Shown here piece by piece: positions 1 through 64,000 of a stretch of DNA of 64,000 nucleotides. The notes below the pieces were generated by a model. The model did no database searches. It was given only the letters and a program-made list of their open reading frames with translations, and had not been told where the DNA came from. The position numbers and the translations under genes are program-made. Each line of letters starts with the position of its first letter. Position 1 is the stretch's first letter. The stretch is from Myxococcota bacterium (GTDB lineage: Bacteria; Myxococcota_A; UBA9160; SZUA-336): assembly GCA_965247115.1 (NCBI GenBank), contig CBDFGR010000003.1, forward strand, positions 800,001 to 864,000, read 5' to 3'.

Positions 1-224
1 TCCTCAGTGGTCTCGGGAACCTTCAATGCAAGGGAAGCCAGATGCTCGCAGTCCTCTCTGCGCATTGGAAAGCGCAACTCGATCTCGTTCCGCTGGGCCA
101 CGAACCAAAGCGTCCTGTCATCCAATTCGAATCGGAGCGTCTCGACGTTCAACGGAAACCGCACCATCCCCTCGGGACCATGAAAGAATGAGGGGAAAGG
201 AGAAGAAGGAGGCATGCGCTTCAT
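1..224 (-). CDS. Phage hypothetical protein, runs off the left edge (MKRMPPSS...LRFELDDRTLWFVAQRNEIELRF...)
   Basis: ATG at 224 overlaps the stop of 221..538 (ATGA); frame open to position 1 by manual translation. Confidence 0.45.
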   Translation of the reverse strand, partial: MKRMPPSSPFPSFFHGPEGMVRFPLNVETLRFELDDRTLWFVAQRNEIELRFPMRREDCEHLASLALKVPETTE

Positions 225-538
225 AGCGGCCTCCGCACCCACCACCGGATCTCCATGCCCTGTTGGGCGTCACGTCGAATCGGCGCGTTCCCATCCACGT
301 ACTTCGAGGTGTCTGCGAGCTCGGGAAGCCTCCGACCCATGACGTACCGAGAGATCCCCGACAGTTGAGAGAGCCGTCGCGAGCTACGGCCCGGCCAGCG
401 GACCGCCGCCTCATAGCACTCACGACGCTGCGTCTGGGCCTGCCCCGATCGCTCCACCCGACGGGCAGCAAGCTTGGACGAGTCGTGGTTTGACTTACGG
501 GCGAGAGCGTGAGGGCCGAACAGACTCTCTTGCCTCAT
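221..538 (-). CDS. Phage winged-HTH DNA-binding protein
   Basis: 'SSKLAARR...SSRRLSQLSGISRYVMGRRLPELAD' pattern typical of small phage wHTH proteins; ATGA-coupled start. Confidence 0.7.
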   Translation of the reverse strand: MRQESLFGPHALARKSNHDSSKLAARRVERSGQAQTQRRECYEAAVRWPGRSSRRLSQLSGISRYVMGRRLPELADTSKYVDGNAPIRRDAQQGMEIRWWVRRPL

Positions 539-812
539 GCAGCGGCTCTTTCCGCGTCTTCGCAGCCAGGAGCTCGAGCTGTAGAAGCGGCGTCACGTAG
601 TCCAAGCGCGTGACCATGATGGCGATGGGGAGAACGGCTGCGGGGAGCCGTCGGCGCCCGTCCGCTCGCAGCCAGTGGGAGACGTTCGTGAGGGCCGACT
701 CTACGCTGCCCTCCCAAGAAAAGGCTGCGCGGCACGCGAGGGCAAAGTGCAACCAGGTGTCGGAATCGTCCAACATCTTCCGAACGGCACGCTCGATTTC
801 GACAGTTTCCAC
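495..812 (-). CDS. Phage regulatory protein, possibly CII-like
   Basis: GAGGT SD 8 nt before GTG; helical 105-aa protein downstream of cro in the early operon. Confidence 0.55.
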   Translation of the reverse strand: METVEIERAVRKMLDDSDTWLHFALACRAAFSWEGSVESALTNVSHWLRADGRRRLPAAVLPIAIMVTRLDYVTPLLQLELLAAKTRKEPLHEARESVRPSRSRP

Positions 813-1380
813 TGGGGGTTACCTCACTTTCGCCCCCACGAAGTTTCTGTTGGCCGTACTTGGCCCTACTCGCGCGTAAGAATGAAGTCCGATGCTTCCG
901 ACCACCCACCCCTCGTGTAGAATGCTTGGTAGCTACACCGAGACAGGGGCGGGGGAGAGAACTATGAACAGCAGAAGAATCGTTGCCCTCTGCGTGATCC
1001 TCTCGACGATCGGCTGCGTGAATCTCAGACAGCGCGACCGCGAAACCCTCCGAGACATCGAGCGCTACGACCTGAATCCCACGGAGATTCAGATCAAGAA
1101 CGCCGGTCTCGCAGGTGGCCTCGGGATCATATCTCCGGTCTGCAACTGGTATCTCGCATACGGCACGCACCAAACCGATCAGATCCTCGTGGGTTTTCTG
1201 AACCTGCTGACCTGGCCTCTCAGTGTTATCTGGGCGATTCCGCAGTGCGCGGCGGACGCCTTGACGCTGAACAAGCTTGAGACCATCGACTACTACGAAG
1301 ACGATCGTGACGGCATTCGGGAGTTCGCTGCTGCACGTGAACGCTACGAAGGGTCGCACCGGGACGAAGAGTGACCTCAC
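535..1380 (-). CDS. Operon-strand ORF spanning the inverted lipoprotein gene (possible bridge ORF)
   Basis: GGAGGGGG SD before GTG at 1380; GTGA overlap with 1377..1928 and ATGA overlap with 221..538; product not recognisable. Confidence 0.3.
   Translation of the reverse strand: MRSLFVPVRPFVAFTCSSELPNAVTIVFVVVDGLKLVQRQGVRRALRNRPDNTERPGQQVQKTHEDLIGLVRAVCEIPVADRRYDPEATCETGVLDLNLRGIQVVALDVSEGFAVALSEIHAADRREDHAEGNDSSAVHSSLPRPCLGVATKHSTRGVGGRKHRTSFLRASRAKYGQQKLRGGESEVTPSGNCRNRACRSEDVGRFRHLVALCPRVPRSLFLGGQRRVGPHERLPLAASGRAPTAPRSRSPHRHHGHALGLRDAASTARAPGCEDAERAAA
964..1374 (+). CDS. Prophage accessory lipoprotein/membrane protein, inverted relative to the cro operon
   Basis: GGAG SD; signal peptide with lipobox MNSRRIVALCVILSTIG-C; two hydrophobic segments resembling a TM2-like arrangement. 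Confidence 0.75.
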   Translation: MNSRRIVALCVILSTIGCVNLRQRDRETLRDIERYDLNPTEIQIKNAGLAGGLGIISPVCNWYLAYGTHQTDQILVGFLNLLTWPLSVIWAIPQCAADALTLNKLETIDYYEDDRDGIREFAAARERYEGSHRDEE

Positions 1381-1928
1381 GCCGCCCCCTCCGCTGCGGC
1401 AGTGACGAGAGTGAGGGATGCATGCAACGCCGGTAGAAGGCCGCCTTTACGATGAGCCTCGCAAACCTCTTGATAGGCATTGCTGCCGCGCTCGGCGCGC
1501 TTCTCGCTGCCGGGGGAGCGATCGCCAGCGCTATCCTCATACGGAAGTCGCACCGCGCGGCTACGATCGAAGATCGGCAACCCGTCCTCGAGACTACGCT
1601 GATCCGCTATCGCGAGCCGAACGTCGCGAAGGTCACGATTCGGGTTCGGAATTGCGACCGAGAACGAATCAACTTTGTCCGTCTCGAGGTCGTAAGCCCA
1701 GAGTCGGTGCGCTTCTTCGATTTCGACACCGACCCGTTCGGTCGTCCACAGCCACACGGGGAGCCCCACGACTGGGTACATCCGAGCTGCAGTATCGAGC
1801 CAGCCGACTATGAAGATCGAGAGTTCCTTCTTCAATGGACAGGCGAAGAACTCGCGCCAACCCGGGTTGAGCTTGTCGCATATTTCGATAGTCGCGCCGC
1901 GTACATCGAGAAGACAGGGGCGGGTCAC
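1377..1928 (-). CDS. Operon-strand ORF spanning the inverted membrane-anchored gene (possible bridge ORF)
   Basis: GTG overlaps the cro stop (GTGA 1925-1928); ends AAAEGAA, which encodes the SD of the next ORF. Confidence 0.3.
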   Translation of the reverse strand: MTRPCLLDVRGATIEICDKLNPGWREFFACPLKKELSIFIVGWLDTAARMYPVVGLPVWLWTTERVGVEIEEAHRLWAYDLETDKVDSFSVAIPNPNRDLRDVRLAIADQRSLEDGLPIFDRSRAVRLPYEDSAGDRSPGSEKRAERGSNAYQEVCEAHRKGGLLPALHASLTLVTAAAEGAA

Positions 1929-2033
1929 GGAGAGCGCTCGACTCGTTCGGAGTGCTGGTCAGCGCCGAACGGCGGCCCGCTCCTGAGTAGGTCTTCCGGA
2001 GTGATACCCAGGGTTGCTAGTTGGTCTCGATAA
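1452..2033 (+). CDS. Prophage accessory protein with N-terminal transmembrane helix and beta-rich domain (inverted)
   Basis: LLIGIAAALGALLAAGGAIASAILI followed by RK; alternating beta-strand pattern; 3' end overlaps cro antisense. Confidence 0.6.
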   Translation: MSLANLLIGIAAALGALLAAGGAIASAILIRKSHRAATIEDRQPVLETTLIRYREPNVAKVTIRVRNCDRERINFVRLEVVSPESVRFFDFDTDPFGRPQPHGEPHDWVHPSCSIEPADYEDREFLLQWTGEELAPTRVELVAYFDSRAAYIEKTGAGHGERSTRSECWSAPNGGPLLSRSSGVIPRVASWSR

Positions 2034-2188
2034 AGATCGATGAGCCTGACCATGATCCGCCGACTCATCGCGTTTCGCCCCGTTTCGTACATCGTCACGG
2101 CGGCCGGATCCACGCCCAGTTTTGCCGCAAGAGCCGCTTGGGTGATGCCGAGCGTCTGCCTGAGACGCTTCAGCGGATGAGAACTCAT
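1925..2188 (-). CDS. Cro-like HTH_XRE regulator
   Basis: LKRLRQTLGITQAALAAKLGVDPAAVTMYETG is a canonical HTH_3 motif; divergent from the cI-like gene. Confidence 0.85.
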   Translation of the reverse strand: MSSHPLKRLRQTLGITQAALAAKLGVDPAAVTMYETGRNAMSRRIMVRLIDLYRDQLATLGITPEDLLRSGPPFGADQHSERVERSP

Positions 2189-2196
2189 AAGCACAC

Positions 2197-2225
2197 ATTA
2201 CAACTCATGATGGTGGCGGTGTCAA
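2197..2225 (-). promoter_or_regulatory. Sigma70 promoter for cro (TTGACA-17-TGTAAT), overlapped by a candidate operator
   Basis: Minus strand TTGACA (2225-2220), 17-nt spacer, TGTAAT (2202-2197); inverted repeat ATGGTG/CACCAT at 2210-2215 and 2227-2232. Confidence 0.7.
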
Positions 2226-2271
2226 TCACCATGTACCAAGCTCTGCGGCCTTAGCTAATCTCTGCTTACTG

Positions 2272-2784
2272 ATGGCTCGACGCATAAAGCAACGCAGAGA
2301 GATTCCGACTTTTGGGCAGGAACTCAAAGAAGCTCGCGAAGCCCTGGGGCTGACCCAGGAGGAATTCGGCGATGCAGTCGACATCTCCCAGTCAGCCGTA
2401 TCGCAGTTGGAGAGCGGGAAGAACGAAGCCGCTGTCGGAACGAAGTTCAAGATCTTCGAGTTTTTGTCTGCGCGAGCGGACTTCCTGAAAGAACGCGGAC
2501 TCGACTACAGGACGGCCATCTCCCTCAACATGAAGAAGGACGCCCCCGAAGTCTATGAGTCGCTGCAGAAAGTACTTAGGGACCAGGCCCGAGCGGTAGC
2601 CGAGCATCTGATCGACGAGATCGGAGCTAGCCGGGTGATCACTCTCGCGTTTGTACCCCCAGACGAGCTCTCCAATTGGATCGATACCCATGAGGAGGCG
2701 AACTACAGGGAGGAGCAGGCGTATCAGCTCTCTAAGGACCTCTCACTCGGGCCATCACCAAAAAAGAAGCCAGAATCCGAATAG
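2272..2784 (+). CDS. cI-like HTH_XRE repressor
   Basis: LKEAREALGLTQEEFGDAVDISQSAVSQLESG HTH motif; divergent from cro; no S24 peptidase motif seen. Confidence 0.85.
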   Translation: MARRIKQRREIPTFGQELKEAREALGLTQEEFGDAVDISQSAVSQLESGKNEAAVGTKFKIFEFLSARADFLKERGLDYRTAISLNMKKDAPEVYESLQKVLRDQARAVAEHLIDEIGASRVITLAFVPPDELSNWIDTHEEANYREEQAYQLSKDLSLGPSPKKKPESE

Positions 2785-2826
2785 GCGGCTTGACCGTGTC
2801 TCTTATTTTACGTAATTATCACTTAT

Positions 2827-3291
2827 ATGCGCGGGGCAACTCTCGACCCGAGGCAGCGTCCTCTCCCTGACCGTCTCGCCCAGCTGGACTCTCTGCACCT
2901 GGACAGGGGTGTCTCCTCGAGCTTCGACGAAGGCCACTGCGCACTCGAAGTGGTCGCCTGGCTCGCAGGAGAGGAGCACAGCGACCATCCGCAGTGCACG
3001 AGTACCGCGGTTGGAGCCTTCGTCCGCTGCTGGAATGACGACCTTTCAGACGAGGATCGGGACCGTCTGCTCAAGCCACTGCTCCCCCGCCTTGTGGGAT
3101 CGGCAGGAGATTCCGACACGGAGATCGCCCGCTCCTACCTAGCCCTCGACTGGCTCTGTCGAATCTATACACCCGCATGGCTAGACCTCGTAGAAAGCCT
3201 GAAACCTCATGCCGCGAAGCTGCGTGGACTCGGCGAGATCACGGACCTCGATGTCCACGTCCAGTCGGAGTGCGACGAGTGCCGGCGCTAG
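2827..3291 (+). CDS. Truncated paralog of the Ala-rich repeat phage protein (N-terminal domain only)
   Basis: About 92% nucleotide identity to 4314-4721 by manual alignment; frame intact; lacks the repeat tail. Confidence 0.7.
   Translation: MRGATLDPRQRPLPDRLAQLDSLHLDRGVSSSFDEGHCALEVVAWLAGEEHSDHPQCTSTAVGAFVRCWNDDLSDEDRDRLLKPLLPRLVGSAGDSDTEIARSYLALDWLCRIYTPAWLDLVESLKPHAAKLRGLGEITDLDVHVQSECDECRR
2840..3250 (+). repeat. Direct repeat copy 1 (411 bp)
   Basis: Matches 4314-4721 with about 31 substitutions and one 3-bp indel (manual count). Confidence 0.95.
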
Positions 3292-4289
3292 AAGAGCTCC
3301 GATTGTCGCGGCATTCGGTGCTCGATCACCTCTGTGACCGTGCGGGAGAGATGGAGTTTGCCCTCCCCGTCCACCGATTGCTCGACGCTCATACGGACTC
3401 GGAGCTGGTCTCCACTTCGGAAGGGCTCGCGCTTAGTCACCTGTGTGACAAAGCCGGGATCTTCCATCTTGACCAAGAAGACATTGGCACCATCGGAGAC
3501 GCGCCACTGATAGCCGCGCCCAGAGATGTCTGGCTGGAGAATCTCCAAGACCTGAACCACCTCATAAGCTGCTTCTTGTGCAGCAGCTATCTGTCGTGGG
3601 CCACCCTCAGTAATCCTCGCGTAGTCGGCAGCGTCCAAAGATTCGACGACTTCACTGCCTTCCATTGCTTGGAAGAGTTCGACTCCTTGGCGAGCAAGCG
3701 GCTTCAACACCTCGTCCAGTGCTGTTACGGTCGTCGTGTCGTTGTACAGGTTTCGCACGTTTCGATGGAGCCGCAGCGTGCGTCCGTCCGGCGCAGTGGC
3801 CTCAATCTCTTCATCAATCTCGACGTATTGCATCTGCTCTGCCTTGCCTACTGTCTTTACAAGACTAAGGAGACCACTTGCAACCGAGCCAGACTTCTTG
3901 ATGAACCCCAGTGTAGTCAAGAGTTGGTTCGCGTCCGACCCCATCAGTGTGTTGACAATCCCGGCGATGTCCAGAACGAGCGAGATATCGAAAGACCTAG
4001 CTCTAACATCTGCTCGCATTCGAACGGTAGCGGCCGTCTCTCGACCATTGATGAGCAGATTTGTCCGCTCACAGATATCGCCCACAGCCTGAAGAGTCGG
4101 TGCCAGCGCGCGAACATCCATTTCGCCAGCCTCAAGTTCTGGCCCGGTGTAAACCAAGCGCAGTACGGCTTCGCTCATCGCGCTACGTCCTCCTGTCCGG
4201 CTGATATCTCTCAGGGGGATAGCGGGCCGACCGGGTCTAGCGGTCGGCCCGCAACAGACTCTAGCACTCAACTACAGGAGATAGTGTAG
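3279..4289 (+). CDS. Operon-strand ORF spanning the inverted 296-aa gene (possible bridge ORF)
   Basis: GGAG 8 nt before GTG 3279; stop-free across the whole inverted gene; ends 2 nt before ATG 4292. Confidence 0.3.
   Translation: MPALEELRLSRHSVLDHLCDRAGEMEFALPVHRLLDAHTDSELVSTSEGLALSHLCDKAGIFHLDQEDIGTIGDAPLIAAPRDVWLENLQDLNHLISCFLCSSYLSWATLSNPRVVGSVQRFDDFTAFHCLEEFDSLASKRLQHLVQCCYGRRVVVQVSHVSMEPQRASVRRSGLNLFINLDVLHLLCLAYCLYKTKETTCNRARLLDEPQCSQELVRVRPHQCVDNPGDVQNERDIERPSSNICSHSNGSGRLSTIDEQICPLTDIAHSLKSRCQRANIHFASLKFWPGVNQAQYGFAHRATSSCPADISQGDSGPTGSSGRPATDSSTQLQEIV
3288..4178 (-). CDS. Inverted prophage accessory protein (296 aa), function unknown, possible defence or moron gene
   Basis: AGGAGG SD before ATG 4178; globular sequence LRLVYTGPELEAGEMDVRALAPTLQAV... 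with an OB-fold-like C-terminus; more A/T-ending codons than its neighbours. Confidence 0.85.
   Translation of the reverse strand: MSEAVLRLVYTGPELEAGEMDVRALAPTLQAVGDICERTNLLINGRETAATVRMRADVRARSFDISLVLDIAGIVNTLMGSDANQLLTTLGFIKKSGSVASGLLSLVKTVGKAEQMQYVEIDEEIEATAPDGRTLRLHRNVRNLYNDTTTVTALDEVLKPLARQGVELFQAMEGSEVVESLDAADYARITEGGPRQIAAAQEAAYEVVQVLEILQPDISGRGYQWRVSDGANVFLVKMEDPGFVTQVTKREPFRSGDQLRVRMSVEQSVDGEGKLHLSRTVTEVIEHRMPRQSELF
4222..4252. promoter_or_regulatory. Perfect 12-bp GC-rich hairpin between divergent starts
   Basis: GCGGGCCGACCG-ggtctag-CGGTCGGCCCGC. Confidence 0.6.
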
Positions 4290-4291
4290 AG

Positions 4292-5257
4292 ATGCCCGCT
4301 CCCGCCCCTTCCCCTCTCGACCCGAGGCGTCCTCTCCCCGACCGTCTCGCCCAGCTGGACGCTCTGCACCTGGACAGGGGTGTCTCCTCGAGCTTCGACG
4401 AAGGCCACTGCGCGCTCGAGGTGGTCGCCTGGCTCGCAGGGGAGGAGCACAGCGACCATCCGCAGTGCACGAGTGCCGTGGTCGGAGACTTCGTCCGCTG
4501 CTGGAATGACAACCTTTTAGACGAGGATCGAGACCGTCTGCTCAAGCCCCTGCTCCCCCGCCTCGTGGGATCGGAAGGAGATCCCGACACGGAGCTCGCC
4601 CGCTCCTACCTAGCCCTCGACTGGCTCTGCCGGGTCCATACGCCCGCATGGCTGGATCTCGTGGAGAGTCTGAGCCCGCATGCCGCGAAGCTGCGCGGAC
4701 TCGGCGAGATCACGGACCTCGTTCGTGCAAGCGCGGCGCAGCCGATGATCCGTGCTGCGAGGGAAGCTGCGGGGGACGCTGTGAGGGACGCTGCGGAGGT
4801 CGCTGCGTGGATCGCTGCGAGGGAAGCTGCGGGGGACGCTGCGAGGGACGCTGCGAGGGAAGCTGCGAGGGACGCTGTGGGGGCCGCTGCGGGGGCCGCT
4901 GCGAGGGACGCTGCGAGGGACGCTGCGAGGGACGCTGTGGGGGCCGCTGCGAGGGACGCTGCGAGGGACGCTGCGAGGGACGCTGTGGGGGCCGCTGCGG
5001 GGGCCGCTGCGAGGGACGCTGCGTGGGACGCTGTGGGGGCCGCTGCGGGGGCCGCTGCGAGGGACGCTGCGAGGGACGCTGCGGGGGACGCTGCGGGGGA
5101 CGCTGCGAGGGTCGCTGCGGGAGCCGCGGCGGGGGCCGATGCGAGGGTCACCGCGTGGGACGCTGCGAGTGCCGCGCTCGAGCCGACCGTGCTCACGCTC
5201 CAGGATTCGGCACGCGATCTCGTTTGTCGAATGCTCGCGGTGGGGGAGTCCGCATGA
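4292..5257 (+). CDS. Phage protein with conserved N-terminal domain and (AARD/AAGA/AAWD)n tetrapeptide repeat
   Basis: AGGAG SD; HCALEVVAWLAGEEHSDHPQC...RCWND motif; long Ala-rich repeat. Confidence 0.85.
   Translation: MPAPAPSPLDPRRPLPDRLAQLDALHLDRGVSSSFDEGHCALEVVAWLAGEEHSDHPQCTSAVVGDFVRCWNDNLLDEDRDRLLKPLLPRLVGSEGDPDTELARSYLALDWLCRVHTPAWLDLVESLSPHAAKLRGLGEITDLVRASAAQPMIRAAREAAGDAVRDAAEVAAWIAAREAAGDAARDAAREAARDAVGAAAGAAARDAARDAARDAVGAAARDAARDAARDAVGAAAGAAARDAAWDAVGAAAGAAARDAARDAAGDAAGDAARVAAGAAAGADARVTAWDAASAALEPTVLTLQDSARDLVCRMLAVGESA
4314..4721 (+). repeat. Direct repeat copy 2 (408 bp)
   Basis: Matches 2840-3250. Confidence 0.95.
4754..5170 (+). repeat. Tandem array of about 34 degenerate 12-bp units (consensus GCTGCGAGGGAC)
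   Basis: Directly visible; variants GCTGCGGGGGCC, GCTGTGGGGGCC, GCTGCGTGGGAC. Confidence 0.95.
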
Positions 5258-5288
5258 TGCGCCGTGCCGAGCGGGCCCGGAGGTCACG

Positions 5289-5516
5289 ATGCGACTGGAG
5301 GAGATCGTGAAGCGCCCTACGATGCGCGCGCGGAACCGTCGCGAGCTCGCGCACGGTCGCCGCGTTGCCCCGACGCCCGACGTGCCGATCGATCGCGCCC
5401 TCCTCGGACCTGAGCGCTGTGTCCTGTGCCGGGAAGAGGCCGCCGACGACATCACGGGCCTTGACGACAAGGGCGTGTGTCTCACCTGCCGAGCGGCCGC
5501 ACGGCTGCGGTTATGA
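5289..5516 (+). CDS. Small phage protein with CxxC...CxxC zinc-finger motif
   Basis: CVLC and CLTC; GGAGG SD; ATGA overlap with the next gene. Confidence 0.6.
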   Translation: MRLEEIVKRPTMRARNRRELAHGRRVAPTPDVPIDRALLGPERCVLCREEAADDITGLDDKGVCLTCRAAARLRL

Positions 5517-5737
5517 GCATCGAGATTATCGAGAGCCGGGCGCACCCCACGATGTGCGCGATGTACTGCACCACCTCCGACGTAGCCTTCGGGCCCGTGT
5601 TCACGTCCCATGAAGAGGCGGAGCGGTTCATCGCCTATTGCTGGCTCCAGACGGGCGATGACCCTCGGGGCGTCGAAGGGTGCGTCCTAGAGCGCCTGGT
5701 CACGGAGATGCGAAAAGAAGAGCCATGCGCCCTTTGA
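5513..5737 (+). CDS. Phage hypothetical protein
   Basis: ATGA-coupled start; MSIEIIESRAHPTMCAMYCTTSDVAFGPVF. Confidence 0.65.
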   Translation: MSIEIIESRAHPTMCAMYCTTSDVAFGPVFTSHEEAERFIAYCWLQTGDDPRGVEGCVLERLVTEMRKEEPCAL

Positions 5738-5895
5738 TAGTCGCGCCCAAGCCCTTCCCGCGCGTCCCGCAAGACCTCCGCGAATTGCTCGCGGAAATCG
5801 ACCTCTATCTCGCGCAGCGAGAGCGTCAAGCGCGGCTGGAACGGCCGCAGCTCCGCGACCTGCGCGCACGAATCCAACGAGAACTCACGAAGTAA
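5725..5895 (+). CDS. Small helical phage hypothetical protein
   Basis: Fills the gap in the operon; amphipathic helix. Confidence 0.55.
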   Translation: MRPLIVAPKPFPRVPQDLRELLAEIDLYLAQRERQARLERPQLRDLRARIQRELTK

Positions 5896-5907
5896 AGGAG
5901 AGATGCC

Positions 5908-6705
5908 GTGAGCATGTTAGATCAGGTCACCACAGGAAGAACGATCCGGCCCCCGCGGATCGTCATTCATGGCAGAGGAGGAGTCGGCAAGACGACCTTC
6001 GGCGCGAGTACGCCGAATCCGATCTTCCTGCCTGCAGAAGAGGGACTCGGCACGCTCGACGTGCCTCATGTTCCCATTCCCACGAGCTACGCCGAGATCC
6101 TCGAGACGATCACGGATCTGCAACGTCAGGAGCACGTCTACCGAACCCTCGTCATCGACACGATCGACCACGTCGAGCCTCTCGTCTGGGAGGAGACGTG
6201 TCGTCGCATGTCCGAGGGGGGGCGGAAGACGTACGAGCACGTCGAGGATTTTGGGTATCAGAAGGGCTACCTGTTCGCCGATCGCGAGTGGACGCAGCTC
6301 TTTCACGCGCTGGACGCGATCCGACGCGACCCCGGCATGATGATCGTCGTGCTCTCCCACAACGAGAGCAAGACGTTCGAAGATCCGGTGATCGGTCCCT
6401 ACGACCGCGTCACTCCGAAGCTCCACAAGCGAGCGAACGCGCTGCTCTACGAGTGGGCGGACATCGTCGGCTACCTGGAGATCCAGCGAGCCACGATCGA
6501 GAAGGAGGGCGCGAAGAGTCGGAAGGTGCGCACCAGCGCCACAACCGGCACGCGCGAGCTCTTTCTCGAAGACACCGGAGCCTTCATCGCGAAGAACCGC
6601 TACGGGCTTCCGATCCGCATCGAGGTGCCCCAGGCCAACCCTTACACCCCGCTCCGTGAAGCGCTGAAGTCGGCGCTCGGAGTCCAGAAGCAGGAGGCCG
6701 CGTAA
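5908..6705 (+). CDS. Sak4-like AAA_24 ATPase (phage single-strand annealing protein)
   Basis: Walker A GRGGVGKT, Walker B LVIDTID, EWADIVGY and AKNRYGLP motifs. Confidence 0.9.
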   Translation: MSMLDQVTTGRTIRPPRIVIHGRGGVGKTTFGASTPNPIFLPAEEGLGTLDVPHVPIPTSYAEILETITDLQRQEHVYRTLVIDTIDHVEPLVWEETCRRMSEGGRKTYEHVEDFGYQKGYLFADREWTQLFHALDAIRRDPGMMIVVLSHNESKTFEDPVIGPYDRVTPKLHKRANALLYEWADIVGYLEIQRATIEKEGAKSRKVRTSATTGTRELFLEDTGAFIAKNRYGLPIRIEVPQANPYTPLREALKSALGVQKQEAA

Positions 6706-7209
6706 ATGCCACGCATCGGAGCAGCACTTCACGACGTAGAGGACAACGACATGCCGAGAGGAAGCTGGGTCGCTCTTGAGTCCGGCAAGTACCCGTTCAT
6801 GATTACCGACAGCGAGTACAAGCCGACGAAGAGGGGAGACGGGATGTGCTTGCACCTCACACTGCAGTGCATCCACCCAGATCACACCCGAGTAGAGCTG
6901 CGCGACTTTCTGACGCTCGAGCATCCCAATCCAGACACGGTCCGAATCGCGAAGGGTCGGCTGAAGCAGATCGGACTGGCCTGCAAGGTCAGGAATCCCG
7001 ACTTCATCCAGGACAGCGAGGAGCTCCACAACATCCCGTTTGTCGCCAGCGTCTCGAAGGAAGAGGCGGAGGATCCGAAGTACGGAGATGTGGACGGCTA
7101 CGAGAACCGGATTGCCAAGTACAAGCGGATCGACGGCAACGCCCCGATGTCCGAGCCACTGCCAGAGCAGTCGCAGCCTACTCGGGCCTCCGGGGACATC
7201 CTCTTCTGA
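6706..7209 (+). CDS. DUF669-like phage ssDNA-binding protein
   Basis: LESGKYPFMITDSEYKPTKRGDG motif, acidic tail ending DILF; follows the Sak4-like gene. Confidence 0.8.
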   Translation: MPRIGAALHDVEDNDMPRGSWVALESGKYPFMITDSEYKPTKRGDGMCLHLTLQCIHPDHTRVELRDFLTLEHPNPDTVRIAKGRLKQIGLACKVRNPDFIQDSEELHNIPFVASVSKEEAEDPKYGDVDGYENRIAKYKRIDGNAPMSEPLPEQSQPTRASGDILF

Positions 7210-7943
7210 TGGCCGAGCTCCCCCGCATCCGCAGTCCGCAGCCCCAGGTCGCCGACCGGATCTTCCGCGCCCTTGAGAGGCGGGAGGCCGATCGTCCGCG
7301 GAGCGGAAACCTCACCATGAGCGGCATCGGAGAGTGCGCTCGCCACCTCTGGGCCGAGCGAAACGAGCACTCGACGCCGAAATCCAGGCCAGGCCGGGTG
7401 CTCGCGACCTTCGAGTACGGAAACGCGACCGAGTCCCATGTGATCCGGCTCCTCCGCCTCGCGGACTACCTGATCGGGGCGGAGCAGCGTCGCGTCACCT
7501 GTGATCTCGGCGATGGACTCACACTGCGCGGCCGGATCGACGGAACGATCCTCCTCGGCAAGAAATATTCCGAACGGCTGGAGGCGCTGCTCGAGGTGAA
7601 AAGTGCGAAGGCGTCGCAGTTCGAGGAGTGCAAGGCGAAGGGCTACGAGAAGTGGAATCCGAAGTACGCGGACCAGCTGCAGATGTACATGGGCGCGGGA
7701 GGCTTCCACATCGCCCTTGCCTTCGTCTATTGCAAGGACATCTCCGAGCCCTACCCGGAGAAGATCCGCTTCGAGCCAGAGCGCTACGAGGCCCTGAAGG
7801 CGAAGGCACGTCTGATTCTCACCTCCGAGGAGCCGCCCAAGCGCCCCGACGAGGCGACATCCCAGTTCTGCAAGTTCTGCAAGTGGTGTGACGCGAACGA
7901 GTGGTGCTGGTCGCCCGTCGCGGAGACACGCTTCGACGACTAA
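7209..7943 (+). CDS. Cas4-like PD-(D/E)XK exonuclease with putative 4Fe-4S cysteines
   Basis: TGATG-coupled start; GECARHLW, GRIDG..LLEVKS, QLQMY, CKWC...C. Confidence 0.85.
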   Translation: MAELPRIRSPQPQVADRIFRALERREADRPRSGNLTMSGIGECARHLWAERNEHSTPKSRPGRVLATFEYGNATESHVIRLLRLADYLIGAEQRRVTCDLGDGLTLRGRIDGTILLGKKYSERLEALLEVKSAKASQFEECKAKGYEKWNPKYADQLQMYMGAGGFHIALAFVYCKDISEPYPEKIRFEPERYEALKAKARLILTSEEPPKRPDEATSQFCKFCKWCDANEWCWSPVAETRFDD

Positions 7944-8045
7944 GGGGAAGGGCTGTGGAAAGGAAGAATCGTCGCTGTCAGAGAGTCGGAGAGGGTTCGA
8001 ACCCTCAAAGAGCGTCGCGCCGACAGCAAGACGGGGCCTATCGAG

Positions 8046-8135
8046 ATGACCGTGTTCTGGCTTGGTCTCGGGGTCTTCCTCGCGCTGTTCTGTGTTGCGG
8101 CAATGAGCAAGCTATGGGCGCTGGTGCCGTGGTGA
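8046..8135 (+). CDS. 29-aa hydrophobic peptide MTVFWLGLGVFLALFCVAAMSKLWALVPW
   Basis: Manual translation; single TM helix; ends 1 nt before the integrase ATG. Confidence 0.4.
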   Translation: MTVFWLGLGVFLALFCVAAMSKLWALVPW

Positions 8136-8136
8136 G

Positions 8137-9351
8137 ATGACTTCATCTGTCCTCAGCCTTCGCCGCGAATTCACTACCCGCGCCCTGCTCGGACAGGGTA
8201 TACGGGTAGAGATGGCGCGCGATCTGTTCAATGTCCGACAACGCAAGGACTCGGGAGCTTGGTACGTCGATTGCCGGCCCTACGGGCGCATCCAGTGGAT
8301 CATGGTCGAGGAAGTCGGGAAGAAGCCTCTAGACGAGCAGATGGCCCACATGCTGCTTGCCTGGATCAGGGCAGAGATCGCGGGCGGAAAGTCTCCGAAA
8401 GAGGCTGTAGACCCCTATCTCCCGCGCCCGACAGCCCTCGTCCGAGATCGCCTGCCGGCCTGGCTTGAGATGATGAGCGACCAGGTCGAACGGGGGGATC
8501 GTAGCCCCACCTACCTGCGCGAGCTCGTGCGCTACGCGAAGCCGAGCGGCCACTTCTCGCCACTCTTCGAGGTCTCGACCTACGGGATCTCCTACGGCCT
8601 CATCGAGGACTGGACCAAGATCCTGGCCGATCGAGGCTTGGGGCAAAAGACCAGAACGAACGTCGTCGGTGCCTTCCATTCCTTCCTTGGCTGGCTGGTC
8701 AGTCGCGAGGAGATCTCAGCGGTCCCGAAGTTTCCGCCGCAGCCCAAGACCGTCCATCGCCCTCATATCATCCCGCCCGACGTACAGGACGCGATACTCA
8801 AGGAGATCCCCGAGCAAAAGCGCGGGGCCTTCATAACGTCTGTCGAACTCCTCCTCCGGCCTGGTGAGGTTCGCGCGCTCAACGTCGAGAACTACGACCG
8901 CCGAACCAGGGTCCTGTGCGTCGCCCACGCGATGAAAGGCCCCCGCAGAGACGCGCCTCGCAGGGAGACGAAGGAGGGCGACATCCGCTACCGCGAAGCC
9001 TCAGATCGCCTCCATGCTTGGATCGAGCGGTACGTGCCACTCCTGGCCGTCTACGAGGGCGAACGGCCGCTCTTCGCGAACCCGGATGCCAAGGCCGCGC
9101 TCAATCCCAGCAAGCGCTGGACACATGATCCGCTTCGAACGAACTGGAACGAAGCAGCGACACGAGCGGGGCATCCTGGCGTGCAACTCTACGAGGGCAC
9201 GAAGCACTCGACCGCGACTGCGCTGCGTCGCGCTGGTGTTCCACTCGATGTGATCCAGGCCGCTGCCGGACACAAAGACGTGCGCTCGACCGAGCGCTAC
9301 GCGCAGTTAGCCGACGATGTAGTCGCCGACGCCCTCAGGAAACGACGGTGA
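8137..9351 (+). CDS. Tyrosine recombinase/phage integrase (alternative start 8212)
   Basis: LLRPGEVRAL (Arg I), YEGTKHS box II variant, GHKDVRSTERY (His, Tyr); adjacent to att. Confidence 0.92.
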   Translation: MTSSVLSLRREFTTRALLGQGIRVEMARDLFNVRQRKDSGAWYVDCRPYGRIQWIMVEEVGKKPLDEQMAHMLLAWIRAEIAGGKSPKEAVDPYLPRPTALVRDRLPAWLEMMSDQVERGDRSPTYLRELVRYAKPSGHFSPLFEVSTYGISYGLIEDWTKILADRGLGQKTRTNVVGAFHSFLGWLVSREEISAVPKFPPQPKTVHRPHIIPPDVQDAILKEIPEQKRGAFITSVELLLRPGEVRALNVENYDRRTRVLCVAHAMKGPRRDAPRRETKEGDIRYREASDRLHAWIERYVPLLAVYEGERPLFANPDAKAALNPSKRWTHDPLRTNWNEAATRAGHPGVQLYEGTKHSTATALRRAGVPLDVIQAAAGHKDVRSTERYAQLADDVVADALRKRR

Positions 9352-9429
9352 ATCTGTCACAGGTATGCCACGGGAGCTGGGAGATGCCGAAAACTGCTAA
9401 ACACGACAGTGAGTTACGCCCCGGTGTTG

Positions 9430-9456
9430 GGGTTCGATTCCCGTGCGCTTCCGCCA
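9430..9456 (+). other. Prophage att site: 3' end of tRNA-Sec (selC)
   Basis: GGG-TTCGATT-CCCGT T-arm half, 8-nt acceptor strand GCGCTTCC, G discriminator, CCA; no upstream tRNA body. Confidence 0.8.
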
Positions 9457-9466
9457 GCTGGCCTTG

Positions 9467-10060
9467 CTACGCCGGCAGCTCGTAGCCGATCGCGGCCTCG
9501 ATATCACACGTACGCTGCACGGCGGGACGCGCCATCATTCGACGGTAGTGTTCGTCCAGGTTCGGGAACTCACCAGGCGCCGGATGAAGCGAGTTCCGGA
9601 AGCGCCAGTAGAGGCGGAAGAGGTGGATATCCGCAATCGAATAGTCGTCCAGCGCCCACTCGCGGGGTCCGAGTCGCCGGTCCGTGATGCCGAACACAGC
9701 ACGGCAGCGGTCGATCCCCTGGCGCCGTGCAGGGTGGACGGTCGCGGCAATGAACGACATCCACGAGATTACCTGCGCCTCCGCTGCGACGTCGCCGTTC
9801 GGGAGCAGAGCAGCTTCGGGGAAGCGCCTGGCCAGGTAGAACAGAATCGCCGCAACCTCGGTCAGCGGGCGGCCATCTACCAGCAGGGTCGGTACCTTGC
9901 CCTCGGGGTTCAGCGCGAGAAACTCGGGCGCTCGGTTCTCATTCTTGGCGAATGAGATCGGCCGGCTCTCGAACGGGACACCGATCTCGTGCAGCGCGAT
10001 GTGCGGCGCCATCGAACTGGACCCTGGCGCGAAGTAGAGCGTCAACGTAGGCGTCGGCAT
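9467..10060 (-). CDS. Glutathione S-transferase family protein
   Basis: LYFAPGSSSMAPHIALHE, LNPEGKVPTL, YSIADIHLF. Confidence 0.92.
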   Translation of the reverse strand: MPTPTLTLYFAPGSSSMAPHIALHEIGVPFESRPISFAKNENRAPEFLALNPEGKVPTLLVDGRPLTEVAAILFYLARRFPEAALLPNGDVAAEAQVISWMSFIAATVHPARRQGIDRCRAVFGITDRRLGPREWALDDYSIADIHLFRLYWRFRNSLHPAPGEFPNLDEHYRRMMARPAVQRTCDIEAAIGYELPA

Positions 10061-10103
10061 GGGCATTCCTCCGGTGGGCTGCTCGAACGCGACAGGGTAC
10101 CTC

Positions 10104-11483
10104 TCATGCTGCTCGACCGGGTCGCCACGGTCCCTTGCTGCAGGCCACAAGCGCGACGATGACGAAGCAGCAGAGGGCGCAGATCTGGATCCATGCGGTC
10201 CAGCCCCAGGCCTCCACCACCCTTGGCAAGGCCAGGTTGAACACCAGGCCGCTCCCCACGCCGAGCACGCCGGTAATGCCGAAGGCTCGAGCCACGCCGA
10301 AGGGGCTGATGGCCTCGGCGCTCTCGGAGACCAGAGCGCACCACGCCGGGTAGATGAAGCCGGCGAACCAGCCCGTGATGGACCAGGAGAAAGCGAGCGC
10401 GACGTAGCTCGTTCCCACGGGCCGGGAGGCCGCCCAGAGAAAGCAGAGCCCCGTGGACACGCCGCCGAACGCGATCACGGTCTTGCGCACCTGGAGCCGG
10501 TCGGAGATCCAGCCGGAGACGAAGACGCTGAAAGTGAACACGAGCCAGAAGTAGGAGGTCAGGTCCGATGCCTGCGCCGCCTCGATACCGAAGTGCTGCT
10601 GGAAGTAGGTTGGGACGAACATGGCCACCGTGAAGTAGGCGACGCTCCAGAACAAGATCGCGAGGCTCAGGGCCCAGAGCCGCCAGTCTCGGTAGACCAG
10701 GTTGCCGGCGCGCTGCGCGGCGGCGAAGTCCGTGAAGCCGGCCTCGCTGACGGCTGCCGCAAGAGCGTCCTCCCGGTCGTGCACGATGTGACCGCGAACC
10801 CGCATGGAGAGGTCGCGGTAGAAGACCGCCAGTACGGCGACCGTGACGGCGGCGAAGCCACCGGCGATCCAGAACTGCGGTCGCCAGCCGGGCCAAACGG
10901 GGATCGTGCGCGCGGCGACCCAGGTCGAGAGCAGCGCCCCGATCGTGAATGCGAGGCTGAGCCAGGCATAGACCATGGCCCGGCCCATCTGCGGTGTGAT
11001 GTCGCGCAGCGCGGCGTTGACGGCCGGGCTCATGCCCGAGACCACGGTACCGCCGACCACCCACAGCACCGCCAGGGTGAGGAAGTCCGGCGCGAGCGCG
11101 GAGCCCACCGCGATGCCAAGGTAGGCCACCACCGGCCACAGAATGATCGCGCGCCGCCCGTAGCGATCCGCCAGCTGGCTGAAGAGCAACGCGCCCCCCA
11201 CCTGCGTTACGGCGGCCACCGCCCCGACGTACCCCCACTCGCGCAGCGAGACGCCGAAGTCATCGAACATGTAGACGAGGACCGGCCCGATCTTGAGCCG
11301 CTCGAACTGCTCGATCGCCCACGCGAAGATGATCAGGCCCAGCAGCCACCACCGCAGAGCCCCCGTCGGAAAGAAGTCGAGCTCGCGCTGGCGCAGATAG
11401 GACCAGAAGCCGCTGACTGGGGGCGGGGTCTCTTCAGCGGTCGGCGAGGCTTCGGTCATCTGTGAAGGGGTGCTCGTTCCCAC
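10104..11483 (-). CDS. MFS transporter
   Basis: About 12 TM segments; LADRYGRR motif A. Confidence 0.9.
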   Translation of the reverse strand: MGTSTPSQMTEASPTAEETPPPVSGFWSYLRQRELDFFPTGALRWWLLGLIIFAWAIEQFERLKIGPVLVYMFDDFGVSLREWGYVGAVAAVTQVGGALLFSQLADRYGRRAIILWPVVAYLGIAVGSALAPDFLTLAVLWVVGGTVVSGMSPAVNAALRDITPQMGRAMVYAWLSLAFTIGALLSTWVAARTIPVWPGWRPQFWIAGGFAAVTVAVLAVFYRDLSMRVRGHIVHDREDALAAAVSEAGFTDFAAAQRAGNLVYRDWRLWALSLAILFWSVAYFTVAMFVPTYFQQHFGIEAAQASDLTSYFWLVFTFSVFVSGWISDRLQVRKTVIAFGGVSTGLCFLWAASRPVGTSYVALAFSWSITGWFAGFIYPAWCALVSESAEAISPFGVARAFGITGVLGVGSGLVFNLALPRVVEAWGWTAWIQICALCCFVIVALVACSKGPWRPGRAA

Positions 11484-11560
11484 CAGACTACACGGTAAAC
11501 CGCTGACGCATTCAAGTATATTGATGGAAACGCTGCCGCAAACGCAGGGAAGGTTCCGAC

Positions 11561-13354
11561 ATGATTGTCCAGATCCGTCCGGAGTACAAAGTGGTTACCG
11601 AGACGAATGTCCCGATGAAGACTCGCGACGGTGTGACCCTCTTTGCCGACGTGGTGCGTCCGGACGTGCCGGGCCGTTTCCCGGTCCTCTTGAGCCGGAC
11701 ACCGTACGGCAAGCAGGGAATGGACGACCCCAACGGGCCTCATCACCTCTTCGCGCGCTACGGCTACATCGCGGTCATGCAGGATTGTCGGGGTCGCTTC
11801 GCTTCAGAAGGGGAGTACGACACGATCTTCCAGGAGATCCCGGACGGCTACGACGCCGTCGAGTGGGCCGCACGGTTGCCCTGGTCCAACGGGCGGGTCG
11901 GAACGACGGGCCAGTCATACCTCGGACTCACGCAGTACATGATCGCGTGTAACGACCCGATGCCCCCCTCCCTCCAGGCAATGGCCCCAGTCTCGGCGTC
12001 TTCTGACTACCACGCCAGCTGGATCTACCACACGGGCGGGGCGGCGCTCTGGGGTTGGATGGCGCCCTATGCGATCTTCAAGGGGCTCAACACGCTCGAG
12101 CGGAAGCAGCGCCCCGATCTGTTGGAGGCGATGAAGGAGTACGTGGAGGGAGGCGACTTCTCCGTCCCCCGCCGCACCCGCTTCGGCGGCAACGCCTTCA
12201 CGCCCCTTGCCGAGAAGTGGTACAGGCACCTCCCCATCAAGGATTGGGGCGACCTGCTCGAAGAGACAGCGCCGTACTTCGCCGAGCACGTACGGCACGC
12301 CGACGACGGTGAGTACTGGTACCGGGCCAACGTCAATCGCCATGCCGATAGCGTGACGGTGCCGATGCTGCACGTCACCTCGTGGTACGACATCTTCGCA
12401 GAGGGCGGGCCGAGCGCCTATCAGAGCATCGTGGCAAACAGCCGGTCCGAAAGGGCGCGCAACGGCCAGCGACTCATCATCGGTCCCTGGGGACACCTGC
12501 TCCCCTATCACGTGCCGAGCTCACGGGGCACCGGCGACATCGACTTCGGACCCGCTGCCCGGATCGACCTCAACGAGACGCTTCTGCGCTGGTTCGACTA
12601 CTGGCTCAAGGATCAGGCCAACGGGATCATGGACGAGCCGCCGGTCACCGTGTTCACGCTGGGGGAGAACCGCTGGCAAGAATTCTCCGACTGGCCACCG
12701 CCCAGCATGCGCCAGGTACGATACTTCCTTCACAGCCAGCAGGGGGCCAACTCGTTGCAGGGGGACGGAACGATCGCGACCTTCCCGCCTGGAGAACAAC
12801 CCGCAGATACGTACGTCTACGATCCGAACGACCCCACGCCGTCGCTGGGCGGGAACAATCTGACCATCGACCTCGGGGTACAGGATCAGCGGGCGGTCGA
12901 GGAGCGAAACGACGTACTGGTGTACACGTCGGATGCTCTCGAAGAGCCGCTCGAGATCACGGGACCGGTAAGCGTGTCGCTCTGGGCGTCGTCGTCAGCC
13001 GTCGATACGGACTTCACCGCAAAGCTCGTGGACGTGCACCCCGACGGCTACGCGCAGAACCTCCTCGACGGGATCATCCGCGCCCGCTATCGCGAGTCCG
13101 CGAGTGCGCCGGAGTTGCTGGAGCCGGGCAGGCCGTACCTCTTCACCATCGACTTATGGGCCACGAGCAACGTCTTCTTGCCGGGACATCGAATTCGCAT
13201 CGAGGTCAGCTCGAGCAACTTCCCCCGCTTCGATCGCAACCTCAACACCGGGCAGCCCTTTGGCGAGGGAACCCGAGGTCAGCCGGCCCAGCAGACGGTC
13301 TTCCACCAGGAAGACATGCCGTCCTACATCCTCTTACCCATCCTCCCAAGGTGA
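11561..13354 (+). CDS. CocE/NonD family hydrolase
   Basis: RDGVTLFAD, RTPYGK, GQSYLG nucleophile, GPWGH, SSNFPRFDRN. Confidence 0.95.
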   Translation: MIVQIRPEYKVVTETNVPMKTRDGVTLFADVVRPDVPGRFPVLLSRTPYGKQGMDDPNGPHHLFARYGYIAVMQDCRGRFASEGEYDTIFQEIPDGYDAVEWAARLPWSNGRVGTTGQSYLGLTQYMIACNDPMPPSLQAMAPVSASSDYHASWIYHTGGAALWGWMAPYAIFKGLNTLERKQRPDLLEAMKEYVEGGDFSVPRRTRFGGNAFTPLAEKWYRHLPIKDWGDLLEETAPYFAEHVRHADDGEYWYRANVNRHADSVTVPMLHVTSWYDIFAEGGPSAYQSIVANSRSERARNGQRLIIGPWGHLLPYHVPSSRGTGDIDFGPAARIDLNETLLRWFDYWLKDQANGIMDEPPVTVFTLGENRWQEFSDWPPPSMRQVRYFLHSQQGANSLQGDGTIATFPPGEQPADTYVYDPNDPTPSLGGNNLTIDLGVQDQRAVEERNDVLVYTSDALEEPLEITGPVSVSLWASSSAVDTDFTAKLVDVHPDGYAQNLLDGIIRARYRESASAPELLEPGRPYLFTIDLWATSNVFLPGHRIRIEVSSSNFPRFDRNLNTGQPFGEGTRGQPAQQTVFHQEDMPSYILLPILPR

Positions 13355-13358
13355 GACG

Positions 13359-14090
13359 ATGGGACACGGCCTACCGTCCATCCCACTGACAAGCCTGCTG
13401 ATCGTGTTTGCTCCCACCGTGGGCTTGCTCCTCCTCATGCATCGTTGGTCACTCAACGCCCCGAGGGGGCTCTACGCCAACGCGCGCATGCTCGCGCAGC
13501 TCCTACTCGTCGGGTACGTACTCACGTACGTCTTCGACGCCGAGGAGCCCGTCATCATCGGTGCGGTGGTGGCCGTGATGATCCTCGTTTCGTCCTGGAT
13601 CGTGCTACGACCACCCAGGGAACGCGGCCTCAGCTTGTATCTCGTCGTGGTGGCAGCAATCGTGGCCGCGGGCCTACCGATGCTCTTCCTGGTGACCCAG
13701 ATCGTGCTGGAGATGCCGCGCTGGTTCGAGCCCGTTTTGGTCGTCCCGCTGGCGGGGATGATCTTCTACACCACGATGAACACCGTGAGTCTCGCCGCGG
13801 AGCGGTTCGAATCCGAGAAGAACCGCAACGCTGACTACACAACTGCTCGGCGAATCGCGCTCGAGGCCGCGCTGATCCCCCAGACGAACGGTCTGTTAGC
13901 GGTCGGTCTGGTTTCGCTCCCCGGGATGATGACGGGGTAGATTCTCTCGGGTGTCGATCCGCTGATCGCGGCGCGATACCAGATCATGGTGATGTGGATG
14001 CTCTTTGGTGCCGGGGGGCTGGCCGCCGCCCTCTATCTCTCGATGCGACGATTCGGTGAAGCGCCTGGAGGAAGCCCCCAAAGCACGTGA
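13359..14090 (+). pseudogene. fetB: FetB/YbbM-like (UPF0014) ABC permease interrupted by an in-frame TAG at 13938-13940
   Basis: GLVSLPGMMTG*ILSGVDPLIAARYQIMVM, where the family motif has Q at the stop; frame continues to TGA 14090. Confidence 0.8.
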
Positions 14091-14196
14091 TCCGTGGCAG
14101 CTCGAAGCAGGCTGAGGCGAGCGGGATCGGTTCGCACGGGCGTGCGGTTCAGGCCTCAACCTGACGGGTCGATGACGCCGTCAGCGAGGTCACGGT

Positions 14197-14961
14197 TTGG
14201 GACGAGCTCGAGGACGCATCCTCCTCACCGCAGTAGTGCTGCTTGGCTCCGTCTGGGCCGGCAGCGCTCACGGCGACCAGGTCTATCGCTGGGTCGAGAA
14301 GAATGGATCCGTCCACTTCTCGGATTCTTACTACGACGTCCCACCGGAGTACCAGCAACAGGTCTCCAGGAGTGAGGATTTCGGCGATCGCCTGACCGTC
14401 ATTGAGGGTCTGAACAAGCAGCTCGGACCTGCTCGTGACCCGACCCAGGGAGGTCCACCCGGCGAGCCTACCGAGCCGCAGGACTCCGCGCGGACCGTTC
14501 CCGACCTCTCCGGGATTTCCAACCTCTCCGATTTGTCCGATCTCTCCAAGCTGTCGCTCGGAGCCGGCGCCATCGTCGGACTCGCGCTCCTGTTCCCGGT
14601 CTTGATCTTCGTCGGTCTGGCCATCGCCTCCGTCATCCTGATCAGCGCCTGCAACATGGTGGACCAGGAGCCACCGAGCCTGTGGCGCGGAATGTGGATC
14701 AGCTTCGTCTGTTCGGCATTCCCGAACTTGGTTCAGACACTCCTGTTCTGGGGAGTCGATGTCTCTCGCTTCGGCATCGCAGGCCTGCTCGGCCTTCTGG
14801 TCCTTGCACTGGCGCTCAACGTTCTCGTGCTACGGGGACTGCTCTGCAAGACGTTCGGCAAGGCCGTAGCCGTCCTGTTAGCTCAGCTCCTCATCGCGTT
14901 TGTCATCGGCGTCGTCATCTTCGGTGTCGTTCTCCTTGGCTCCTGCGTGCTCGCCGCATGA
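14197..14961 (+). CDS. DUF4124-domain membrane protein
   Basis: Signal peptide, VYRWVEKNGSVHFSD, four C-terminal TM helices. Confidence 0.8.
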   Translation: MGRARGRILLTAVVLLGSVWAGSAHGDQVYRWVEKNGSVHFSDSYYDVPPEYQQQVSRSEDFGDRLTVIEGLNKQLGPARDPTQGGPPGEPTEPQDSARTVPDLSGISNLSDLSDLSKLSLGAGAIVGLALLFPVLIFVGLAIASVILISACNMVDQEPPSLWRGMWISFVCSAFPNLVQTLLFWGVDVSRFGIAGLLGLLVLALALNVLVLRGLLCKTFGKAVAVLLAQLLIAFVIGVVIFGVVLLGSCVLAA

Positions 14962-15079
14962 CAGGCGACACTGGCGCTGACTGTGCGTGCGGCAGCCCTT
15001 TCCTTTTTCGCCTAAGGATCCGCACGACCTCGACCCGATAACAGTCCCCGGGGAACCATTTTCCGTGGGGTGGCTCGCC

Positions 15080-16147
15080 ATGCCGAGATCGCGATTTCGA
15101 ACTATCTTTGTCTATCGGGCGCTTGCCGCCTTCCTTTGCCTGAGCCTTGCCGGTTGCAGCATCAAGGACAGCTACGTTGGGCAGCTGATCGGGCACGGCT
15201 GGTCGCAGAACGAGTTTGAGGGGCAGGTCCTTCGCGGGACGGAGGGACGTGGCGCCGAACGTCTCGCTTCCGAGCGCAAGTTCGATCCCGCGATCAATCA
15301 GTGGGTCGAGCTGCACGGAACTCCAGACTACTTCGTGATCCTGCCAGGAGACACGATCGAGTTCTGCTACATCAAAGAGGATCGAGTCGTCGAGTTCACC
15401 AAGGCGGACTGGATCTCGAGCAGCACGCCCGAGGTGGTCGACGTGATCCCGGAGAGGCTCTCCAATTTCTTCGTCCTCAAGGACAGAGAGCGCCTGGCTG
15501 CCCAGCGAGGGGCCGCCGAGGCCAAGTCGAAGGCGACAGCGTCGGCCCGCATCGCGAGGGCCACGCGCAGGCGCACGCAGGCTGCCAATAGACTGCGGCC
15601 GAATACTCCACAGCGGACGTCTCCCGCAGCTCCCAGCAGATCCTCGGCCAGCGTACCGAGCGTCCCGCGCGGAGGCCGTCTCAACCCGGATTGGCGGATC
15701 GGAGAGAAGCGAAAGCTCGGGATCGGGATCTTCAAGGAGCTGGTCGCGGAGCACTCCGGCTGGAGCATCTGGTGGAGCCAGAGCGGGTCCTTCAGTCCCA
15801 GGTGCTATGCCCAGAAGTTCGCTTTCCAGACCTCGGGCCTCACGCCGCCGTGGGTCGAGCTGGTGATCATGCTGGGCACCGAGAGCCCAAAGACGCACGT
15901 GAGCTTCGAAGGACCGGGCGGATCCGAGCACCAGGGCGCGAAGATCGAGATCGATGGCAAGTACTATGTCTCCGTCTCGGAGGGCGACATTCCCGGCCTG
16001 GAGGGGAAGAGCGCTGACTTCGAGGTGACGATGGGCGCGTGGGAACACCTCGACACGACCACCACTCGAGGGCGGATCGACCTCCGGGGCATCTCTCGCG
16101 CGCACGAGCTTGCCAAGAAGTGCGCCACAAGCCACGCGAGCTCATAG
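15080..16147 (+). CDS. Hypothetical lipoprotein
   Basis: Lipobox LAGC; two domains joined by an Ala/Pro/Arg-rich linker. Confidence 0.65.
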   Translation: MPRSRFRTIFVYRALAAFLCLSLAGCSIKDSYVGQLIGHGWSQNEFEGQVLRGTEGRGAERLASERKFDPAINQWVELHGTPDYFVILPGDTIEFCYIKEDRVVEFTKADWISSSTPEVVDVIPERLSNFFVLKDRERLAAQRGAAEAKSKATASARIARATRRRTQAANRLRPNTPQRTSPAAPSRSSASVPSVPRGGRLNPDWRIGEKRKLGIGIFKELVAEHSGWSIWWSQSGSFSPRCYAQKFAFQTSGLTPPWVELVIMLGTESPKTHVSFEGPGGSEHQGAKIEIDGKYYVSVSEGDIPGLEGKSADFEVTMGAWEHLDTTTTRGRIDLRGISRAHELAKKCATSHASS

Positions 16148-16187
16148 ATCCCGAGTCCCCCGAGAGCAAGGTCGCTATACTCGCAGC

Positions 16188-16481
16188 ATGAGCTTCCGGG
16201 TTCGCTTCCACGACACTCCTCACTCCGATCGGATCAAGCAGGAGTGTGAGGACATGGCGTCGCAGCTCTACGACGAGTTCCAGGGAACCTCCAAGGTCGA
16301 GCTGAGCCTCAATCGCTCCGGCGAGGACTTCGAAGCGCACGTTCACGTCACCGGCAAGGACATCGACATCGCCGCGGCGGCGCAGCATCGCGCGATTCGC
16401 GATGCGGCCGTCGAGGCGATCGACCGCGCGCGCAAGCAGCTCCGCAAGCACCGGGACAAGCTGCTCGATCGGCACCGCTAA
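16188..16481 (+). CDS. HPF/RaiA family ribosome-associated protein
   Basis: DAAVEAIDRARKQLRKHRDK C-terminal motif; 97 aa. Confidence 0.8.
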   Translation: MSFRVRFHDTPHSDRIKQECEDMASQLYDEFQGTSKVELSLNRSGEDFEAHVHVTGKDIDIAAAAQHRAIRDAAVEAIDRARKQLRKHRDKLLDRHR

Positions 16482-16509
16482 GAAGGCGTGAACGTCGGGA
16501 CGTGCGGCG

Positions 16510-17823
16510 CTAGCGCGCGGTGGCAATTCCATCGGGCGAGACGGGGCCGCCGTGACCGAAGATGAAGCCCTGACCGTACTCGATCCCCAGGTCCTGAATC
16601 GCCTCGAGCTCTGAGCGGGTCTCGATGCCCTCCGCGATCACCGTAGAGCTCATCTTCTCCGACAGGCTGCGCAACCCTCGCAGCGCTTCCTGCTTCTGTG
16701 GGTTGCCCTCGATCCCGCGCACGAGAGACATGTCGATCTTCAGATAGCGGGGGTTCAGCTCGAGCGCCGCCTCCAGGCTCGAGAATCCAGCACCGGTGTC
16801 GTCCAGCGCGATTTCGAAGCCGAGCCGCGAAAAGTGATCGATGGCCTCCCGGAAGATCGGATAGTTCGCGATCGCCTGACGCTCGGATATCTCCAGGACA
16901 AGGTTGTGCGGCGAGAGTCCCAGCTCGCCGAGCATCTCCCTCACCCGCGCGCCCGCAAAGTCGGGGTCGTGAATGCTGCTCGGCAGGATGTTCAGGAAGA
17001 GCTTCTGGTCGGGCTGGATGCCCTGCGCGTTGCGGAGGGCCTGTCTGCGGCACAGGTTGTCGAGCTCGTACTCAAAGCCACAGCTCTCGGCAATCGAGAA
17101 CAGGTTGAGTGGGCTCTCTAGACCGCTCCCGGATGGGCCGCGGGAGAGCGCCTCGTAGCCAGTGATCTTCAGGTCCGACAGCTGCACGATCGGCTCGAAG
17201 ACGGAGTCGACCGTCTCCTCTAGCAGCAGACGCTCGAGCGTCTGTGCGCGTTCGCAGCTCGAGCGCTCGAGCTCAAAGTGAGCGGTGCGCAGGCTGGTGT
17301 TGACGAGACCCCGGATCTGGCTCTCGATGCGATAGAACGGGCGGTTGAAACCGATCCCCGAACCCACCGGAAGGTCCGGCGCTCGATACAAGTACGGGTA
17401 GACGATCCCCTTCAGACAGATTGCGACATACGCGCGAAGCTCCTGCGTCAAGAGCGGCAGCTCCTCCGCGTAGAATCCCGTGTTCGACCGGTCCCGGGGA
17501 ATGAAGATCAGGATGTGCTCGTCCTCGAGAGCTCCCGAGGCAACGCGAAACTCGTCGCCGATCTCGTCGAGGAGACGCGTGCGCACACGACCGGCGAGTC
17601 CCTCGATGGTGCGCCGGTACGGCCGGGCGCCGTACAGGCGCTCGATTTCGAGTAGAGGACTGACGTCGATGAGGATCAGCGCAACCGCGCCGTTCTTGGC
17701 GAGTCCATCCGCGAGAGCGGACAGATGCTCGCCGAGAGGTGTCAGGCCCCGTGCGTTAGCGACGGAGTCTTCCGGGCCCCCTGGCAAGGTAGCTCTGCTG
17801 GCCGGGCCGGCTCCCACGCCCAT
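16510..17823 (-). CDS. EAL-domain c-di-GMP phosphodiesterase with degenerate GGDEF-like domain
   Basis: GYEALSRG, LFLN, LEISE, IALDDTGAGFSS, LKID, AEGIE, GQGF. Confidence 0.92.
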   Translation of the reverse strand: MGVGAGPASRATLPGGPEDSVANARGLTPLGEHLSALADGLAKNGAVALILIDVSPLLEIERLYGARPYRRTIEGLAGRVRTRLLDEIGDEFRVASGALEDEHILIFIPRDRSNTGFYAEELPLLTQELRAYVAICLKGIVYPYLYRAPDLPVGSGIGFNRPFYRIESQIRGLVNTSLRTAHFELERSSCERAQTLERLLLEETVDSVFEPIVQLSDLKITGYEALSRGPSGSGLESPLNLFSIAESCGFEYELDNLCRRQALRNAQGIQPDQKLFLNILPSSIHDPDFAGARVREMLGELGLSPHNLVLEISERQAIANYPIFREAIDHFSRLGFEIALDDTGAGFSSLEAALELNPRYLKIDMSLVRGIEGNPQKQEALRGLRSLSEKMSSTVIAEGIETRSELEAIQDLGIEYGQGFIFGHGGPVSPDGIATAR

Positions 17824-17899
17824 CTCCCGATAACCGTTTACCGGCGCCTAGATCGGTAGGCTTGGTTCAAATCTTGAACCAAGCGTCAGCGGCCCTTAG

Positions 17900-19174
17900 C
17901 AGGCTGCGGAGAAAGTGACTGGTTGAGGGGTGGTCCTTCCGACGAGGGGGTTCACCGGCCGAGGGGCGGGGCGCGATTCCCGGTTCGAACCGGTCTTGGG
18001 CTCCGCTGATCGCGGGGCGGTTTCGCACATGACCTACGTGGCCTCCAGCAGCTTGCGGATCCGGATCAGGTTGTAGGCTGCGGCCGTGAAGGTGAAGACC
18101 CAGCCGACCCGATCCGTGCCGCGGTGTCGGGTCTTGCGCATCAGCCCCACGGTCTTCATCCAGCCGAAGACCTCTTCCACCCGTTTGCGAAAACGCTGAC
18201 TCAGTTCGTAGCCCCGGTGGCGCGTCGTCCGCCCGTCGATCGCGCTGCGTCGATTCGTCGTGTTCTGCGCCACGTGTGGGGTCACGCCCAACTCTCGAAG
18301 CTCTTCCACGAACCCCTTCGTGTCGAAGCCCTTGTCTCCGCCCAATGTCCTCCGACGCCCGCCTCCCAGACCTTCCACCATCTCGAGCGCCGCTTCGCGC
18401 TCCGCATATCCCGACGCCTGCGTGAGCTTCGCCGCGACCACCAAGCCGTTCCGGTTCTCCGTCACCACGTGTCCCTGGTACGCGAGTCGGGCGCCTTGGC
18501 CTCTCATACCGGCGAGTCGTGCGTCGGGATCCGTCGTCGACGCATGCGTCTGGTTGCTCCGCTTCTCGCCTCGGAAGTTCACCGTCGGGTTGCCCGGGTC
18601 ATCGTCGTCTCTCCGTTCCTCGTCCTTCCGTACGAAGCTCTTCTGGCTCGCCCACGCCTCGATCAGCGTCCCGTCTACCGTGAAGTGCTCCAACGACACC
18701 CATCCCTCGGTCTCGGCCTGCTCCAGCACTGCGTCGAAGAAGTGCTCGGCAATCTCGCCCTTGAGCAGCCGGTCTCGGTTCTTCGTGAACACCGTGGCGC
18801 TGAACACCACCTCGTCAAGCTCCAGACCCACGAACCAGCGATACAGCAGGTTGTACTCCAGCTGCTCCACCAGCTGCCGCTCGCTCCGGATGGTGTAGAG
18901 CACCTGCAGCAGCAGGGCGCGCAGCAGCTGCTCCGGGGGCACGGACGGGCGCCCTACGCCTCTGGCGTAGATCGCGTCGAAGCGCGGCGATAGCCGCTGC
19001 AGCGCCGTGTCGACCATGCGCCGCATCGCTCGAAGCGGATGATCATCCGGAATCCGCGACTCCAGCGACACGTAGCTGAACATCCCGCCCTGAAGCGTCC
19101 CCTGTCCTCTCACGCCTCCCCCTTTGGGGCTCGCTCCCAAGGTACCCTTCGATGAGGAGTTTTTCAGCAGCCTG
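17900..19174 (-). mobile_element. IS5-family insertion sequence (1275 bp) with TTAG target duplication
   Basis: IRs CAGGCTGCGGAGAAAG and CAGGCTGCTGAAAAAC; TTAG at 17896-17899 and 19175-19178. Confidence 0.92.
18034..19113 (-). CDS. IS5-family DDE transposase
   Basis: MFSYVSLESRIPDDHPLR, FTVDGTLIEAWAS, GGDKGFD, RKRVEEVFGWMK. Confidence 0.95.
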   Translation of the reverse strand: MRGQGTLQGGMFSYVSLESRIPDDHPLRAMRRMVDTALQRLSPRFDAIYARGVGRPSVPPEQLLRALLLQVLYTIRSERQLVEQLEYNLLYRWFVGLELDEVVFSATVFTKNRDRLLKGEIAEHFFDAVLEQAETEGWVSLEHFTVDGTLIEAWASQKSFVRKDEERRDDDDPGNPTVNFRGEKRSNQTHASTTDPDARLAGMRGQGARLAYQGHVVTENRNGLVVAAKLTQASGYAEREAALEMVEGLGGGRRRTLGGDKGFDTKGFVEELRELGVTPHVAQNTTNRRSAIDGRTTRHRGYELSQRFRKRVEEVFGWMKTVGLMRKTRHRGTDRVGWVFTFTAAAYNLIRIRKLLEAT

Positions 19175-19369
19175 TTAGAGGCTCCGCTCGTCCTGACCCT
19201 CGTCTACCGGGATGTCGAGCTCATAGAAGATGCTGATGGTGACATGATCTCCGGACTCGCTCTGAACCAGGTGATGCACCTGGCAGAGCGTGGCCTCGAG
19301 AAACTTGTTCACCTCTTCTTCGAGCTCCTTGGGCAAACCCCGAAACACGACGCAGCGCAGTCGGCTCAC
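19175..19369 (-). CDS. Small hypothetical protein (64 aa)
   Basis: GGAG SD; follows the moeB-like gene; its stop lies within the IS target duplication. Confidence 0.6.
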   Translation of the reverse strand: MSRLRCVVFRGLPKELEEEVNKFLEATLCQVHHLVQSESGDHVTISIFYELDIPVDEGQDERSL

Positions 19370-19387
19370 TCTCCCCCCAAGCAGAGT

Positions 19388-20536
19388 CTAGTAGCGCGGC
19401 ACGGAAGGATCGACTTCCAACGACCAGGCGTCGATCCCGCCTTGCAGGTTCTCGACCTGCGAGAATCCCTTGGAGACAAGCAGCTGGCACGCATGGCGGC
19501 TACGGGCTCCGCTGTGGCAGTGCAGGACGACGGGGCGCTCCTTCCAGTGCTCGAGCTCTCCGAATGCGCCCTCGATCTGACCCAGGGGGATCAGCTGAGC
19601 TCCCTCGATATGCGCCAGCTCGACCTCGAAGGGCTCCCTCACATCGATCAGGAGGAGATCCTCGCCCGCGTCGAGGCGCGCCTTCAGGCTGACGGGCGTG
19701 AGCTCTGGAATCATGCTTGTGCCCTCCTCCGTACTCGCGGCGGCGCAGAACGCCTCGTAGTCGATAGGCTCGGTAATGGTTGGGGATTTCCCGCAGACCG
19801 AGCAGTCCGGATCCTTCGGAATCTTGAACTCGCGGAACTCCATGGCGAGAGCGTCGTAGACGAGGAGCCGGCCGATCAGCGGCTCTCCCTCACCCAGGAG
19901 GAGCTTGAGGACCTCTGTGCTCTGGAGCAGACCGATCACTCCCGGAACGACGCCCAGCACTCCGGCCTCCGCGCAGTTCGGAGCGAGCTCCGGAGGCGGA
20001 GGCTCAGGGAACAGACAGCGGTAACAGGGGCCACGCGAAGCGTCGAAGACGGCAACTTGCCCTTCGAAGCGCATCACGCTGCCGTAGACCAGGGGCTTTC
20101 CGAGCCAGACGGCCACATCGTTCGTCAAATAGCGACTCGGAAACGTGTCGGTGCCGTCCAGGATCACGTCATACTCTTCGAGGATCCGTTCAGCATTCGC
20201 GGCCAGGAGCTTCTCGTCGTGAACGATGACGTTGACGTCGGGATTCTGGCCGCCGAGTCGTTCGCGAGCGACCTCTACCTTCGCGCGGCCTACGTCGGAA
20301 GTGCCGAAGAGCACCTGGCGCTGAAGGTTCGAGGCATCGACGCGATCGAAGTCGACGATACCGAGCGTGCCGACTCCTGCGGCACACAGGTACATTGCGG
20401 ACGGACAGCCGAGACCACCGGCTCCGATCAGCAGCACCCTGGCGTCGAGGAGCTTGCTTTGGCCCTCGGGGCCGACCCCATCGAGCAAGAGGTGGCGCTT
20501 GTAGCGCTCGAGCTGCTCTCGCTTCAGCTCCGCCAT
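19388..20536 (-). CDS. moeB: Molybdopterin-synthase adenylyltransferase MoeB with C-terminal rhodanese (MoeZ-like)
   Basis: GAGGLG, SNLQRQ, CYRC and CSVC, rhodanese CHSGARS, GGIDAWS. Confidence 0.93.
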   Translation of the reverse strand: MAELKREQLERYKRHLLLDGVGPEGQSKLLDARVLLIGAGGLGCPSAMYLCAAGVGTLGIVDFDRVDASNLQRQVLFGTSDVGRAKVEVARERLGGQNPDVNVIVHDEKLLAANAERILEEYDVILDGTDTFPSRYLTNDVAVWLGKPLVYGSVMRFEGQVAVFDASRGPCYRCLFPEPPPPELAPNCAEAGVLGVVPGVIGLLQSTEVLKLLLGEGEPLIGRLLVYDALAMEFREFKIPKDPDCSVCGKSPTITEPIDYEAFCAAASTEEGTSMIPELTPVSLKARLDAGEDLLLIDVREPFEVELAHIEGAQLIPLGQIEGAFGELEHWKERPVVLHCHSGARSRHACQLLVSKGFSQVENLQGGIDAWSLEVDPSVPRY

Positions 20537-20690
20537 GACCGGATCAAGGGTAGCCGTAGCTCCGGTACCAGGCAATCCCGCGATTTTGCTAGCTTTCTTC
20601 CACAGGTCCGGTCAGAGAGGCGTCGACGTCCCACACCTGGATGGTGATGTCCCGCTTGACAGCCTTCGATCGGAGCCCAGCGTAGGCCCC

Positions 20691-21056
20691 ATGCACAGCC
20701 CGATAGATCCCACCGAAGCCATCCGCTGCCTACAGCAGCTCTCCGTCGCGGGAGAGCTCGCACGCGTAGACATCAGCGAGGTTGCGCGCGCCGAGGGCCT
20801 GGCGACCGATCGTGTGCAAACGATTCTCGACTCGATGGTACGGGCCGGCTTCGTCGAGTGCTCGCACGACCGCTACCGGCTGGTGCGCACGCCGGCAAGC
20901 ATTCTCGTTGCAGACGTCTGGGCCGCTCTGAACGAGACCGCAGCTGCACCGCGGCCTCGGGGCGTCCCCGGATCGCCGGGCGCAACCACGATCGCGGATC
21001 TTCTCGACTGGGAGTCGAGGATCTTCGAGCACGGGCCGATCGCGCACGCCGCCTGA
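20691..21056 (+). CDS. Rrf2-like winged-helix regulator
   Basis: ISEVARAEGL...ILDSMVRAGFV...YRLVRTPASILVADV. Confidence 0.7.
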   Translation: MHSPIDPTEAIRCLQQLSVAGELARVDISEVARAEGLATDRVQTILDSMVRAGFVECSHDRYRLVRTPASILVADVWAALNETAAAPRPRGVPGSPGATTIADLLDWESRIFEHGPIAHAA

Positions 21057-21075
21057 AGGCGTTGCAGGGCGGGGT

Positions 21076-21183
21076 CTAGGCGTCGCGATCCGCGATGACG
21101 ATGATCAAGCCAAGCACCGCTGGCAAGGCGAACACGGCGAATACGGCGCCGGCCAGGATCAGCACGTGAGTTGGGTCTTCCAT
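21076..21183 (-). CDS. 35-aa single-pass membrane peptide MEDPTHVLILAGAVFAVFALPAVLGLIIVIADRDA
   Basis: AGGAG SD; manual translation; fills an intergenic gap. Confidence 0.55.
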   Translation of the reverse strand: MEDPTHVLILAGAVFAVFALPAVLGLIIVIADRDA

Positions 21184-21242
21184 GACGCTCCTAGGAGCCT
21201 CCGTTTAGCAGGCCGGCGGCACGCGGTCAACGAGCCAAGGAC

Positions 21243-22151
21243 CTAGCTCCTCCGCAGGATGATCTGCGCGATCCGCTGGCGATCGTTGCCCTCGGACATG
21301 ATGCTGAGCTTCACGGTCGAGCCGTCTCCCGCGGCTTCGAAGAGTCCGCCCGGGAGCTTGCAGGGAATCCGCATGAAGGCCGTGAACAGGTTGTCTCCAA
21401 GCTCCCCGATCTGACCCTCGAACACGCGTCCGTCCTTCAAGCGGATCCAGAGCTCGTGCTGCTGCTTTCGCTCTCCTTCGAAATCGGGCTCGTAGATGGC
21501 CACCTCGGCCCGCAGGTCGTCGACGGGAAGGCCATCGATCCGGAGCTCCGCAAGCGCCGTTCGAGAGAAGTCCAGCTCGACGGTGGGGGAACCTGCCGTG
21601 AAAGGACGGGTACGGTTCCCTATCCAGTAGGTGATGCGGGGTTCATCGTTCAGCTTGATCGTGTAACTCGATAGCAGGCCCCGCCGCACCTTATCCAGCA
21701 GCTCCGGGTTGAAGAGCTTGGTTGCTCGAGAGCGGCCAAAGACAAAACCATCGAGCGTCGCATCCACGTTGTACACCGCGAGCGCACCGCTGAAGGTCTC
21801 TCCCTCGGTCTGGCCGCACGTCGCAGTGGGTCCATCGTAGAGAATGAACGGATACAGACCGGTCTCGAGCCAGAGCGGCTCGCCAGATGGGTGATCAACG
21901 GGAAAGGCGGTGCGCTGACCGTCAAAACAGAGCTGGTAGTCCCGCGGCTCCGCTATGAACGCCGCGAGCACGGCTCGTCGTCCGTCTCTCCCGAGTGACG
22001 CGTAGAGATTCTCGTACAGCCGAGGATCTTCCCGCAGAAAGCCGTAGACCTGGTAGCGCGGCCGCACGTCGGACAAGCTGCGCGTCCCGCAGCCGAGCGC
22101 AAACGCGACAAGCGCCACGGAGAGCGCGACCCTGCAGCATGTTCCTGCCAT
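21243..22151 (-). CDS. Hypothetical lipoprotein
   Basis: Lipobox ALGC after a hydrophobic stretch. Confidence 0.7.
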   Translation of the reverse strand: MAGTCCRVALSVALVAFALGCGTRSLSDVRPRYQVYGFLREDPRLYENLYASLGRDGRRAVLAAFIAEPRDYQLCFDGQRTAFPVDHPSGEPLWLETGLYPFILYDGPTATCGQTEGETFSGALAVYNVDATLDGFVFGRSRATKLFNPELLDKVRRGLLSSYTIKLNDEPRITYWIGNRTRPFTAGSPTVELDFSRTALAELRIDGLPVDDLRAEVAIYEPDFEGERKQQHELWIRLKDGRVFEGQIGELGDNLFTAFMRIPCKLPGGLFEAAGDGSTVKLSIMSEGNDRQRIAQIILRRS

Positions 22152-22283
22152 CCGGTTCTCCACCGCCTCTGCGGATTGGTCGGCCGAGGTGGAAGCCCGC
22201 TTTAGTCAGCAGGCTGCTCCAGACGCCGCAGGATCTCGACCCACCGCTCGAGCAGGCCAACTCTAGGCTGGTGCGAGTTTGGG

Positions 22284-22370
22284 TGGTGCCGGAGGTGGGA
22301 CTCGAACCCACAAGGGAATACTCCCGCGCGATTTTGAGTCGCGTGCGTATACCAATTCCGCCACTCCGGC
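22284..22370 (-). tRNA. tRNA-Leu (CAA)
   Basis: GCCGGAG...GGAATTGGTATAC...CTCAAAA loop, long variable arm, GTTCGAGTC, ACCA end. Confidence 0.97.
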
Positions 22371-22598
22371 AGCTAAGAGAATCAGGTAGTTAGGGGAAGC
22401 TGGGCACCGCCTAGAATCCCAGGTGACAATGGGTGACAGAATCTAGCTGGCCAGCATGTCCACATCAGCCGGAGAGGGTGCCTGAGACCGGCAGCGGGGT
22501 CGACCCCGCCCTGCCCTGCTCGGGTTCGTGGAGGTGCATACTGTATTCTGCGCGGATGTAGATCACCTCTGCAGCACCCTCAAGCCAAGGAGAACGAC

Positions 22599-23120
22599 GT
22601 GTCCATCTCATTCCACGAGGCGAGTGTCGGAAGCTACCTGCAAATCCTGGACGGGGTCGCCGGAGCTCTCAACAAGGGGGCGGACCACGTCGCCGAAGCA
22701 GGGCTCGACCTGCAAGAAGTCGTCATGACGCGGCTGCGTGACGACATGATGCCTCTCCACTTCCAGGTCGTGTCCGTCGCCCACCATTCGTGGGGCGCGA
22801 TACAAGGCCTTCAGAAGGGCAGCTTCAGCCCACCTTCCTTCGACCTCGACAAGGACTACGCGGGCCTTCGAGCCCTGGTCGCCGAGGCACGCAGGGGACT
22901 CGCCGGGCTCGACGAAGCTGAGGTCGAAGCGCTCGCGGAGAAGTCGATGGTGTTCAAGATGGGGAAGAACGAGCTCCCATTCACGAATCAGAACTTCCTG
23001 CTATCGTTCTCGCTCCCTAATTTCTACTTCCACGCCACGACCACGTACGACATCTTGCGCGTGCTGGGTGTGCCCCTCGGCAAGATGGACTTTCTCGGGC
23101 AGATGAAGATGGGAACCTGA
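22599..23120 (+). CDS. DUF1993 family protein
   Basis: DMMPLHFQV, LPNFYFHATTTYDILR, GKMDFLG. Confidence 0.9.
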   Translation: MSISFHEASVGSYLQILDGVAGALNKGADHVAEAGLDLQEVVMTRLRDDMMPLHFQVVSVAHHSWGAIQGLQKGSFSPPSFDLDKDYAGLRALVAEARRGLAGLDEAEVEALAEKSMVFKMGKNELPFTNQNFLLSFSLPNFYFHATTTYDILRVLGVPLGKMDFLGQMKMGT

Positions 23121-23167
23121 GCAGCGGCGAGCCTTCCTACGCGGTGAAAGTCATAGGGAGACAAGAC

Positions 23168-23824
23168 ATGAGCAGGCTGTACAGCGAAAAACACCGCGAG
23201 CTGCACGACCGGTTCGATACGAGGAGACTAGCGGACCGGCTGGAAGCGGTAACGGTCCGGAGCGAGATCGACGCAGCAGCGAAGGCCTTCATCGAGAGCC
23301 GCGACATGTTCTTTCTCTCGACGGTCGACCCATCGGGACGCCCCACCGTGTCGTACAAGGGAGGCGATCCGGGCTTCGTCCGTGTGCTCGATGACCAGAC
23401 AATCGCGTTCCCGAGCTACAACGGAAACGGGATGTTCTACTCGATGGGGAACATCGTCGGGAACGAACAGGTCGGGCTGCTGTTCATCGACTTCGAAACG
23501 CCGCAACGCCTGCGTTTCCATGGCGAGGCGCGTGTTGAGACCGAGGACCCCCTACAGCAAGAGTATCCCGAGGCCGAGCTCGTTATACGAGTGGTGCTCT
23601 CCGAGCTGTTCATCAATTGCCCGCGCTACATCCACCGTTATCGGAAGGTCGAGTCATCCCGGTACGTGCCCCGAGAGGCCAGCAAGACGCCGTTCGCCGA
23701 GTGGAAGCGGATCGACGGGCTCCAAGACGTCCTCCCCGCTGCGGACCAAGGCCGGGCCGAGCAGGCCGGTGGGGTGCTGACGATGGCGGAGTACTCGGGG
23801 AAGGTTCAGTCGGGAGAGGGGTAG
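23168..23824 (+). CDS. Pyridoxamine 5'-phosphate oxidase-like FMN-binding protein
   Basis: VSYKGGDPGFVRV, FPSYNGNG, NCPRYI. Confidence 0.9.
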   Translation: MSRLYSEKHRELHDRFDTRRLADRLEAVTVRSEIDAAAKAFIESRDMFFLSTVDPSGRPTVSYKGGDPGFVRVLDDQTIAFPSYNGNGMFYSMGNIVGNEQVGLLFIDFETPQRLRFHGEARVETEDPLQQEYPEAELVIRVVLSELFINCPRYIHRYRKVESSRYVPREASKTPFAEWKRIDGLQDVLPAADQGRAEQAGGVLTMAEYSGKVQSGEG

Positions 23825-23941
23825 GTGCCGCGGTGGCGCGCGGAGGCTCGACCGGGTGCTTTTGAATCGGCGGGACGGGACGATTACTATCGGGGACACC
23901 GGTGGCAGCAGGATTCCTATGCCACGCACAACGAGGGAGCG

Positions 23942-25594
23942 ATGACCGATCAGGCTGTGTCGAGTACCGAGCGGAACCGCGGTCCGGGTGTCGAGACCGA
24001 CTACGAAGTGGTGGTCATGGGGGCTGGTGTGGCGGGGATCTACCAGATCAAGCGGCTCATTGATTCTGGCGTGAAGGCCACCGTGCTTGAGGGCCACGCC
24101 GATCTGGGCGGAACCTGGTACAAGAACCGCTACCCCGGGGCTCGCTTCGACTCGGAGAGCGTCACCTACGGGTACTCCTTCAGCCGGGAGTTACTGGACG
24201 AGTGGCACTGGACGGAGATGTTCTCGCCCCAGCCGGAGACCCTGCGCTATCTCAACCACGTGGCCGAAAAGTTCGACCTCCGCCGCCACATGCAGTTCAA
24301 CTGCTTCGTCGAGGCGATGACCTTCGACGAGCGGACCGACGTCTGGAGGCTCCGTCTCCAGGATGGGAGAGAGTTGACGACCCGGTTCGTGGTGACCGGC
24401 ATCGGCGTGATATCGACACCGACGCTGCCTCAGATCGAGGGGATGGACAGCTTCGAGGGTCCGTCCTTCCACCCACACGAGTGGCCCGAGGAAGGGGTCG
24501 ACCTCGAGGGCAAGCGGGTGGCGGTGATCGGCACCGGAGCAACCGCCATACAAATCATCCCCGAGGTGGCCAAGGAGGCGGCCCAGCTCACCGTGTTCCA
24601 GCGGCGCCCCAACTGGGCGGCCCCAATAAACAACAGGCCGATCTCCGAGGAGGAGATGGCCGAGATCCGTACGCGCTACGACGAGATCTTCGCCAACTGC
24701 GCACGGAGCCCTGGCGGGTTCGAGCACATTCCCGACCGCCGGGGCTTCTACAACGTTCCGCGTAAAGAACGACTGGAGCTGTGGGACCGCCTCTACGATG
24801 GGCCCGGCTTCGGGATCTGGTTGCAGAACTTCGTCGAGATCTTCATGGACGAGGATGCCAACGCCGAGTTTTCCGAGTACATCGCCGACCGGATCCGTCA
24901 GCGGGTCGACGATCCGGAGCTGGCGGAGAAGCTCATCCCCAAGGATCACGGCTTCGGGATCCAGCGTCTTCCGCTGGAGACGGGCTACTTCGAGGCCTAC
25001 AACCGCGAAAGCGTCCTCCTGGTCGACGGCAGCGAGACCCCGATCCAGCGGATCACCCCCACCGGGATCCGGACGACCGACCGGGACTACGAGTTCGACC
25101 TGATCGTCTACGCCACGGGATTCGACGCCTTCACGGGCGCCTTCGACCAGATCAACATCGAGGGCACCGGAGGGCAGAAGCTGCGGGCCAAGTGGGCCGA
25201 CGGTCCCGTCACCTACCTCGGGCTGCTGGTGCACGGCTTCCCCAACCTGTTGATGCTCGGCGGGCCCCAGAGCGCGGCCACCAACTTCCCGCGGGGGGCT
25301 GAGACCGCCGTCGACTGGATCAGTCCCCTGCTCGAGTACGCCTGGAAGCACGGCCATACCCGCGTCGAGGCCACCGCCGAGGCCGAGCGGGAATGGTGCG
25401 ACCACGTCGCCGACATGTACAAGCCGCTCCTGCTGCGCAAGGCCAAGAGCTGGATCACGGGCTACAACTCCAACCTGGAAGGCCACGAGTACGGCAAGAT
25501 GCGCTGCAACATCTACAATGGCGGTGGACCGAAGTACACCGGCCGACTCGCCCAGGTGGCCGCCGACGACTACCAGGGCATCGTCCTCTCCTGA
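23942..25594 (+). CDS. Baeyer-Villiger monooxygenase
   Basis: GAGVAG, GGTWYKNRYPG, FEGPSFHPHEWP fingerprint, GTGATA, ATGF. Confidence 0.95.
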   Translation: MTDQAVSSTERNRGPGVETDYEVVVMGAGVAGIYQIKRLIDSGVKATVLEGHADLGGTWYKNRYPGARFDSESVTYGYSFSRELLDEWHWTEMFSPQPETLRYLNHVAEKFDLRRHMQFNCFVEAMTFDERTDVWRLRLQDGRELTTRFVVTGIGVISTPTLPQIEGMDSFEGPSFHPHEWPEEGVDLEGKRVAVIGTGATAIQIIPEVAKEAAQLTVFQRRPNWAAPINNRPISEEEMAEIRTRYDEIFANCARSPGGFEHIPDRRGFYNVPRKERLELWDRLYDGPGFGIWLQNFVEIFMDEDANAEFSEYIADRIRQRVDDPELAEKLIPKDHGFGIQRLPLETGYFEAYNRESVLLVDGSETPIQRITPTGIRTTDRDYEFDLIVYATGFDAFTGAFDQINIEGTGGQKLRAKWADGPVTYLGLLVHGFPNLLMLGGPQSAATNFPRGAETAVDWISPLLEYAWKHGHTRVEATAEAEREWCDHVADMYKPLLLRKAKSWITGYNSNLEGHEYGKMRCNIYNGGGPKYTGRLAQVAADDYQGIVLS

Positions 25595-25768
25595 GGAGGG
25601 ACCTGGCCCGACCCTGGCGGTTGAGGACGCTGACGGGGAGCTGCTAGTCGGTGCGCCTTTGGAGGGGTCTCCAATGCGCCGGCAAAGGGAGCAGCTAGCA
25701 GAGTCCAGCCTGAATACCTGTACAGTCGGGTTCCAATTTCATGATGTCGACGGCTGGTAGGTGACCGG

Positions 25769-27019
25769 ATGGCGCTTCCGACGCGATACAAGATGATCGG
25801 TGTCCTCACCACGGGGACAATGATCAACTACATCGATCGCGTGAACATCTCGGTCGCTGCCCCCGAGATCATGAGGGAGACGGGCTGGGATGAGGGGCGC
25901 TTTGGGCTGGTCCTATCTGCGTTCCTTGTCGGGTATGCCCTCTTTCAGTATCCCGGAGGCGTCATTGCCGACCGCTGGAGCCCCCGGAGGCTGCTTGCCC
26001 TCGCTTGCTTTGGGTTCTCCTTCTTCACCGCTCTCACCCCATTGGGACAGGGCGGCTTTTTGCTCCTCCTGCTCCTGCGCTTCCTTGTCGGCGGCTGCGA
26101 ATCGGTCAGCTTCCCGACAGCGGCATCTCTCAACTCGAGGTGGATCCCGCGCGAGGAGTACAGCCGCGCCCAGACCGTAACGATTTCCGGCGCGGCCTTG
26201 GGGCAGATGGTGGCCTATCCGTCGACGGCCTGGATCATTGAGAACTACTCGTGGGAAACCGTCTTCTATTTCAACGCCGCGCTTGGCTTCGCCTGGATGA
26301 CGCTTTGGCTGTGGTATTCCACCGACACTCCGCGTGAGCATGCCTCGATCACCGCAGAAGAGCTTCGAGAGATCGAAGATGGGCTGGCGTCGAAGACCGA
26401 ACCCGCTTCTGTCCCGCTCTGGTCCATCGTGAGCACGTCGTCGGTGATCTCGCTGTGCGCGAGCTACATGCTGTTTGGCTTTATCGTCTGGATCTTCATC
26501 CTGTGGTTCCCGAGCTATCTCGTCCAAGCGCGAGGCTTCTCAGTGATGCAGATGGGGTTGGTGGGCATGATCCCCCACGGCGCCGGGTTCATCGGTCAGA
26601 TCACGGGTGGTGTCATCTCCGATGCCCTGTTGAAACGGGGCTACAGCGCCCGGACGGCGAGGGCGCGCGTTCCCGGAACCTGGGTGGGCCTCTCGGTGCC
26701 GTTTCTCGTCGCAGCCGTCATCGTGCAGTCAGGCACGCTCTCCGTCGTGTTGTTCGCGTTCTTCTTCTTCACCCTTTCGCTGGCGGTCTCCGGCTACTGG
26801 TCGCTCCCGCTCGAGCTCAATCCCCGGCTCGTTGGCAGGATCTCCGGCGTGATGAATACCTCCGGCAACATGGCCGGCATCTTTGGTCCCATCACGGCGG
26901 GCATGATCGTCGCCCACACGGGCAACTGGGACTTGCCGTTCTTCCTAGCGGCGGGTCTAGCGGTTCTGAGCAGCCTGATCTTCGTCTTCCTGGTCTCCAC
27001 CAAGCCCGTCGTCTCTTGA
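25769..27019 (+). CDS. MFS transporter (ACS/anion:cation family)
   Basis: INYIDRVNISVAAP, GGVIADRW, SGVMNTSGN. Confidence 0.92.
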   Translation: MALPTRYKMIGVLTTGTMINYIDRVNISVAAPEIMRETGWDEGRFGLVLSAFLVGYALFQYPGGVIADRWSPRRLLALACFGFSFFTALTPLGQGGFLLLLLLRFLVGGCESVSFPTAASLNSRWIPREEYSRAQTVTISGAALGQMVAYPSTAWIIENYSWETVFYFNAALGFAWMTLWLWYSTDTPREHASITAEELREIEDGLASKTEPASVPLWSIVSTSSVISLCASYMLFGFIVWIFILWFPSYLVQARGFSVMQMGLVGMIPHGAGFIGQITGGVISDALLKRGYSARTARARVPGTWVGLSVPFLVAAVIVQSGTLSVVLFAFFFFTLSLAVSGYWSLPLELNPRLVGRISGVMNTSGNMAGIFGPITAGMIVAHTGNWDLPFFLAAGLAVLSSLIFVFLVSTKPVVS

Positions 27020-27084
27020 CCGTGGGCCGGACAGAGGGGCTATGCTGGATCTCCTCGGCGATGCTGCCGGAACGGAGGAGAGAG

Positions 27085-27426
27085 ATGCCCAACCCCGTCG
27101 TTCACTTCGAGGTCACCAGCAAGGATGGCGCGGCGCTCCAGCGCTTTTATACCGACGCTTTCGGTTGGTCCGTCGATGCCAACAACCCCATGAAATACGG
27201 CATGGTGGAGGCCGAAACCCAGGGAATCGGTGGCGGCATCGGGACGGAGGATCCGGCGATCGTCACGTTCTACATCCAGGTGGATGACCCGGCTGTCTAC
27301 CTTCAGAAGGTGCAGTCGCTCGGAGGCAAGATCGTACAGGAGCCGCAGGATGTCCCCGGTGGACCCACGGTCGCGCGCTTTGCGGACCCAGCGGGAAACG
27401 TCATCGGTCTCGTCAAGGCCCCGTAG
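27085..27426 (+). CDS. VOC/glyoxalase family protein
   Basis: MPNPVVHFEV, FADPAGNVIGL; GGAGGAG SD. Confidence 0.9.
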   Translation: MPNPVVHFEVTSKDGAALQRFYTDAFGWSVDANNPMKYGMVEAETQGIGGGIGTEDPAIVTFYIQVDDPAVYLQKVQSLGGKIVQEPQDVPGGPTVARFADPAGNVIGLVKAP

Positions 27427-27462
27427 GACTTCATCGCACGGCGCCAGATGACCCGGGCCGTT

Positions 27463-28098
27463 CTATCCCTCATCGCCTGCGGATTGGTCCGGAGGGCTGC
27501 TCGCGAGCACGCGGCGGACGGCGGCTTGGAGCGCGGGCAGCAGCTCCACGCCGAACCAGGGGTGGCGAATCAGCCAGTGGGCGTTTCTAGGCGAGGGATG
27601 CGGAAGCGGAAACAGAGCGGGAGCGTACAGCCGCCAGTCGGCGACGCGGTCCACCAGACGTCGGGGTGAGTCACTCCCGAAGATGCGGCGCTGGGCATGG
27701 GTTCCGATCGCAAGCGTCATCTCGATGCCCGTCAGGGCCCGCCGGAACTTCTCGAACCAGAGGTCCGCGCAGCGGGGGATCGGCGGTCTGTCGGCGCCCC
27801 CTGGAGCCTTGCCGGGATAGCACAACCCGACGGGCAGAATGGCGAAGAGCTCTGGCGTGTGAAACTGACGCTCGTCCACGCCTAGCCAGTCGCGGAGCCG
27901 GGCACCGCTGGCGTCGTTCCAGGGGCGGCCTGTCTCCTGAACCCGACGGCTCGGGGCCTGTCCGACAATCAGGATGCGGGCCTGGGAATGGACGCGGAAG
28001 ACGGGACGGGGGGCGTGGGGCAGCTCGCCCGCACACGCCAGACAACCCCGCGCCTCGCGGGCGATGGCCTCGAGCTCCGTACCTGCAGAGTCTGCCAA
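27463..28098 (-). CDS. Uracil-DNA glycosylase superfamily protein
   Basis: VGQAPS, PWNDASGARLRDWL, LPHPSPRN; start position uncertain. Confidence 0.88.
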   Translation of the reverse strand: MADSAGTELEAIAREARGCLACAGELPHAPRPVFRVHSQARILIVGQAPSRRVQETGRPWNDASGARLRDWLGVDERQFHTPELFAILPVGLCYPGKAPGGADRPPIPRCADLWFEKFRRALTGIEMTLAIGTHAQRRIFGSDSPRRLVDRVADWRLYAPALFPLPHPSPRNAHWLIRHPWFGVELLPALQAAVRRVLASSPPDQSAGDEG

Positions 28099-28147
28099 AG
28101 CGTCTACGATGCGTTCGATGCCCGACTGAAGTTGGAGAGGATCCGGA

Positions 28148-28513
28148 TTGCCTTTTCGTCTGAAGCGAGTGTACCAGTCGCCGGAGACAGACGATGGGTT
28201 CCGAGTCCTGGTCGAGCGGTTGTGGCCGAGGGGAGTGAGCAAGCAAGCCGCACGGCTGGACCTGTGGTTGAAGGATGCGGCGCCGTCTAGCGAGCTTCGG
28301 CGCTGGTACGGGCACGACCCCAGCCGCTGGTTGGAATTCCGGACCCGCTACCACGCGGAACTCGAACAGAAGAACCAGCTCCTGGTACCACTGGTGAAGC
28401 GAGCAGAAGCAGATCCTGTAACGCTCCTGTTCGCCTCTCGAGAAGAGCGCCTCAACAGCGCGGCGGCGCTGCTGGCGTATCTGCAGCGCGAAGTCAGGCC
28501 AGCTGAGCCGTAG
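28148..28513 (+). CDS. DUF488/YeaO family protein
   Basis: DGFRVLVERLWPRGVSK, APSSELRRWYGHD. Confidence 0.9.
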   Translation: MPFRLKRVYQSPETDDGFRVLVERLWPRGVSKQAARLDLWLKDAAPSSELRRWYGHDPSRWLEFRTRYHAELEQKNQLLVPLVKRAEADPVTLLFASREERLNSAAALLAYLQREVRPAEP

Positions 28514-28640
28514 ACCCTGTCCACGGGTGAAGTCGGGCAACCTCGCCACGCATCCAACGGCGGGCGAAGAACGACGGGTACAATTGGGCTTTGCGTGCGC
28601 GTCGGCCTGCTAGAGCGGATGTGCCAAAGGAGGGACGGAC

Positions 28641-28862
28641 GTGTTGGAGCTTCTCATTGGTGGATTCGGTCTCTTCGGGTTTGCGGTTGCGATCTCTCTG
28701 GTCGTGCTCGCAGTTCTCTGGTTCATCTTGCCGTTTGCCGTGTTCGGCACGAAGCAGAGGCTGGATCGCCTCATCTCCTCGACGAACGCCGTTGTAGAGA
28801 CACTGGAAGGAATCCACTACGAGCTTCGAGAGCTGCGCGGCGAGCTGACTCGGAGCAGTTGA
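28641..28862 (+). CDS. Small membrane protein
   Basis: Hydrophobic N-terminal half plus coiled-coil tail; GAGG SD. Confidence 0.6.
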   Translation: MLELLIGGFGLFGFAVAISLVVLAVLWFILPFAVFGTKQRLDRLISSTNAVVETLEGIHYELRELRGELTRSS

Positions 28863-28911
28863 GAGATCCGGGCATCTTGAAGCCGTCCCTGCAACGTGCA
28901 AGGATTCAGGG

Positions 28912-29157
28912 ATGCGCAAGACCCTATCGGCAGTTGCGGCATTGCTCGCGCTCTCTGTGCTGACAGGTTGCACCTCCTATTACCGCGTCCAGGATCCACA
29001 GTCTGGCAAGGTCTACTACACGCGGGATCTCGACCGGAACAGGGGTGGGAGTGTTCAGTTCGAGGACGCGAACTCGGGCAGCGAGATCACGCTCCAGTCG
29101 TCCGAGGTCCTCGAGATCGACAAGGACGAGTACCGGGCGAATACCTCCGAGAGGTAG
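28912..29157 (+). CDS. Small lipoprotein (YgdI/YgdR-like)
   Basis: Lipobox LTGC; beta-rich 81 aa. Confidence 0.7.
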   Translation: MRKTLSAVAALLALSVLTGCTSYYRVQDPQSGKVYYTRDLDRNRGGSVQFEDANSGSEITLQSSEVLEIDKDEYRANTSER

Positions 29158-29169
29158 GCTCCCGCTGGG

Positions 29170-29973
29170 TCAGGGAACCTGAGCGAGCCACGACGCGTCG
29201 TCGAACCAGCGCTTCCGCAGCCGGTCGAGCAGGCCCGTTGCCTGTAACGCGCCCATGTAGTTCTCGACCAGGTTCACGAGCAGTGGATCCCCTGCAGGTA
29301 GGGCAATCCCGATCGGCTCCACGCTGAGCGGCGTGGCTGCCGCGAGTCCGGCGTTCGGGTTGCGAAGCACCGACAGCACGCAGATCGGGTAGTCCGCCAC
29401 CAGCGCGTCGACCTCGTCCTTGATGACCATCTGGACCGCCTCGTCGTAGTTGTCGACCGTGACCAGGGTGGCCTCGGGTGTGACGGCCTCGATGAACTTC
29501 TGGCTGGTGGAGTTCCGGAGTGCGGCCAGCTTCAGGTCGGCCATGTTGATGTCCTCTGCGTTCTCCGCCCGCGCCAGTGCCTCGGAGTTCGTGAGGATCG
29601 ACTTTCCCGATACAATGTAGGGACCTACAAACGCGACCTTCATGTTGCGCTCGAGGGTGATGGTCATCCCCGACATCACCATATCGACCTCACCTCCCTG
29701 CAGGGCACCGAGGAGCTCCGGGAAGGGCTTCTCGACGATCCTCAGCTTGACCCCAATGGCCTCGGCGAGCAGCGCCGCCAGGTCGCGATCGAGCCCGATC
29801 ACCTCACCATCCCGGTTCCTGGTGTTGAAGGGCGGCTGGCTGCCCGACATGCCGACGCGAAGCTCACCTTCTTTGGTGATTCGCGTGAGGATCGGGGAGT
29901 CCTCGGTGTGCGCGGTGCTCGGCGCAGCGAGGAAGAGCGCGGACAGGATGACGAAGAGCGCCGATCTCAGCAT
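29170..29973 (-). CDS. Amino-acid ABC transporter substrate-binding protein (family 3)
   Basis: LRVGMSGSQPPF, SGMTITLER. Confidence 0.92.
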   Translation of the reverse strand: MLRSALFVILSALFLAAPSTAHTEDSPILTRITKEGELRVGMSGSQPPFNTRNRDGEVIGLDRDLAALLAEAIGVKLRIVEKPFPELLGALQGGEVDMVMSGMTITLERNMKVAFVGPYIVSGKSILTNSEALARAENAEDINMADLKLAALRNSTSQKFIEAVTPEATLVTVDNYDEAVQMVIKDEVDALVADYPICVLSVLRNPNAGLAAATPLSVEPIGIALPAGDPLLVNLVENYMGALQATGLLDRLRKRWFDDASWLAQVP

Positions 29974-30049
29974 GGTGGGAGTCTCCAGTGAGTTGAGTGT
30001 AGACAGGCCGACGGGAGCGAGCCGGATTGTACCTCAGGACCGCCTGGCG

Positions 30050-31261
30050 CTACTCGTATCGCAGCGCTTCGATGGGCGTGAGGAAGGACGCTCTCCGCGC
30101 GGGCCAGAGGCCAAAGAGAAGCCCTACGACGGCGCTGAACGCGAAGGCCAAACCTACGGCCCCGGGGGAGACCAGAGTGTTCCAGCCGGCGAACTTCGAC
30201 AGGGCGGCCGCACCCGCCCAGCCCAGCGCGATGCCGACCAGTCCTCCCACCAGACACAGCACGAGGGCCTCGACGAGAAACTGCAGCAAGATGTCGCGGC
30301 GGGTCGCGCCGAGGGCCTTGCGGATCCCGATCTCGCGGGTGCGCTCGGTCACCGAGACCAGCATGATGTTCATGATCCCGATCCCGCCCACGATCAGACT
30401 CACCACCGCGATGCTAGCTAGTAGGTAGGTGAGGATGAGCGAGGTCTGCTGCTGCGTGTCCAGGATCTCCTGGCGGTTCCGGATACGAAAGTCGTTTGTA
30501 CCACCCGGGCGGATCTTGTGCTCTCGGCGCAAGACCGCCTCGAGCTCCACCATCCCCTGCTCAACGGGGACCCGCTCGGCGATCTGCACCGTGATCGATT
30601 GCAGACGATCGGTGCCGAATACACGGTACTGTGCAGTCGACAGCGGGATCAGAATCTGCTCGTCGGGATTCGACCAGGATCCTTCGGAGCCCTTCTCGTC
30701 GAATACTCCGATGATCTCGAATGGGATGCCTCGAATCAGGAGCGTCCGGTGGATGAGCGCGGCCGGGTTGCTCTCGAGCAGGTCCGGTACGGAAGCTCCA
30801 AGCAGCGCGTAGCGCTGCCTGGCATTCTCATCTCCCGCAGTGAACATTCGGCCGTACCTCACGCGAAAGTTCCGAACCTCGTGGTAGTTCGGCGTTGACC
30901 CGGTCACGTTGAGGTTGACGTTCTGGTTGCCGTACTTGATCTGGAGCTGGCGCCGGATCTCGGGCACAACCGTCGCAATGAGGGGAGCCGCGGCGAGTGC
31001 ATCGGCATCCGCGGTGGTGAGACTGACGCGGGCGCTGGCGGCAACCCCTCGGTGGTACGACTGTCCGGCGTAGACAGTCAACAGGTTGGCACCGAGGGCC
31101 TCGATCTTCTCCTCGATCGCGCGCTGCGCTCCGTTCCCTAGCGCGACCATCGTGATCACTGCGGCAACGCCGATGATGATGCCGAGCATGGTCAGGCTAG
31201 CGCGGAGACGGTTCGCGCGAATCGATTGAAAGGCCAGACCGATCGGCTCGTCGAGCCGCAC
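30050..31261 (-). CDS. MacB-like ABC permease
   Basis: LTMLGIIIGV, GGIGIMNIMLVSVTERTREIGIRKALGA. Confidence 0.95.
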   Translation of the reverse strand: MRLDEPIGLAFQSIRANRLRASLTMLGIIIGVAAVITMVALGNGAQRAIEEKIEALGANLLTVYAGQSYHRGVAASARVSLTTADADALAAAPLIATVVPEIRRQLQIKYGNQNVNLNVTGSTPNYHEVRNFRVRYGRMFTAGDENARQRYALLGASVPDLLESNPAALIHRTLLIRGIPFEIIGVFDEKGSEGSWSNPDEQILIPLSTAQYRVFGTDRLQSITVQIAERVPVEQGMVELEAVLRREHKIRPGGTNDFRIRNRQEILDTQQQTSLILTYLLASIAVVSLIVGGIGIMNIMLVSVTERTREIGIRKALGATRRDILLQFLVEALVLCLVGGLVGIALGWAGAAALSKFAGWNTLVSPGAVGLAFAFSAVVGLLFGLWPARRASFLTPIEALRYE

Positions 31262-31262
31262 G

Positions 31263-32615
31263 CTACTGGCGCCCCGAGGAGCGCATGCCGGGGATCCCCC
31301 GGCCCATCATCCGGTCGACGCGTCGACGAAAGCGCTCCTGGGCCTCCACGAGGCCGGCGCTCGGGAGCAGCAGGACCGCATCCGACTCCGTGAGTCCGCG
31401 CTTGACTTCACTGTAGTCAAGGTCCGTAAGCCCGACTCTCACGTTCCGGGCTTGCGGCCCTGTGTCCGTGAGCACGAACACGATGTAGTCTCCCCCGAAT
31501 ACGGAGCTGGCAGCTGAGGGGGTCGGTCTGTCACGGCGCGGGGAGCCCTCGGCCGGACCGTCGTGCTCAGGAACGCGCCGAGAAGTGTCCCGCTCGGGCG
31601 CACCGACCGGAGCGCCGTTTTCGATCGCCCCGTCGGTCTGCAGCTCGCGATCCGGCCGTCGGAGCTGCGCCTGCACCACCTCCAACGACAAACCGAGCAC
31701 GCGTGCTGCCGAGCTGACATCGCGCTGCGTCCGCAGTGCCGCGTTCGGGACCGCCAGCGCCTGCGTACGACTGCCGATATGGATCTCGACCTCGCTGTTC
31801 ATGCCTGGCTGAAGCAGGCCCTCGCTATTCTCGATCCGCACCAGCACCGGGAACATGGTCACGTTCTGCTCCGTGAACGCCTGTGGCTCGATCTTCGTGA
31901 CGACGCCAGCGAACGGTCGGGTCGGGTAGGCCGCCACCGTCACGGTCGCCCGCAGCCCGGGCGAGATCTTGCCAATGTCGGTCTCGTCGACCAGGGTTCG
32001 AACCTGCACCAGGTTCAAGTCCGCCATCTTCAGGAGCACCGTGCCGCCAGAGACCGCCTGGATGGGCGAAGAGATGACCTGTCCACGCTCGACGTTCTTC
32101 TCGATCACCGTGCCGGTGATGGGCGCCAGAACTTCCGTGTCATCCATCTCGATCTGCGCGTTCTCCACCGCCACGCGGGCTCGCACAACCCCCGCCTTGG
32201 CGTTCACGTGATCGAGAAGTGCTTGCTCGTACTCCGCTTCGGGGATGGATTCGGACTTGAAGAGTTTCTCGGAGCGACGCTTCTGCGCCTCCTCGGTCCC
32301 CAGGCGTGCCTGCGCGACTTCTAGCTCGGCCGCGGCGAGCGAGAGCGTGTTGCGCGGTTGGCGTTGATCGATGCGCACGAGCAGCATGCCACGCTCGACC
32401 AGATCGCCCGACTCCACGAGCACATCCAAGATCTCACCGGAGGCCTTCGACTTGACCTCGACCGTCACGTCGGGCTCCACGACCCCGGCTGCGAGAGCCG
32501 AGATGACAATGTCGCGCCGCTCCACCGGCTCGGCCCGATAGACGAGGGACGGAGCACTGTCGCCACAGCCGGCGAGGACACAGCAGAGACCAACTGCACC
32601 AAGTGCCCGCATCAA
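31263..32615 (-). CDS. Efflux periplasmic adaptor (MacA-like)
   Basis: Lipobox [31 protein letters not shown]. Confidence 0.92.
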
Positions 32616-33364
32616 TGGGCCTCCTCGGTCTTGACGTCGGCCACGACATAGCCGTCTTCGAGCAGAATACGACGCTCGACGCGCTCCGCGATATCCGTCT
32701 CGTGCGTGACGAGGACGATGGTCTGGCCCTCGGCATGCAGCTGCTCGAAGAGCCCGATGATCTCCGCCGTGGTATCGGAATCGAGGTTCCCTGTGGGCTC
32801 GTCGGCCAGCAGGATGCTGGGCCGATTCACCAGGGCGCGCGCGATGGCCACGCGTTGCCGCTGTCCTCCGGAGAGCTGACTCGGAAGGTGATGCATCCGA
32901 TCCCCGAGGCCCAGACGGTCAAGCTCCTGTTCCGCGCGCTGCCGCCGCTCCTTCCTGCCGATATCCGCGTAGACAAGGGGCGTCTCGACGTTCTGCAGCG
33001 CGGTGGCTCTTCCCAGCAGATTGAAGGTCTGGAACACGAAGCCGATCTCTCGATTGCGGATCCGTGCGAGCTCGAGGTCTCCCAGATCCGAGACTCGCTC
33101 GCCATTTAGCCAGTACTCGCCCGACGTGGGGACGTCGAGGCAGCCAACCACATTCATCAGCGTGGACTTTCCGGAGCCCGAGTGGCCCATGATCGCCACG
33201 AACTCGTTCTTCGCGATACTGAGGTCGACACCGCGCAGCGCACGCACGAGCTCCCCGCCCACGTCGAATACGCGATGGATCCCGCTCATCGAGATGAGAG
33301 CACCCGGACGTACCGGACGTGTCCCAACTGCCCGTTCCACCGAACCATTTGGCACTACGCTCAT
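32612..33364 (-). CDS. ABC ATP-binding protein (MacB/LolD-like)
   Basis: [26 protein letters not shown]. Confidence 0.95.
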
Positions 33365-33492
33365 GGGCTCTGGAGCCGAGCATAGCTGCTCCGGAGCCCG
33401 GACGCCGACCCCGCGCCCCCCTTTTTGGGTTCGGTTGACCGGTCCTGGCGACAGGGCTAGCCTCGCCAGCCTTCGCCAATGTGCGAAGCCGT

Positions 33493-33568
33493 GGGGCTGT
33501 AGCTCAGCTGGGAGAGCGCCTGAATGGCATTCAGGAGGTCGACGGTTCGATCCCGTTCAGCTCCACCA
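33493..33568 (+). tRNA. tRNA-Ala (GGC)
   Basis: GGGGCTGTAGCTCAGCTGGGAGAGC, loop ATGGCAT, GGTTCGATCCC, CACCA end; 76 nt. Confidence 0.97.
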
Positions 33569-33833
33569 ATGATTCCGAGTATTTGCGCGATGTGCGAGTA
33601 GTCATGACCGAGCGTAGGTGTGCCAGTGGTGTGCCAACGCTTGCGTTAGCGTCTCGAGCGTGGTCATCACTGCTATATCTCGGCGCCAGAAAGCGCAGTT
33701 GATTGCCGCTCACCCGAAACGGGCCCGCGCCATCATGGGTGTCGGCATCGGTGATCCTGTACGAGTGGGTTGTCGGCATCCGCGCCCCCCCTATAGCCAA
33801 CTGATCGCTACTCTATTCCTGCCTTATCAAGTC

Positions 33834-34087
33834 CGTCAAAGGTCGAGGTCATCGACCGCCGCGGGCTCAGCGACGCCGCCCGAGCTGCGGCACTTGCGGA
33901 AGCCCACGGCCTCGTAGCCGGAGGCGTATCGGCCAAACAGCTCGACGCCGCCCCGATCCTGGAGGTGGTCGGCTTCGGCGGCTCCGGCTTCGAGTCGATC
34001 GATGTCGGGGCGGCCACCGAGCGCGGAATTGCGGTGGTCTCTTTAACTCCCTATCCCCCGAGGTGTGATGTCGAGCGAGTCCAGTAA
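33834..34087 (+). pseudogene. Fragment of a D-2-hydroxyacid/phosphoglycerate dehydrogenase N-terminal domain
   Basis: Manual translation LDAAPILEVVGFGGSGFESIDVGAATERGIAVV; no start codon and no NAD-binding domain. Confidence 0.7.
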
Positions 34088-34139
34088 GGGCTTGATGGAA
34101 GCGAGCAATTGCTTGTGAAAGCGGCGGGGCAGAGCACCC

Positions 34140-35036
34140 CTATCCGTTTGCGTTGCCGGGCGGTCCCGGTGAGGCGCTGAGAATCACTTCGTAGATGCCG
34201 GCGCACTCGTCCTCGGCGCGCCCTTCCTCAATCATCCGCTTGAACCAGTCGAGCGCGGTCTCGACGAGAGGCGTGGCAGCGCCGACGGCGCGCGCGTGGT
34301 CGCGGATGTAGGCCAGATCCTTCATGATGATCGAGGCGGGACCTGCGGCGGGTTGGTAGGTCCGGCGCGCCATCATCGGCCCGCGATAGTTGAGCACGGC
34401 CGAGCCGCCGGCACTTGGACTGACGGCGTTCAGCATACGCTCGGAATCGAGGCCCGAGAGATTACCAAGAACCATAGCCTCGGCCAGGGCCATGGAGTTG
34501 ACGACGACCAGTATGTTGGTGACGAGCTTAGTCGTCATGCCTGCACCGAACGTACCCACATGGCAGCTCTTCGGCGCGATGCTGTCGATCACCGGCTGGA
34601 TTGATTGGGCAGCGGCCTCATCGCCGCTGACGAACAGGACGGCGTTGCGCTGCAAAACCGTTGCCGGGATGCCGCTGATCGGGCAGTCGAGCATGGTGAC
34701 GCCCTTGGCCGCGAGTGCGTCTGCCAACGGTTTCTTGAACGCGGCGGGGAAAGTCCCCATCTCGACGATGGTCTGGCCGGCACTTGTGTGTGCAATCAAT
34801 CCTTGCGGGCTGTGATAAGCCTCGTCCATCTGCGCCTCGCTAGCGAGGCAAGTGATGATCACGTCGGAGGCCGCTGAGAGCTGTGCCGTATCGGCGCATA
34901 GATGGCCACCATGATCGACAAAGTCGGCCGTGCTGGGCCGACTCAGAGCGTGGACAGGAAAGCCGTCTGCGATCAGATTGCTGGCGCAGGCGCGCCCGAT
35001 CTTGCCCAGTCCAATGATGCCAACGCGCAGAGCCAT
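34140..35036 (-). CDS. NAD(P)-dependent oxidoreductase (3-hydroxyisobutyrate dehydrogenase family)
   Basis: IGLGKIG, LDCPISG, KLVTN, KDL. Confidence 0.92.
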   Translation of the reverse strand: MALRVGIIGLGKIGRACASNLIADGFPVHALSRPSTADFVDHGGHLCADTAQLSAASDVIITCLASEAQMDEAYHSPQGLIAHTSAGQTIVEMGTFPAAFKKPLADALAAKGVTMLDCPISGIPATVLQRNAVLFVSGDEAAAQSIQPVIDSIAPKSCHVGTFGAGMTTKLVTNILVVVNSMALAEAMVLGNLSGLDSERMLNAVSPSAGGSAVLNYRGPMMARRTYQPAAGPASIIMKDLAYIRDHARAVGAATPLVETALDWFKRMIEEGRAEDECAGIYEVILSASPGPPGNANG

Positions 35037-35232
35037 GAACTTCTCCTGTGGTCCTACTTTCCTATCTTGACAAATTCGTTGCGTGCGGCTCGTATCGCGT
35101 CGGCGGCCCCCGTACGCGTTCAGCTGGTGCTCGAAGTCGTGACAGCGGAAGCGCAGCTCAGCACCGAGAAGCCGTACATCAGACCGGCCATGGGGTTGTC
35201 TTCGAAGGTCGGCTTCGTCGTCCACACCTTCG

Positions 35233-36648
35233 TCATGTCCCTGCTCGCGCCCCCGCCTCGATCCGCGCGCGAAGCTCCTTCTGGCGCTCCTCAGTGAGCG
35301 GATAGCGCCAGAGGAGGGGAAGTGCGATCAGCGCGATCCCCGCGGGGATCAGACTATACAGGCAGGCCACGGCCAGCTTCGCGGTCGGCGTGTTCGCGTC
35401 GATCGCGGGGTCGAAGCCGAACCAAACCACGACGTTCGTCGCGATGAGGACTCCGAGGGCCCCCGCACCCTTCGTGACCATGCCCCAGAGCGAGAAGTAG
35501 AGCCCCGTCCGCTGCTCGCCACTCTCTAGGGTGTCGATGTCGACGATGTCCGCGGCCATCGAGGCGGGCAGGAAAATGAGCGAGCCGATGCTCGAGCCCT
35601 TCATGATCATGAGAAAGAAGAAGATCCCGAAGTCGCCGGGCCCGAGGAGCGGGATGGGGGCGCTCCAGATCGAGAGCCAGATGAGCCCGAGCACGACGGT
35701 CCGATGCTTGCCGAGCCTGTACGAGATCCGCAGCCAGATCGGGATGGCGGCGGTGCTCGAGAGGTAGTAGACGAGGACGAACATCGCGTAGCGGTCGAAG
35801 GGCTCCTCCATCACGTGTTGGACGAAGAAGAAGGAGAGCGATGCCGTCATGCTGATCGCCGTGGCGAAGAACACCAGGCAGACCACGAGCCGGATGAACG
35901 ACTTGTTGGCCCACACGATCGCCAGCCCCTGCCAGAGCGTGACGGGCGGTCGGTCGAGCCGATCCGGCGGCGGCTCCTTCACCGCCAGGAGCGCCGGAGC
36001 GATCAGGATGGGAAGCGTGATCACCACTGCCACGGCGATCCCGTAGAGCGCGTTGCGCGGCCCCGTAAGCTCCAGCACGTAGGCCATCACGAGCGGGATC
36101 ACGAGCGAGCTGATGAGCCCGAGATAGCCAAAGCTCTCGCGCCAGCCCGTCACCTGCGAGCGCTCGCGGTAGTCCGTCGAGAGCTCCGCACCCCATGCCT
36201 TGTAGGGCAGGTCGACCAGCGTGAACGACAAGTACAGCAGGCTGATCCACACGAACAGGTAGAGCGTGCTGACGTCGCGCGGTGGCACGAAGAGCATCCA
36301 CAGCGACACCATCATCAGGGGCGTGCCGACGAACATCCACGGCTTGCGGCGGCCGAAGCGCGTCTTCCACTTGTCGGAGAAGATCCCGATCATGGGGTCG
36401 GTGAACACGTCCGTGAGACGCGATAGCGCGATGATCACGCCCACGAACGCGAGCGAAAGCCCGAGGTCGCGCGAGTAGAAGGTGGGGATGTAGAGGGCGA
36501 TGGGCAGGCCGACGATCGACGTCGGCAGGTTCGCCACTCCGTAGAGGCCGATCATCCAACGCTGGAGGGGGCGGCGGGGTTTCGCTGTCCGCGGCCCCGC
36601 TTGCTCGACCGGGGGGTTCGTCAACCCGCTAAGGGTATCAGGGACCAA
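35233..36648 (-). CDS. MFS glycoside-pentoside-hexuronide (MelB-like) symporter
   Basis: TDPMIGIFSDKWKTRFGRRKPW, ELSTDYRERS. Confidence 0.92.
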   Translation of the reverse strand: MVPDTLSGLTNPPVEQAGPRTAKPRRPLQRWMIGLYGVANLPTSIVGLPIALYIPTFYSRDLGLSLAFVGVIIALSRLTDVFTDPMIGIFSDKWKTRFGRRKPWMFVGTPLMMVSLWMLFVPPRDVSTLYLFVWISLLYLSFTLVDLPYKAWGAELSTDYRERSQVTGWRESFGYLGLISSLVIPLVMAYVLELTGPRNALYGIAVAVVITLPILIAPALLAVKEPPPDRLDRPPVTLWQGLAIVWANKSFIRLVVCLVFFATAISMTASLSFFFVQHVMEEPFDRYAMFVLVYYLSSTAAIPIWLRISYRLGKHRTVVLGLIWLSIWSAPIPLLGPGDFGIFFFLMIMKGSSIGSLIFLPASMAADIVDIDTLESGEQRTGLYFSLWGMVTKGAGALGVLIATNVVVWFGFDPAIDANTPTAKLAVACLYSLIPAGIALIALPLLWRYPLTEERQKELRARIEAGARAGT

Positions 36649-36785
36649 CCGGCGAGGTCATCCATTTCTGGCGTACCCTCTGCGGATCGCGTTCCCGCGG
36701 AGCAGCGCGCGGGCACAGTGTAGACTCTCCCTTCCGTTGATTGAGCTGGGGAGCGCGCAGCAGCAGTGATCAGCCATCGAAAGCT

Positions 36786-37952
36786 GTGACGGTCTCGCAA
36801 CGCCATGACGTGCTGATCCTGGGCGGCGGCGTAATGGGCTGTGCAACGGCCTATTTCCTCACCCGGGAAGCGCCGTCCGCGAGTGTCGCGGTGATCGAAC
36901 GCGACACGAGCTACACTCGGGCGAGCTCCGCACTGTCCGTGAGCTCCATCCGTCAGCAGTTCTCGACGCCGACCTCCATCGCCATGTCTCGCTACGGCTT
37001 CGAATTCCTCCTCGGGACCAGCACGGAGCTCGGAGTCGACCTCGGGTTGATCCAGCGCGGCTATCTGATCCTGGCAGAACCAGCGGCCATCCGAGCGCAG
37101 GGCGAACGCGTGCAGCTGCAACGGGCCTGTGGCGCCGACGTCGAGCTCCTCGACCCCTCCGAGCTCGAGCGCCGATACCCTTGGCTGAATGTGAAGGGCG
37201 TTGGCGGAGCGAGTTATGGCGCGTCGGGGGAGGGCTGGTTCGACGGTCCGGCTTTGCATCAGGCCTTCCGGCGGCGGGCGAGAGCCCGCGGCGTCGCTTT
37301 TCTGCGGGGCGAGGTGGCCACGCTCGCGCACGTGGCAAACCGGATCACGCGCGCGGAGCTGACCGACGGCACTCGACTGAGCGCCGACGTGTACGTGAAC
37401 GCGTGCGGACCCTGGGCAGCGGACATCATGCCCGCTGGCTTGCCGGCGCTCCCGATCGTGCCGCGCAAGCGACAGGTGTTCGTGGTTCGCACCGAGCACC
37501 AGGTGGTCAACATGCCCATGGTGATGGATCCGAGCGGCATCTGGTGCCGGCCCGAAGGCGCTGGTTACATCTGCGGCAAAGCCCCAGACGCGGCCAACGA
37601 TCCCGACGGAGCACCGCTCGAGGTGGAGCATGCTCAGTTCGAGAACGAGATCTGGCCCCGGCTCGCCCACCGGATTCCGGCCTTCCAGGCGCTCAAGGTC
37701 ACCACCGCCTGGGCGGGCTACTACGAATACTGCACGTTCGATCAGAACGCCGTCATCGGGGCGATCCCTGGCGCTTCCAATCTGCTCGTCCTGAGCGGCT
37801 TCTCCGGCCACGGCCTCCAGCATGCGCCAGCCGGGGGCCGTGGGATAGCCGAGATCATCGTGCACGGGAGCTATCGGACACTCGATCTATCGCCGCTCGG
37901 CTACCAACGCCTGCTGGATGACGCGCCGATGGTCGAGGCCAACGTGTACTGA
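36786..37952 (+). CDS. FAD-dependent oxidoreductase (DAO/FOXRED1-like)
   Basis: ILGGGVMG, SIRQQFS, WAGYYE, GFSGHGLQHAP. Confidence 0.92.
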   Translation: MTVSQRHDVLILGGGVMGCATAYFLTREAPSASVAVIERDTSYTRASSALSVSSIRQQFSTPTSIAMSRYGFEFLLGTSTELGVDLGLIQRGYLILAEPAAIRAQGERVQLQRACGADVELLDPSELERRYPWLNVKGVGGASYGASGEGWFDGPALHQAFRRRARARGVAFLRGEVATLAHVANRITRAELTDGTRLSADVYVNACGPWAADIMPAGLPALPIVPRKRQVFVVRTEHQVVNMPMVMDPSGIWCRPEGAGYICGKAPDAANDPDGAPLEVEHAQFENEIWPRLAHRIPAFQALKVTTAWAGYYEYCTFDQNAVIGAIPGASNLLVLSGFSGHGLQHAPAGGRGIAEIIVHGSYRTLDLSPLGYQRLLDDAPMVEANVY

Positions 37953-38578
37953 AAATCAAAGGGCAACGCGATACAGCGACCGGGACGAACTGGCAATCAG
38001 CACTCACTCCCCGGGCGGCCCTCCTAGAGACCGGCTCGCTCGCTGACGACATTCCAGTCCGCGCCCCGGCCCTCAGACGAATCGATAGGACGGGAAGGGC
38101 CATTGTCAGAACCCGAGAACCCGAAAACCCTCTTAAACTCCCTATCCCCTCATGAGGCTCGTGGCCGATCACGAGCGCAGCCTCTCCAAAGAACCGCGAA
38201 CCGAAACATCCGGCCTAGCCTGACCTGCAGCAGTCGTGGGCAGGCACGACAGAGCGTCACCGCGGGTCGAGACGATACACCCAGGCGGGCTTCTCCCAGC
38301 CCTCGGGGTCGGTGTCGTACTTCCGGAAGAGTTGGCAAAACGCGGCCGGACGCACCTTACTCCATCCATATCTATGGCGTCAGCTCGAGGCGGTCACTAT
38401 TGGACATTCGGGAGGCCGAGTGATTCGGCATTGCCTGCGATGACGAAGCACCGTCGCAGCCTAGCGCGGGCTCGCCTAGATCAGCTCTCGGAGTGGGTCC
38501 ACGAGCAGCAGCGAAGGCCTCCAACAGTAGGGGGCTCCGTAGTAGGCTGCTGTACGCGGGGGTGAACGGAGGCTCGCA

Positions 38579-38983
38579 ATGCAGAGAATCGTGAGACGAA
38601 TGGCTCTTCTAACACTCCTGGCGGCTGTGGTTGGCTTACCGCCAGTCGCGGCCGCACAGGCAGAAGGACCCGCGGAAAGGCGTGTCATCCTGTTCGAAGT
38701 CCAACCAGGTCAGCTGGACGAATTCCTGCAGCGTCAGTCGCAGGCAATGGCGATTAGGAAGCGCCTCGGCGTCCCGGCTTCGCGGATCTTCCGGGCGACC
38801 TTCGCCGGACCCAACACGAACACCGTCTCGATCGTGATCGATCACCCTAGCCTGGACGCGTTCGCAGCAAACAACGCGAGACTGTATGCCGATTCGGAGT
38901 TTCAGAGCTGGCTCGAGGAGCTCCTGAAGTCCGGAATCGGTCGGCTCGTCTCGGACAGCCTGCTGGTCGAGATCACGCCCTAA
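38579..38983 (+). CDS. Secreted protein, NIPSNAP/dimeric alpha-beta barrel-like
   Basis: Signal peptide ending AQA; EVQPGQLDEF pattern; GGAGG SD. Confidence 0.7.
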   Translation: MQRIVRRMALLTLLAAVVGLPPVAAAQAEGPAERRVILFEVQPGQLDEFLQRQSQAMAIRKRLGVPASRIFRATFAGPNTNTVSIVIDHPSLDAFAANNARLYADSEFQSWLEELLKSGIGRLVSDSLLVEITP

Positions 38984-39211
38984 GGCCACCTCCGCACGAT
39001 CGAATTCCGTGATTCTCAGGGGGACTCTGCTACAAGTCGCGTCGCCCTCGGCTCCTTCTGCGTGACGACCGAGTATTCGCTGAGCGGCGACAATCGCGAG
39101 CCCCACGTCGCCAAGGTCCGGAGCTCGCTTCCGACAGCGCTGGAGTTTATGCATCGTATCGGACGTATAATGAGGCTTCGCATCCTATCGCCCAGGAACG
39201 GAGGCATCTAG

Positions 39212-40591
39212 ATGACAGCGATACAAGACGGGTTGAGTCAGGAAGAGATCAAGGACCTTCGTGAAAAGGCAGGGGAACATGTCTGGCTTCCCTATACACC
39301 GATCGCTGGGCACCACAATCCGGAAGTCATGCAGATCTTTGTTTCCGGAGAGGGTATCCGAGTCACAGATATCGATGGCAAAAGCTACATCGATGCTTTT
39401 GCAGGTCTGATGTACAAGGCCATTGGCTATGGCCGCGAGGAGGTCATCGACGCTGCTAATGAGCAGATGCATCAAATAGCGTCCTCGCCCATGTTTCATC
39501 ACGGAACGATTCCGGCGATTCGACTGGCAGCCAAACTGGCGGAGGTGACGCCGGGTAGTCTCTCTAGAGTTCATTACGTGACGGGAGGATCCGAAGCCAA
39601 CGAGGTTTCCGTCAAGATCGCAAAGCAATATCAGAAGCTTGCAGGTTTCAGTGGTCGGTACAAGATCATTGCGAGGGAAGGGGAGTACCACGGCTTCACT
39701 CATATGGCGATGGCCCTGGGCAAGGCCGGCGGGGGGATCTATTCGGTGTTCGAGCCCCTTACGCCTGGTGTTCGGCATATCCCCCACCCGTATTGTTATC
39801 GCTGCCCGCTGGGTTTGGAATACCCGAGTTGCGGTGTCGCCTGCGCTAAGTCGCTGGAGAGCACGATCCTCAATGAGGGTCCGGAGTCCGTGGCTGCGTT
39901 CCTCACTGCTTCGGTTTCCCAGCAGACTCCGATGGCTGTTCCTCCTCCCGAGTACTGGCCGATGATCAAATCCATCTGCGAAAAATACGGTGTTCTTTTC
40001 ATCGATGACGAGGTCGTTTGCGGATTCGGCCGAACCGGCGAGTGGTTCGGGATCGATAATTGGGACGTCGTACCGGACATCATGTCGATCGCCAAGGGGG
40101 TTACGAGCGGATACATGGCTCTCGGGGCCTCGATCGCCACGAAAGAAATCAGCGACCAGTTCGAGGAGGGTGGGGACATCCTTCGGAATGTGACGACATT
40201 CGGTGGAATGCCGGGGAGCTGTGCGGCCGGCTTGGCCAACCTGGAAATCATCGAGAACGAGAATTTGGTGGAGAGGGCAGCATCCCTGGGTACATACGTC
40301 TCGGAGCAGTTGCAGGCTTTGAACGACCACCCCCTGGTGGGAGACATTCGCGGATTGGGCCTGTTTTGGGGTATCGAATTGGTCAAGGACAAAGAGACCA
40401 AGGAACCGCTTCATCCACTGAAAGACGTCGCCAATATCACATCGAAGCTCAAAGAATTGGGGCTGATCACTCGGGTGGACAACGGTACGATCCGTTTCGT
40501 ACCACCTCTGGTCATCACCAAAGACGAGATCGACGAGACCATTACCATTTTTGATACGGCCATCGGCCAGCTCGAGAAGGAGCTGCTCTAG
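39212..40591 (+). CDS. Class III PLP aminotransferase
   Basis: GGSEAN, YHG, DEVVCGFGRTG, SIAKGVTSGY. Confidence 0.95.
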   Translation: MTAIQDGLSQEEIKDLREKAGEHVWLPYTPIAGHHNPEVMQIFVSGEGIRVTDIDGKSYIDAFAGLMYKAIGYGREEVIDAANEQMHQIASSPMFHHGTIPAIRLAAKLAEVTPGSLSRVHYVTGGSEANEVSVKIAKQYQKLAGFSGRYKIIAREGEYHGFTHMAMALGKAGGGIYSVFEPLTPGVRHIPHPYCYRCPLGLEYPSCGVACAKSLESTILNEGPESVAAFLTASVSQQTPMAVPPPEYWPMIKSICEKYGVLFIDDEVVCGFGRTGEWFGIDNWDVVPDIMSIAKGVTSGYMALGASIATKEISDQFEEGGDILRNVTTFGGMPGSCAAGLANLEIIENENLVERAASLGTYVSEQLQALNDHPLVGDIRGLGLFWGIELVKDKETKEPLHPLKDVANITSKLKELGLITRVDNGTIRFVPPLVITKDEIDETITIFDTAIGQLEKELL

Positions 40592-40635
40592 AAGAGCTGA
40601 GCCAGAAATCTGCGCCAGCGATCAAGGAGGATGTC

Positions 40636-41346
40636 GTGTCGAGTGATCAAAGTCCCCTGTGCATCGTGATTGGAATTGGCCCTGGCACGGGGCTCGCTCT
40701 TGCCAAGAAGTTTGCGAAGGAGGGCTGCCGTCTCGCTTTCACGGCGCGCAACCCCGAACACCTCCGCAACTACGAATCCGAGATTCCCGAGAGCCGGGGC
40801 TACGTTTACGATGTGAGGGATGTCGAGGCGGCCGCTCAGGTGCTGGGTAAGATTCGCAGGGAACACGGGCCGCCCTCGATCGTGCTCTACAATACCGGGC
40901 CCGGGGCTTTCGTCGACATCGACAAGGCCACCGTGGAGGACCTTCAATCCAGTTGGGAGATCAATACGCGGGGCCTTTTCGCGGTCACGAAAGCAATCCT
41001 GCCCGACCTTCGTGCTCAGACTGGCGCGAACCTGATGGTCATGGGTGCCACGGCTGCTCTTCGCGGGCGCGCGGAGTCCCTGCCCTTCGCACAGGCCAAG
41101 GCTTCCCAGCGCAGCTTGGCTCAGTCATTGGCTCGTCGTCTTGGCCGCGAGAAGATCCACGTCTCGTACTTCGTCCTAGACGGAGTGATCAACACGCCGG
41201 AAGCCACAAAGTTCGCACCCGACGCGCCACCCGAGTTCTTTCTCGATGCAGCCGGGATTGCCGAGGCCGCCTACGCAATCGCCCAGCAACCCGAACAGGC
41301 ATGGTCGTTCGAAGTCGATCTTCGGCCTTTCGGCGAGAAGTGGTAA
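40636..41346 (+). CDS. SDR family oxidoreductase
   Basis: GIGPGTG, GATAALRG, FAQAK, EVDLRPFGEKW. Confidence 0.92.
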   Translation: MSSDQSPLCIVIGIGPGTGLALAKKFAKEGCRLAFTARNPEHLRNYESEIPESRGYVYDVRDVEAAAQVLGKIRREHGPPSIVLYNTGPGAFVDIDKATVEDLQSSWEINTRGLFAVTKAILPDLRAQTGANLMVMGATAALRGRAESLPFAQAKASQRSLAQSLARRLGREKIHVSYFVLDGVINTPEATKFAPDAPPEFFLDAAGIAEAAYAIAQQPEQAWSFEVDLRPFGEKW

Positions 41347-41407
41347 ACCGCGAATAGATCACAGATCGACTGGTAGGGCTGGCTCCGCTGGCCCAAAATC
41401 TCGTCTC

Positions 41408-42043
41408 ATGGACGAGGAGCGAATCGCGCGCTTCAATGCGGCTCAGCGAGAGGCCTTCGACCGCTCCCATCACCTCTTTCTGGTCGATCTCCCGGACGCC
41501 GTGGTCGAGAGGATGGAGCGGATCGTGGCCACGGCGGCGATCCGCCCGGGCGAGGTTGTCCTCGACGTAGGCACGGGGACGGGAGCGCTGATCCCCCAGA
41601 TTCGACGTTACGGGCCGGGCCGGGTCTTCGCGTGCGACCTATCGCCCAGGATGCTGGAGCAGGTGGCACGCCGCTACTCCGAGGTCGAGCGTCATCTGTG
41701 CGACGTGCGCCAGCTCGCGCTTCCGGACGACGCCGTCGACGTCGTGTTCATGAATGGGATGTACGGCAATATCATCGACAAGGAAGGTGCGCTTTCGAAC
41801 CTCGTCCGCATGCTCGCGCCCGGTGGGAGGGTCGTGATCAGTCATCCCGAGGGCCGCGGTTTCGTGGCGCAGCTGGCCCGCGCCGCGCCCTTTCCTATCA
41901 CAGCGCTCCCGTCCGAAGCCGAGGCCCGCTCCTTTCTCGGCTCGTTCGGGCTCACCTTGAGCCGCTACGTCGATGAGGAGAAGCTGTTCATCGCGCTGGC
42001 GCTGCGGGCACCGAACTCTGACGCATCGGCTTTGCGACGATGA
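41408..42043 (+). CDS. Class I SAM-dependent methyltransferase
   Basis: VLDVGTGTG, LAPGG. Confidence 0.9.
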   Translation: MDEERIARFNAAQREAFDRSHHLFLVDLPDAVVERMERIVATAAIRPGEVVLDVGTGTGALIPQIRRYGPGRVFACDLSPRMLEQVARRYSEVERHLCDVRQLALPDDAVDVVFMNGMYGNIIDKEGALSNLVRMLAPGGRVVISHPEGRGFVAQLARAAPFPITALPSEAEARSFLGSFGLTLSRYVDEEKLFIALALRAPNSDASALRR

Positions 42044-42122
42044 CCTCCTTCGTCTCTCGACTTGATCCGAGCTAGCCTTCACGACATTCTATTGCGCCGG
42101 AGCTCCGGCTCAGGGAGAAATC

Positions 42123-42524
42123 ATGTTTGGTACGTTAGCCACTCAATCGGACCGAATCTTCGACGTTATGCGGATCCTGGTCGGGATCAACTTTGCCACC
42201 CACGGGGCCCAGAAGCTGCTTGGGTGGTTCGGCGGTCTCCCGGAAGGGATTCCCGCGTACATCACCTATGTGGCCGGGCCGATTGAACTGGTCGGCGGAG
42301 CACTGATCGCGATCGGACTGTTCTCGAAACCGACTGCGTTCGTCTGCAGCGGTCTGATGGCCGTGGCGTACTTCCTGGGACACGTGATCCCTGGCGGCTT
42401 CTGGCCGATTCTGAACCAGGGCGAGGTCGCGATCGCCTATTGCTGGATCTTCCTGTACCTGGCTGCGCGCGGCCCAGGCGCCTGGTCAATAGACGGTGCT
42501 CGCGCCGGGACCTCAGAGGCCTAG
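42123..42524 (+). CDS. DoxX family membrane protein
   Basis: HGAQKLLGW, GPGAWSID. Confidence 0.92.
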   Translation: MFGTLATQSDRIFDVMRILVGINFATHGAQKLLGWFGGLPEGIPAYITYVAGPIELVGGALIAIGLFSKPTAFVCSGLMAVAYFLGHVIPGGFWPILNQGEVAIAYCWIFLYLAARGPGAWSIDGARAGTSEA

Positions 42525-42615
42525 CTGGAATCCTGCTTGCCTCGAGTTCCATTCAACGGAGCTCATGCCCGACTATACTGGTGGTGAGCGGCCCAGCGCC
42601 TATGAGGAGCGGAGA

Positions 42616-43485
42616 ATGGCGAGACCCCGAGATGTTCCCGTAGTCGATTTGATGCTCATGCTCCCGGGAACGGACGGAGGGTTGCGGACGGTGCAGCGCG
42701 TGGCCCGCGACAAGGGCAGTGCCGAGATGACGCATCACCCCGCGCAGTACATGTTCAAGGCTGCGCCACAGCAAGAGAAGGACATCGATCAGGTCGTCGC
42801 GATGATGGATGAGTACGGGGTGGGAACCGCTCTCGTGGGAGTCGATGCCCAGCACCCAGAGAAGAGCCTGGCGCCCTTCGACAAGTACCCGACCCGATTC
42901 ATCGGCGAGGTGAGCGTCGACCCCAACCAGGGTATGGACGCCGTCCGCCAGCTCGAGGCGACGGTAAAGCTACACCCGAATATCGTGGCGGCAGGGGGCG
43001 CGCCGTGTCTTCTGAACCCCCAGGTTCCGATCGACGACAAGCGCTGGTACCCGATCTACGCGAAGTGCATCGAGCTCGACATTCCGATCGGCATGCTGGT
43101 CGGCGTGCCAGGCCCTCGAGTTCCGTTCAAGTGCCAGCACCCCGAGCTCCTCGACGAAGTCGCCTGGTTCTTCCCCGAGCTTCGCGTTGTGATGCGTCAT
43201 GGCGGCGATCCCTTTACGGACCTGTGTTGCAAGCTCCTGCTCAAGTGGCCAAATCTGTACTACTCGACATCGGCCTGGGCCCCGAAGCACTACCCGCGCA
43301 ACATCATCGACTTCGCGAACAAGCGCGGGCCGGACAAGTTCCTCTACGCCGGCTACTACCCCTTCCTGAGCTACGAACGCATCTTCGGCGAGATGGACGA
43401 TCTACCGTTGCGCGACGCGAGCTGGCGCCCCTTCCTGCGCGACAACGCCGTCCGCGTCTACGGCCTCGACCGCATCCTGTCCTAG
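42616..43485 (+). CDS. Amidohydrolase family 2 protein
   Basis: YPIYAKCIELDIP, FPELRVVMRHGG, SAWAPK. Confidence 0.9.
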   Translation: MARPRDVPVVDLMLMLPGTDGGLRTVQRVARDKGSAEMTHHPAQYMFKAAPQQEKDIDQVVAMMDEYGVGTALVGVDAQHPEKSLAPFDKYPTRFIGEVSVDPNQGMDAVRQLEATVKLHPNIVAAGGAPCLLNPQVPIDDKRWYPIYAKCIELDIPIGMLVGVPGPRVPFKCQHPELLDEVAWFFPELRVVMRHGGDPFTDLCCKLLLKWPNLYYSTSAWAPKHYPRNIIDFANKRGPDKFLYAGYYPFLSYERIFGEMDDLPLRDASWRPFLRDNAVRVYGLDRILS

Positions 43486-43717
43486 TCGCTCGGAGTGAGA
43501 CATGAAAGTCACGCACCAGGATCTCATCTCCCCCGTCGAACTCGCTCGCAACAACTCGAGCGCCTGCAACAGCTAATCGGATACGAGCCCGGCGGCCGGG
43601 GGCTCGGTATTATCGACGGTCTTAGAAACCCGATGGGACTACTCCAAGAGAAGTATCGCCAAACTTCGAGCGCTCACGAGAGTTCACCGACCGTCTGAAG
43701 CACACGAGGGAGGGCCG

Positions 43718-46084
43718 ATGTCACACGGGTTGCTTTCCGATTTTCGTGTCGTCGAGATCGCGCATCCGCTCACCGAGTACGCGGGGCTCGTGCTCGCGGG
43801 TCTCGGCGCGGACGTGTTCCTGATTGAACCCCCAGGCGGCGCAAGCACTCGAGCACGCGAGCCGCGCGTGCCAGACGCGGGGGACTCCCCCAGGGGCAGC
43901 GTGCCGTTCCTCGCGCGCAACGCGAACAAGAAGAGCGTCGTGATCGACGCGACCAGTTCGGATCATCAACGCTTGCTCGACGGACTGTGTAAGCGCGCAG
44001 ACGCGGTTCTGGACGTGCAACCCTCGCCGTTTCACGAGCTGGTGTCGCGGGCGAACGCAAACACCGTTGTGACCCTGACGGACAAGCGGAAGCTCGGGGT
44101 ATCGTCGATCGTGGGCTTTGCTGCAAGCGGCGGTCTGGCATCGAGCGGTTGGCCCGAGCAACCCCCCTGCAACGCGCCGTCTTGGCTGGCCCTCGATGGC
44201 GCATCGGTCTACGCCGCGACCATGGTGCTGGTGGCCGCCCTCGCACGGCAACGCGGCGCCGGGCAGATGCACTACGAGATACCCTACGAGGAAGCTGCCG
44301 TCGCGGCGATCACACCGTGGACGCGACCGCTCCTGGCGTATGAGATGCAGGCGGCGGGACAAGGTCCGGTGACGATGCGCTTGGGCTCCGGTGGTCTGCC
44401 GATCTTCGAAGCGAGTGATGGCTACGTCCGCGCACTTCCGGTGACGCCCAATCAGTGGCAGGCATTTGTCACGCTCTTGGGCAGCCCCGACGAACTGGTT
44501 ACCGGACCGTGGAGCGATGTCATGTTTCGTCTGGAGAACGCCGACGCCTTGATCATGATGTGCTCGGAGTTCACGCGTTCCCAGACCGTCGAGGCGTTGT
44601 TCCGGGAGGGACAGAAGCTTGGACTTCCCATCACGCCGGTCTATTCGCTCAATTCATTTCGCCAAGACTCGCATGTACGCGGCCGGGAAATTCTGGTCGA
44701 TGTGGTAGATCCCGAATTTGGCGCGATGGAGCTGTTTCGACCGCCAATCAAGGTCGAGCCGGATGAGTGGAACGTCGCCATCGAGCCCTCCCCGGCACTC
44801 GGTGCGCACATGGACGAGGCGCGCGCTGTGCTCACCGAGCCCCAGCCGGATGCGCCGCCCATCGCGGCGGGATTCGACGCCACCAAGCCTCTCGACGGTT
44901 TGCGCATCCTCCAGCTCGGCGTCGGCGCTGTGGTTCCCGAGGCAGCCTCTCTGCTGGCGTTATTTGGTGCCGAAGTGATCAAGGTGGAGTCGATCGTCCG
45001 CGTCGACTTTCTGCGCCAAGTGGGTCTTGCGGGACCCGCGGACGTGAACAACTGTCCAACGTTCAATCAGCTGAATCTCGGCACTACATCCATCGCCGTC
45101 GACATGTCTCAGGAAGATGGCGCCGCTCTCGTACGCAAGCTCGCTGGGACTTGCGACATGGTCATGGAGAACATGCGTGGGGGGATCGTCGAGCGCTGGG
45201 GCCTCGACTACGCGTCGGTGCGCGCCATGCGCGAAGACGTCGTCTATCTGAGCAGTCAGGGTCTCGGGCGGGGCATCTACGACGGCTTCCAGACATACGG
45301 ACCGAATCTGCAGACGTTTTCGGGCGTGACCTCGCAATGGGCGCATCTAGACGACCCCTATGCCGTTGGCACCACCCTCAACCATCCGGATCATATCGCG
45401 GGCAAGCAGGCGCTGGTGCCGCTGTTGGCGGCGCTGTTGCAGCGCGGCTCGAACGGTCACGGTTGTTTCCTGGAAGCTGCGCAGGTCGAGACTGCCGCAT
45501 ACCTGATCGCGGATCGGTACTTGCAGCAACAATTCAGCGATCACGACGTTGCGCCGCTAGGCAATCGTAGTCCGGACATGGCTCCGCACGGATGTTATCC
45601 CTGCGCGGGGGACGATCGGTGGGTTGCTATCGCGGTCGAAAACGACGACCAATGGCTGCAACTCTGTGAAGTCATTGGCGAGAGCTGGGTCCGGGATGCT
45701 GAACTCGGCGACGCCGAGGGTCGCCGAGCGCGGGTCAAGGACATCGATACGCATCTCAGTCGTTGGACGCAGATGCGAGAGGCCGCCGATGTCGAAGGGA
45801 TCTTGAGAGAAGCCGGCGTGCCGGTGTCACGCGTCGTTATCGGCGACGACATTGCATCGGACGAGGAAGGGCATGCATCGGGCTTCTTCGGCGCGGTGTC
45901 GCATCCGACCTCGGGCACTCGTTACTATACGGGAGTGCCCGTGCTGCTCGTCGGCCATGGCCGGCCTGCAACGCTGCGATCGCCGCTGTTGGGCGAGCAC
46001 ACCGAACGGGTGGTGTACAACCACCTCGGATTGACCCCCGCGGAGATGGACGAGTTGACGGCGCGTAAGGTCGTCGGCCACTAA
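43718..46084 (+). CDS. Two-domain (fused) family III CoA-transferase
   Basis: Two CaiB/BaiF modules: LAGLGADV...NANKKS and LALFGAEVIKVE...ENMR; both end in P.LG.H. Confidence 0.9.
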   Translation: MSHGLLSDFRVVEIAHPLTEYAGLVLAGLGADVFLIEPPGGASTRAREPRVPDAGDSPRGSVPFLARNANKKSVVIDATSSDHQRLLDGLCKRADAVLDVQPSPFHELVSRANANTVVTLTDKRKLGVSSIVGFAASGGLASSGWPEQPPCNAPSWLALDGASVYAATMVLVAALARQRGAGQMHYEIPYEEAAVAAITPWTRPLLAYEMQAAGQGPVTMRLGSGGLPIFEASDGYVRALPVTPNQWQAFVTLLGSPDELVTGPWSDVMFRLENADALIMMCSEFTRSQTVEALFREGQKLGLPITPVYSLNSFRQDSHVRGREILVDVVDPEFGAMELFRPPIKVEPDEWNVAIEPSPALGAHMDEARAVLTEPQPDAPPIAAGFDATKPLDGLRILQLGVGAVVPEAASLLALFGAEVIKVESIVRVDFLRQVGLAGPADVNNCPTFNQLNLGTTSIAVDMSQEDGAALVRKLAGTCDMVMENMRGGIVERWGLDYASVRAMREDVVYLSSQGLGRGIYDGFQTYGPNLQTFSGVTSQWAHLDDPYAVGTTLNHPDHIAGKQALVPLLAALLQRGSNGHGCFLEAAQVETAAYLIADRYLQQQFSDHDVAPLGNRSPDMAPHGCYPCAGDDRWVAIAVENDDQWLQLCEVIGESWVRDAELGDAEGRRARVKDIDTHLSRWTQMREAADVEGILREAGVPVSRVVIGDDIASDEEGHASGFFGAVSHPTSGTRYYTGVPVLLVGHGRPATLRSPLLGEHTERVVYNHLGLTPAEMDELTARKVVGH

Positions 46085-46144
46085 AGTTCTCCCCTCCCGA
46101 TCGTATTCGCTGTATATTGGCGCGAGAACACCCTGGAGAGCCAC

Positions 46145-46879
46145 ATGACGAAGAATGTGCTTGGGGCACTGTTAGTGATGTCTATTCTCCTTCCTGGCGA
46201 TGCACTCGCGGCGGGCGGCGGGACGTCGGGCGGGCGCGACGACATTCTCTCGGGCGGTATACACGGCGGCGAAGTGGGCGACGGGTCGATCTGGGAGCCC
46301 TCGCACCGGCGTATCAGAACGCCAGCGGAGATCGCGGAGTCCCGCTACAACTCCGGACTGAAGAGGCGCGACAAGGCGTGGACGTACGAGGCCAAGGCCG
46401 CGGATGCGACTTCCGAGAAGAAACGCGGGAAGCTCGAGCGAAAGGCACAGAAGCAGTACAGGAAGGCAGTCAAAGACTTCCGGCGGGCAGTGGAGAAGAA
46501 CCCGATCCTCTACCAGGCCCACAGCAGTTTGGGCTACGCGCTCCGCCGCACCGGGCAGTACGATGCGGCCCTCGAGGCCTATGACGAGGCGCTGCTGCTG
46601 CAGCCTGCATACACGGAGGCTATCGAGTACCGGGCCGAAGCGTACCTCGGTCTGAACCGCCTCGACGAGGTGAAGGCGGCCTACATGCAGCTGTTCAGCC
46701 TGGATCGCGTCCACGCTGACGAGCTGATGCAGGCGATGCAGACCTTCGTGCAGCAGAAACTCACGCCTGACGGATTGGCGCCAGAGGCTCTAGCGGAGTT
46801 CGCCGCCTGGGTCCAGGAACGCCACGAGCTTGCTCAGCAGACCGCGATCCTCTCGGAGGCGAAAGCCAGCCGCTGGTAG
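46145..46879 (+). CDS. Secreted tetratricopeptide repeat protein
   Basis: Signal peptide; AHSSLGYALRRTGQYDAALEAYDEAL. Confidence 0.85.
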   Translation: MTKNVLGALLVMSILLPGDALAAGGGTSGGRDDILSGGIHGGEVGDGSIWEPSHRRIRTPAEIAESRYNSGLKRRDKAWTYEAKAADATSEKKRGKLERKAQKQYRKAVKDFRRAVEKNPILYQAHSSLGYALRRTGQYDAALEAYDEALLLQPAYTEAIEYRAEAYLGLNRLDEVKAAYMQLFSLDRVHADELMQAMQTFVQQKLTPDGLAPEALAEFAAWVQERHELAQQTAILSEAKASRW

Positions 46880-47027
46880 GTTCCGGTGGATTCGAGCAGG
46901 CGTGCGAATCGTATCCCGCGACGCGCTCTTCCCGTCATCGACGATGCTGTGTGGACTACCTCGCGGCCAAAGCAGAATTCCAACTGGTAGAGTCAGGCGT
47001 ACGCTCGGAACAAGGGAAGGAGGACTC

Positions 47028-47867
47028 ATGAGTCGCCCAGCCACTGAGGCAGATCGCCCGCGGGCGTCAATCCCGGAACACTCTGCAACGGATTCGCCAG
47101 AGGAGCTGGCCAGAGCACTCGACGACGCAGGCGCTCTGGTCGTCGCCGACGTGCTGGATCGAAGCGGCCGAGAGCAGCTTCGCGCGGAGCTCGCCCCGCA
47201 CCTGGACGCGGCCACCGTCGCGCCCAGCGACGACCCGTCCGACTTCTACCCCGGACACACCCGTCGAGTCACAGCTCTCGTCGCACGCTCGGAGACGGTC
47301 GGCAAGCTCGTCATGCATCCAACCCCAACGGCGCTCTGCGACCACCACCTGAGTCCCAATTGCGAGCGCTACCAGCTTCACGTCACGGCCGCGCTATCCA
47401 TTGGCCCCGGCGCCCGCTCGCAGATCCTCCACCGCGAGGAAGACGCGTTCCCATTCTTCGCTCTGCCGCGGCCGAACCTGATCCTTGCCACGATGTGGGC
47501 CATCAGCGACTTCACGGCCGAAAACGGTGGGACGCTGCTCGTTCCGGGCAGCCATCGCTGGGACGCAGATCGGAAGCCGGAACCGGACGAGGTTGTTTCC
47601 GCGGAGATGCCGGCGGGCTCGATGCTGATCTGGCTCGGAGGCACGCTTCATGGTGCCGGGGCGAACGTATCGAACGAGTGGCGATCCGGCGTGATCCTCA
47701 CCTACTCGCTCGGCTGGCTCCGCCAGGAAGAGAACCAGTACCTCGACCTCCCGCGGCAGGCCCTGGAGGGCTTGTCGCCGGAGCTGCGCGAGAGGACGGG
47801 CCACAAGATGTGTGGAGGACTCGGCTTCTCCGATCCAAGCATCCGGCAGCCGAGGTCCCGGTCCTAG
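47028..47867 (+). CDS. Phytanoyl-CoA dioxygenase family protein
   Basis: QILHREED, NGGTLLVPGSH, LHGAGAN, WLRQEENQYL. Confidence 0.92.
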   Translation: MSRPATEADRPRASIPEHSATDSPEELARALDDAGALVVADVLDRSGREQLRAELAPHLDAATVAPSDDPSDFYPGHTRRVTALVARSETVGKLVMHPTPTALCDHHLSPNCERYQLHVTAALSIGPGARSQILHREEDAFPFFALPRPNLILATMWAISDFTAENGGTLLVPGSHRWDADRKPEPDEVVSAEMPAGSMLIWLGGTLHGAGANVSNEWRSGVILTYSLGWLRQEENQYLDLPRQALEGLSPELRERTGHKMCGGLGFSDPSIRQPRSRS

Positions 47868-47919
47868 AACCGAGAGACCTCCCCGGTCTCAGGGAGGACA
47901 GGCGCCGCCTGCTCTTCTA

Positions 47920-49407
47920 CTACGCCGCGAAGAAGCGCGCCACCTTGTCGAAAATCGTGTAACCGGCGAAGCCAATGTACATCGCGGAGGCTATAAGCAT
48001 GAAGCAAATGTTGATCACACCGGGCCGTGCCGACCTGGGCAGATACTTCAAGTTCATATACAACAGCAACGGCACATAGACAGCCATGGCAAAGCCGCCG
48101 ATAAGCGCCGAAATGAAGAGGAAATCCAGTCCGGAGGTGCCATATTTCTCGAAGTACCAGACGCTAGCGGTGCCGATAATCATCGTGCTGCTCACCAGGA
48201 TTAGGTACCACTGCTCAAGTCTGAACCACCGGCCAAACTTGAAGTTCGTGTGAAGCAAATCGGCGAAAATACGGCTCCCGCCATCCACCCCTCCTAGCTG
48301 CGAACTGAACAACGCCGCCATGCCGACAATGAGGAACAGATAGCGACCCTTCACACCCATGCTGTCCTCAAGCATGCCCGCCAGGTCCCATACCAGACTC
48401 CCCTGACTGGGCACCTGGCCAGTCGGGTGCAGCACGGCCAACGCGCCGAAGATGAACAAGAACATGGTGAAACTGCCCAGGAGCCAGAAGAAATAGATCT
48501 GATCGATCTTGACGAACCGCATCCAGTCCTTGAATCGCCGCTGATTCTCCTCCGTATCCGGATACAAATAGCCCGAGTCAATTTCCTTTGTCTCGTGCTT
48601 ATGAGCCACGCTCATGAGAGACGGCATGCGCGCGCCCATGCCGACGCGTTTTTCCCGAAGGTAGTAGGCGTAAAATAAGTTCCCGAGACCGCCCAGTCCG
48701 GCGAACACGACCGCCCCGAAAAATCGGCCGAAGGTCAGCTGATCGCGCACCGTCCCGTCTTCCGCCAGGACATCGACCGGAAAATCGGGGAAGTGGCCCA
48801 CATTCAGCAGGCCTTCCCACATCGCGACGAAGATGTCTTTCGATGCAAGCTCCCAGACGAGATAGACGAGGCCCACCACAATGATCAGAATGAGAAACAT
48901 GATGCAGCGCTCGACGGCGGTATAGACGACCTTCGGACCGAAGAGGATGGCTCCAATGATCATGAAAACGATCGCGGTCCACAGCCACTCGGGGCTCGTA
49001 TTCTCTACCCCGAACAGGAGACCCCGCAGTGCTACCCCAGTTTCTCGAGCCCAGCCCGGGAGAAACTTGCCCACGAAGACCATCGCGACCCACATATAGA
49101 CGATCAACTTGAGGGCGCGAACCATGCCGGTAAACGGACTCTCCCCCGTAACGACGGCCCAGCGCCCGACCTCGATGTTGATCCACAACTGCAAAAAAAT
49201 GCCGATCGCCGCTGCCCATAGCAGTTCGGCGCCAACGATGGACGTGATCCATGGCCACATGATCAACTCGCCCGAACCGATGGCGATACCGGCCATCACG
49301 ATGCCCGGGCCCATCATCTTGAGGACGGGCGTCTCGCGTCTGGGTAGGTCCGCTTCCTTCAGCGGTGGAACCGGTACGGGCAATGCGGCAATCCTTCGGT
49401 CACTCAA
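47920..49407 (-). CDS. Nramp-like divalent cation transporter
   Basis: GPGIVMAGIAIGSGELIMWP; about 11 TM segments. Confidence 0.82.
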   Translation of the reverse strand: MSDRRIAALPVPVPPLKEADLPRRETPVLKMMGPGIVMAGIAIGSGELIMWPWITSIVGAELLWAAAIGIFLQLWINIEVGRWAVVTGESPFTGMVRALKLIVYMWVAMVFVGKFLPGWARETGVALRGLLFGVENTSPEWLWTAIVFMIIGAILFGPKVVYTAVERCIMFLILIIVVGLVYLVWELASKDIFVAMWEGLLNVGHFPDFPVDVLAEDGTVRDQLTFGRFFGAVVFAGLGGLGNLFYAYYLREKRVGMGARMPSLMSVAHKHETKEIDSGYLYPDTEENQRRFKDWMRFVKIDQIYFFWLLGSFTMFLFIFGALAVLHPTGQVPSQGSLVWDLAGMLEDSMGVKGRYLFLIVGMAALFSSQLGGVDGGSRIFADLLHTNFKFGRWFRLEQWYLILVSSTMIIGTASVWYFEKYGTSGLDFLFISALIGGFAMAVYVPLLLYMNLKYLPRSARPGVINICFMLIASAMYIGFAGYTIFDKVARFFAA

Positions 49408-49515
49408 TCCTATATCATTGCACCGTCACCGGCGCGTCCACGCCACGCACCCTCTCGAAGGACGACCTACAGGATCTTTGATGCCTGATCGAAAATTTGA
49501 CTACGAGGATTTACC

Positions 49516-50586
49516 ATGAACGAGATCGCCCCACTTTTGCCAGGAAGACTCGGTAACCCCAATGAAACACTGGAGACGGATGGCCGAGCGCACCCGAAAA
49601 TCATCGAAGCGGTCGCCGCGGTTGGTGGATTCGGGGAAGGCATAGCCCAGATCGGCCCGAATGCTTCGTACGAGGAATGTCTCGCCTATTGTCTGGCGTT
49701 CGAGCAAGTCTCGGCACAGAAAGACCCAGAGCTTCTCGCGAACCTGCCCGTCCTGGAGTCAGTATCGACGACCAGCGAAGTGATCCCGCGGCCCGATGGG
49801 TACGACATACACCTCTATATCCACAAGCCGAAGCAAAGTGATGGCCCCATACCATGTATTGTTCACACCCATGGCGGTGGCATGGTCCTGATGGGCGCAA
49901 CCGACCCGATGTTCATTCGATTCCGAGACAGCCTTGCGGCCACCGGAATGGTAGTTGTCGGCGTGGAATTTCGAAACGGTGGTGGTCGACTGGGCAATCA
50001 TCCTTATCCTGCTGGGTTGAATGATTGTTCCGCTGCAGCTCAGTGGGTATTCGCGAACAAGGAGCAGTTAGGCATTTCGTCGGTGGTCATCTCCGGCGAG
50101 TCCGGCGGTGGAAACCTCGCAATCGCAACAACACTAAAAGCCAAGCACGAGGGGTGGGTGGACCAGATCGATGGTGTGTATGCCATGTGCCCGTACATAT
50201 CCGGCGCGTACGCGAATCCACCCGCAGAGCTTTTGTCCCTGTACGAGAATGATGGCTATATGATGGACTGCGCAATGATGGCCACACTCGTCAAGGTCTA
50301 CGATCCAACTGGTGCCAACAGCACAAACCCCCTTGCATGGCCTTATCACGCCAAGATCAGCGAACTCGAAGGCCTGCCGCCGCATGTGATATCTGTCAAT
50401 GAATTGGATCCCCTGCGCGACGAGGGCCTTGTCTACTACCGGAAGCTTCTTGCCGCTGGCGTGCCCGCCGTCGGGCGAACGGTACATGGCACGCCTCACG
50501 CCGGAGACCAGGGCTTTCCTGACGTGACGCCAGAGATTTATGACGACACTGTCAGATCAATCTGCGGCTTTGCGAATTCGCTGTAG
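49516..50586 (+). CDS. Alpha/beta hydrolase (HSL-type esterase)
   Basis: HGGG, GESGGG, DPLRDEG, H. Confidence 0.93.
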   Translation: MNEIAPLLPGRLGNPNETLETDGRAHPKIIEAVAAVGGFGEGIAQIGPNASYEECLAYCLAFEQVSAQKDPELLANLPVLESVSTTSEVIPRPDGYDIHLYIHKPKQSDGPIPCIVHTHGGGMVLMGATDPMFIRFRDSLAATGMVVVGVEFRNGGGRLGNHPYPAGLNDCSAAAQWVFANKEQLGISSVVISGESGGGNLAIATTLKAKHEGWVDQIDGVYAMCPYISGAYANPPAELLSLYENDGYMMDCAMMATLVKVYDPTGANSTNPLAWPYHAKISELEGLPPHVISVNELDPLRDEGLVYYRKLLAAGVPAVGRTVHGTPHAGDQGFPDVTPEIYDDTVRSICGFANSL

Positions 50587-50625
50587 CCGCTACAAACAAT
50601 TGGCCGACCAAGAGAGAGCAGGATC

Positions 50626-50809
50626 ATGTCCAACAACGATGTCGAATCAAAAACGCGAGAGCTTTACTCTGGAGTTTACGGTCGCGAGCGTCTTCACGTT
50701 CCGGGATGACAGGCTTGTCGACTACTTCGTGATCGCCGGAGCCCTCGAGGCAGCCGCGCAGATGGGTGTGAAGCTGGAGCTGCCAACAACTGAGACGGCC
50801 TCCACGTAG
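50626..50809 (+). pseudogene. Probable internally deleted SnoaL/ester-cyclase-like remnant
   Basis: MSNNDVESKTRELY N-terminus joined out of frame to the VFTFRDDRLVDYF...AQMG C-terminus. Confidence 0.45.
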
Positions 50810-50860
50810 ACGCCCCGCGGCCCAGGCCCCGATGCAACGGCGAAGGCGACGTCGCTCGGC

Positions 50861-52963
50861 TCAGGGGAGACCCAGCGCCACCCACTCAGCCGAGTGTTCC
50901 TCGCTCCCGATGGCAACGACGATGTACTGCTTGCCGTCCCACAGGTAGCTCATCGGCGCTCCCGTGGTCCCCGCTGCCAGCGCGGTCTCCCAGAGAATCT
51001 TGCCCGAGGCCTTGTCGTAGGCGCGAAACTTGTTTCCCCCACCGCCTTTAGGCGTCCCGAAGATAATCGGATCCCCCTCGCCGATGAAGAGCAGCGTCTT
51101 CGTGAGAAGAGGAGCCGCCCGGCCTTGCTGCCCCAGGGGCGGAAGATTCAGGTGTTGCAACCGCGGGTGATTGCGCGGCCCTTCTCCGTTGGGGGCCATC
51201 CACACGTGCTCGCCCGTATTCACATCGATCGCCGTAATTCGCCCATAGGGCGGCTTGAACAGCGGCAGGCCTTCAGGGCCGTAGATATCGTACTGATCAC
51301 AGCACTCGGTCGCGGCGAGCGGCGGCCCCTCTGGCCCGTGGGTGTACGGCGACGATGCCTCGACCAACGCCGGGGGCCTGACGAGATCGTTCACATACGG
51401 GTTCGTGTGCGAGGCAACATAGAAGATCCCCGTCTCGGGATCGAACGCCCCACCGTTCCAGTTCCCGGCACCAAACGCCCCCGGAACGCTGACCGTACCC
51501 TGGGTATGCCCCGGAGCCGCCACCGACGGCGGCGTGAATAGCGGCCCGAGCACATAGGGCTTGACGATCTCGAGCGCCTCGGCACGCAGCTCCGGCGTGA
51601 AGTCGATCAGATCGTCGACGCTCGCCCCCTGCCGGTCGAACGGAGCCGGCTTGGTCGGGAAAGGCTGTGTCGGCCACGCAATCTCGCCCGGCGTCGTCGA
51701 CGCCGGCACCGGCCGCTCTTCAATCGGCCACACCGGCTCACCCGTCACGCGGTCGAACACGAACAGAAAGCCGTGCTTGGTGGTCTGCATCACCGCCTTG
51801 ATCTGCTTCCCATCGACGGTGATGTCGCCGAGCACCGGCGCCGCCGGCAGGTCGTAGTCCCACAGATCATGGTGCACGAGCTGGTAGTGCCACACACGCT
51901 CGCCGGTCTTGGCGTCGATGCACACGAGGCTATTGCCGAAGAGATTCTGCCCCGGCCGGTCGCCACCGTAGAAGGCGTGCATGGGGGACGACATTGGCAG
52001 ATAGATGTAGCCCAGCTCCTCATCGACGGTGAGGGGCGGCCAGGCGCCTATAGCCGCGCCGATCTTCCATGAGTCGTCTTCCCATGTCTCGCTCCCGAAT
52101 TCCCCTGGCCGCGGCACTACATGGAAGGTCCAGCGCAGACGGCCGGTTCGCACGTCATAGCCCCGGACATCCTCCACATCCCCCTCTTGGTACACTGAAA
52201 AATCGTCGCCGCCGCCACCACCAACGATGACCACGTCGCCCACCACGATGGGGCCAGACGTCCCGCCGGAGCGAAAAAACGGACTATTAGGCCCCTCGCT
52301 CTCCCTCGTCAGATCCACCTTCCCGTCGTCGCCAAAGTCTCGAACCAAGCTCCCTGTCTCTGTGCTCACCGACACGAGATAGTCGCCTCGCACCGAAAAG
52401 ATCCGCTGGCTCGAATCGCCGCGCCAGTGAGCAACCCCGCGCGCGCCTCGCCCCGCCACGCCCTGGAATCCCTCGTGGATCGCCTCTTGAACCCAGAGCG
52501 TCTCACCGGTCCCGGGATCGAACGCCTCTACCAACCCGACGCTGTTCGATGCGTAGAGCACCCCGCCAATCATGAGCGGCGTCGACTGGAGATAGTTGTG
52601 TGGGTTCAGGTCAGGGAACGCCTCGGTGATCTGAGGATCGACCCCTGGCCGGCGCCAGAGAACGCGAAGATCGCCGACGTTGTCATGATCGATCTGCTCC
52701 AGCTGGATGTACTTCGTGTTCGCCTTGTCGCTTGCGTAGCTGCTCCATTCCCCATGTATCGCCGACAGCTGGGCATGGGCCACGTCCGCCTGTGCGACGA
52801 GGAGGCCCACGCAGAGCCCCCCAAGCAGGAGTCGTCGAATCCGTTTCTCAGCAGGGTTTGCTCCGATCACGTCAGCGTCCATATCGCTCTCCTCCCGGGT
52901 ATTTCTGGTCTGCTCGTCAGGACAACAGATAGGAGTGTATGAGGGTTTCTCGGGTTCTGACAA
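50861..52963 (-). CDS. PQQ-dependent dehydrogenase (glucose/quinate family)
   Basis: QLVHHDLWDYDLP, GNWNGGAFDPETG, KPPYGRITAID, PMSY..GKQY. Confidence 0.93.
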   Translation of the reverse strand: MSEPEKPSYTPICCPDEQTRNTREESDMDADVIGANPAEKRIRRLLLGGLCVGLLVAQADVAHAQLSAIHGEWSSYASDKANTKYIQLEQIDHDNVGDLRVLWRRPGVDPQITEAFPDLNPHNYLQSTPLMIGGVLYASNSVGLVEAFDPGTGETLWVQEAIHEGFQGVAGRGARGVAHWRGDSSQRIFSVRGDYLVSVSTETGSLVRDFGDDGKVDLTRESEGPNSPFFRSGGTSGPIVVGDVVIVGGGGGDDFSVYQEGDVEDVRGYDVRTGRLRWTFHVVPRPGEFGSETWEDDSWKIGAAIGAWPPLTVDEELGYIYLPMSSPMHAFYGGDRPGQNLFGNSLVCIDAKTGERVWHYQLVHHDLWDYDLPAAPVLGDITVDGKQIKAVMQTTKHGFLFVFDRVTGEPVWPIEERPVPASTTPGEIAWPTQPFPTKPAPFDRQGASVDDLIDFTPELRAEALEIVKPYVLGPLFTPPSVAAPGHTQGTVSVPGAFGAGNWNGGAFDPETGIFYVASHTNPYVNDLVRPPALVEASSPYTHGPEGPPLAATECCDQYDIYGPEGLPLFKPPYGRITAIDVNTGEHVWMAPNGEGPRNHPRLQHLNLPPLGQQGRAAPLLTKTLLFIGEGDPIIFGTPKGGGGNKFRAYDKASGKILWETALAAGTTGAPMSYLWDGKQYIVVAIGSEEHSAEWVALGLP

Positions 52964-52990
52964 GCATCGTAAATCGGACGGGCGTCTACC

Positions 52991-53326
52991 CTACGCGTCG
53001 ATCGGCTCGAAGAACCGGAAGCTGGGTTCGCCCTCTAGCATCTCCTCGAACTCTGCGAGCTCTCCGGTATCCTCCCCGCTTCCGAGGCGTGGTCGCTCGC
53101 CTTCGAGTAGCACCCCACTCGCGGCCAGGTACTTCTCGTAGTGCGCCTTGGAGTCCCAGAGCTCGACGATGACGAGGGTCTGGCCATCCTCATTGAGGTA
53201 GGGCGTCAGCGACTGACAGCCATCGAAAGTGAGCGTCTCAGGCAGGCTCTTGGCGAGATACTCCGTCATCTGACCGAGAGCATCGCGCTTCAGCTTCGCC
53301 TCTAGCATCATCAAAGTAGCAGGCAT
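52991..53326 (-). CDS. Antibiotic biosynthesis monooxygenase (ABM) family protein
   Basis: LPETLTFDGC, VELWDSKAHYEKY. Confidence 0.8.
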   Translation of the reverse strand: MPATLMMLEAKLKRDALGQMTEYLAKSLPETLTFDGCQSLTPYLNEDGQTLVIVELWDSKAHYEKYLAASGVLLEGERPRLGSGEDTGELAEFEEMLEGEPSFRFFEPIDA

Positions 53327-53527
53327 CCTTCCTCTCCTCTCGAGACGCTGGGCCCGACTCGATTCTGAACGCTGCGGCTCAAAGTCGTCAACTCTCCCTG
53401 CCATATGCCCGGGTCCGAGACGGGTAGGCGGGGGCGCTTCGGGGCCGGAGCGTACCTTCGATCCCGTCCCGCGACGTCGAGCGCGACCAGCTGGTAGGCT
53501 GACTGCTGTCGGAGAAGGAGCGCAACG

Positions 53528-55072
53528 ATGACGACGGCGGAGTCCGAGGATCGACCGATCGCCGAGACGCCACTCGGGCGAATCCGGGGGCACGAGCGCG
53601 ATGGCTGTTGCGAATTCCGGGGTATCCGCTTCGCCAGGGCGCCCGTGGGAGATCTGCGCTTCCGGCCCCCGGTGCCAGTCGACCCATGGTCCGACGTCTA
53701 CGACGCGACCCGGTTTGGTCCCTCGGCTCCTCAGCCGCTCATGTTCCAGCCGGACGACCCCTTGCCGCTGCCCGTCGAGCCCACGGATGAGGACTGCCTG
53801 TTCCTCAACGTGTATACACCCGCGGTGGATGGAGCGCAGCGCCCTGTTCTGTTCTGGATCCATGGCGGGGGCTACGTGGTGGGTTCCGGGCGCGTGTACG
53901 ACGGGAGGGTCTTCGCGCGCGAGCACGACGTGGTTGTAGTCACCGTCAACTACCGGATGGGGCCTCTCGGCTTCATGCATGTGGGGCACCTCGATCCCGA
54001 GCTCAGCGAGTCGGTGAATACCGGCATCCTGGACCAGATCTGCGCGCTCGAGTGGACCCGCGACAACATCGGCGCTTTCGGCGGCGACCCGCACAACGTG
54101 CTGATCTTCGGGGAGTCGGCCGGGGGGACGTCCACCGCCATGCTCCTGGGCTGCCCGAGCGCCGAGGGGCTCTTCCACAAGGCCGTCGTTCACAGCCCGC
54201 ACGTCGACCTGATCCCCGTAGGACGCGGGCACGTCGACTTTACAAACGACCTGATTCGCCGGCTCGGCGGGGACCCGGCCCGTGACGGCCTTGACACTTT
54301 GCGCCGGGCGAGCGTCGAGGAACTGATCGCGCTGTTCGCCCTGGAGGAACCGAGCGCCGTCCCGGAGCCCAACTTGGCGGTTCGGCGCCAGGACAACGTG
54401 ACCTACTCACCGGCGATCGATGGGAACCTGATCCCGGCGGCCGTTGCGGACACCGTCCGGGAGCGAGGGGAGCGCAACGTCCCGTTCTTGGGGGGCGGCT
54501 GCCGCCACGAGGGCACGCTGTTCCCGCAGATCCTGGGCACGAGCGACTTCAGCGCCGGCGAGGCGGGCGCACTCTTCGAGCGCGAGGGTGTCAACGGAGC
54601 GCGCGCGTTGGAGGTCTACGAGAAGTTTGCGCCGGGCTCGACGCCGCGCGAGAAGCTGGTCTACGCGCTGACGGACACGATGTTCCGCAACTCCATGGTG
54701 CGTATCCTGGACGCTGCCGCCGAATCCGGCGGTCGCTGCTGGTCGTGGCTTTGCACCTGGGAGACCGACCACGCGGGTGGTGAGCTCCGCGCATCGCACG
54801 CCATGGAGCTTCCGTTCCTGTGGGACTGGGCGAACAACCCGGATGCGGGTCCGCTCAGCGCGTACGCTGGGTCCAACGCGCCGAAAGAGCTGGGGCGAGC
54901 GATGCGCGAGTACTGGGTCCGGTTCGCCCGCACGGGAACGCCGTCGGCGGCCGGCGAGCCCGAGTGGCCCCAGTATTCGGTACCGGAGCGGCCAGTCCTG
55001 ATCCTCGACGCCGAGCGCCGCGTCGAGCAGAGCTTCGACGACGAGGTCCGCGAGCTCTGGTTCACGACCTAG
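53528..55072 (+). CDS. Type B carboxylesterase
   Basis: EDCLFLNV, WIHGGG, FGESAG, H in ASHAME. Confidence 0.95.
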   Translation: MTTAESEDRPIAETPLGRIRGHERDGCCEFRGIRFARAPVGDLRFRPPVPVDPWSDVYDATRFGPSAPQPLMFQPDDPLPLPVEPTDEDCLFLNVYTPAVDGAQRPVLFWIHGGGYVVGSGRVYDGRVFAREHDVVVVTVNYRMGPLGFMHVGHLDPELSESVNTGILDQICALEWTRDNIGAFGGDPHNVLIFGESAGGTSTAMLLGCPSAEGLFHKAVVHSPHVDLIPVGRGHVDFTNDLIRRLGGDPARDGLDTLRRASVEELIALFALEEPSAVPEPNLAVRRQDNVTYSPAIDGNLIPAAVADTVRERGERNVPFLGGGCRHEGTLFPQILGTSDFSAGEAGALFEREGVNGARALEVYEKFAPGSTPREKLVYALTDTMFRNSMVRILDAAAESGGRCWSWLCTWETDHAGGELRASHAMELPFLWDWANNPDAGPLSAYAGSNAPKELGRAMREYWVRFARTGTPSAAGEPEWPQYSVPERPVLILDAERRVEQSFDDEVRELWFTT

Positions 55073-55090
55073 GCCAGGAAACGTGCGGCG

Positions 55091-55514
55091 TCAGAGGCGA
55101 TGTTTCGCCCACTCGAGCCCGCGTCGCAGGAGCTCGTAGAAAACCGGGTTGTCCCACGAACCGCGCACCACTTCCGTCTCGTCCCGAACCGGCTGCATGT
55201 CGTACTTCCCGCAGCAGTGCCCGAGGGTGAGATAGAAGACCTCGCCCGCTCCTACGCGGTGCGTGTAGCCGACGAGACGCGCCTGGTCGTCGGGCCAGTC
55301 GTTCTCGATATAACCCCCGTCGAATTTTCCGGTAAAGCGAGTCTCCAAGAGTGGCGTGATGTCGCCCAGGTATTCGCACAAGTAGAGCTCGTCAGTTGCC
55401 TCGAACGGCTCGATGCCCCGCACGAGCGGGCCAGAGCCTACTTCAGGCGCCGCGCCGGCTCGAAACCAAACGGGAAATCGATTTACCTCCCCATATGATG
55501 GTGGTAGCGCTCAT
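55091..55514 (-). pseudogene. ThuA-like protein remnant (C-terminal 110 aa plus a short out-of-frame N-terminus)
   Basis: FEATDELY and GEVFYLTLGH motifs; SD-led MSATTIIWGGK start at 55514 stops early. Confidence 0.6.
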
Positions 55515-55573
55515 GGGTCCGCCTCCCGTGACCACCGCCAGCTTTCCAGGAAAGTCCTCCATCGGTGCCTCCC

Positions 55574-56785
55574 TCAGTCCTTGTGGTAGAAGGCCTCGCG
55601 CTCGCGGGAGGCCTTGACGATCGGGATCTCGTCGTCTGACAGGGCGGGCATCAAGCGCTTGCGGCCGAGCGCCTTCTCAATGTACGGGGCAAGCTCCTCT
55701 GCCTTGCGCGCCTCGCGCTCCTCGCGCCTCTCGACGAACTCCGGGAGGACCTCCTTTCCGAACAGATCGAGACTCTCGCAGATGTCCTCGTGGCGGTTTT
55801 TCCCTGCCTGCTGGAGGAAGATGATCTGGTCCACGCCAACCTCGTCGAAGCTCTTGACCAGTTCGGTGTACTCGGCTGGCGTTCCGATGCCTGGAGACGC
55901 AATCGTGGGGAGGTCGCGGTCGCGCAGCTCCAGGTACTCATCCCAGAGCGAGCTGCGGCCGGGCCTGGTGTCGTTCGCCACCAGCGCGTTGATCGCGTAC
56001 CGGAAGAAGGCGAAGCCGTCCATCCCCCTCCGCCGCGCCTCCTCCGCGTTCGGGTGCAGCGTGAACCCTGCCACGATCGCGATGTTCGCGTTGACGCTGT
56101 GGCCAAGCGGCACACACTCGTCGGACTTGATGATCGAGTAGTACGTGTCCGCCCACGTGCGCGCCTCTTTCTCATCGACGAACGTGAACGCCAGCGCACC
56201 GAGGCCGTTCCTGGCCGCGGTCTCGATGGTCCGGCGGTTCGTGCACGCCAGCCACATGGGCGGGTGCGGCTTCTGGTATGGCTTCGGCAGCACGTTCCGG
56301 CAGGGCATCGAGAAGCCCTCGCCCTCGAAGCCAGGGTACGGCTCCATCACCATCATGTTCGCGATCTGCTCGGCGGCCTCGAGCGAGAGTGCCTGCTTGC
56401 GCCTGGCCGGAATACCGTAGCCGTGGAGCTCGAGCCGGGTCGCGCCCTCGCCGATGCCGAATTCGACGCGACCGTTCGAGACCAGGTCCAGCATCGACAC
56501 CGCCTCGGCCGTCCGCGAGGGGTGGTTGTAGTTCGGGATGACCTGGCGGATGCCGAAGCCGACGCGGATCCGCTCGGTCTTCGCCGCGAGCGCGGTGAGG
56601 AACACTTCGGACGCGGAGCAGTGCGAGTACTCGTCGAGGAAGTGGTGCTCTACGGACCAGGCGTAGTCGACTCCGATCCGGTCGGCCAGCTGAACCTGCT
56701 CAATGGAATCCTGGATCAGCCGGTGCTCGGACCCCTCATCCCAGGGCTTGGGTACCTGCAGCTCGTAGAACACCCCGAATCGCAT
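55574..56785 (-). CDS. LLM class flavin-dependent oxidoreductase
   Basis: MRFGVFYE, VEHHF, LDLVSNGRVEFG, PKPYQKPHPP. Confidence 0.95.
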   Translation of the reverse strand: MRFGVFYELQVPKPWDEGSEHRLIQDSIEQVQLADRIGVDYAWSVEHHFLDEYSHCSASEVFLTALAAKTERIRVGFGIRQVIPNYNHPSRTAEAVSMLDLVSNGRVEFGIGEGATRLELHGYGIPARRKQALSLEAAEQIANMMVMEPYPGFEGEGFSMPCRNVLPKPYQKPHPPMWLACTNRRTIETAARNGLGALAFTFVDEKEARTWADTYYSIIKSDECVPLGHSVNANIAIVAGFTLHPNAEEARRRGMDGFAFFRYAINALVANDTRPGRSSLWDEYLELRDRDLPTIASPGIGTPAEYTELVKSFDEVGVDQIIFLQQAGKNRHEDICESLDLFGKEVLPEFVERREEREARKAEELAPYIEKALGRKRLMPALSDDEIPIVKASREREAFYHKD

Positions 56786-56842
56786 CGCATTCTCCCCTCG
56801 AGTTTGTGCAAGGAGCCATCATCGCACACCCGCCGGTCTCAC

Positions 56843-57310
56843 CTAGTCTGCTTTGGCCCGCGGGGCCCATCCCTCCTCGTACGGTGCACGCATGCGACCG
56901 AAGGCCCGCAGGTGCTTGAATTTCCACGTGCCGTCAGCTTTCACGTAGTCATCTTCGTAGCGGGCTCCAAGCCAGTGCTGGCGATTGCCCTTGCGGTAGG
57001 TGAATGGACCGAGGAAGTACCAGATAGCGTGCGCTGTGTCGCCCCTCACCGTGATGCGCGGATTGAAAACGTTGTGCTGCGAGAAACTGATCCGTTCAGC
57101 GAAGCTCTTGAACAGCTTCCGGATTTCCTCATGCCCCTGCGCACGGGCAATCCCTTCTCCTTCCCAAATGCCGGCGTCGGAGAAAATCTTCACGATCCGG
57201 TCTTGATTGTGGTCGTCATCGCAAATGTCGCAGTATTCGGCTTTCAACTGCTTGATCGCCTCGATGTCCTGCAGGACCATCAGCTGTTTTGCGATCTCAC
57301 CGCTGTCCAT
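56843..57310 (-). CDS. SnoaL/NTF2-like protein
   Basis: DIEAIKQLKAEYC, RYEDDYVKADGTWKF. Confidence 0.9.
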   Translation of the reverse strand: MDSGEIAKQLMVLQDIEAIKQLKAEYCDICDDDHNQDRIVKIFSDAGIWEGEGIARAQGHEEIRKLFKSFAERISFSQHNVFNPRITVRGDTAHAIWYFLGPFTYRKGNRQHWLGARYEDDYVKADGTWKFKHLRAFGRMRAPYEEGWAPRAKAD

Positions 57311-57533
57311 GTGCGCAGCCTCCTCTTCGTTCCCCAATTGTATGCTACGGATCACTGTGGATGAGGAGCTGGGCTGCATCTATCTGCCCCTGTCGTGCCA
57401 TCGGGGGCGTGGATCACCCCGCTGAGTGGGTGGCTCTGGGTCTTCCCTGATACGTCGAACGGCTTGTGGCGTCGTCGAGCGCGGGACTAGACTTGCGACT
57501 GGCTTCCAGTCAGCAACCAAGGGAGGAACTGGA

Positions 57534-58673
57534 ATGAGCGAGGCGCGCGTTCTCCAGGCTGATCAGATCGTCTACTCGGCAGATTCCCACGTGGTCGAGC
57601 CACGCGATCTGTGGACGAACTACATCGATCCGGGCTTCCGCGATCGCGCCCCTCACATCGAGACCTCCATCACGCGCGAGGACGGCAGCGAGGCGGAGGG
57701 AGAGTTCATGGTGTGCGAGGGCATCAGGCCTCAGCCCATCGCGAGCTTCGCCGCGGCCGACGTCTCCGATCCCCGCGAGCGCAGCAAGGCGAACCAGCGG
57801 GGCTACGCGGAGATCCGCCAGGGAGGCTGGGACCCGACAGCGCGCAGGAGAGACCAGGACGTGGACGGCGTGAGCCTCGAGATCGTCTACCCGAGCATGG
57901 CGATGCCCATGTTCGGGATCTCCGACGTACCCTACCAGCAGGCGGTCTTTCGCGCGTACAACTCGTGGGTGGCCGACTTCCAGGCAGAGCTGCCCGGCCG
58001 ACTCTTTGGCATCGCCATGATCAGCCTGGAAGATATTGCGGCGGGCATCGCGGAGCTCGAGCGCACCCGCGCGCTTGGACTGCGCGGCGCCATGATCTGG
58101 AACGACCCCGGTCAAGGCCGCAACTATGGCGACCTCGAGTTCGATCCCTTCTGGGCAGCGGCTGCCGACCTCGGCATGCCGATCAGCCTCCATATCCTGA
58201 CCGGAAGGGAGGGCACCGGGCTAGGGAGCGGCCCATTCCTGATGGGCTACATGGCCCTCCCCCACGCAGCGCAGCAGTCCCTCACCGCGATGCTGACGCT
58301 CGGCGTCTTCGCCCGGCACCCGGAGCTCAAGGTGGTCTCGGTCGAGAACGACATCGGCTGGATCGGCCACTTCCTCTACAGGCTGAAGCACGCCTTCGAA
58401 CAGTTCCGGTACATGCTCGACTACAACGACCCGCTCTCGCCGCTGGATTACTTCGAGCAGAACTGCTTCGCGACCTTCCAGGACGACCCAGTGGGCGTGA
58501 GCGCAGTCGACTTCACGGGCGCGGATCAACTGATGTGGGCCTCCGACTACCCGCACGGCGACTCGACCTGGCCCAATAGCAGGAAGACGATCGAGCACAC
58601 CTTCAACAGCGTCGGTCCGGAGATCGTCCGCAAGATCACCCACGACAACGTCGCACGCCTCTACGACCTGTAG
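57534..58673 (+). CDS. Amidohydrolase family 2 protein
   Basis: SADSHVVEP, ISLH, MWASDYPHGDSTWP. Confidence 0.93.
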   Translation: MSEARVLQADQIVYSADSHVVEPRDLWTNYIDPGFRDRAPHIETSITREDGSEAEGEFMVCEGIRPQPIASFAAADVSDPRERSKANQRGYAEIRQGGWDPTARRRDQDVDGVSLEIVYPSMAMPMFGISDVPYQQAVFRAYNSWVADFQAELPGRLFGIAMISLEDIAAGIAELERTRALGLRGAMIWNDPGQGRNYGDLEFDPFWAAAADLGMPISLHILTGREGTGLGSGPFLMGYMALPHAAQQSLTAMLTLGVFARHPELKVVSVENDIGWIGHFLYRLKHAFEQFRYMLDYNDPLSPLDYFEQNCFATFQDDPVGVSAVDFTGADQLMWASDYPHGDSTWPNSRKTIEHTFNSVGPEIVRKITHDNVARLYDL

Positions 58674-58711
58674 AGGGCACCCAGAATCCTGCTTCTATTC
58701 ACGGGAGCCGC

Positions 58712-60310
58712 TCAGCTATCGGCTGCGGCCTGAGCCGGGAGCGGCTCGGCTGAAGGCTGTCCATCCGCCGCGGAGTCGCGCTCGGCGCGCCTGAAGAGCC
58801 TACCGAACAGCAGCATGCCGAGCGGGGTCAGAACCGCCATCACGCCGATCCAGACCCACACCATGTAGTGGTCCGGGTAGCTCGAGTGGCCTTCGGGCAT
58901 ATAGGTCGCGAGCAGGAGGCCCGACATTGGGCCCACAAAGATCTGGGCGACGAAGAACGGCATGTACGAGAGCGCGATGTACGAGCCCTCTCTGCCTGGC
59001 GGCGCGAGCTCGGCCGTGAACTGCAGCACCCGTGCGCCCCAGAACGCCTCCCCCACACTGTAGACCGAGATGAAGATCACCAGGACGAGGTAGAACGGGT
59101 CCCACTGCCCCTCGGGCACATCGAGCCAGCGACTGTAGACCAGCTCACCGAACCCGGTGTTGACCAGCGGTGCGAAGAGCTCCGGTGGCAAGGTGGCTAT
59201 CCCTAGCGAGAGCACCGAGATGCCGCTGCCCCAAATCAGCATCCTGTAGCTGCTCACCCTCGCGGTCATGACTGCGAAGAGCGGGGTCAGAAAGACGATC
59301 ATCAGCGGGTTGAGCACCGCGTACAGGTTCCCGACCTTCGCTCCCTCGCCAAACAGACGGATGCCGTAAGTCGGGAATGTGAAGATGAAGTGGTAGTGAA
59401 TCAGGCGCACGAAGACGAGGATCCCGAGCAGCGAGAGGAAGATCCAGAAGCGCCTTTCCCGGACGACGCTGCGCAGAATGGCGATCGTATCTCGCAGGGC
59501 AGAGGTCATCTGCGTCCCGATCGCAGCAACGGAGCTCCGCGCCCGCGAAGGCCCCTCTGCGTCGAACCGGATGCCGCCTTCGGTCATCTCGACGTTGGCC
59601 CGCATGAGCGAGACGGCGATCAGGTTGGGCACCGTGAAGGCGAAGCCAACTGCGAAGATCAACTGATAGACGGACACCTCGCCTACCAGCGGAAGGGTCG
59701 TCGCCACGGAGAAGTCGCCGTACGTGCCGCGAACGAAGTCGAAGATCCAGCCACCAATAGCCCACCCGAGATTGATCATGGTGTACAAGAGGCCGAATGC
59801 CAGCGTGGCGCCAGCGGCTGTCGTGTAGCGCTTGACGCCGACCAGGAGTACAGGTCCCGTGATGGCGATCCCGAAGGCCAGCGGAATGAACCCCAGTACC
59901 GTCACGAGCGCGAGGTCGTTCAGGAGGGGAAGAAAGAAGCGAGCGAACAGCAGCGCGAAACAGCCGATCAGAAGCGTCCTCTTGATCCCGATCGCGTCGC
60001 AGACCGCGCCCACCAGCAACGTGACACCGGCCACCGCGACCGACCACGTGCCGATATAGGAGCCCGCTGCTACGTCGCTTAGCCCCACGTCATGGTGCAG
60101 GTAGAGGACGAACGCCAGCAGGGCCGCGGCATAGGCGGAGAACTCCACGATCTTGGTGAACAGGATCAGGTAGAGCTCGCGAGGACATGCCCAGAGCCCC
60201 TTCGCGTAGCCCAAGATGATGAAGAGGAAGGCCGCGCCCAGGAACAACATGGACGCGACAATGAACAGGTCGAGGCCGTTCGCATCGCCCATCCAGAGCT
60301 GCTGCCACAT
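58712..60310 (-). CDS. MFS transporter (POT/peptide-like)
   Basis: Multiple TM segments; GAVCDAIGIKR, APPGREGSY. Confidence 0.88.
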   Translation of the reverse strand: MWQQLWMGDANGLDLFIVASMLFLGAAFLFIILGYAKGLWACPRELYLILFTKIVEFSAYAAALLAFVLYLHHDVGLSDVAAGSYIGTWSVAVAGVTLLVGAVCDAIGIKRTLLIGCFALLFARFFLPLLNDLALVTVLGFIPLAFGIAITGPVLLVGVKRYTTAAGATLAFGLLYTMINLGWAIGGWIFDFVRGTYGDFSVATTLPLVGEVSVYQLIFAVGFAFTVPNLIAVSLMRANVEMTEGGIRFDAEGPSRARSSVAAIGTQMTSALRDTIAILRSVVRERRFWIFLSLLGILVFVRLIHYHFIFTFPTYGIRLFGEGAKVGNLYAVLNPLMIVFLTPLFAVMTARVSSYRMLIWGSGISVLSLGIATLPPELFAPLVNTGFGELVYSRWLDVPEGQWDPFYLVLVIFISVYSVGEAFWGARVLQFTAELAPPGREGSYIALSYMPFFVAQIFVGPMSGLLLATYMPEGHSSYPDHYMVWVWIGVMAVLTPLGMLLFGRLFRRAERDSAADGQPSAEPLPAQAAADS

Positions 60311-60549
60311 CTTCGCGTCTCCCGACCACCCGTGGCCGCGCGCCCGAAGACCCTCGAAGGCGCCAGGCCATCATACAGCGGTCGGGGCTCCCCCCAGATC
60401 CTGCCTGGAGCTTGACTCTACATCTCGGTATCGGCGTCACGCTGACTGAGATCCGAGAGCTCACCGCCGTGCCGATTCGACAGGAATCGCCCGCCGAGGG
60501 TACGCTCGCCGAACCAGGCACCTCTCGCGTTCAACTTGCAGGAGATCTC

Positions 60550-61710
60550 GTGATAGCGAACGACCCCCTCGCCGCCGCCGTAGGCCTGCGCGACCTCATC
60601 ATCAAGAACCGCGGCGAGACGGAAGCCGGGCGTCAGCTGGCGGAGCCGATCGTCGAGGCCTTGATCGAGACCAGACTCTGCCGGATGGCGCTGACACAGG
60701 AAGATGGCGGGCTGGAGACCGCTCCGCTCGATGCACTTGCCGTCTACGAGACCTTAGCTGCGGCCGAGGCATCAGTGGCGTGGGTTGCGTGGAACAACTC
60801 CCTCGTCTGCTGGTTCGCCCGCTTCTTGTCGCCAGACGTCCGCAAGGATATCTACGGCGACCCGCGCTGCCTGCATGCAAACTCGACGCGACCATCCGGC
60901 AGGGCGGTTGCAGACGGTACGAGCTACCGGATCACGGGTCGCTGGAGCGTCGTTTCGGGCTGCATGCACGCGCAGTGGATTCCGGTCATGTGCCTGGTCG
61001 AGGAAGGCGGCGAGGTGCAGATGTTGACGCGCGGCGTCCCGAACATGCGTATGTTCTTCGTTCCCCGCGCGAACCACCGGATCCTCGATACCTGGCATGT
61101 GGGCGGTCTGCGTGGCACGGGGAGCCACGACACCGTCCTCGAGGATGAGGTCGTGCCCCTCGAGCGATCGGTCTCATTCGCCGACGCCAGTCTGATCGAT
61201 TCCCCCCTGGGCCGCGTCCCGGTAGGCGTGACGATGGCCGCGGGGTGCGCGTCGATATGCCTCGGAATCGCGCAGGCGACCACGGATGCCCTGGTCGAGC
61301 TCGGGCGAACCAAGGTCTCGCCCGATCCCGGCCCGGATCTACGAGACCGGGGGGCGAACCAGTCCACGGTTGCGAGAACAGCTACGACCCTCGATGCCAT
61401 GCGCACGAATCTACGCGCAGCGTACGGCGACTTGTGGCGTAAGGTGGAAGCGGGCGAATCGCCCACGCCCGAGGATATCGCCCGCGTCTGGGCTGCGGCC
61501 ATCACGACCGCGCTCGAGTGCCGCTCCGCTGTCACGGCGTTGTACGCGGCCGCCGGAACGTCGTCGCTCTACGTCGACAATCCGATCGAGCGTGCGCACC
61601 GCGATATCCACGCCGTCATGCAGCATGTAATTCTGCAACCGTTCTGGCTCGAGGAGGCAGGGCGCGTGAAGCTGGGGCTGGAGCCGACGAACCCGCTCTT
61701 TCTCATCTAG
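60550..61710 (+). CDS. Acyl-CoA dehydrogenase-fold flavin monooxygenase (HsaA-like)
   Basis: GRWSVVSG, DTWHVGGLRGTGSHD, IERAHRDIHA. Confidence 0.9.
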   Translation: MIANDPLAAAVGLRDLIIKNRGETEAGRQLAEPIVEALIETRLCRMALTQEDGGLETAPLDALAVYETLAAAEASVAWVAWNNSLVCWFARFLSPDVRKDIYGDPRCLHANSTRPSGRAVADGTSYRITGRWSVVSGCMHAQWIPVMCLVEEGGEVQMLTRGVPNMRMFFVPRANHRILDTWHVGGLRGTGSHDTVLEDEVVPLERSVSFADASLIDSPLGRVPVGVTMAAGCASICLGIAQATTDALVELGRTKVSPDPGPDLRDRGANQSTVARTATTLDAMRTNLRAAYGDLWRKVEAGESPTPEDIARVWAAAITTALECRSAVTALYAAAGTSSLYVDNPIERAHRDIHAVMQHVILQPFWLEEAGRVKLGLEPTNPLFLI

Positions 61711-61763
61711 CTCGCGAGTGCGACTCCGCCGCGGGCTCGCATGGGCCTTTGCCGCCAATGGTC

Positions 61764-63623
61764 TCAGGCAGCTTGCCTGAGCTGCCAGCCGCGTTCCGAC
61801 AGCTCGCGCAAGGCTTCGTCGTGTTCGGGAACGTAGACGGCGACGGAGGCGACGTCGCCGACTCGTGGCACTGTGTCGCCGGACATCGGCGTCACCTGAT
61901 CGGCGCGTCGGAGCGCCAGCATCACAAAGCGCTCGCTCAGAGCCTGCGCCTCGGCGCTCTGCTCATCGCCAGCGGCGTCCTCGGTCCCGCCGAGCTCGAG
62001 GTGCTCGATCACGACGTCGCCGTGGCGAAGGCGCACGTCCCAACGCTCCAGATCGTGCGGGCTCTCGAAGAGCATCGCCGCCTCCTGGCTGCGCGCGATC
62101 TCGGGCGTGATGCCCGAGGCGGAGCTAGTCAGTGCGATGCGCGCGTCGGGTACGGAGTAGAGATCGCGCGCACGGGAGACGAAGAGACCATTCAGGGTCT
62201 CGTTGGTCGTGAGGCCGACGGCCGTCCCGACGTCACCGAAACGCGCTCGGGCGAGAGTGCGCTCTTCCAGCGCGTTTCCGAAGACGACTGGGAAACCCGC
62301 CTCCTCGGCGCGACGGCAGTTGTGTGGGTTGGAGTCCACGAACACGACGGGGACCCCACCGTCGCGCAGCTCGACCGCAAGGGCGAGCCCGAGACCCTGC
62401 GCTCCCAAGATCGCGACCGTATCGCGGCCCGGCAGGCAGACGTCCAGCGCGCGGGCCACGGGGCCCGCGCTAAGTCCAGCGAGAAGGACCGTCCCCAATA
62501 TGGTCAGAAACACGAGCGCGCGCAGCTCCACGCCACCGGACAGTCCGCCCGCCTCGAGGCCGGCCGCGGTCAGCGAGGCGAGTGCCGCGGCGACAATCCC
62601 GCGCGGAGCCAGCCACGCCACGAAAAGCCGCTCGCGCGGGCTCAGCTGGGATCCCCAGGTAGAGACCCATACATTGAGCGGGCGAACGACGAGGATCAGC
62701 GCGCCCACGACGGCCAACCCGGCCCAGCCGAGAGCAGCCACGTCGGCGAAGCGAACATCTGCTGCGAGCAAGATGAAGAGCAGCCCGATCAGGAGCAACG
62801 AGACCTGATCCTTGAACTCGCGCAGGTCTCGATCGACACGTGTTCGAACATTTCCCACGACGACCCCCGCTACCGCAACAGCGAGGATTCCGCTCTGGCC
62901 CACGATCTCGTTGCAGCCCTGAAAGAGCCCCAGAACCGCAGCGAGGGTGAAGATGTTCTCGGACCCTTCGGGGACGATGCGCGGCGCACGAAGCAGCCAG
63001 GCCAGTAGCAGACCCCCAACGAGACCCATGGCAATGCCGGCGCCGAGCCGCAGCAGCAGCCCGAGACCACCACTGGCCAGCGTACCCTGCCCCGGCGCCA
63101 GAATGATCTCGAGCATCAGCACCGCGAGAATCGCGCCGATCGGATCGATGAGCACGCCTTCGGCCTCGAGCACCGTGGCCACTCGGGGACGCAGCCGAAG
63201 CTCCGATACCAGGGGCCCGATGACGGTCGGGCCGGTCACGACAACGAGGCTCCCGAAGAGCAAGCACTGAAGCCAGGGCCAACCCAGCAGTGCGCGAGCA
63301 CACGCCGCCCCGCCGACCATGGTGATGACTGCGCCGACGGTGACGAGGCGCCGGATCGGCAGTTGCCCGCGGCGCAGTCGCGAGATCTCGAGGTTGAGTC
63401 CCCCCTCGAAGACGATGATGGCAACGGCCAGCTCGACGATTGCGAAGAGCCCCCTGCCCAGGTCGCGTGGGCGCACCCAGCCGAGTCCGTCCGGTCCGAG
63501 TGCCGCACCGATCGCGAGGAGCACGACGATCGCAGAGATGCGTGTGTGACGCGCCACCAGCTGCGCCAGAACTCCAGCGGCCAGGGCGAGGACGAGCGTG
63601 GTCGTCGGGTGCGCGGCGTCCAT
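61764..63623 (-). CDS. CPA1 cation:proton antiporter with C-terminal TrkA-N domain
   Basis: VTGPTV, EGVLIDP, APRGIVAA, VVFGNALE. Confidence 0.92.
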   Translation of the reverse strand: MDAAHPTTTLVLALAAGVLAQLVARHTRISAIVVLLAIGAALGPDGLGWVRPRDLGRGLFAIVELAVAIIVFEGGLNLEISRLRRGQLPIRRLVTVGAVITMVGGAACARALLGWPWLQCLLFGSLVVVTGPTVIGPLVSELRLRPRVATVLEAEGVLIDPIGAILAVLMLEIILAPGQGTLASGGLGLLLRLGAGIAMGLVGGLLLAWLLRAPRIVPEGSENIFTLAAVLGLFQGCNEIVGQSGILAVAVAGVVVGNVRTRVDRDLREFKDQVSLLLIGLLFILLAADVRFADVAALGWAGLAVVGALILVVRPLNVWVSTWGSQLSPRERLFVAWLAPRGIVAAALASLTAAGLEAGGLSGGVELRALVFLTILGTVLLAGLSAGPVARALDVCLPGRDTVAILGAQGLGLALAVELRDGGVPVVFVDSNPHNCRRAEEAGFPVVFGNALEERTLARARFGDVGTAVGLTTNETLNGLFVSRARDLYSVPDARIALTSSASGITPEIARSQEAAMLFESPHDLERWDVRLRHGDVVIEHLELGGTEDAAGDEQSAEAQALSERFVMLALRRADQVTPMSGDTVPRVGDVASVAVYVPEHDEALRELSERGWQLRQAA

Positions 63624-63769
63624 CGCGAGAACATAGCCCTCGGAGCTTGCGGAGCCCTGCTTTCAGGAGCCATCGCGGTCAGAGCGGTGGTAGAGTCCCC
63701 GACGCATGTCGGACGACGCGCGTCGCCGCTGCCTACGATGGGGCCTCGGGCTTGACAGGGAGCGGATCG

Positions 63770-64000
63770 GTGGAGACTGAGCAGCCTCGGAATACGGCGC
63801 TCGAGATTGCGCGCCAGCTGACACCTCGAATCCGGGAAGCGCAAGATCGGATCGATGAAGAGCGAGAGCTCCCCGAAGCCCTGGCCGACGAGCTCAAGCA
63901 GGCTGGCTTGTTCCGGCTCCTCGTGCCTCGATCACTCGGCGGTAGTGAGCTGGCCTATCCGAGCTATCTCGATGTCATCGAGGAGATCTCCGCGGCAGAC
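63770..64000 (+). CDS. Acyl-CoA dehydrogenase family protein, N-terminal part (truncated by the window edge)
   Basis: Manual translation IDEERELPEALADELKQAGLFRLLVPRSLGGSE. Confidence 0.8.
   Translation, partial: METEQPRNTALEIARQLTPRIREAQDRIDEERELPEALADELKQAGLFRLLVPRSLGGSELAYPSYLDVIEEISAAD

Follow-up and report, generated by a model that had tools for sequence, protein, structure and literature searches.

Coupled reading frames bridge inverted cargo genes in the cro operon of a Myxococcota prophage and at nine other loci

The early operon and its inverted cargo

The window, i.e. the whole stretch of 64,000 nucleotides that was analysed, comes from a Myxococcota bacterium. At its left end a cro-like gene, divergent from cI and called as a gene in the protein collection, is followed by a chain of overlapping minus-strand frames that run opposite two plus-strand genes, referred to here as cargo. 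The features are:

1..224, minus strand: next early gene, ATGA-coupled; the chain goes on outside the window toward replication genes
221..538, minus strand: ordinary early gene taking over from bridge frame B at an ATGA (phrog_1123, E 0.003)
495..812, minus strand: cII-like gene, GTG start, Shine-Dalgarno (SD) sequence GAGGT at 825-821
535..1380, minus strand: bridge frame B, 281 codons, its stop overlapping the ATG at 538
896..923, plus strand: putative promoter-like element (TTCCGA, 16 nt, TAGAAT) that would serve the cargo strand, also conserved in the siblings S1 and S2
941..953, plus strand: one copy of a 13-bp direct repeat, within the 5' leader of the cargo (two matches in the 64 kb against 0.01 expected)
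964..1374, plus strand: cargo 1, predicted lipoprotein of an unnamed family, with an N-terminal hydrophobic stretch and a putative lipoprotein Cys
1369..1399, minus strand: 31-bp block, remnant of the 3' end of an earlier cro (coding for ..AAEGAA stop)
1377..1928, minus strand: bridge frame A, 183 codons, running opposite the membrane cargo in codon register
1452..2033, plus strand: cargo 2, predicted N-terminal membrane anchor and a beta-sandwich ending near 1925
1912..1924, plus strand: other copy of the 13-bp repeat, directly next to the cro stop
1925..2188, minus strand: cro-like XRE helix-turn-helix gene (Pfam HTH_31, E 9e-11; HTH_3, E 4e-10)
2272..2784, plus strand: cI-like repressor, given for context (Pfam HTH_3, E 7e-12)

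The first bridge starts in a GTGA that overlaps the stop of the cro-like gene (1928-1925). A second GTGA lies at 1380-1377, and ATGA overlaps follow at 538-535 and 224-221, the last between two ordinary operon genes. A replication initiator and a DnaC-like loader are encoded downstream of the chain. The four 4-nt overlaps and both antisense frames agree exactly with the original prediction, and frames A and B are in codon register with 1452..2033 and 964..1374, as it had claimed. Its gene list overlooked the cII-like gene within the second frame. Frame B runs antisense to the lipoprotein gene, then through the cargo promoter region, and its distal 92 codons overlie the cII-like gene on the same strand in a different frame; the cII-like gene in turn overlaps the early gene 221..538 by 44 nt. 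Positions 1-2880 are present in contigs of four runs of one sample, possibly the source, with no substitutions among the differences listed and a 1-base deletion at 951 in one low-depth contig.

The cargo 1 family has 144 representatives at E<=0.001 and 59 at <=1e-10. A homolog in the genome G046 is 44% identical and has a neighbourhood that does not look like phage, and no match was found in the phage collection. Cargo 2 reaches a hydropathy of 2.29 at residues 6-24 and has an Atlas value of 0.94. Its low-confidence structure model (pLDDT 58; best match Z 6.5, rmsd 3.1, 99 aligned) retrieved generic beta-sandwiches only. No homolog was found among 1097 candidates, and the single match in 225 genomes was its own. 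The last 36 codons of cargo 2 are likely read-through into antisense cro. Where such frames occur, gene callers may annotate the bridge as a hypothetical gene and miss the genuine cargo, which is apparently what happened to 1452-2033.

The cII-like gene groups with 11 proteins at E<=0.001, with homologs in S1, S2 and six other genomes. Three of the 14 members of the cII-like set match phrog_101 (CII-like), with a best E of 0.007. The model (pLDDT 85) resembles an XRE-type fold (Z 7.5), with YdaT at Z 5.4, while Foldseek gave no match at E<=0.001. A pN/pS of 0.44-0.66 was obtained for the gene. At 10 loci it has the position of the lambdoid CII activator, as a small gene after cro with a helix-turn-helix predicted from the fold, and a candidate antisense promoter lies upstream of it. 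Searches of viral contigs returned one spurious locus (L005) or no match, and the phage collection gave no match either.

The block at 1369..1399 is identical to the cro end of S1 at 31/31 positions and to that of S2 at 30/31; no match was found in the viral or metagenome contigs searched. It contains the 3' end of frame A and provides GGAGG, the start GTG 1380 and the plus-strand stop of the cargo (1372-1374). With these elements supplied by the block, the register follows automatically in the window, S1 and S2. The strong SD and GTG emphasized by the original prediction are thus present at 1380, but they are the relic 3' end of an older cro. In the three aligned promoter regions (window, S1, S2) TCCGAC and TAGAAT are invariant, and the indels add up to multiples of 3; the candidate promoter 896..923 is absent from the consensus-scan listing. 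Both copies of the 13-bp repeat have the same reading phase in frames A and B. It is likely that an older module acquired a new cro together with the membrane cargo at its previous cro tail, resulting in two links instead of one.

Recurrence at other loci and the role of chance

Nine other loci of related prophages were located via the cII-like gene: two siblings, six other genomes of the class and one metagenome contig. At all nine the cargo differs and is inverted between cro and the cII-like gene, and a strict coupled chain that sets out at the cro stop extends as far as the cII start or past it. In the sequence layout of all ten loci an antisense gene lies between co-oriented operon genes, the bridge start overlaps the cro stop as ATGA or GTGA, and a single frame or a coupled chain extends to the start of cII. 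At none of the ten does either of the two remaining frames behind the cro stop get that far.

The far end takes four forms: it is coupled to cII, merges with cII in one frame, falls within cII, or lies beyond it. An ATGA (G150) or TAATG (G109) is located at cII, the stop lies 5 nt into cII (G094), the frame continues in-frame into cII (G070, G193), or an xTGA is formed with the gene that follows cII (window, L047); in S1 no junction marks the end of the bridge. Constant across loci is a frame that begins in the cro stop and stays open at least as far as the start of cII. Hence, the proposal that the junctions carry the argument holds in part: the 1380 junction and its SD are inherited from cro, and the far end varies between loci. 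A second slot after cII is bridged in G094 with ATGA at both ends and is open for 286 codons in G193.

Among the further siblings S4 duplicates S3, and S5 and S6 have no cro. In S3 the frame that follows cro is open for 69 codons and has no strict junction at its end; an ATG lies 17 nt upstream of the stop, and a second bridge stops 21 nt short of the next gene. In the truncated S6 the frame is still open over the compared part of the cargo. One candidate (L044), a response regulator, was removed before the nine were counted, as were 11 weak cII matches (L014-L020, L022, L023, L080, L081) in opposite or wrong frames of host genes. L021 and L048 were left out as duplicates of G070 and G094, and so were the weak lipoprotein matches L003 and L004. 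A cro profile matched in 126/225 genomes, and 20 matches with short frames were inspected. Nineteen are host regulators or toxin-antitoxin genes; the remaining one (G095) is a cro-like gene with no evident inverted cargo and no coupled start. The chain occurs in 0/20, aside from 4 codons at a contig end.

In GC-rich DNA in-register antisense frames tend to be stop-free because TTA, CTA and TCA are rare. The caveat of the original prediction that antisense ORFs are common at high GC is borne out: long shadow ORFs are common in the class, and 44-48% of host genes have an in-register antisense frame open over this length. The overlapped parts of 1452..2033 and 964..1374 contain no TTA/CTA/TCA, as claimed. 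The contrast with cI (3) and the integrase (5) is right in its counts but selective, since three neighbours also have none (inverted gene 3288-4178, 297 codons; ssb, 168; cas4, 245) and sak4 has one. Genome-wide, these codons are missing from the last 137 codons in 1553/3213 genes and from the last 159 in 1317/3020. In simulations limited to the window, the chain has a chance of 0.019-0.020, uncorrected for post hoc choice. Taken by itself, the window is indistinguishable from chance, and the case is weak without the comparison loci.

It is conceivable that selection plays no part, and that GC-rich shadow ORFs, a leftover cro-cII start and a register-fixing block produced the chain by chance. 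The openness of host genes, the window probability of about 0.02 and the block 1369-1399 fit this explanation, as do the host controls, in which 399 gene/convergent gene/gene arrangements yielded 55 with a coupled start and 8 of these were bridged. The comparison loci argue against it. In null codon models built from one genome, 1.86 (host codon use) or 1.47 (prophage codon use) of the nine loci are expected to be bridged; neutral shadow ORFs would thus account for 1.5-1.9 loci, and 9/9 were observed. The start codon was held fixed in the null because it is possibly an ancestral cro-cII junction, and a third null from cargo third-base frequencies was discarded, as it overstates TTA/CTA/TCA. 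The product of chances over the nine loci is 1.3e-9 (host codon use) or 7e-11 (prophage codon use), and still 1.1e-5 without S1, S2 and G075. Under generous reinitiation rules the null rises up to 4.2/9 and the product to 1.4e-4, or 7.4e-3 for the six most independent loci. Compared with the 8/55 host controls, 9/9 has a probability of 9e-7. A mirror test from the cargo stop through antisense cro found no coupled starts.

In-register cargo contains 0 TTA/CTA/TCA in 1670 codons, where 9.4-13.8 are expected (8.0-11.7 without the window), i.e. no antisense stops against 9-14. Three out-of-register cargo genes have 2 such codons in 219 and yet are crossed, and the bridges also cross non-coding spacers. 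Likewise, the far-end junctions are exact in unrelated loci, and the promoter-region indels noted above preserve the frame. Chance without selection is accordingly disfavoured, and we regard it as quite improbable.

Bridge products and regulatory alternatives

If selection acts on the frames, it could act on their products. The original prediction offered true antisense partner proteins as one option. The model for such a pair would be gene 10/olg1 of Pseudomonas phage Fc02, and frame A would be the best candidate. In Fc02, gene 10 comes after a ner/cro-like gene and overlaps olg1 on the opposite strand; it is expressed and has phage-excluding activity (PMC9936078, as far as its accessible text goes). 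Frame A was chosen as a gene by the gene caller of the protein collection, its Atlas value is 0.90, and its codon score (7.8) ties with that of cargo 2 (8.3). It is a singleton cluster without a homolog for comparison and with an Atlas recognition of 1728, under the 2300 mark, and the codon score of frame B is -45.5. Neither Pfam nor PHROG gave a match for frames A and B, and Pfam gave none for the 7/7 other bridges scanned. All-against-all BLAST of the bridge products found only two matches, both in the shared promoter flank, and the products differ with each cargo. Over cII the bridge frame has a pN/pS of 1.24-1.70, against 0.44-0.66 for cII itself, and the cargo codon score exceeds that of the in-register antisense in 14/14 genes. 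The bridge products thus appear not to be conserved and look unconstrained, and conservation was not found in both frames. Partner proteins are very unlikely on these grounds, and this part of the original prediction is not sustained.

A frame that is selected and translated mainly as a regulator is also unlikely, though slightly less so. Ribosomes passing along the antisense of the cargo and across the cII ribosome-binding site would silence lysogeny cargo or damp cII initiation during cro expression and tilt the decision to lysis. Several observations would suit such a role. In the window, S1, S2 and L047 the bridge is open for 92-109 codons beyond the cII start (chance 0.04-0.18 each), although these extensions are not independent, because the cII genes of the window, S1 and L047 are homologous. 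The window, S1 and S2 show no coupling between the cII stop and the next gene, and in the window and S2 the bridge ends at or near the start of that gene. Among the cargo genes, two encode the superinfection immunity domain PF14373, and antisense genes in phage operons switch with the life cycle, according to the accessible text of PMC11087260. However, with their stops at the start of cII the bridges of G094, G109 and G150 would supply cII instead of blocking it, those of G070 and G193 read into cII, and antisense transcription alone could silence the cargo, so that an open frame would be needless.

Ribosome passage and comparison with known systems

We consider it probable, from the comparison of sequences, that the antisense ORFs are bridge frames starting from a cro-type stop which were selected for ribosome passage and not for their products. 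Ribosomes that end cro would restart in the cro stop codon and cover 0.3-2.1 kb otherwise left untranslated. Their presence would protect the transcript from termination by Rho (or from decay) ahead of cII and the replication genes. Where the bridge ends, the ribosomes would be handed to cII, read into cII, or go past cII and on to the gene behind it. An insert or mutation closing the frame would exert polarity during lytic growth and disappear, and consequently the slot would filter which cargo is accepted. Presumably, the surviving inserts are only those leaving the frame open, and avoidance of Rho polarity by ribosome passage is the likely cause. The recurrence of the layout at the nine other loci provides comparative support for the original proposal that ribosomes are kept on the early mRNA across inverted cargo.

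The host rho gene is present above the family cut-off, and coupled translation is able to block termination at P4 eta (accessible text of PMC10111431). The spacers have C contents of 0.27-0.36 and G contents of 0.29-0.35; since they are not C-rich overall, Rho loading sites are not evident. The irregular bridge ends in S3 and S1 and the open frame of S6, a sibling lacking cro, also weigh against this reading. The accessible part of PMC13323073 makes no mention of transcription-translation coupling in this group. No antiterminator family was found among the PHROG matches of the 39 ORFs scanned, which is not evidence, since small N-like proteins are easily missed.

A more far-reaching generalization is possible but tentative. 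The locus would be an exchangeable slot with a translational entry rule, in which any backward gene between cro and cII, whatever its register, needs a coupled product-less frame carrying ribosomes. Junk translation would replace an N-type antiterminator, the opposite strand would shape the cargo codons, and the place of the bridge end, whether it feeds, joins or bypasses cII, would tune lysis-lysogeny. If ribosome passage is indeed selected, temperate phages would follow a rule for acquiring accessory or superinfection-immunity genes in an essential operon while keeping it unbroken. The debate on selection of long antisense ORFs in GC-rich bacteria would also become testable, because one silent change of a cargo codon separates the answers.

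In the literature covered, mainly openly available papers, no account was found of coupled frames that bridge inverted cargo in phages. Noncontiguous operons of Staphylococcus aureus prophages (ith/tha, 80alpha) share an antisense gene inside a phage operon near the lysis-lysogeny switch; in S. aureus this gene has its own promoter, and the cargo can be anti-phage (PMC11087260). They differ in that the arrangement is transcriptional, no coupled open frame over the antisense gene being described in the accessible text, and 'Rho' has 0 occurrences in the main text (PMC11087260). Fc02 gene 10/olg1 shares a gene which follows a ner/cro-like regulator in an early lytic operon and overlaps an opposite-strand exclusion gene. 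However, gene 10 yields a protein that itself acts in exclusion and has a homolog in phage Ps56, whereas the bridge product here is locus-specific and without constraint; 'translational coupling' has 0 occurrences in the accessible text (PMC9936078).

In P4 eta, coupling to the upstream gene stops premature termination, so that downstream genes are transcribed (Forti et al. 1999, as cited in the accessible text of PMC10111431). Judged from the sequence, an ORF coupled in this way to its upstream gene is found at 10/10 loci. Eta differs as a conserved gene containing an immunity RNA and not the antisense of exchangeable cargo (PMC10111431); here, Rfam gave no match at gathering score in 1-9500, a search that an undescribed RNA could escape. 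The IS900 hed ORF likewise spans a whole insert on the opposite strand and borrows a host translation start (Doran et al. 1997, as cited in the accessible text of PMC8141618). IS900 is a single fixed insertion sequence with hed of unknown function, whereas many unrelated cargo genes use one phage slot here (PMC8141618).

Ambigrammatic narnaviruses resemble the bridges in their working, as a homolog-less reverse frame is open opposite a real gene and its translation is the proposed function (PMC8316113, accessible text). In-register openness by avoidance of TTA/CTA/TCA is found in both. They are RNA viruses of eukaryotes with whole-segment overlap and with no operon, coupling or Rho (PMC8316113); our locus is no member of this group, being a DNA prophage with integrase and terminase and not an RdRp segment. 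If the reading as ribosome passage is correct, the bridges would be bacterial ORFs selected for being translated and not for a protein, for which mainly the narnavirus reverse ORFs have stood so far. In contrast to GC-rich shadow ORFs, the frame described here starts in the upstream stop, crosses non-coding and out-of-register sequence and reaches the next operon gene at 10/10 loci.

A coupled antisense chain in the prophage early region

The window lies on contig C3 of a genome of 5.17 Mb (65.6% GC) and opens with the early region of a prophage. The features relevant here are as follows.

1-9351, both strands: early region of a lambda-like prophage, by gene content
2188-1925, minus strand: cro-like gene
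1928..1377 and 1380..535, minus strand: bridge frames A and B, antisense to the cargo
812..495, minus strand: cII-like gene (GAGGT SD, 11 homologs, XRE-type model)
964..1374 and 1452..2033, plus strand: inverted cargo, a predicted lipoprotein and a predicted membrane-anchored protein
2272-2784, plus strand: cI-like gene
Within 1-9351, plus strand: Sak4, SSB, Cas4-like nuclease and integrase
Past the left edge of the window, minus strand: replication initiator, DnaC-like loader and terminase genes

Re-reading the sequence bore out the four overlaps of the original prediction, its two antisense ORFs and the way these lie in register with the plus-strand genes. Over 1-2880 the contigs of four runs, all from a single sample, agree, save for a 1-base deletion in one low-depth contig. 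TTA, CTA and TCA are indeed absent from the overlapped cargo, but this is not distinctive, since three phage genes nearby also contain none. In a self-trained reference set of about 3900 host genes, the last 137 codons are free of them in 1553/3213 genes and the last 159 in 1317/3020. The proposed codon-shuffling null (synonymous recoding of the cargo, resampling of non-coding DNA) gave P = 0.019-0.020. By itself, the window's chain is a weak case.

The lipoprotein belongs to a real family with 144 matches. Some members (P0009, P0010) carry a fused bacterial SH3 domain, hinting at a role in the cell envelope. It had been suggested that the antisense frame might be open only in phage operons; a homolog in another genome (G046), in a non-phage-looking neighbourhood, has it closed by one stop, a single case of little weight. 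For the membrane cargo no homolog was found. Its codon score ties with that of frame A, which the gene caller of the protein collection preferred. An N-terminal hydrophobic helix, a low-confidence beta-sandwich model up to residue 157 and the Atlas score favour the plus-strand gene without settling the matter. The gene lacks a junction stop, running on for 36 codons into antisense cro (1925-2033).

Relic cro tails and probable module exchange

The strong SD predicted at GTG 1380 is present. Block 1369-1399, however, is the cro coding end in S1 and S2 (with a looser match in S3), sibling prophages within this genome, and SD and GTG are therefore a relic cro tail. As this tail also provides the cargo stop on the opposite strand, the register at 1380 is automatic. 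On the cargo strand, the window, S1 and S2 have in common a promoter-like element and a leader. Thirteen bp of this leader recur without mismatch at the stop of the present cro, and the phase is the same for frames A and B. We infer that a fusion at the old cro tail brought the membrane cargo and a new cro to an older module. In S1 a second relic tail, of S3 type, follows cII and terminates another inverted cargo (L024, 1835-1915). Cro tails seem to be places where modules cross over and are exchanged. Among nine comparison loci cro ends in Ala-Ala in eight and in Ala-Ala-Gly in one; the window's present cro lacks this end, and frame A has it. Such ends may act as a ClpXP-type tag, or may be a by-product of building SD and start codon into the stop.

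Mosaic immunity modules occur in at least six related prophage regions of the genome, several at contig ends (C1:1-14000, C2:268000-277000, C3:1-9000, C3:1.214 Mb, C3:2.603-2.612 Mb and C3:2.636-2.643 Mb); one is disrupted by insertion sequences and one is without cro-cI. In the cI-side operon, the 297 codons of an inverted phrog_3243 gene (3288-4271, minus strand) include no TTA, CTA or TCA. The frame antisense to it in register (3177-4289, plus strand, 370 codons) stops 2 nt upstream of ATG 4292; the upstream stop at 3291 is followed by no coupled start, the closest TTG being 12 nt further. On either side of the phrog_3243 gene (2840-3250 and 4314-4721), the first part of the 4292 gene is duplicated over 411 nt (92%), with the copy at 2827 truncated. 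The 4292 gene carries a 12-nt tandem repeat and recurs at at least six other sites of the genome. In another genome (G095; L083, flipped, 1317-1508) an ORF with a 15-nt tandem repeat lies 5' of a cro-like and a primase-like gene.

Bridges between cro and cII in other loci

The original prediction did not include ORF 812..495, a real gene within the distal third of frame B. Its structure model is confident and XRE-type, and it has a weak link to CII-like phrog_101, matched by 3/14 family members; we term it cII-like. Loci were gathered through this gene, a selection blind to bridging. Besides the window, nine have cro upstream; they share ancestry but not cargo. In all nine, the stretch from cro to cII contains one or two genes in inverted orientation, differing from locus to locus (two with superinfection immunity domain PF14373). 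In 9/9, the end of cro is ATGA or GTGA, and a chain that is strict (frames joined solely by xTGA, TAATG or TGATG) reaches or passes the cII start, in G075 through four links spanning 2.1 kb.

Far end of the bridge in the nine comparison loci
G150: ATGA at cII
G109: TAATG at cII
G094: 5 nt inside cII
G070, G193: in-frame into cII
G075: 58 nt inside cII
S1, S2, L047: beyond cII

The bridge of L047, a metagenome contig, ends in GTGA at the gene after cII, in the same manner as the window's; that of S1 terminates without a junction. In L028 (505-1860) and flipped L043 (673-1737) the bridge is in-frame with cII, so that translation could yield a long fusion as well as a short cII started from an internal SD. 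The same bridge is present in another type of element, the G109 locus (L030, 99-1827), where the operon genes that follow cII are all coupled and lead to an integrase within two genes.

With the cro junction fixed and codon models derived from one genome, 1.86/9 bridged loci are expected under host codon use (product 1.3e-9) and 1.47/9 under prophage codon use (7e-11). Omitting S1, S2 and G075, whose middle link is possibly a real gene, leaves six loci and 1.1e-5. A generous null allowing restart at any ATG, GTG or TTG within about 10 nt expects 4.2/9 (1.4e-4; 7.4e-3 on the six loci). On the host chromosome, 8 of the 55 arrangements with a coupled start (among 399 comparable ones) are bridged, against 9/9 here (9e-7). 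In none of the 10 loci does either of the other two frames that follow the cro stop extend to cII. In-register cargo contains no TTA, CTA or TCA in 1670 codons (9.4-13.8 expected); three out-of-register genes have two in 219 codons, yet are bridged. In a second slot, after cII, G094 has a bridge with ATGA at either end, and G193 a frame that stays open for 286 codons. On the opposing side, S3 lacks a cII homolog and does not pass the strict test, failing at its first junction (69 codons, ATG 17 nt upstream of the stop); its second cro-like tail starts a 227-codon frame through the cargo. S6 has lost cro, yet its frame stays open over the compared part of the cargo. Chance is an unlikely explanation of the chains; the layout is real and recurrent, and likely under selection.

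Possible function and known systems

Frames A and B match nothing in Pfam or PHROG, and seven other bridges nothing in Pfam. Similarity among bridge products is confined to the shared promoter flank, and cargo outscores its in-register antisense in codon use in 14/14 genes, by a small margin in the case of the window's membrane cargo. Over cII, pN/pS is 1.24-1.70 in the bridge frame versus 0.44-0.66 in cII's own, which is under purifying selection. That the ORFs encode partner proteins, as originally offered alongside a ribosome bridge, is hence quite unlikely; in these comparisons the frame is conserved as layout, not as sequence.

Probably, the bridges are kept open for ribosome passage over the insert. 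Ribosomes would resume translation at the cro stop and travel over the inverted genes, preventing Rho termination or decay before cII and the replication genes. The host has a rho gene, and in coupled bacteria RNA without translation is an established Rho target (PMC13323073); against this reading, the spacers are not C-rich overall. Regulation of cargo or cII by the bridge is unlikely. Reaching the cII start is constant and the far junction variable, and transcript protection therefore fits better than fixed coupling to cII.

Our literature search, covering few subscription papers and no supplements, found no description of exchangeable phage cargo crossed by coupled bridge frames. In their working the bridges would resemble P4 eta, in which coupled translation blocks termination (PMC10111431), the narnavirus reverse ORF (PMC8316113) and IS900 hed (PMC8141618), and noncontiguous operons have the gene layout of the bridged loci (PMC11087260). 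Among phages, Fc02 gene 10/olg1 comes closest; it is a conserved functional protein pair (PMC9936078), unlike the bridges, which would add to the ORFs whose function is translation itself.

Follow-up and report, generated by a model that had tools for sequence, protein, structure and literature searches.

A stop-free operon-strand frame crosses an inverted candidate defence gene in the early operon of a Myxococcota prophage

Introduction

Nested open reading frames are part of the regulated immunity switches of phages P4 (eta/kil) and P1 (icd), which also involve small RNAs. Their translation acts against premature termination of the transcript. Uncoupled translation exposes Rho sites on the nascent RNA and silences downstream genes, which is termed Rho polarity (PMC12360218), and Rho is reported to suppress antisense transcription (PMC12360218; PMC5909445).

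Opposing genes close to a lysis-lysogeny switch have also been described. Prophages of Staphylococcus aureus contain noncontiguous operons such as tha/ith of phage 80alpha, where opposing transcripts are proposed to alternate between lysogeny and lysis (PMC11087260). For olg1/olg2 and gene 10 of Pseudomonas phage Fc02, the products of both strands are reported to be expressed and to give exclusion (PMC9936078).

Here we describe a locus in a 64,000-nucleotide stretch of DNA from a Myxococcota bacterium (the window; G000 C3:800001-864000). In gene order as read from the DNA, its layout is that of a noncontiguous operon. As in tha/ith, a prophage operon close to the switch encloses a gene on its antisense strand, and a (candidate) defence gene is involved. 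In tha/ith the defence gene shares the strand of the cI operon and is inhibited by the antisense gene; here the candidate defence gene is itself inverted and sits in a predicted lytic early operon. The available part of the tha/ith account makes no mention of an open operon-strand frame. With Fc02 the locus has in common that an early lytic operon next to the switch contains antisense overlap, in which a lysogeny-side gene faces an operon-side ORF; both frames are open and have start signals, as in pairs of the olg1/gene 10 type. Unlike in Fc02, the operon-strand product carries no sign of function. The locus also differs from the PDC-S42 family at large, to which the inverted gene belongs, since most members have a closed antisense frame. 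As in P4 eta/kil and P1 icd, and in protection from Rho polarity in general, translation of the ORF here would prevent premature termination rather than yield a product. Unlike in those phages, the frame runs antisense to a cargo gene that is unrelated and exchangeable.

Results and Discussion

The early operon and its inverted gene

The prophage end covers window positions 1-9351. Several sibling prophages with related early regions are present in the same genome and were used as internal comparisons. Profile matches identified a cro-like HTH gene (1925-2194, minus strand) and a repressor-like HTH gene (2272-2784, plus strand). An AT-rich stretch with a sigma-70-like promoter match at 2790-2819 (plus) is likely the start of the early operon heading to the integrase; siblings have theirs at the same place, ahead of a single gene copy. 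It was the sole promoter-like match in 700-4800, a region in which shuffles average 0.9 matches, so that the count is at chance level. The first ATG, at 2827, has no Shine-Dalgarno motif and would possibly be a leaderless start. The gene order 2827(+), 3288-4178(-), 4292(+) nests an antisense gene between same-strand operon genes, and Sak4 (5908-6705), SSB (6706-7209) and integrase (8137-9351) genes follow downstream in the early operon. Because the sole promoter-like match lies before the ORF starting at 2827, the early transcript likely crosses the antisense of the inverted gene. The host has a rho gene, which scored above the family cut-off.

The inverted gene (3288-4178, minus strand, 296 aa; hereafter the cargo) is a real minus-strand gene, as the first-pass annotation had held for an accessory gene inverted in this operon. 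It matched the PADLOC profile PDC-S42 (PDLC05015) over residues 1-295 with E 1.9e-47, as did all 150 aligned relatives (150/150). Full-length matches were also obtained with NCBIfam NF053583 (LAPAL; 156 bits against a cut-off of 60, E 1.2e-45) and with phrog_3243 (E 1.5e-38). HMMER returned 1827 relatives at E<=0.001, the nearest of them at 47%; a word-index protein search returned the cargo only. A Shine-Dalgarno-like purine run with AGGAGG was found in the sequence at 4188-4194 (minus), upstream of the cargo ATG, so the minus strand has a strong Shine-Dalgarno motif at the cargo and no sigma-70 match. The predicted structure (pLDDT 89.2) has an alpha-beta N-terminal part and a C-terminal OB fold. 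Residues 200-292 are similar in structure to the OB folds found in proteins that bind single-stranded DNA (best Z 8.3, with an rmsd of 2.4 over 81 residues), a Z near the background level of the tool, and a shared fold shows no function. A search by sequence for a relative of solved structure found none. Membership in DUF7946 (PF25678), an Atlas neighbour of the cargo at 0.89 and a lead only, was rejected: the cargo has no Pfam match, and 6 of the 150 relatives matched this family weakly (best E 1.2e-4).

A defence role of the cargo is a lead, which makes it a candidate anti-phage gene carried by the prophage. PDC systems have been predicted on the grounds that they lie embedded within defence loci (Payne et al., bioRxiv 10.1101/2024.01.29.577857), and a search of the literature, in the texts it reached, found no paper with the term PDC-S42 and no activity test of S42. 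The NCBIfam name of NF053583, 'LAPAL motif-containing putative phage structural protein', differs from the defence role given by PADLOC. Members of the family often stand beside transposase-like ORFs (L035, L157, L210, L229, L005 and L162; by inspection, with one weak PHROG transposase match), which suggests that the family travels as a passenger gene in insertion sequences.

A potentially coupled stop-free frame on the operon strand

On the operon strand a stop-free frame of 336 codons runs from 3279 to 4289 (plus), in register with the cargo codons. GGAG at 3267-3270, an 8-nt spacer and GTG 3279 form a start signal (3267-3281) inside the last codons of 2827-3291. No stop interrupts the frame as far back as 3039, and from an ATG at 3177, upstream of the GTG, it measures 370 codons. 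The tetranucleotide CTAG at 3288-3291 holds the stops of both 2827-3291 and the cargo, and TAG 4287-4289 closes the plus frame 2 nt ahead of ATG 4292. Translation is thus potentially continuous from 2827 to 4292. Apart from the extension back to 3039 and ATG 3177, these sequence features had been reported by the first-pass annotation, and all of them are indeed present. The frame lies codon for codon antisense to the cargo and is open because the cargo has no TTA, CTA or TCA, an absence also reported before; none of these occurs among its 31 Leu and 17 Ser codons, at a GC3 of 0.61.

We propose, with a probability of about 0.5, that selection keeps a translatable in-register bridge frame stop-free against Rho polarity and that its product is irrelevant. 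A single transcript from near 2826 would run through some 1 kb antisense to the cargo, including a hairpin (described below), before entering 4292-9351, where it would serve Sak4, SSB and integrase genes presumably needed for recombination and excision. Left untranslated, the cargo-antisense stretch would be open to Rho. Ribosomes ending 2827-3291 would restart at GTG 3279, the open frame would keep the message covered, and the stop 2 nt before ATG 4292 would hand the ribosomes on. The cargo would have its own promoter, be expressed in the lysogen and be damped by the opposing lytic transcript. Such damping in lytic growth would be a separate consequence of the layout, which would require no open frame; the S. 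aureus prophages offer a precedent for it (PMC11087260). Exceptions would be allowed for cargo flanked by a terminator and a new promoter, or under an antiterminator. Avoidance of the three codons without conservation of the product is what the bridging model predicts and what is seen. Against the model, the operon strand over the cargo is only mildly C-rich, with a C/G ratio of 1.18 compared to 1.03 in Sak4 and 1.09 in the integrase gene.

Is the open frame more than chance?

The plus frame might instead be a chance shadow of the cargo. TTA, CTA and TCA are avoided wherever codon usage is GC-rich, a start-like codon easily overlaps a TGA stop, and the case was picked as an extreme. Indeed, host-average codon usage gave P=0.18 for an open frame, and the antisense frame is open in 187 of 866 called host genes of 250-350 codons. 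Homologs of the cargo with a GC3 above 0.75 were open in 10 of 16 cases in any context, and the 36-codon spacer was open in a third of shuffles. Likewise, one host gene (C3:839212) has no antisense stop where 5.2 were expected, and the surveys below revealed no deficit family-wide, genome-wide or in other phages. Against chance, the cargo is A-rich at four-fold sites (A at 35/130 third positions in the six other four-fold boxes) and has a GC3 of 0.61 (P 0.003-0.015). The host-fitted, GC3-matched model, fitted on the 2948 of 4096 host genes that passed a strand-confidence filter, expected 5.9 stops where none was observed (P=0.003, Poisson). The family-fitted model, based on 174 family representatives, expected 5.4 (P=0.004, Poisson; 0.015 with overdispersion). 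Among homologs at GC3 0.56-0.66, 2 of 33 were open, the gene of the window being one of the two. These gene calls come from our own codon and amino-acid models. The open antisense frame of the cargo is an outlier for its codon usage, though chosen as such. The held-out sibling ORFs, with zero stops (0 against 4.85 expected, see below), also speak against chance, which we hold to be less likely than bridging but the most serious rival to it.

The host gene mentioned above, C3:839212-840591 (window about 39212-40591, plus strand), has ~460 codons and a low GC3 and is co-oriented with its neighbours.

The plus-frame product is likely non-functional as a protein

An open frame could also encode a protein with a function of its own, such as inhibition of the cargo in the lytic phase or a further exclusion activity, so that the two strands would form a true antisense overlapping pair. 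The Shine-Dalgarno-like motif and start codon would fit this, and the accounts of olg1/gene 10 in Pseudomonas phage Fc02 (PMC9936078) and of Ith antisense to Tha (PMC11087260) offer precedents. The product itself speaks against it. Searches of Pfam, PHROG and NCBIfam found no family match for it, and its Atlas recognition was 931 (best hit 0.78) compared to 2713 for the cargo. The codon score per codon was -0.003 for the plus frame and +0.09 for the cargo. A single-sequence model reached a pLDDT of 34, which is weak evidence without an alignment. Profile searches of the two frames gave a family for the cargo and none for the plus product.

Homolog clusters revealed purifying constraint on the cargo frame only. 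In the ten-member cluster L132, changes by codon position of the cargo frame were 186/89/489, while the antisense frame had 112 synonymous and 479 non-synonymous changes. The comparison of both frames across homologs, suggested earlier, showed constraint for the cargo and none for its antisense in these clusters. Antisense identity was 39% where sense identity was 75%, and none of 15 long antisense ORFs of homologs matched a PHROG family. As two-frame constraint failed in the homologs, an overlapping protein pair of the olg1/gene 10 type has no support. We conclude that the plus-frame product is likely non-functional as a protein; a second functional plus-strand protein found no backing in families or clusters, and we rate this explanation as highly improbable.

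A mosaic cassette between two copies of an early gene

The ORF at 2827-3291 (plus) is not an ordinary upstream gene, a point that the first-pass annotation had missed. By blastn and by alignment with the sibling copies it is a truncated copy of the 5' half of 4292-5257 (plus), the full copy of an Ala-repeat early gene with PHROG matches of unknown function. Positions 2840-3250 matched 4314-4721 at 91.7% identity over 411 nt. The partial copy is fused in frame to an unrelated tail of 13 codons, and its stop overlaps that of the cargo. In the siblings, one copy of the Ala-repeat gene directly follows the promoter region, without cargo. Since 2827-3291 is mostly a copy of 4292-5257 and the siblings are single-copy and cargo-free, the cassette spans about 3251 to 4291. 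The AGGAG of gene 4292-5257 comes from the cassette end. Inside the bridging frame, a perfect 12-bp GC-rich hairpin lies at 4221-4251, with no U-tract on either strand (fold z -3.8 on the plus and -4.0 on the minus strand); terminator prediction gave no call for it.

An assembly artefact was rejected as the source of the duplication: the copies differ by 8%, and short-read contigs cover 3204-4329 and 3129-4391 with zero differences and span both junctions, although they come from the same single sample and are not independent support. A search for a close allele of the cassette found none in viral contigs (one weak partial match), in 301 genomes of the phylum (one weak match besides the own genome) or in 101 relatives (two matches, one full length). 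The junction motif had no exact match in the viral contigs. Queries with Sak4 and with the repeat gene gave one and seven loci, respectively.

The two copies diverge from each other (91.7%) as much as from the siblings (86-90%), and the cassette is a mosaic. This would fit an open frame that is a relic: selection would have favoured it while the cassette resided elsewhere (in a donor phage or element), and it would now be unneeded. A pair of cargo relatives points the same way. L147:3971-4942 has 2 in-register antisense stops where 17.5 were expected, the strongest outlier of the family, and L099:4001-4960 has 0 where 5.2 were expected. The two genes are 75% identical, with a GC3 of 0.26 versus 0.62, and the frame stayed nearly open through 187 third-position changes in 313 codons. 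Neither is inverted within an operon, so stop deficits can arise in other contexts. Repeats flanking L099 are presumably attC-like, judging from inspection. Since these repeats look co-oriented with the gene on inspection, L099 and L147 were rejected as inverted cassettes. The present arrangement argues against a relic. Owing to the fusion, 2827-3291 stays open and still overlaps GTG 3279, and the bridging frame stops where the next gene starts, as would be expected of a frame in use today. We regard a relic as improbable.

The Ala-repeat region (4292-5310) holds an array of a 12-nt unit whose length varies among siblings. The same strand has another long open frame there, at 4648-5310, which extends into the following gene and measures 450 codons in siblings. 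In the copy of sibling prophage 3, a 4-nt insertion at G000 C3:2638546-2638559 shifts the frame.

Inverted genes in the family, the host and other phages

The first-pass annotation had seen the same design in both arms of the switch and had inferred a general strategy for carrying antisense-embedded accessory cassettes. For the family survey, 247 cargo-family loci were collected, 13 without a near-full-length match were dropped, and the remaining 234 genes were reduced to 174 representatives, across which antisense stops tracked GC3. At 24 inverted loci, defined by our own gene calls as having both neighbours on the opposite strand, 158 stops were observed compared to 167.4 expected, and a family-wide conserved antisense ORF was rejected. 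Six of the 24 were open (2.0 expected), the window's locus included. Where both neighbours were PHROG-matched genes on the operon strand, one of six was open; read-through may be needless at those six loci because gaps of 77-685 nt leave room for a terminator. Ten of 15 inverted loci examined had stops in all three operon-strand frames. Homologs in the same context thus mostly carry antisense stops, and the general strategy did not survive this survey; what stood is the recurring geometry in sibling prophages of the same genome.

A stop deficit tied to tight convergent spacing was rejected as well, as 166 stops were observed at 16 tight convergent junctions and 151.7 were expected. No deficit was found for 458 inverted host genes (ratio 1.09). 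In 66 viral loci, 33 single genes were inverted by unverified gene calls, and these showed none either (153 stops, 156.5 expected). At L016, a Mu-like phage locus with the same cargo family, AGGAG precedes a TTG that overlaps the upstream TGA, and the frame ends 13 nt ahead of the next start; expected stops there were only 2.2. The effect looks specific to a lineage rather than common to the family.

Inverted ORFs in the cro arm of the window and its siblings

The cro arm of the window holds two inverted ORFs. The first, a cargo gene at 964-1374 (plus), has a lipoprotein-like N-terminus by inspection and is crossed in register by frame 535-1380 (minus), which starts at a Shine-Dalgarno-GTG signal overlapping the upstream TGA. 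A search for its relatives found none beyond its own cluster; one 33%-identical tblastn match, L020:5161-5394, lies just downstream of a PDC-S42 gene in a phage contig. The second, 1452-2033 (plus), is crossed in register by frame 1377-1928 (minus) and overlaps the cro 3' end by 109 nt (1925-2033). No relatives of it were found by search, and strand scores over the nested part are almost equal (0.10 versus 0.09), so that either strand may be the coding one. The tail with which cro terminates in the siblings forms the end of frame 1377-1928, which suggests that the ancestral end of cro was split by an insert.

The window and two siblings share the cro-arm arrangement of a common tail, GGAGG, a 7-nt spacer and a GTG overlapping the upstream TGA. 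From these GTGs, frames of 281, 325 and 447 codons cross three unrelated inverted ORFs in register. In a fourth prophage (C2), with a different junction, 227 codons are open and end 21 nt ahead of the next gene.

The stop model was applied to a held-out set, the sibling ORFs outside the sequence seen by the first-pass annotation, with the sib4 allele not counted separately. The four inverted ORFs in sibling cro arms had 0 stops where 4.85 were expected (P=0.008), and in three of the four the crossing frame begins at a Shine-Dalgarno-GTG signal that overlaps the stop upstream. As controls, 93 co-oriented prophage genes had 163 stops compared to 134 expected, which makes the model conservative for prophage genes. 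One of the four ORFs is doubtful, as changes by codon position between its two alleles (11/14/12) show no bias; without it, 3.66 stops were expected (P about 0.026). When a DoxX-like gene that is inverted in a prophage remnant and has 2 stops was included, P rose to 0.053. Homolog and family searches found no confirming match for the four ORFs, which read as membrane proteins by inspection. Three of the junctions share ancestry and count as one junction by descent. The stop deficit of real inverted cargo is probably a lineage-level constraint and not general.

Extending the bridging model beyond this locus, we tentatively suggest, at somewhat under even odds, that some temperate phage lineages take backward cargo in essential early operons only if its codon choice creates no stop on the operon strand; a bridge ORF without a useful product, coupled to its neighbours, would carry ribosomes through and prevent Rho polarity, and the same transcript would damp the defence cargo in lytic growth. 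If so, cargo that is exchanged at fixed insertion junctions would be under a hidden constraint in its synonymous codons, with loss of TTA, CTA and TCA as the predicted signature. It would also explain how defence and membrane genes expressed in lysogeny can be parked in lytic operons without cutting off the downstream genes. For annotators it would be a warning: an operon-strand ORF at such a site, however long and well coupled, may be translated and yet be meaningless as a protein. A literature search for product-less bridging frames, with poor coverage of subscription journals, found no paper, and no Rho or stop-codon terms were found in bioRxiv 2020.02.20.958058.

The cro-tail junction (window 1369-1399; G000 C1:6939 and C3:2639636) has abutting convergent stops and is a hot spot of variable cargo. 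In the three prophages at this junction, the inverted ORFs are unrelated and all end in Glu-stop at the same place.
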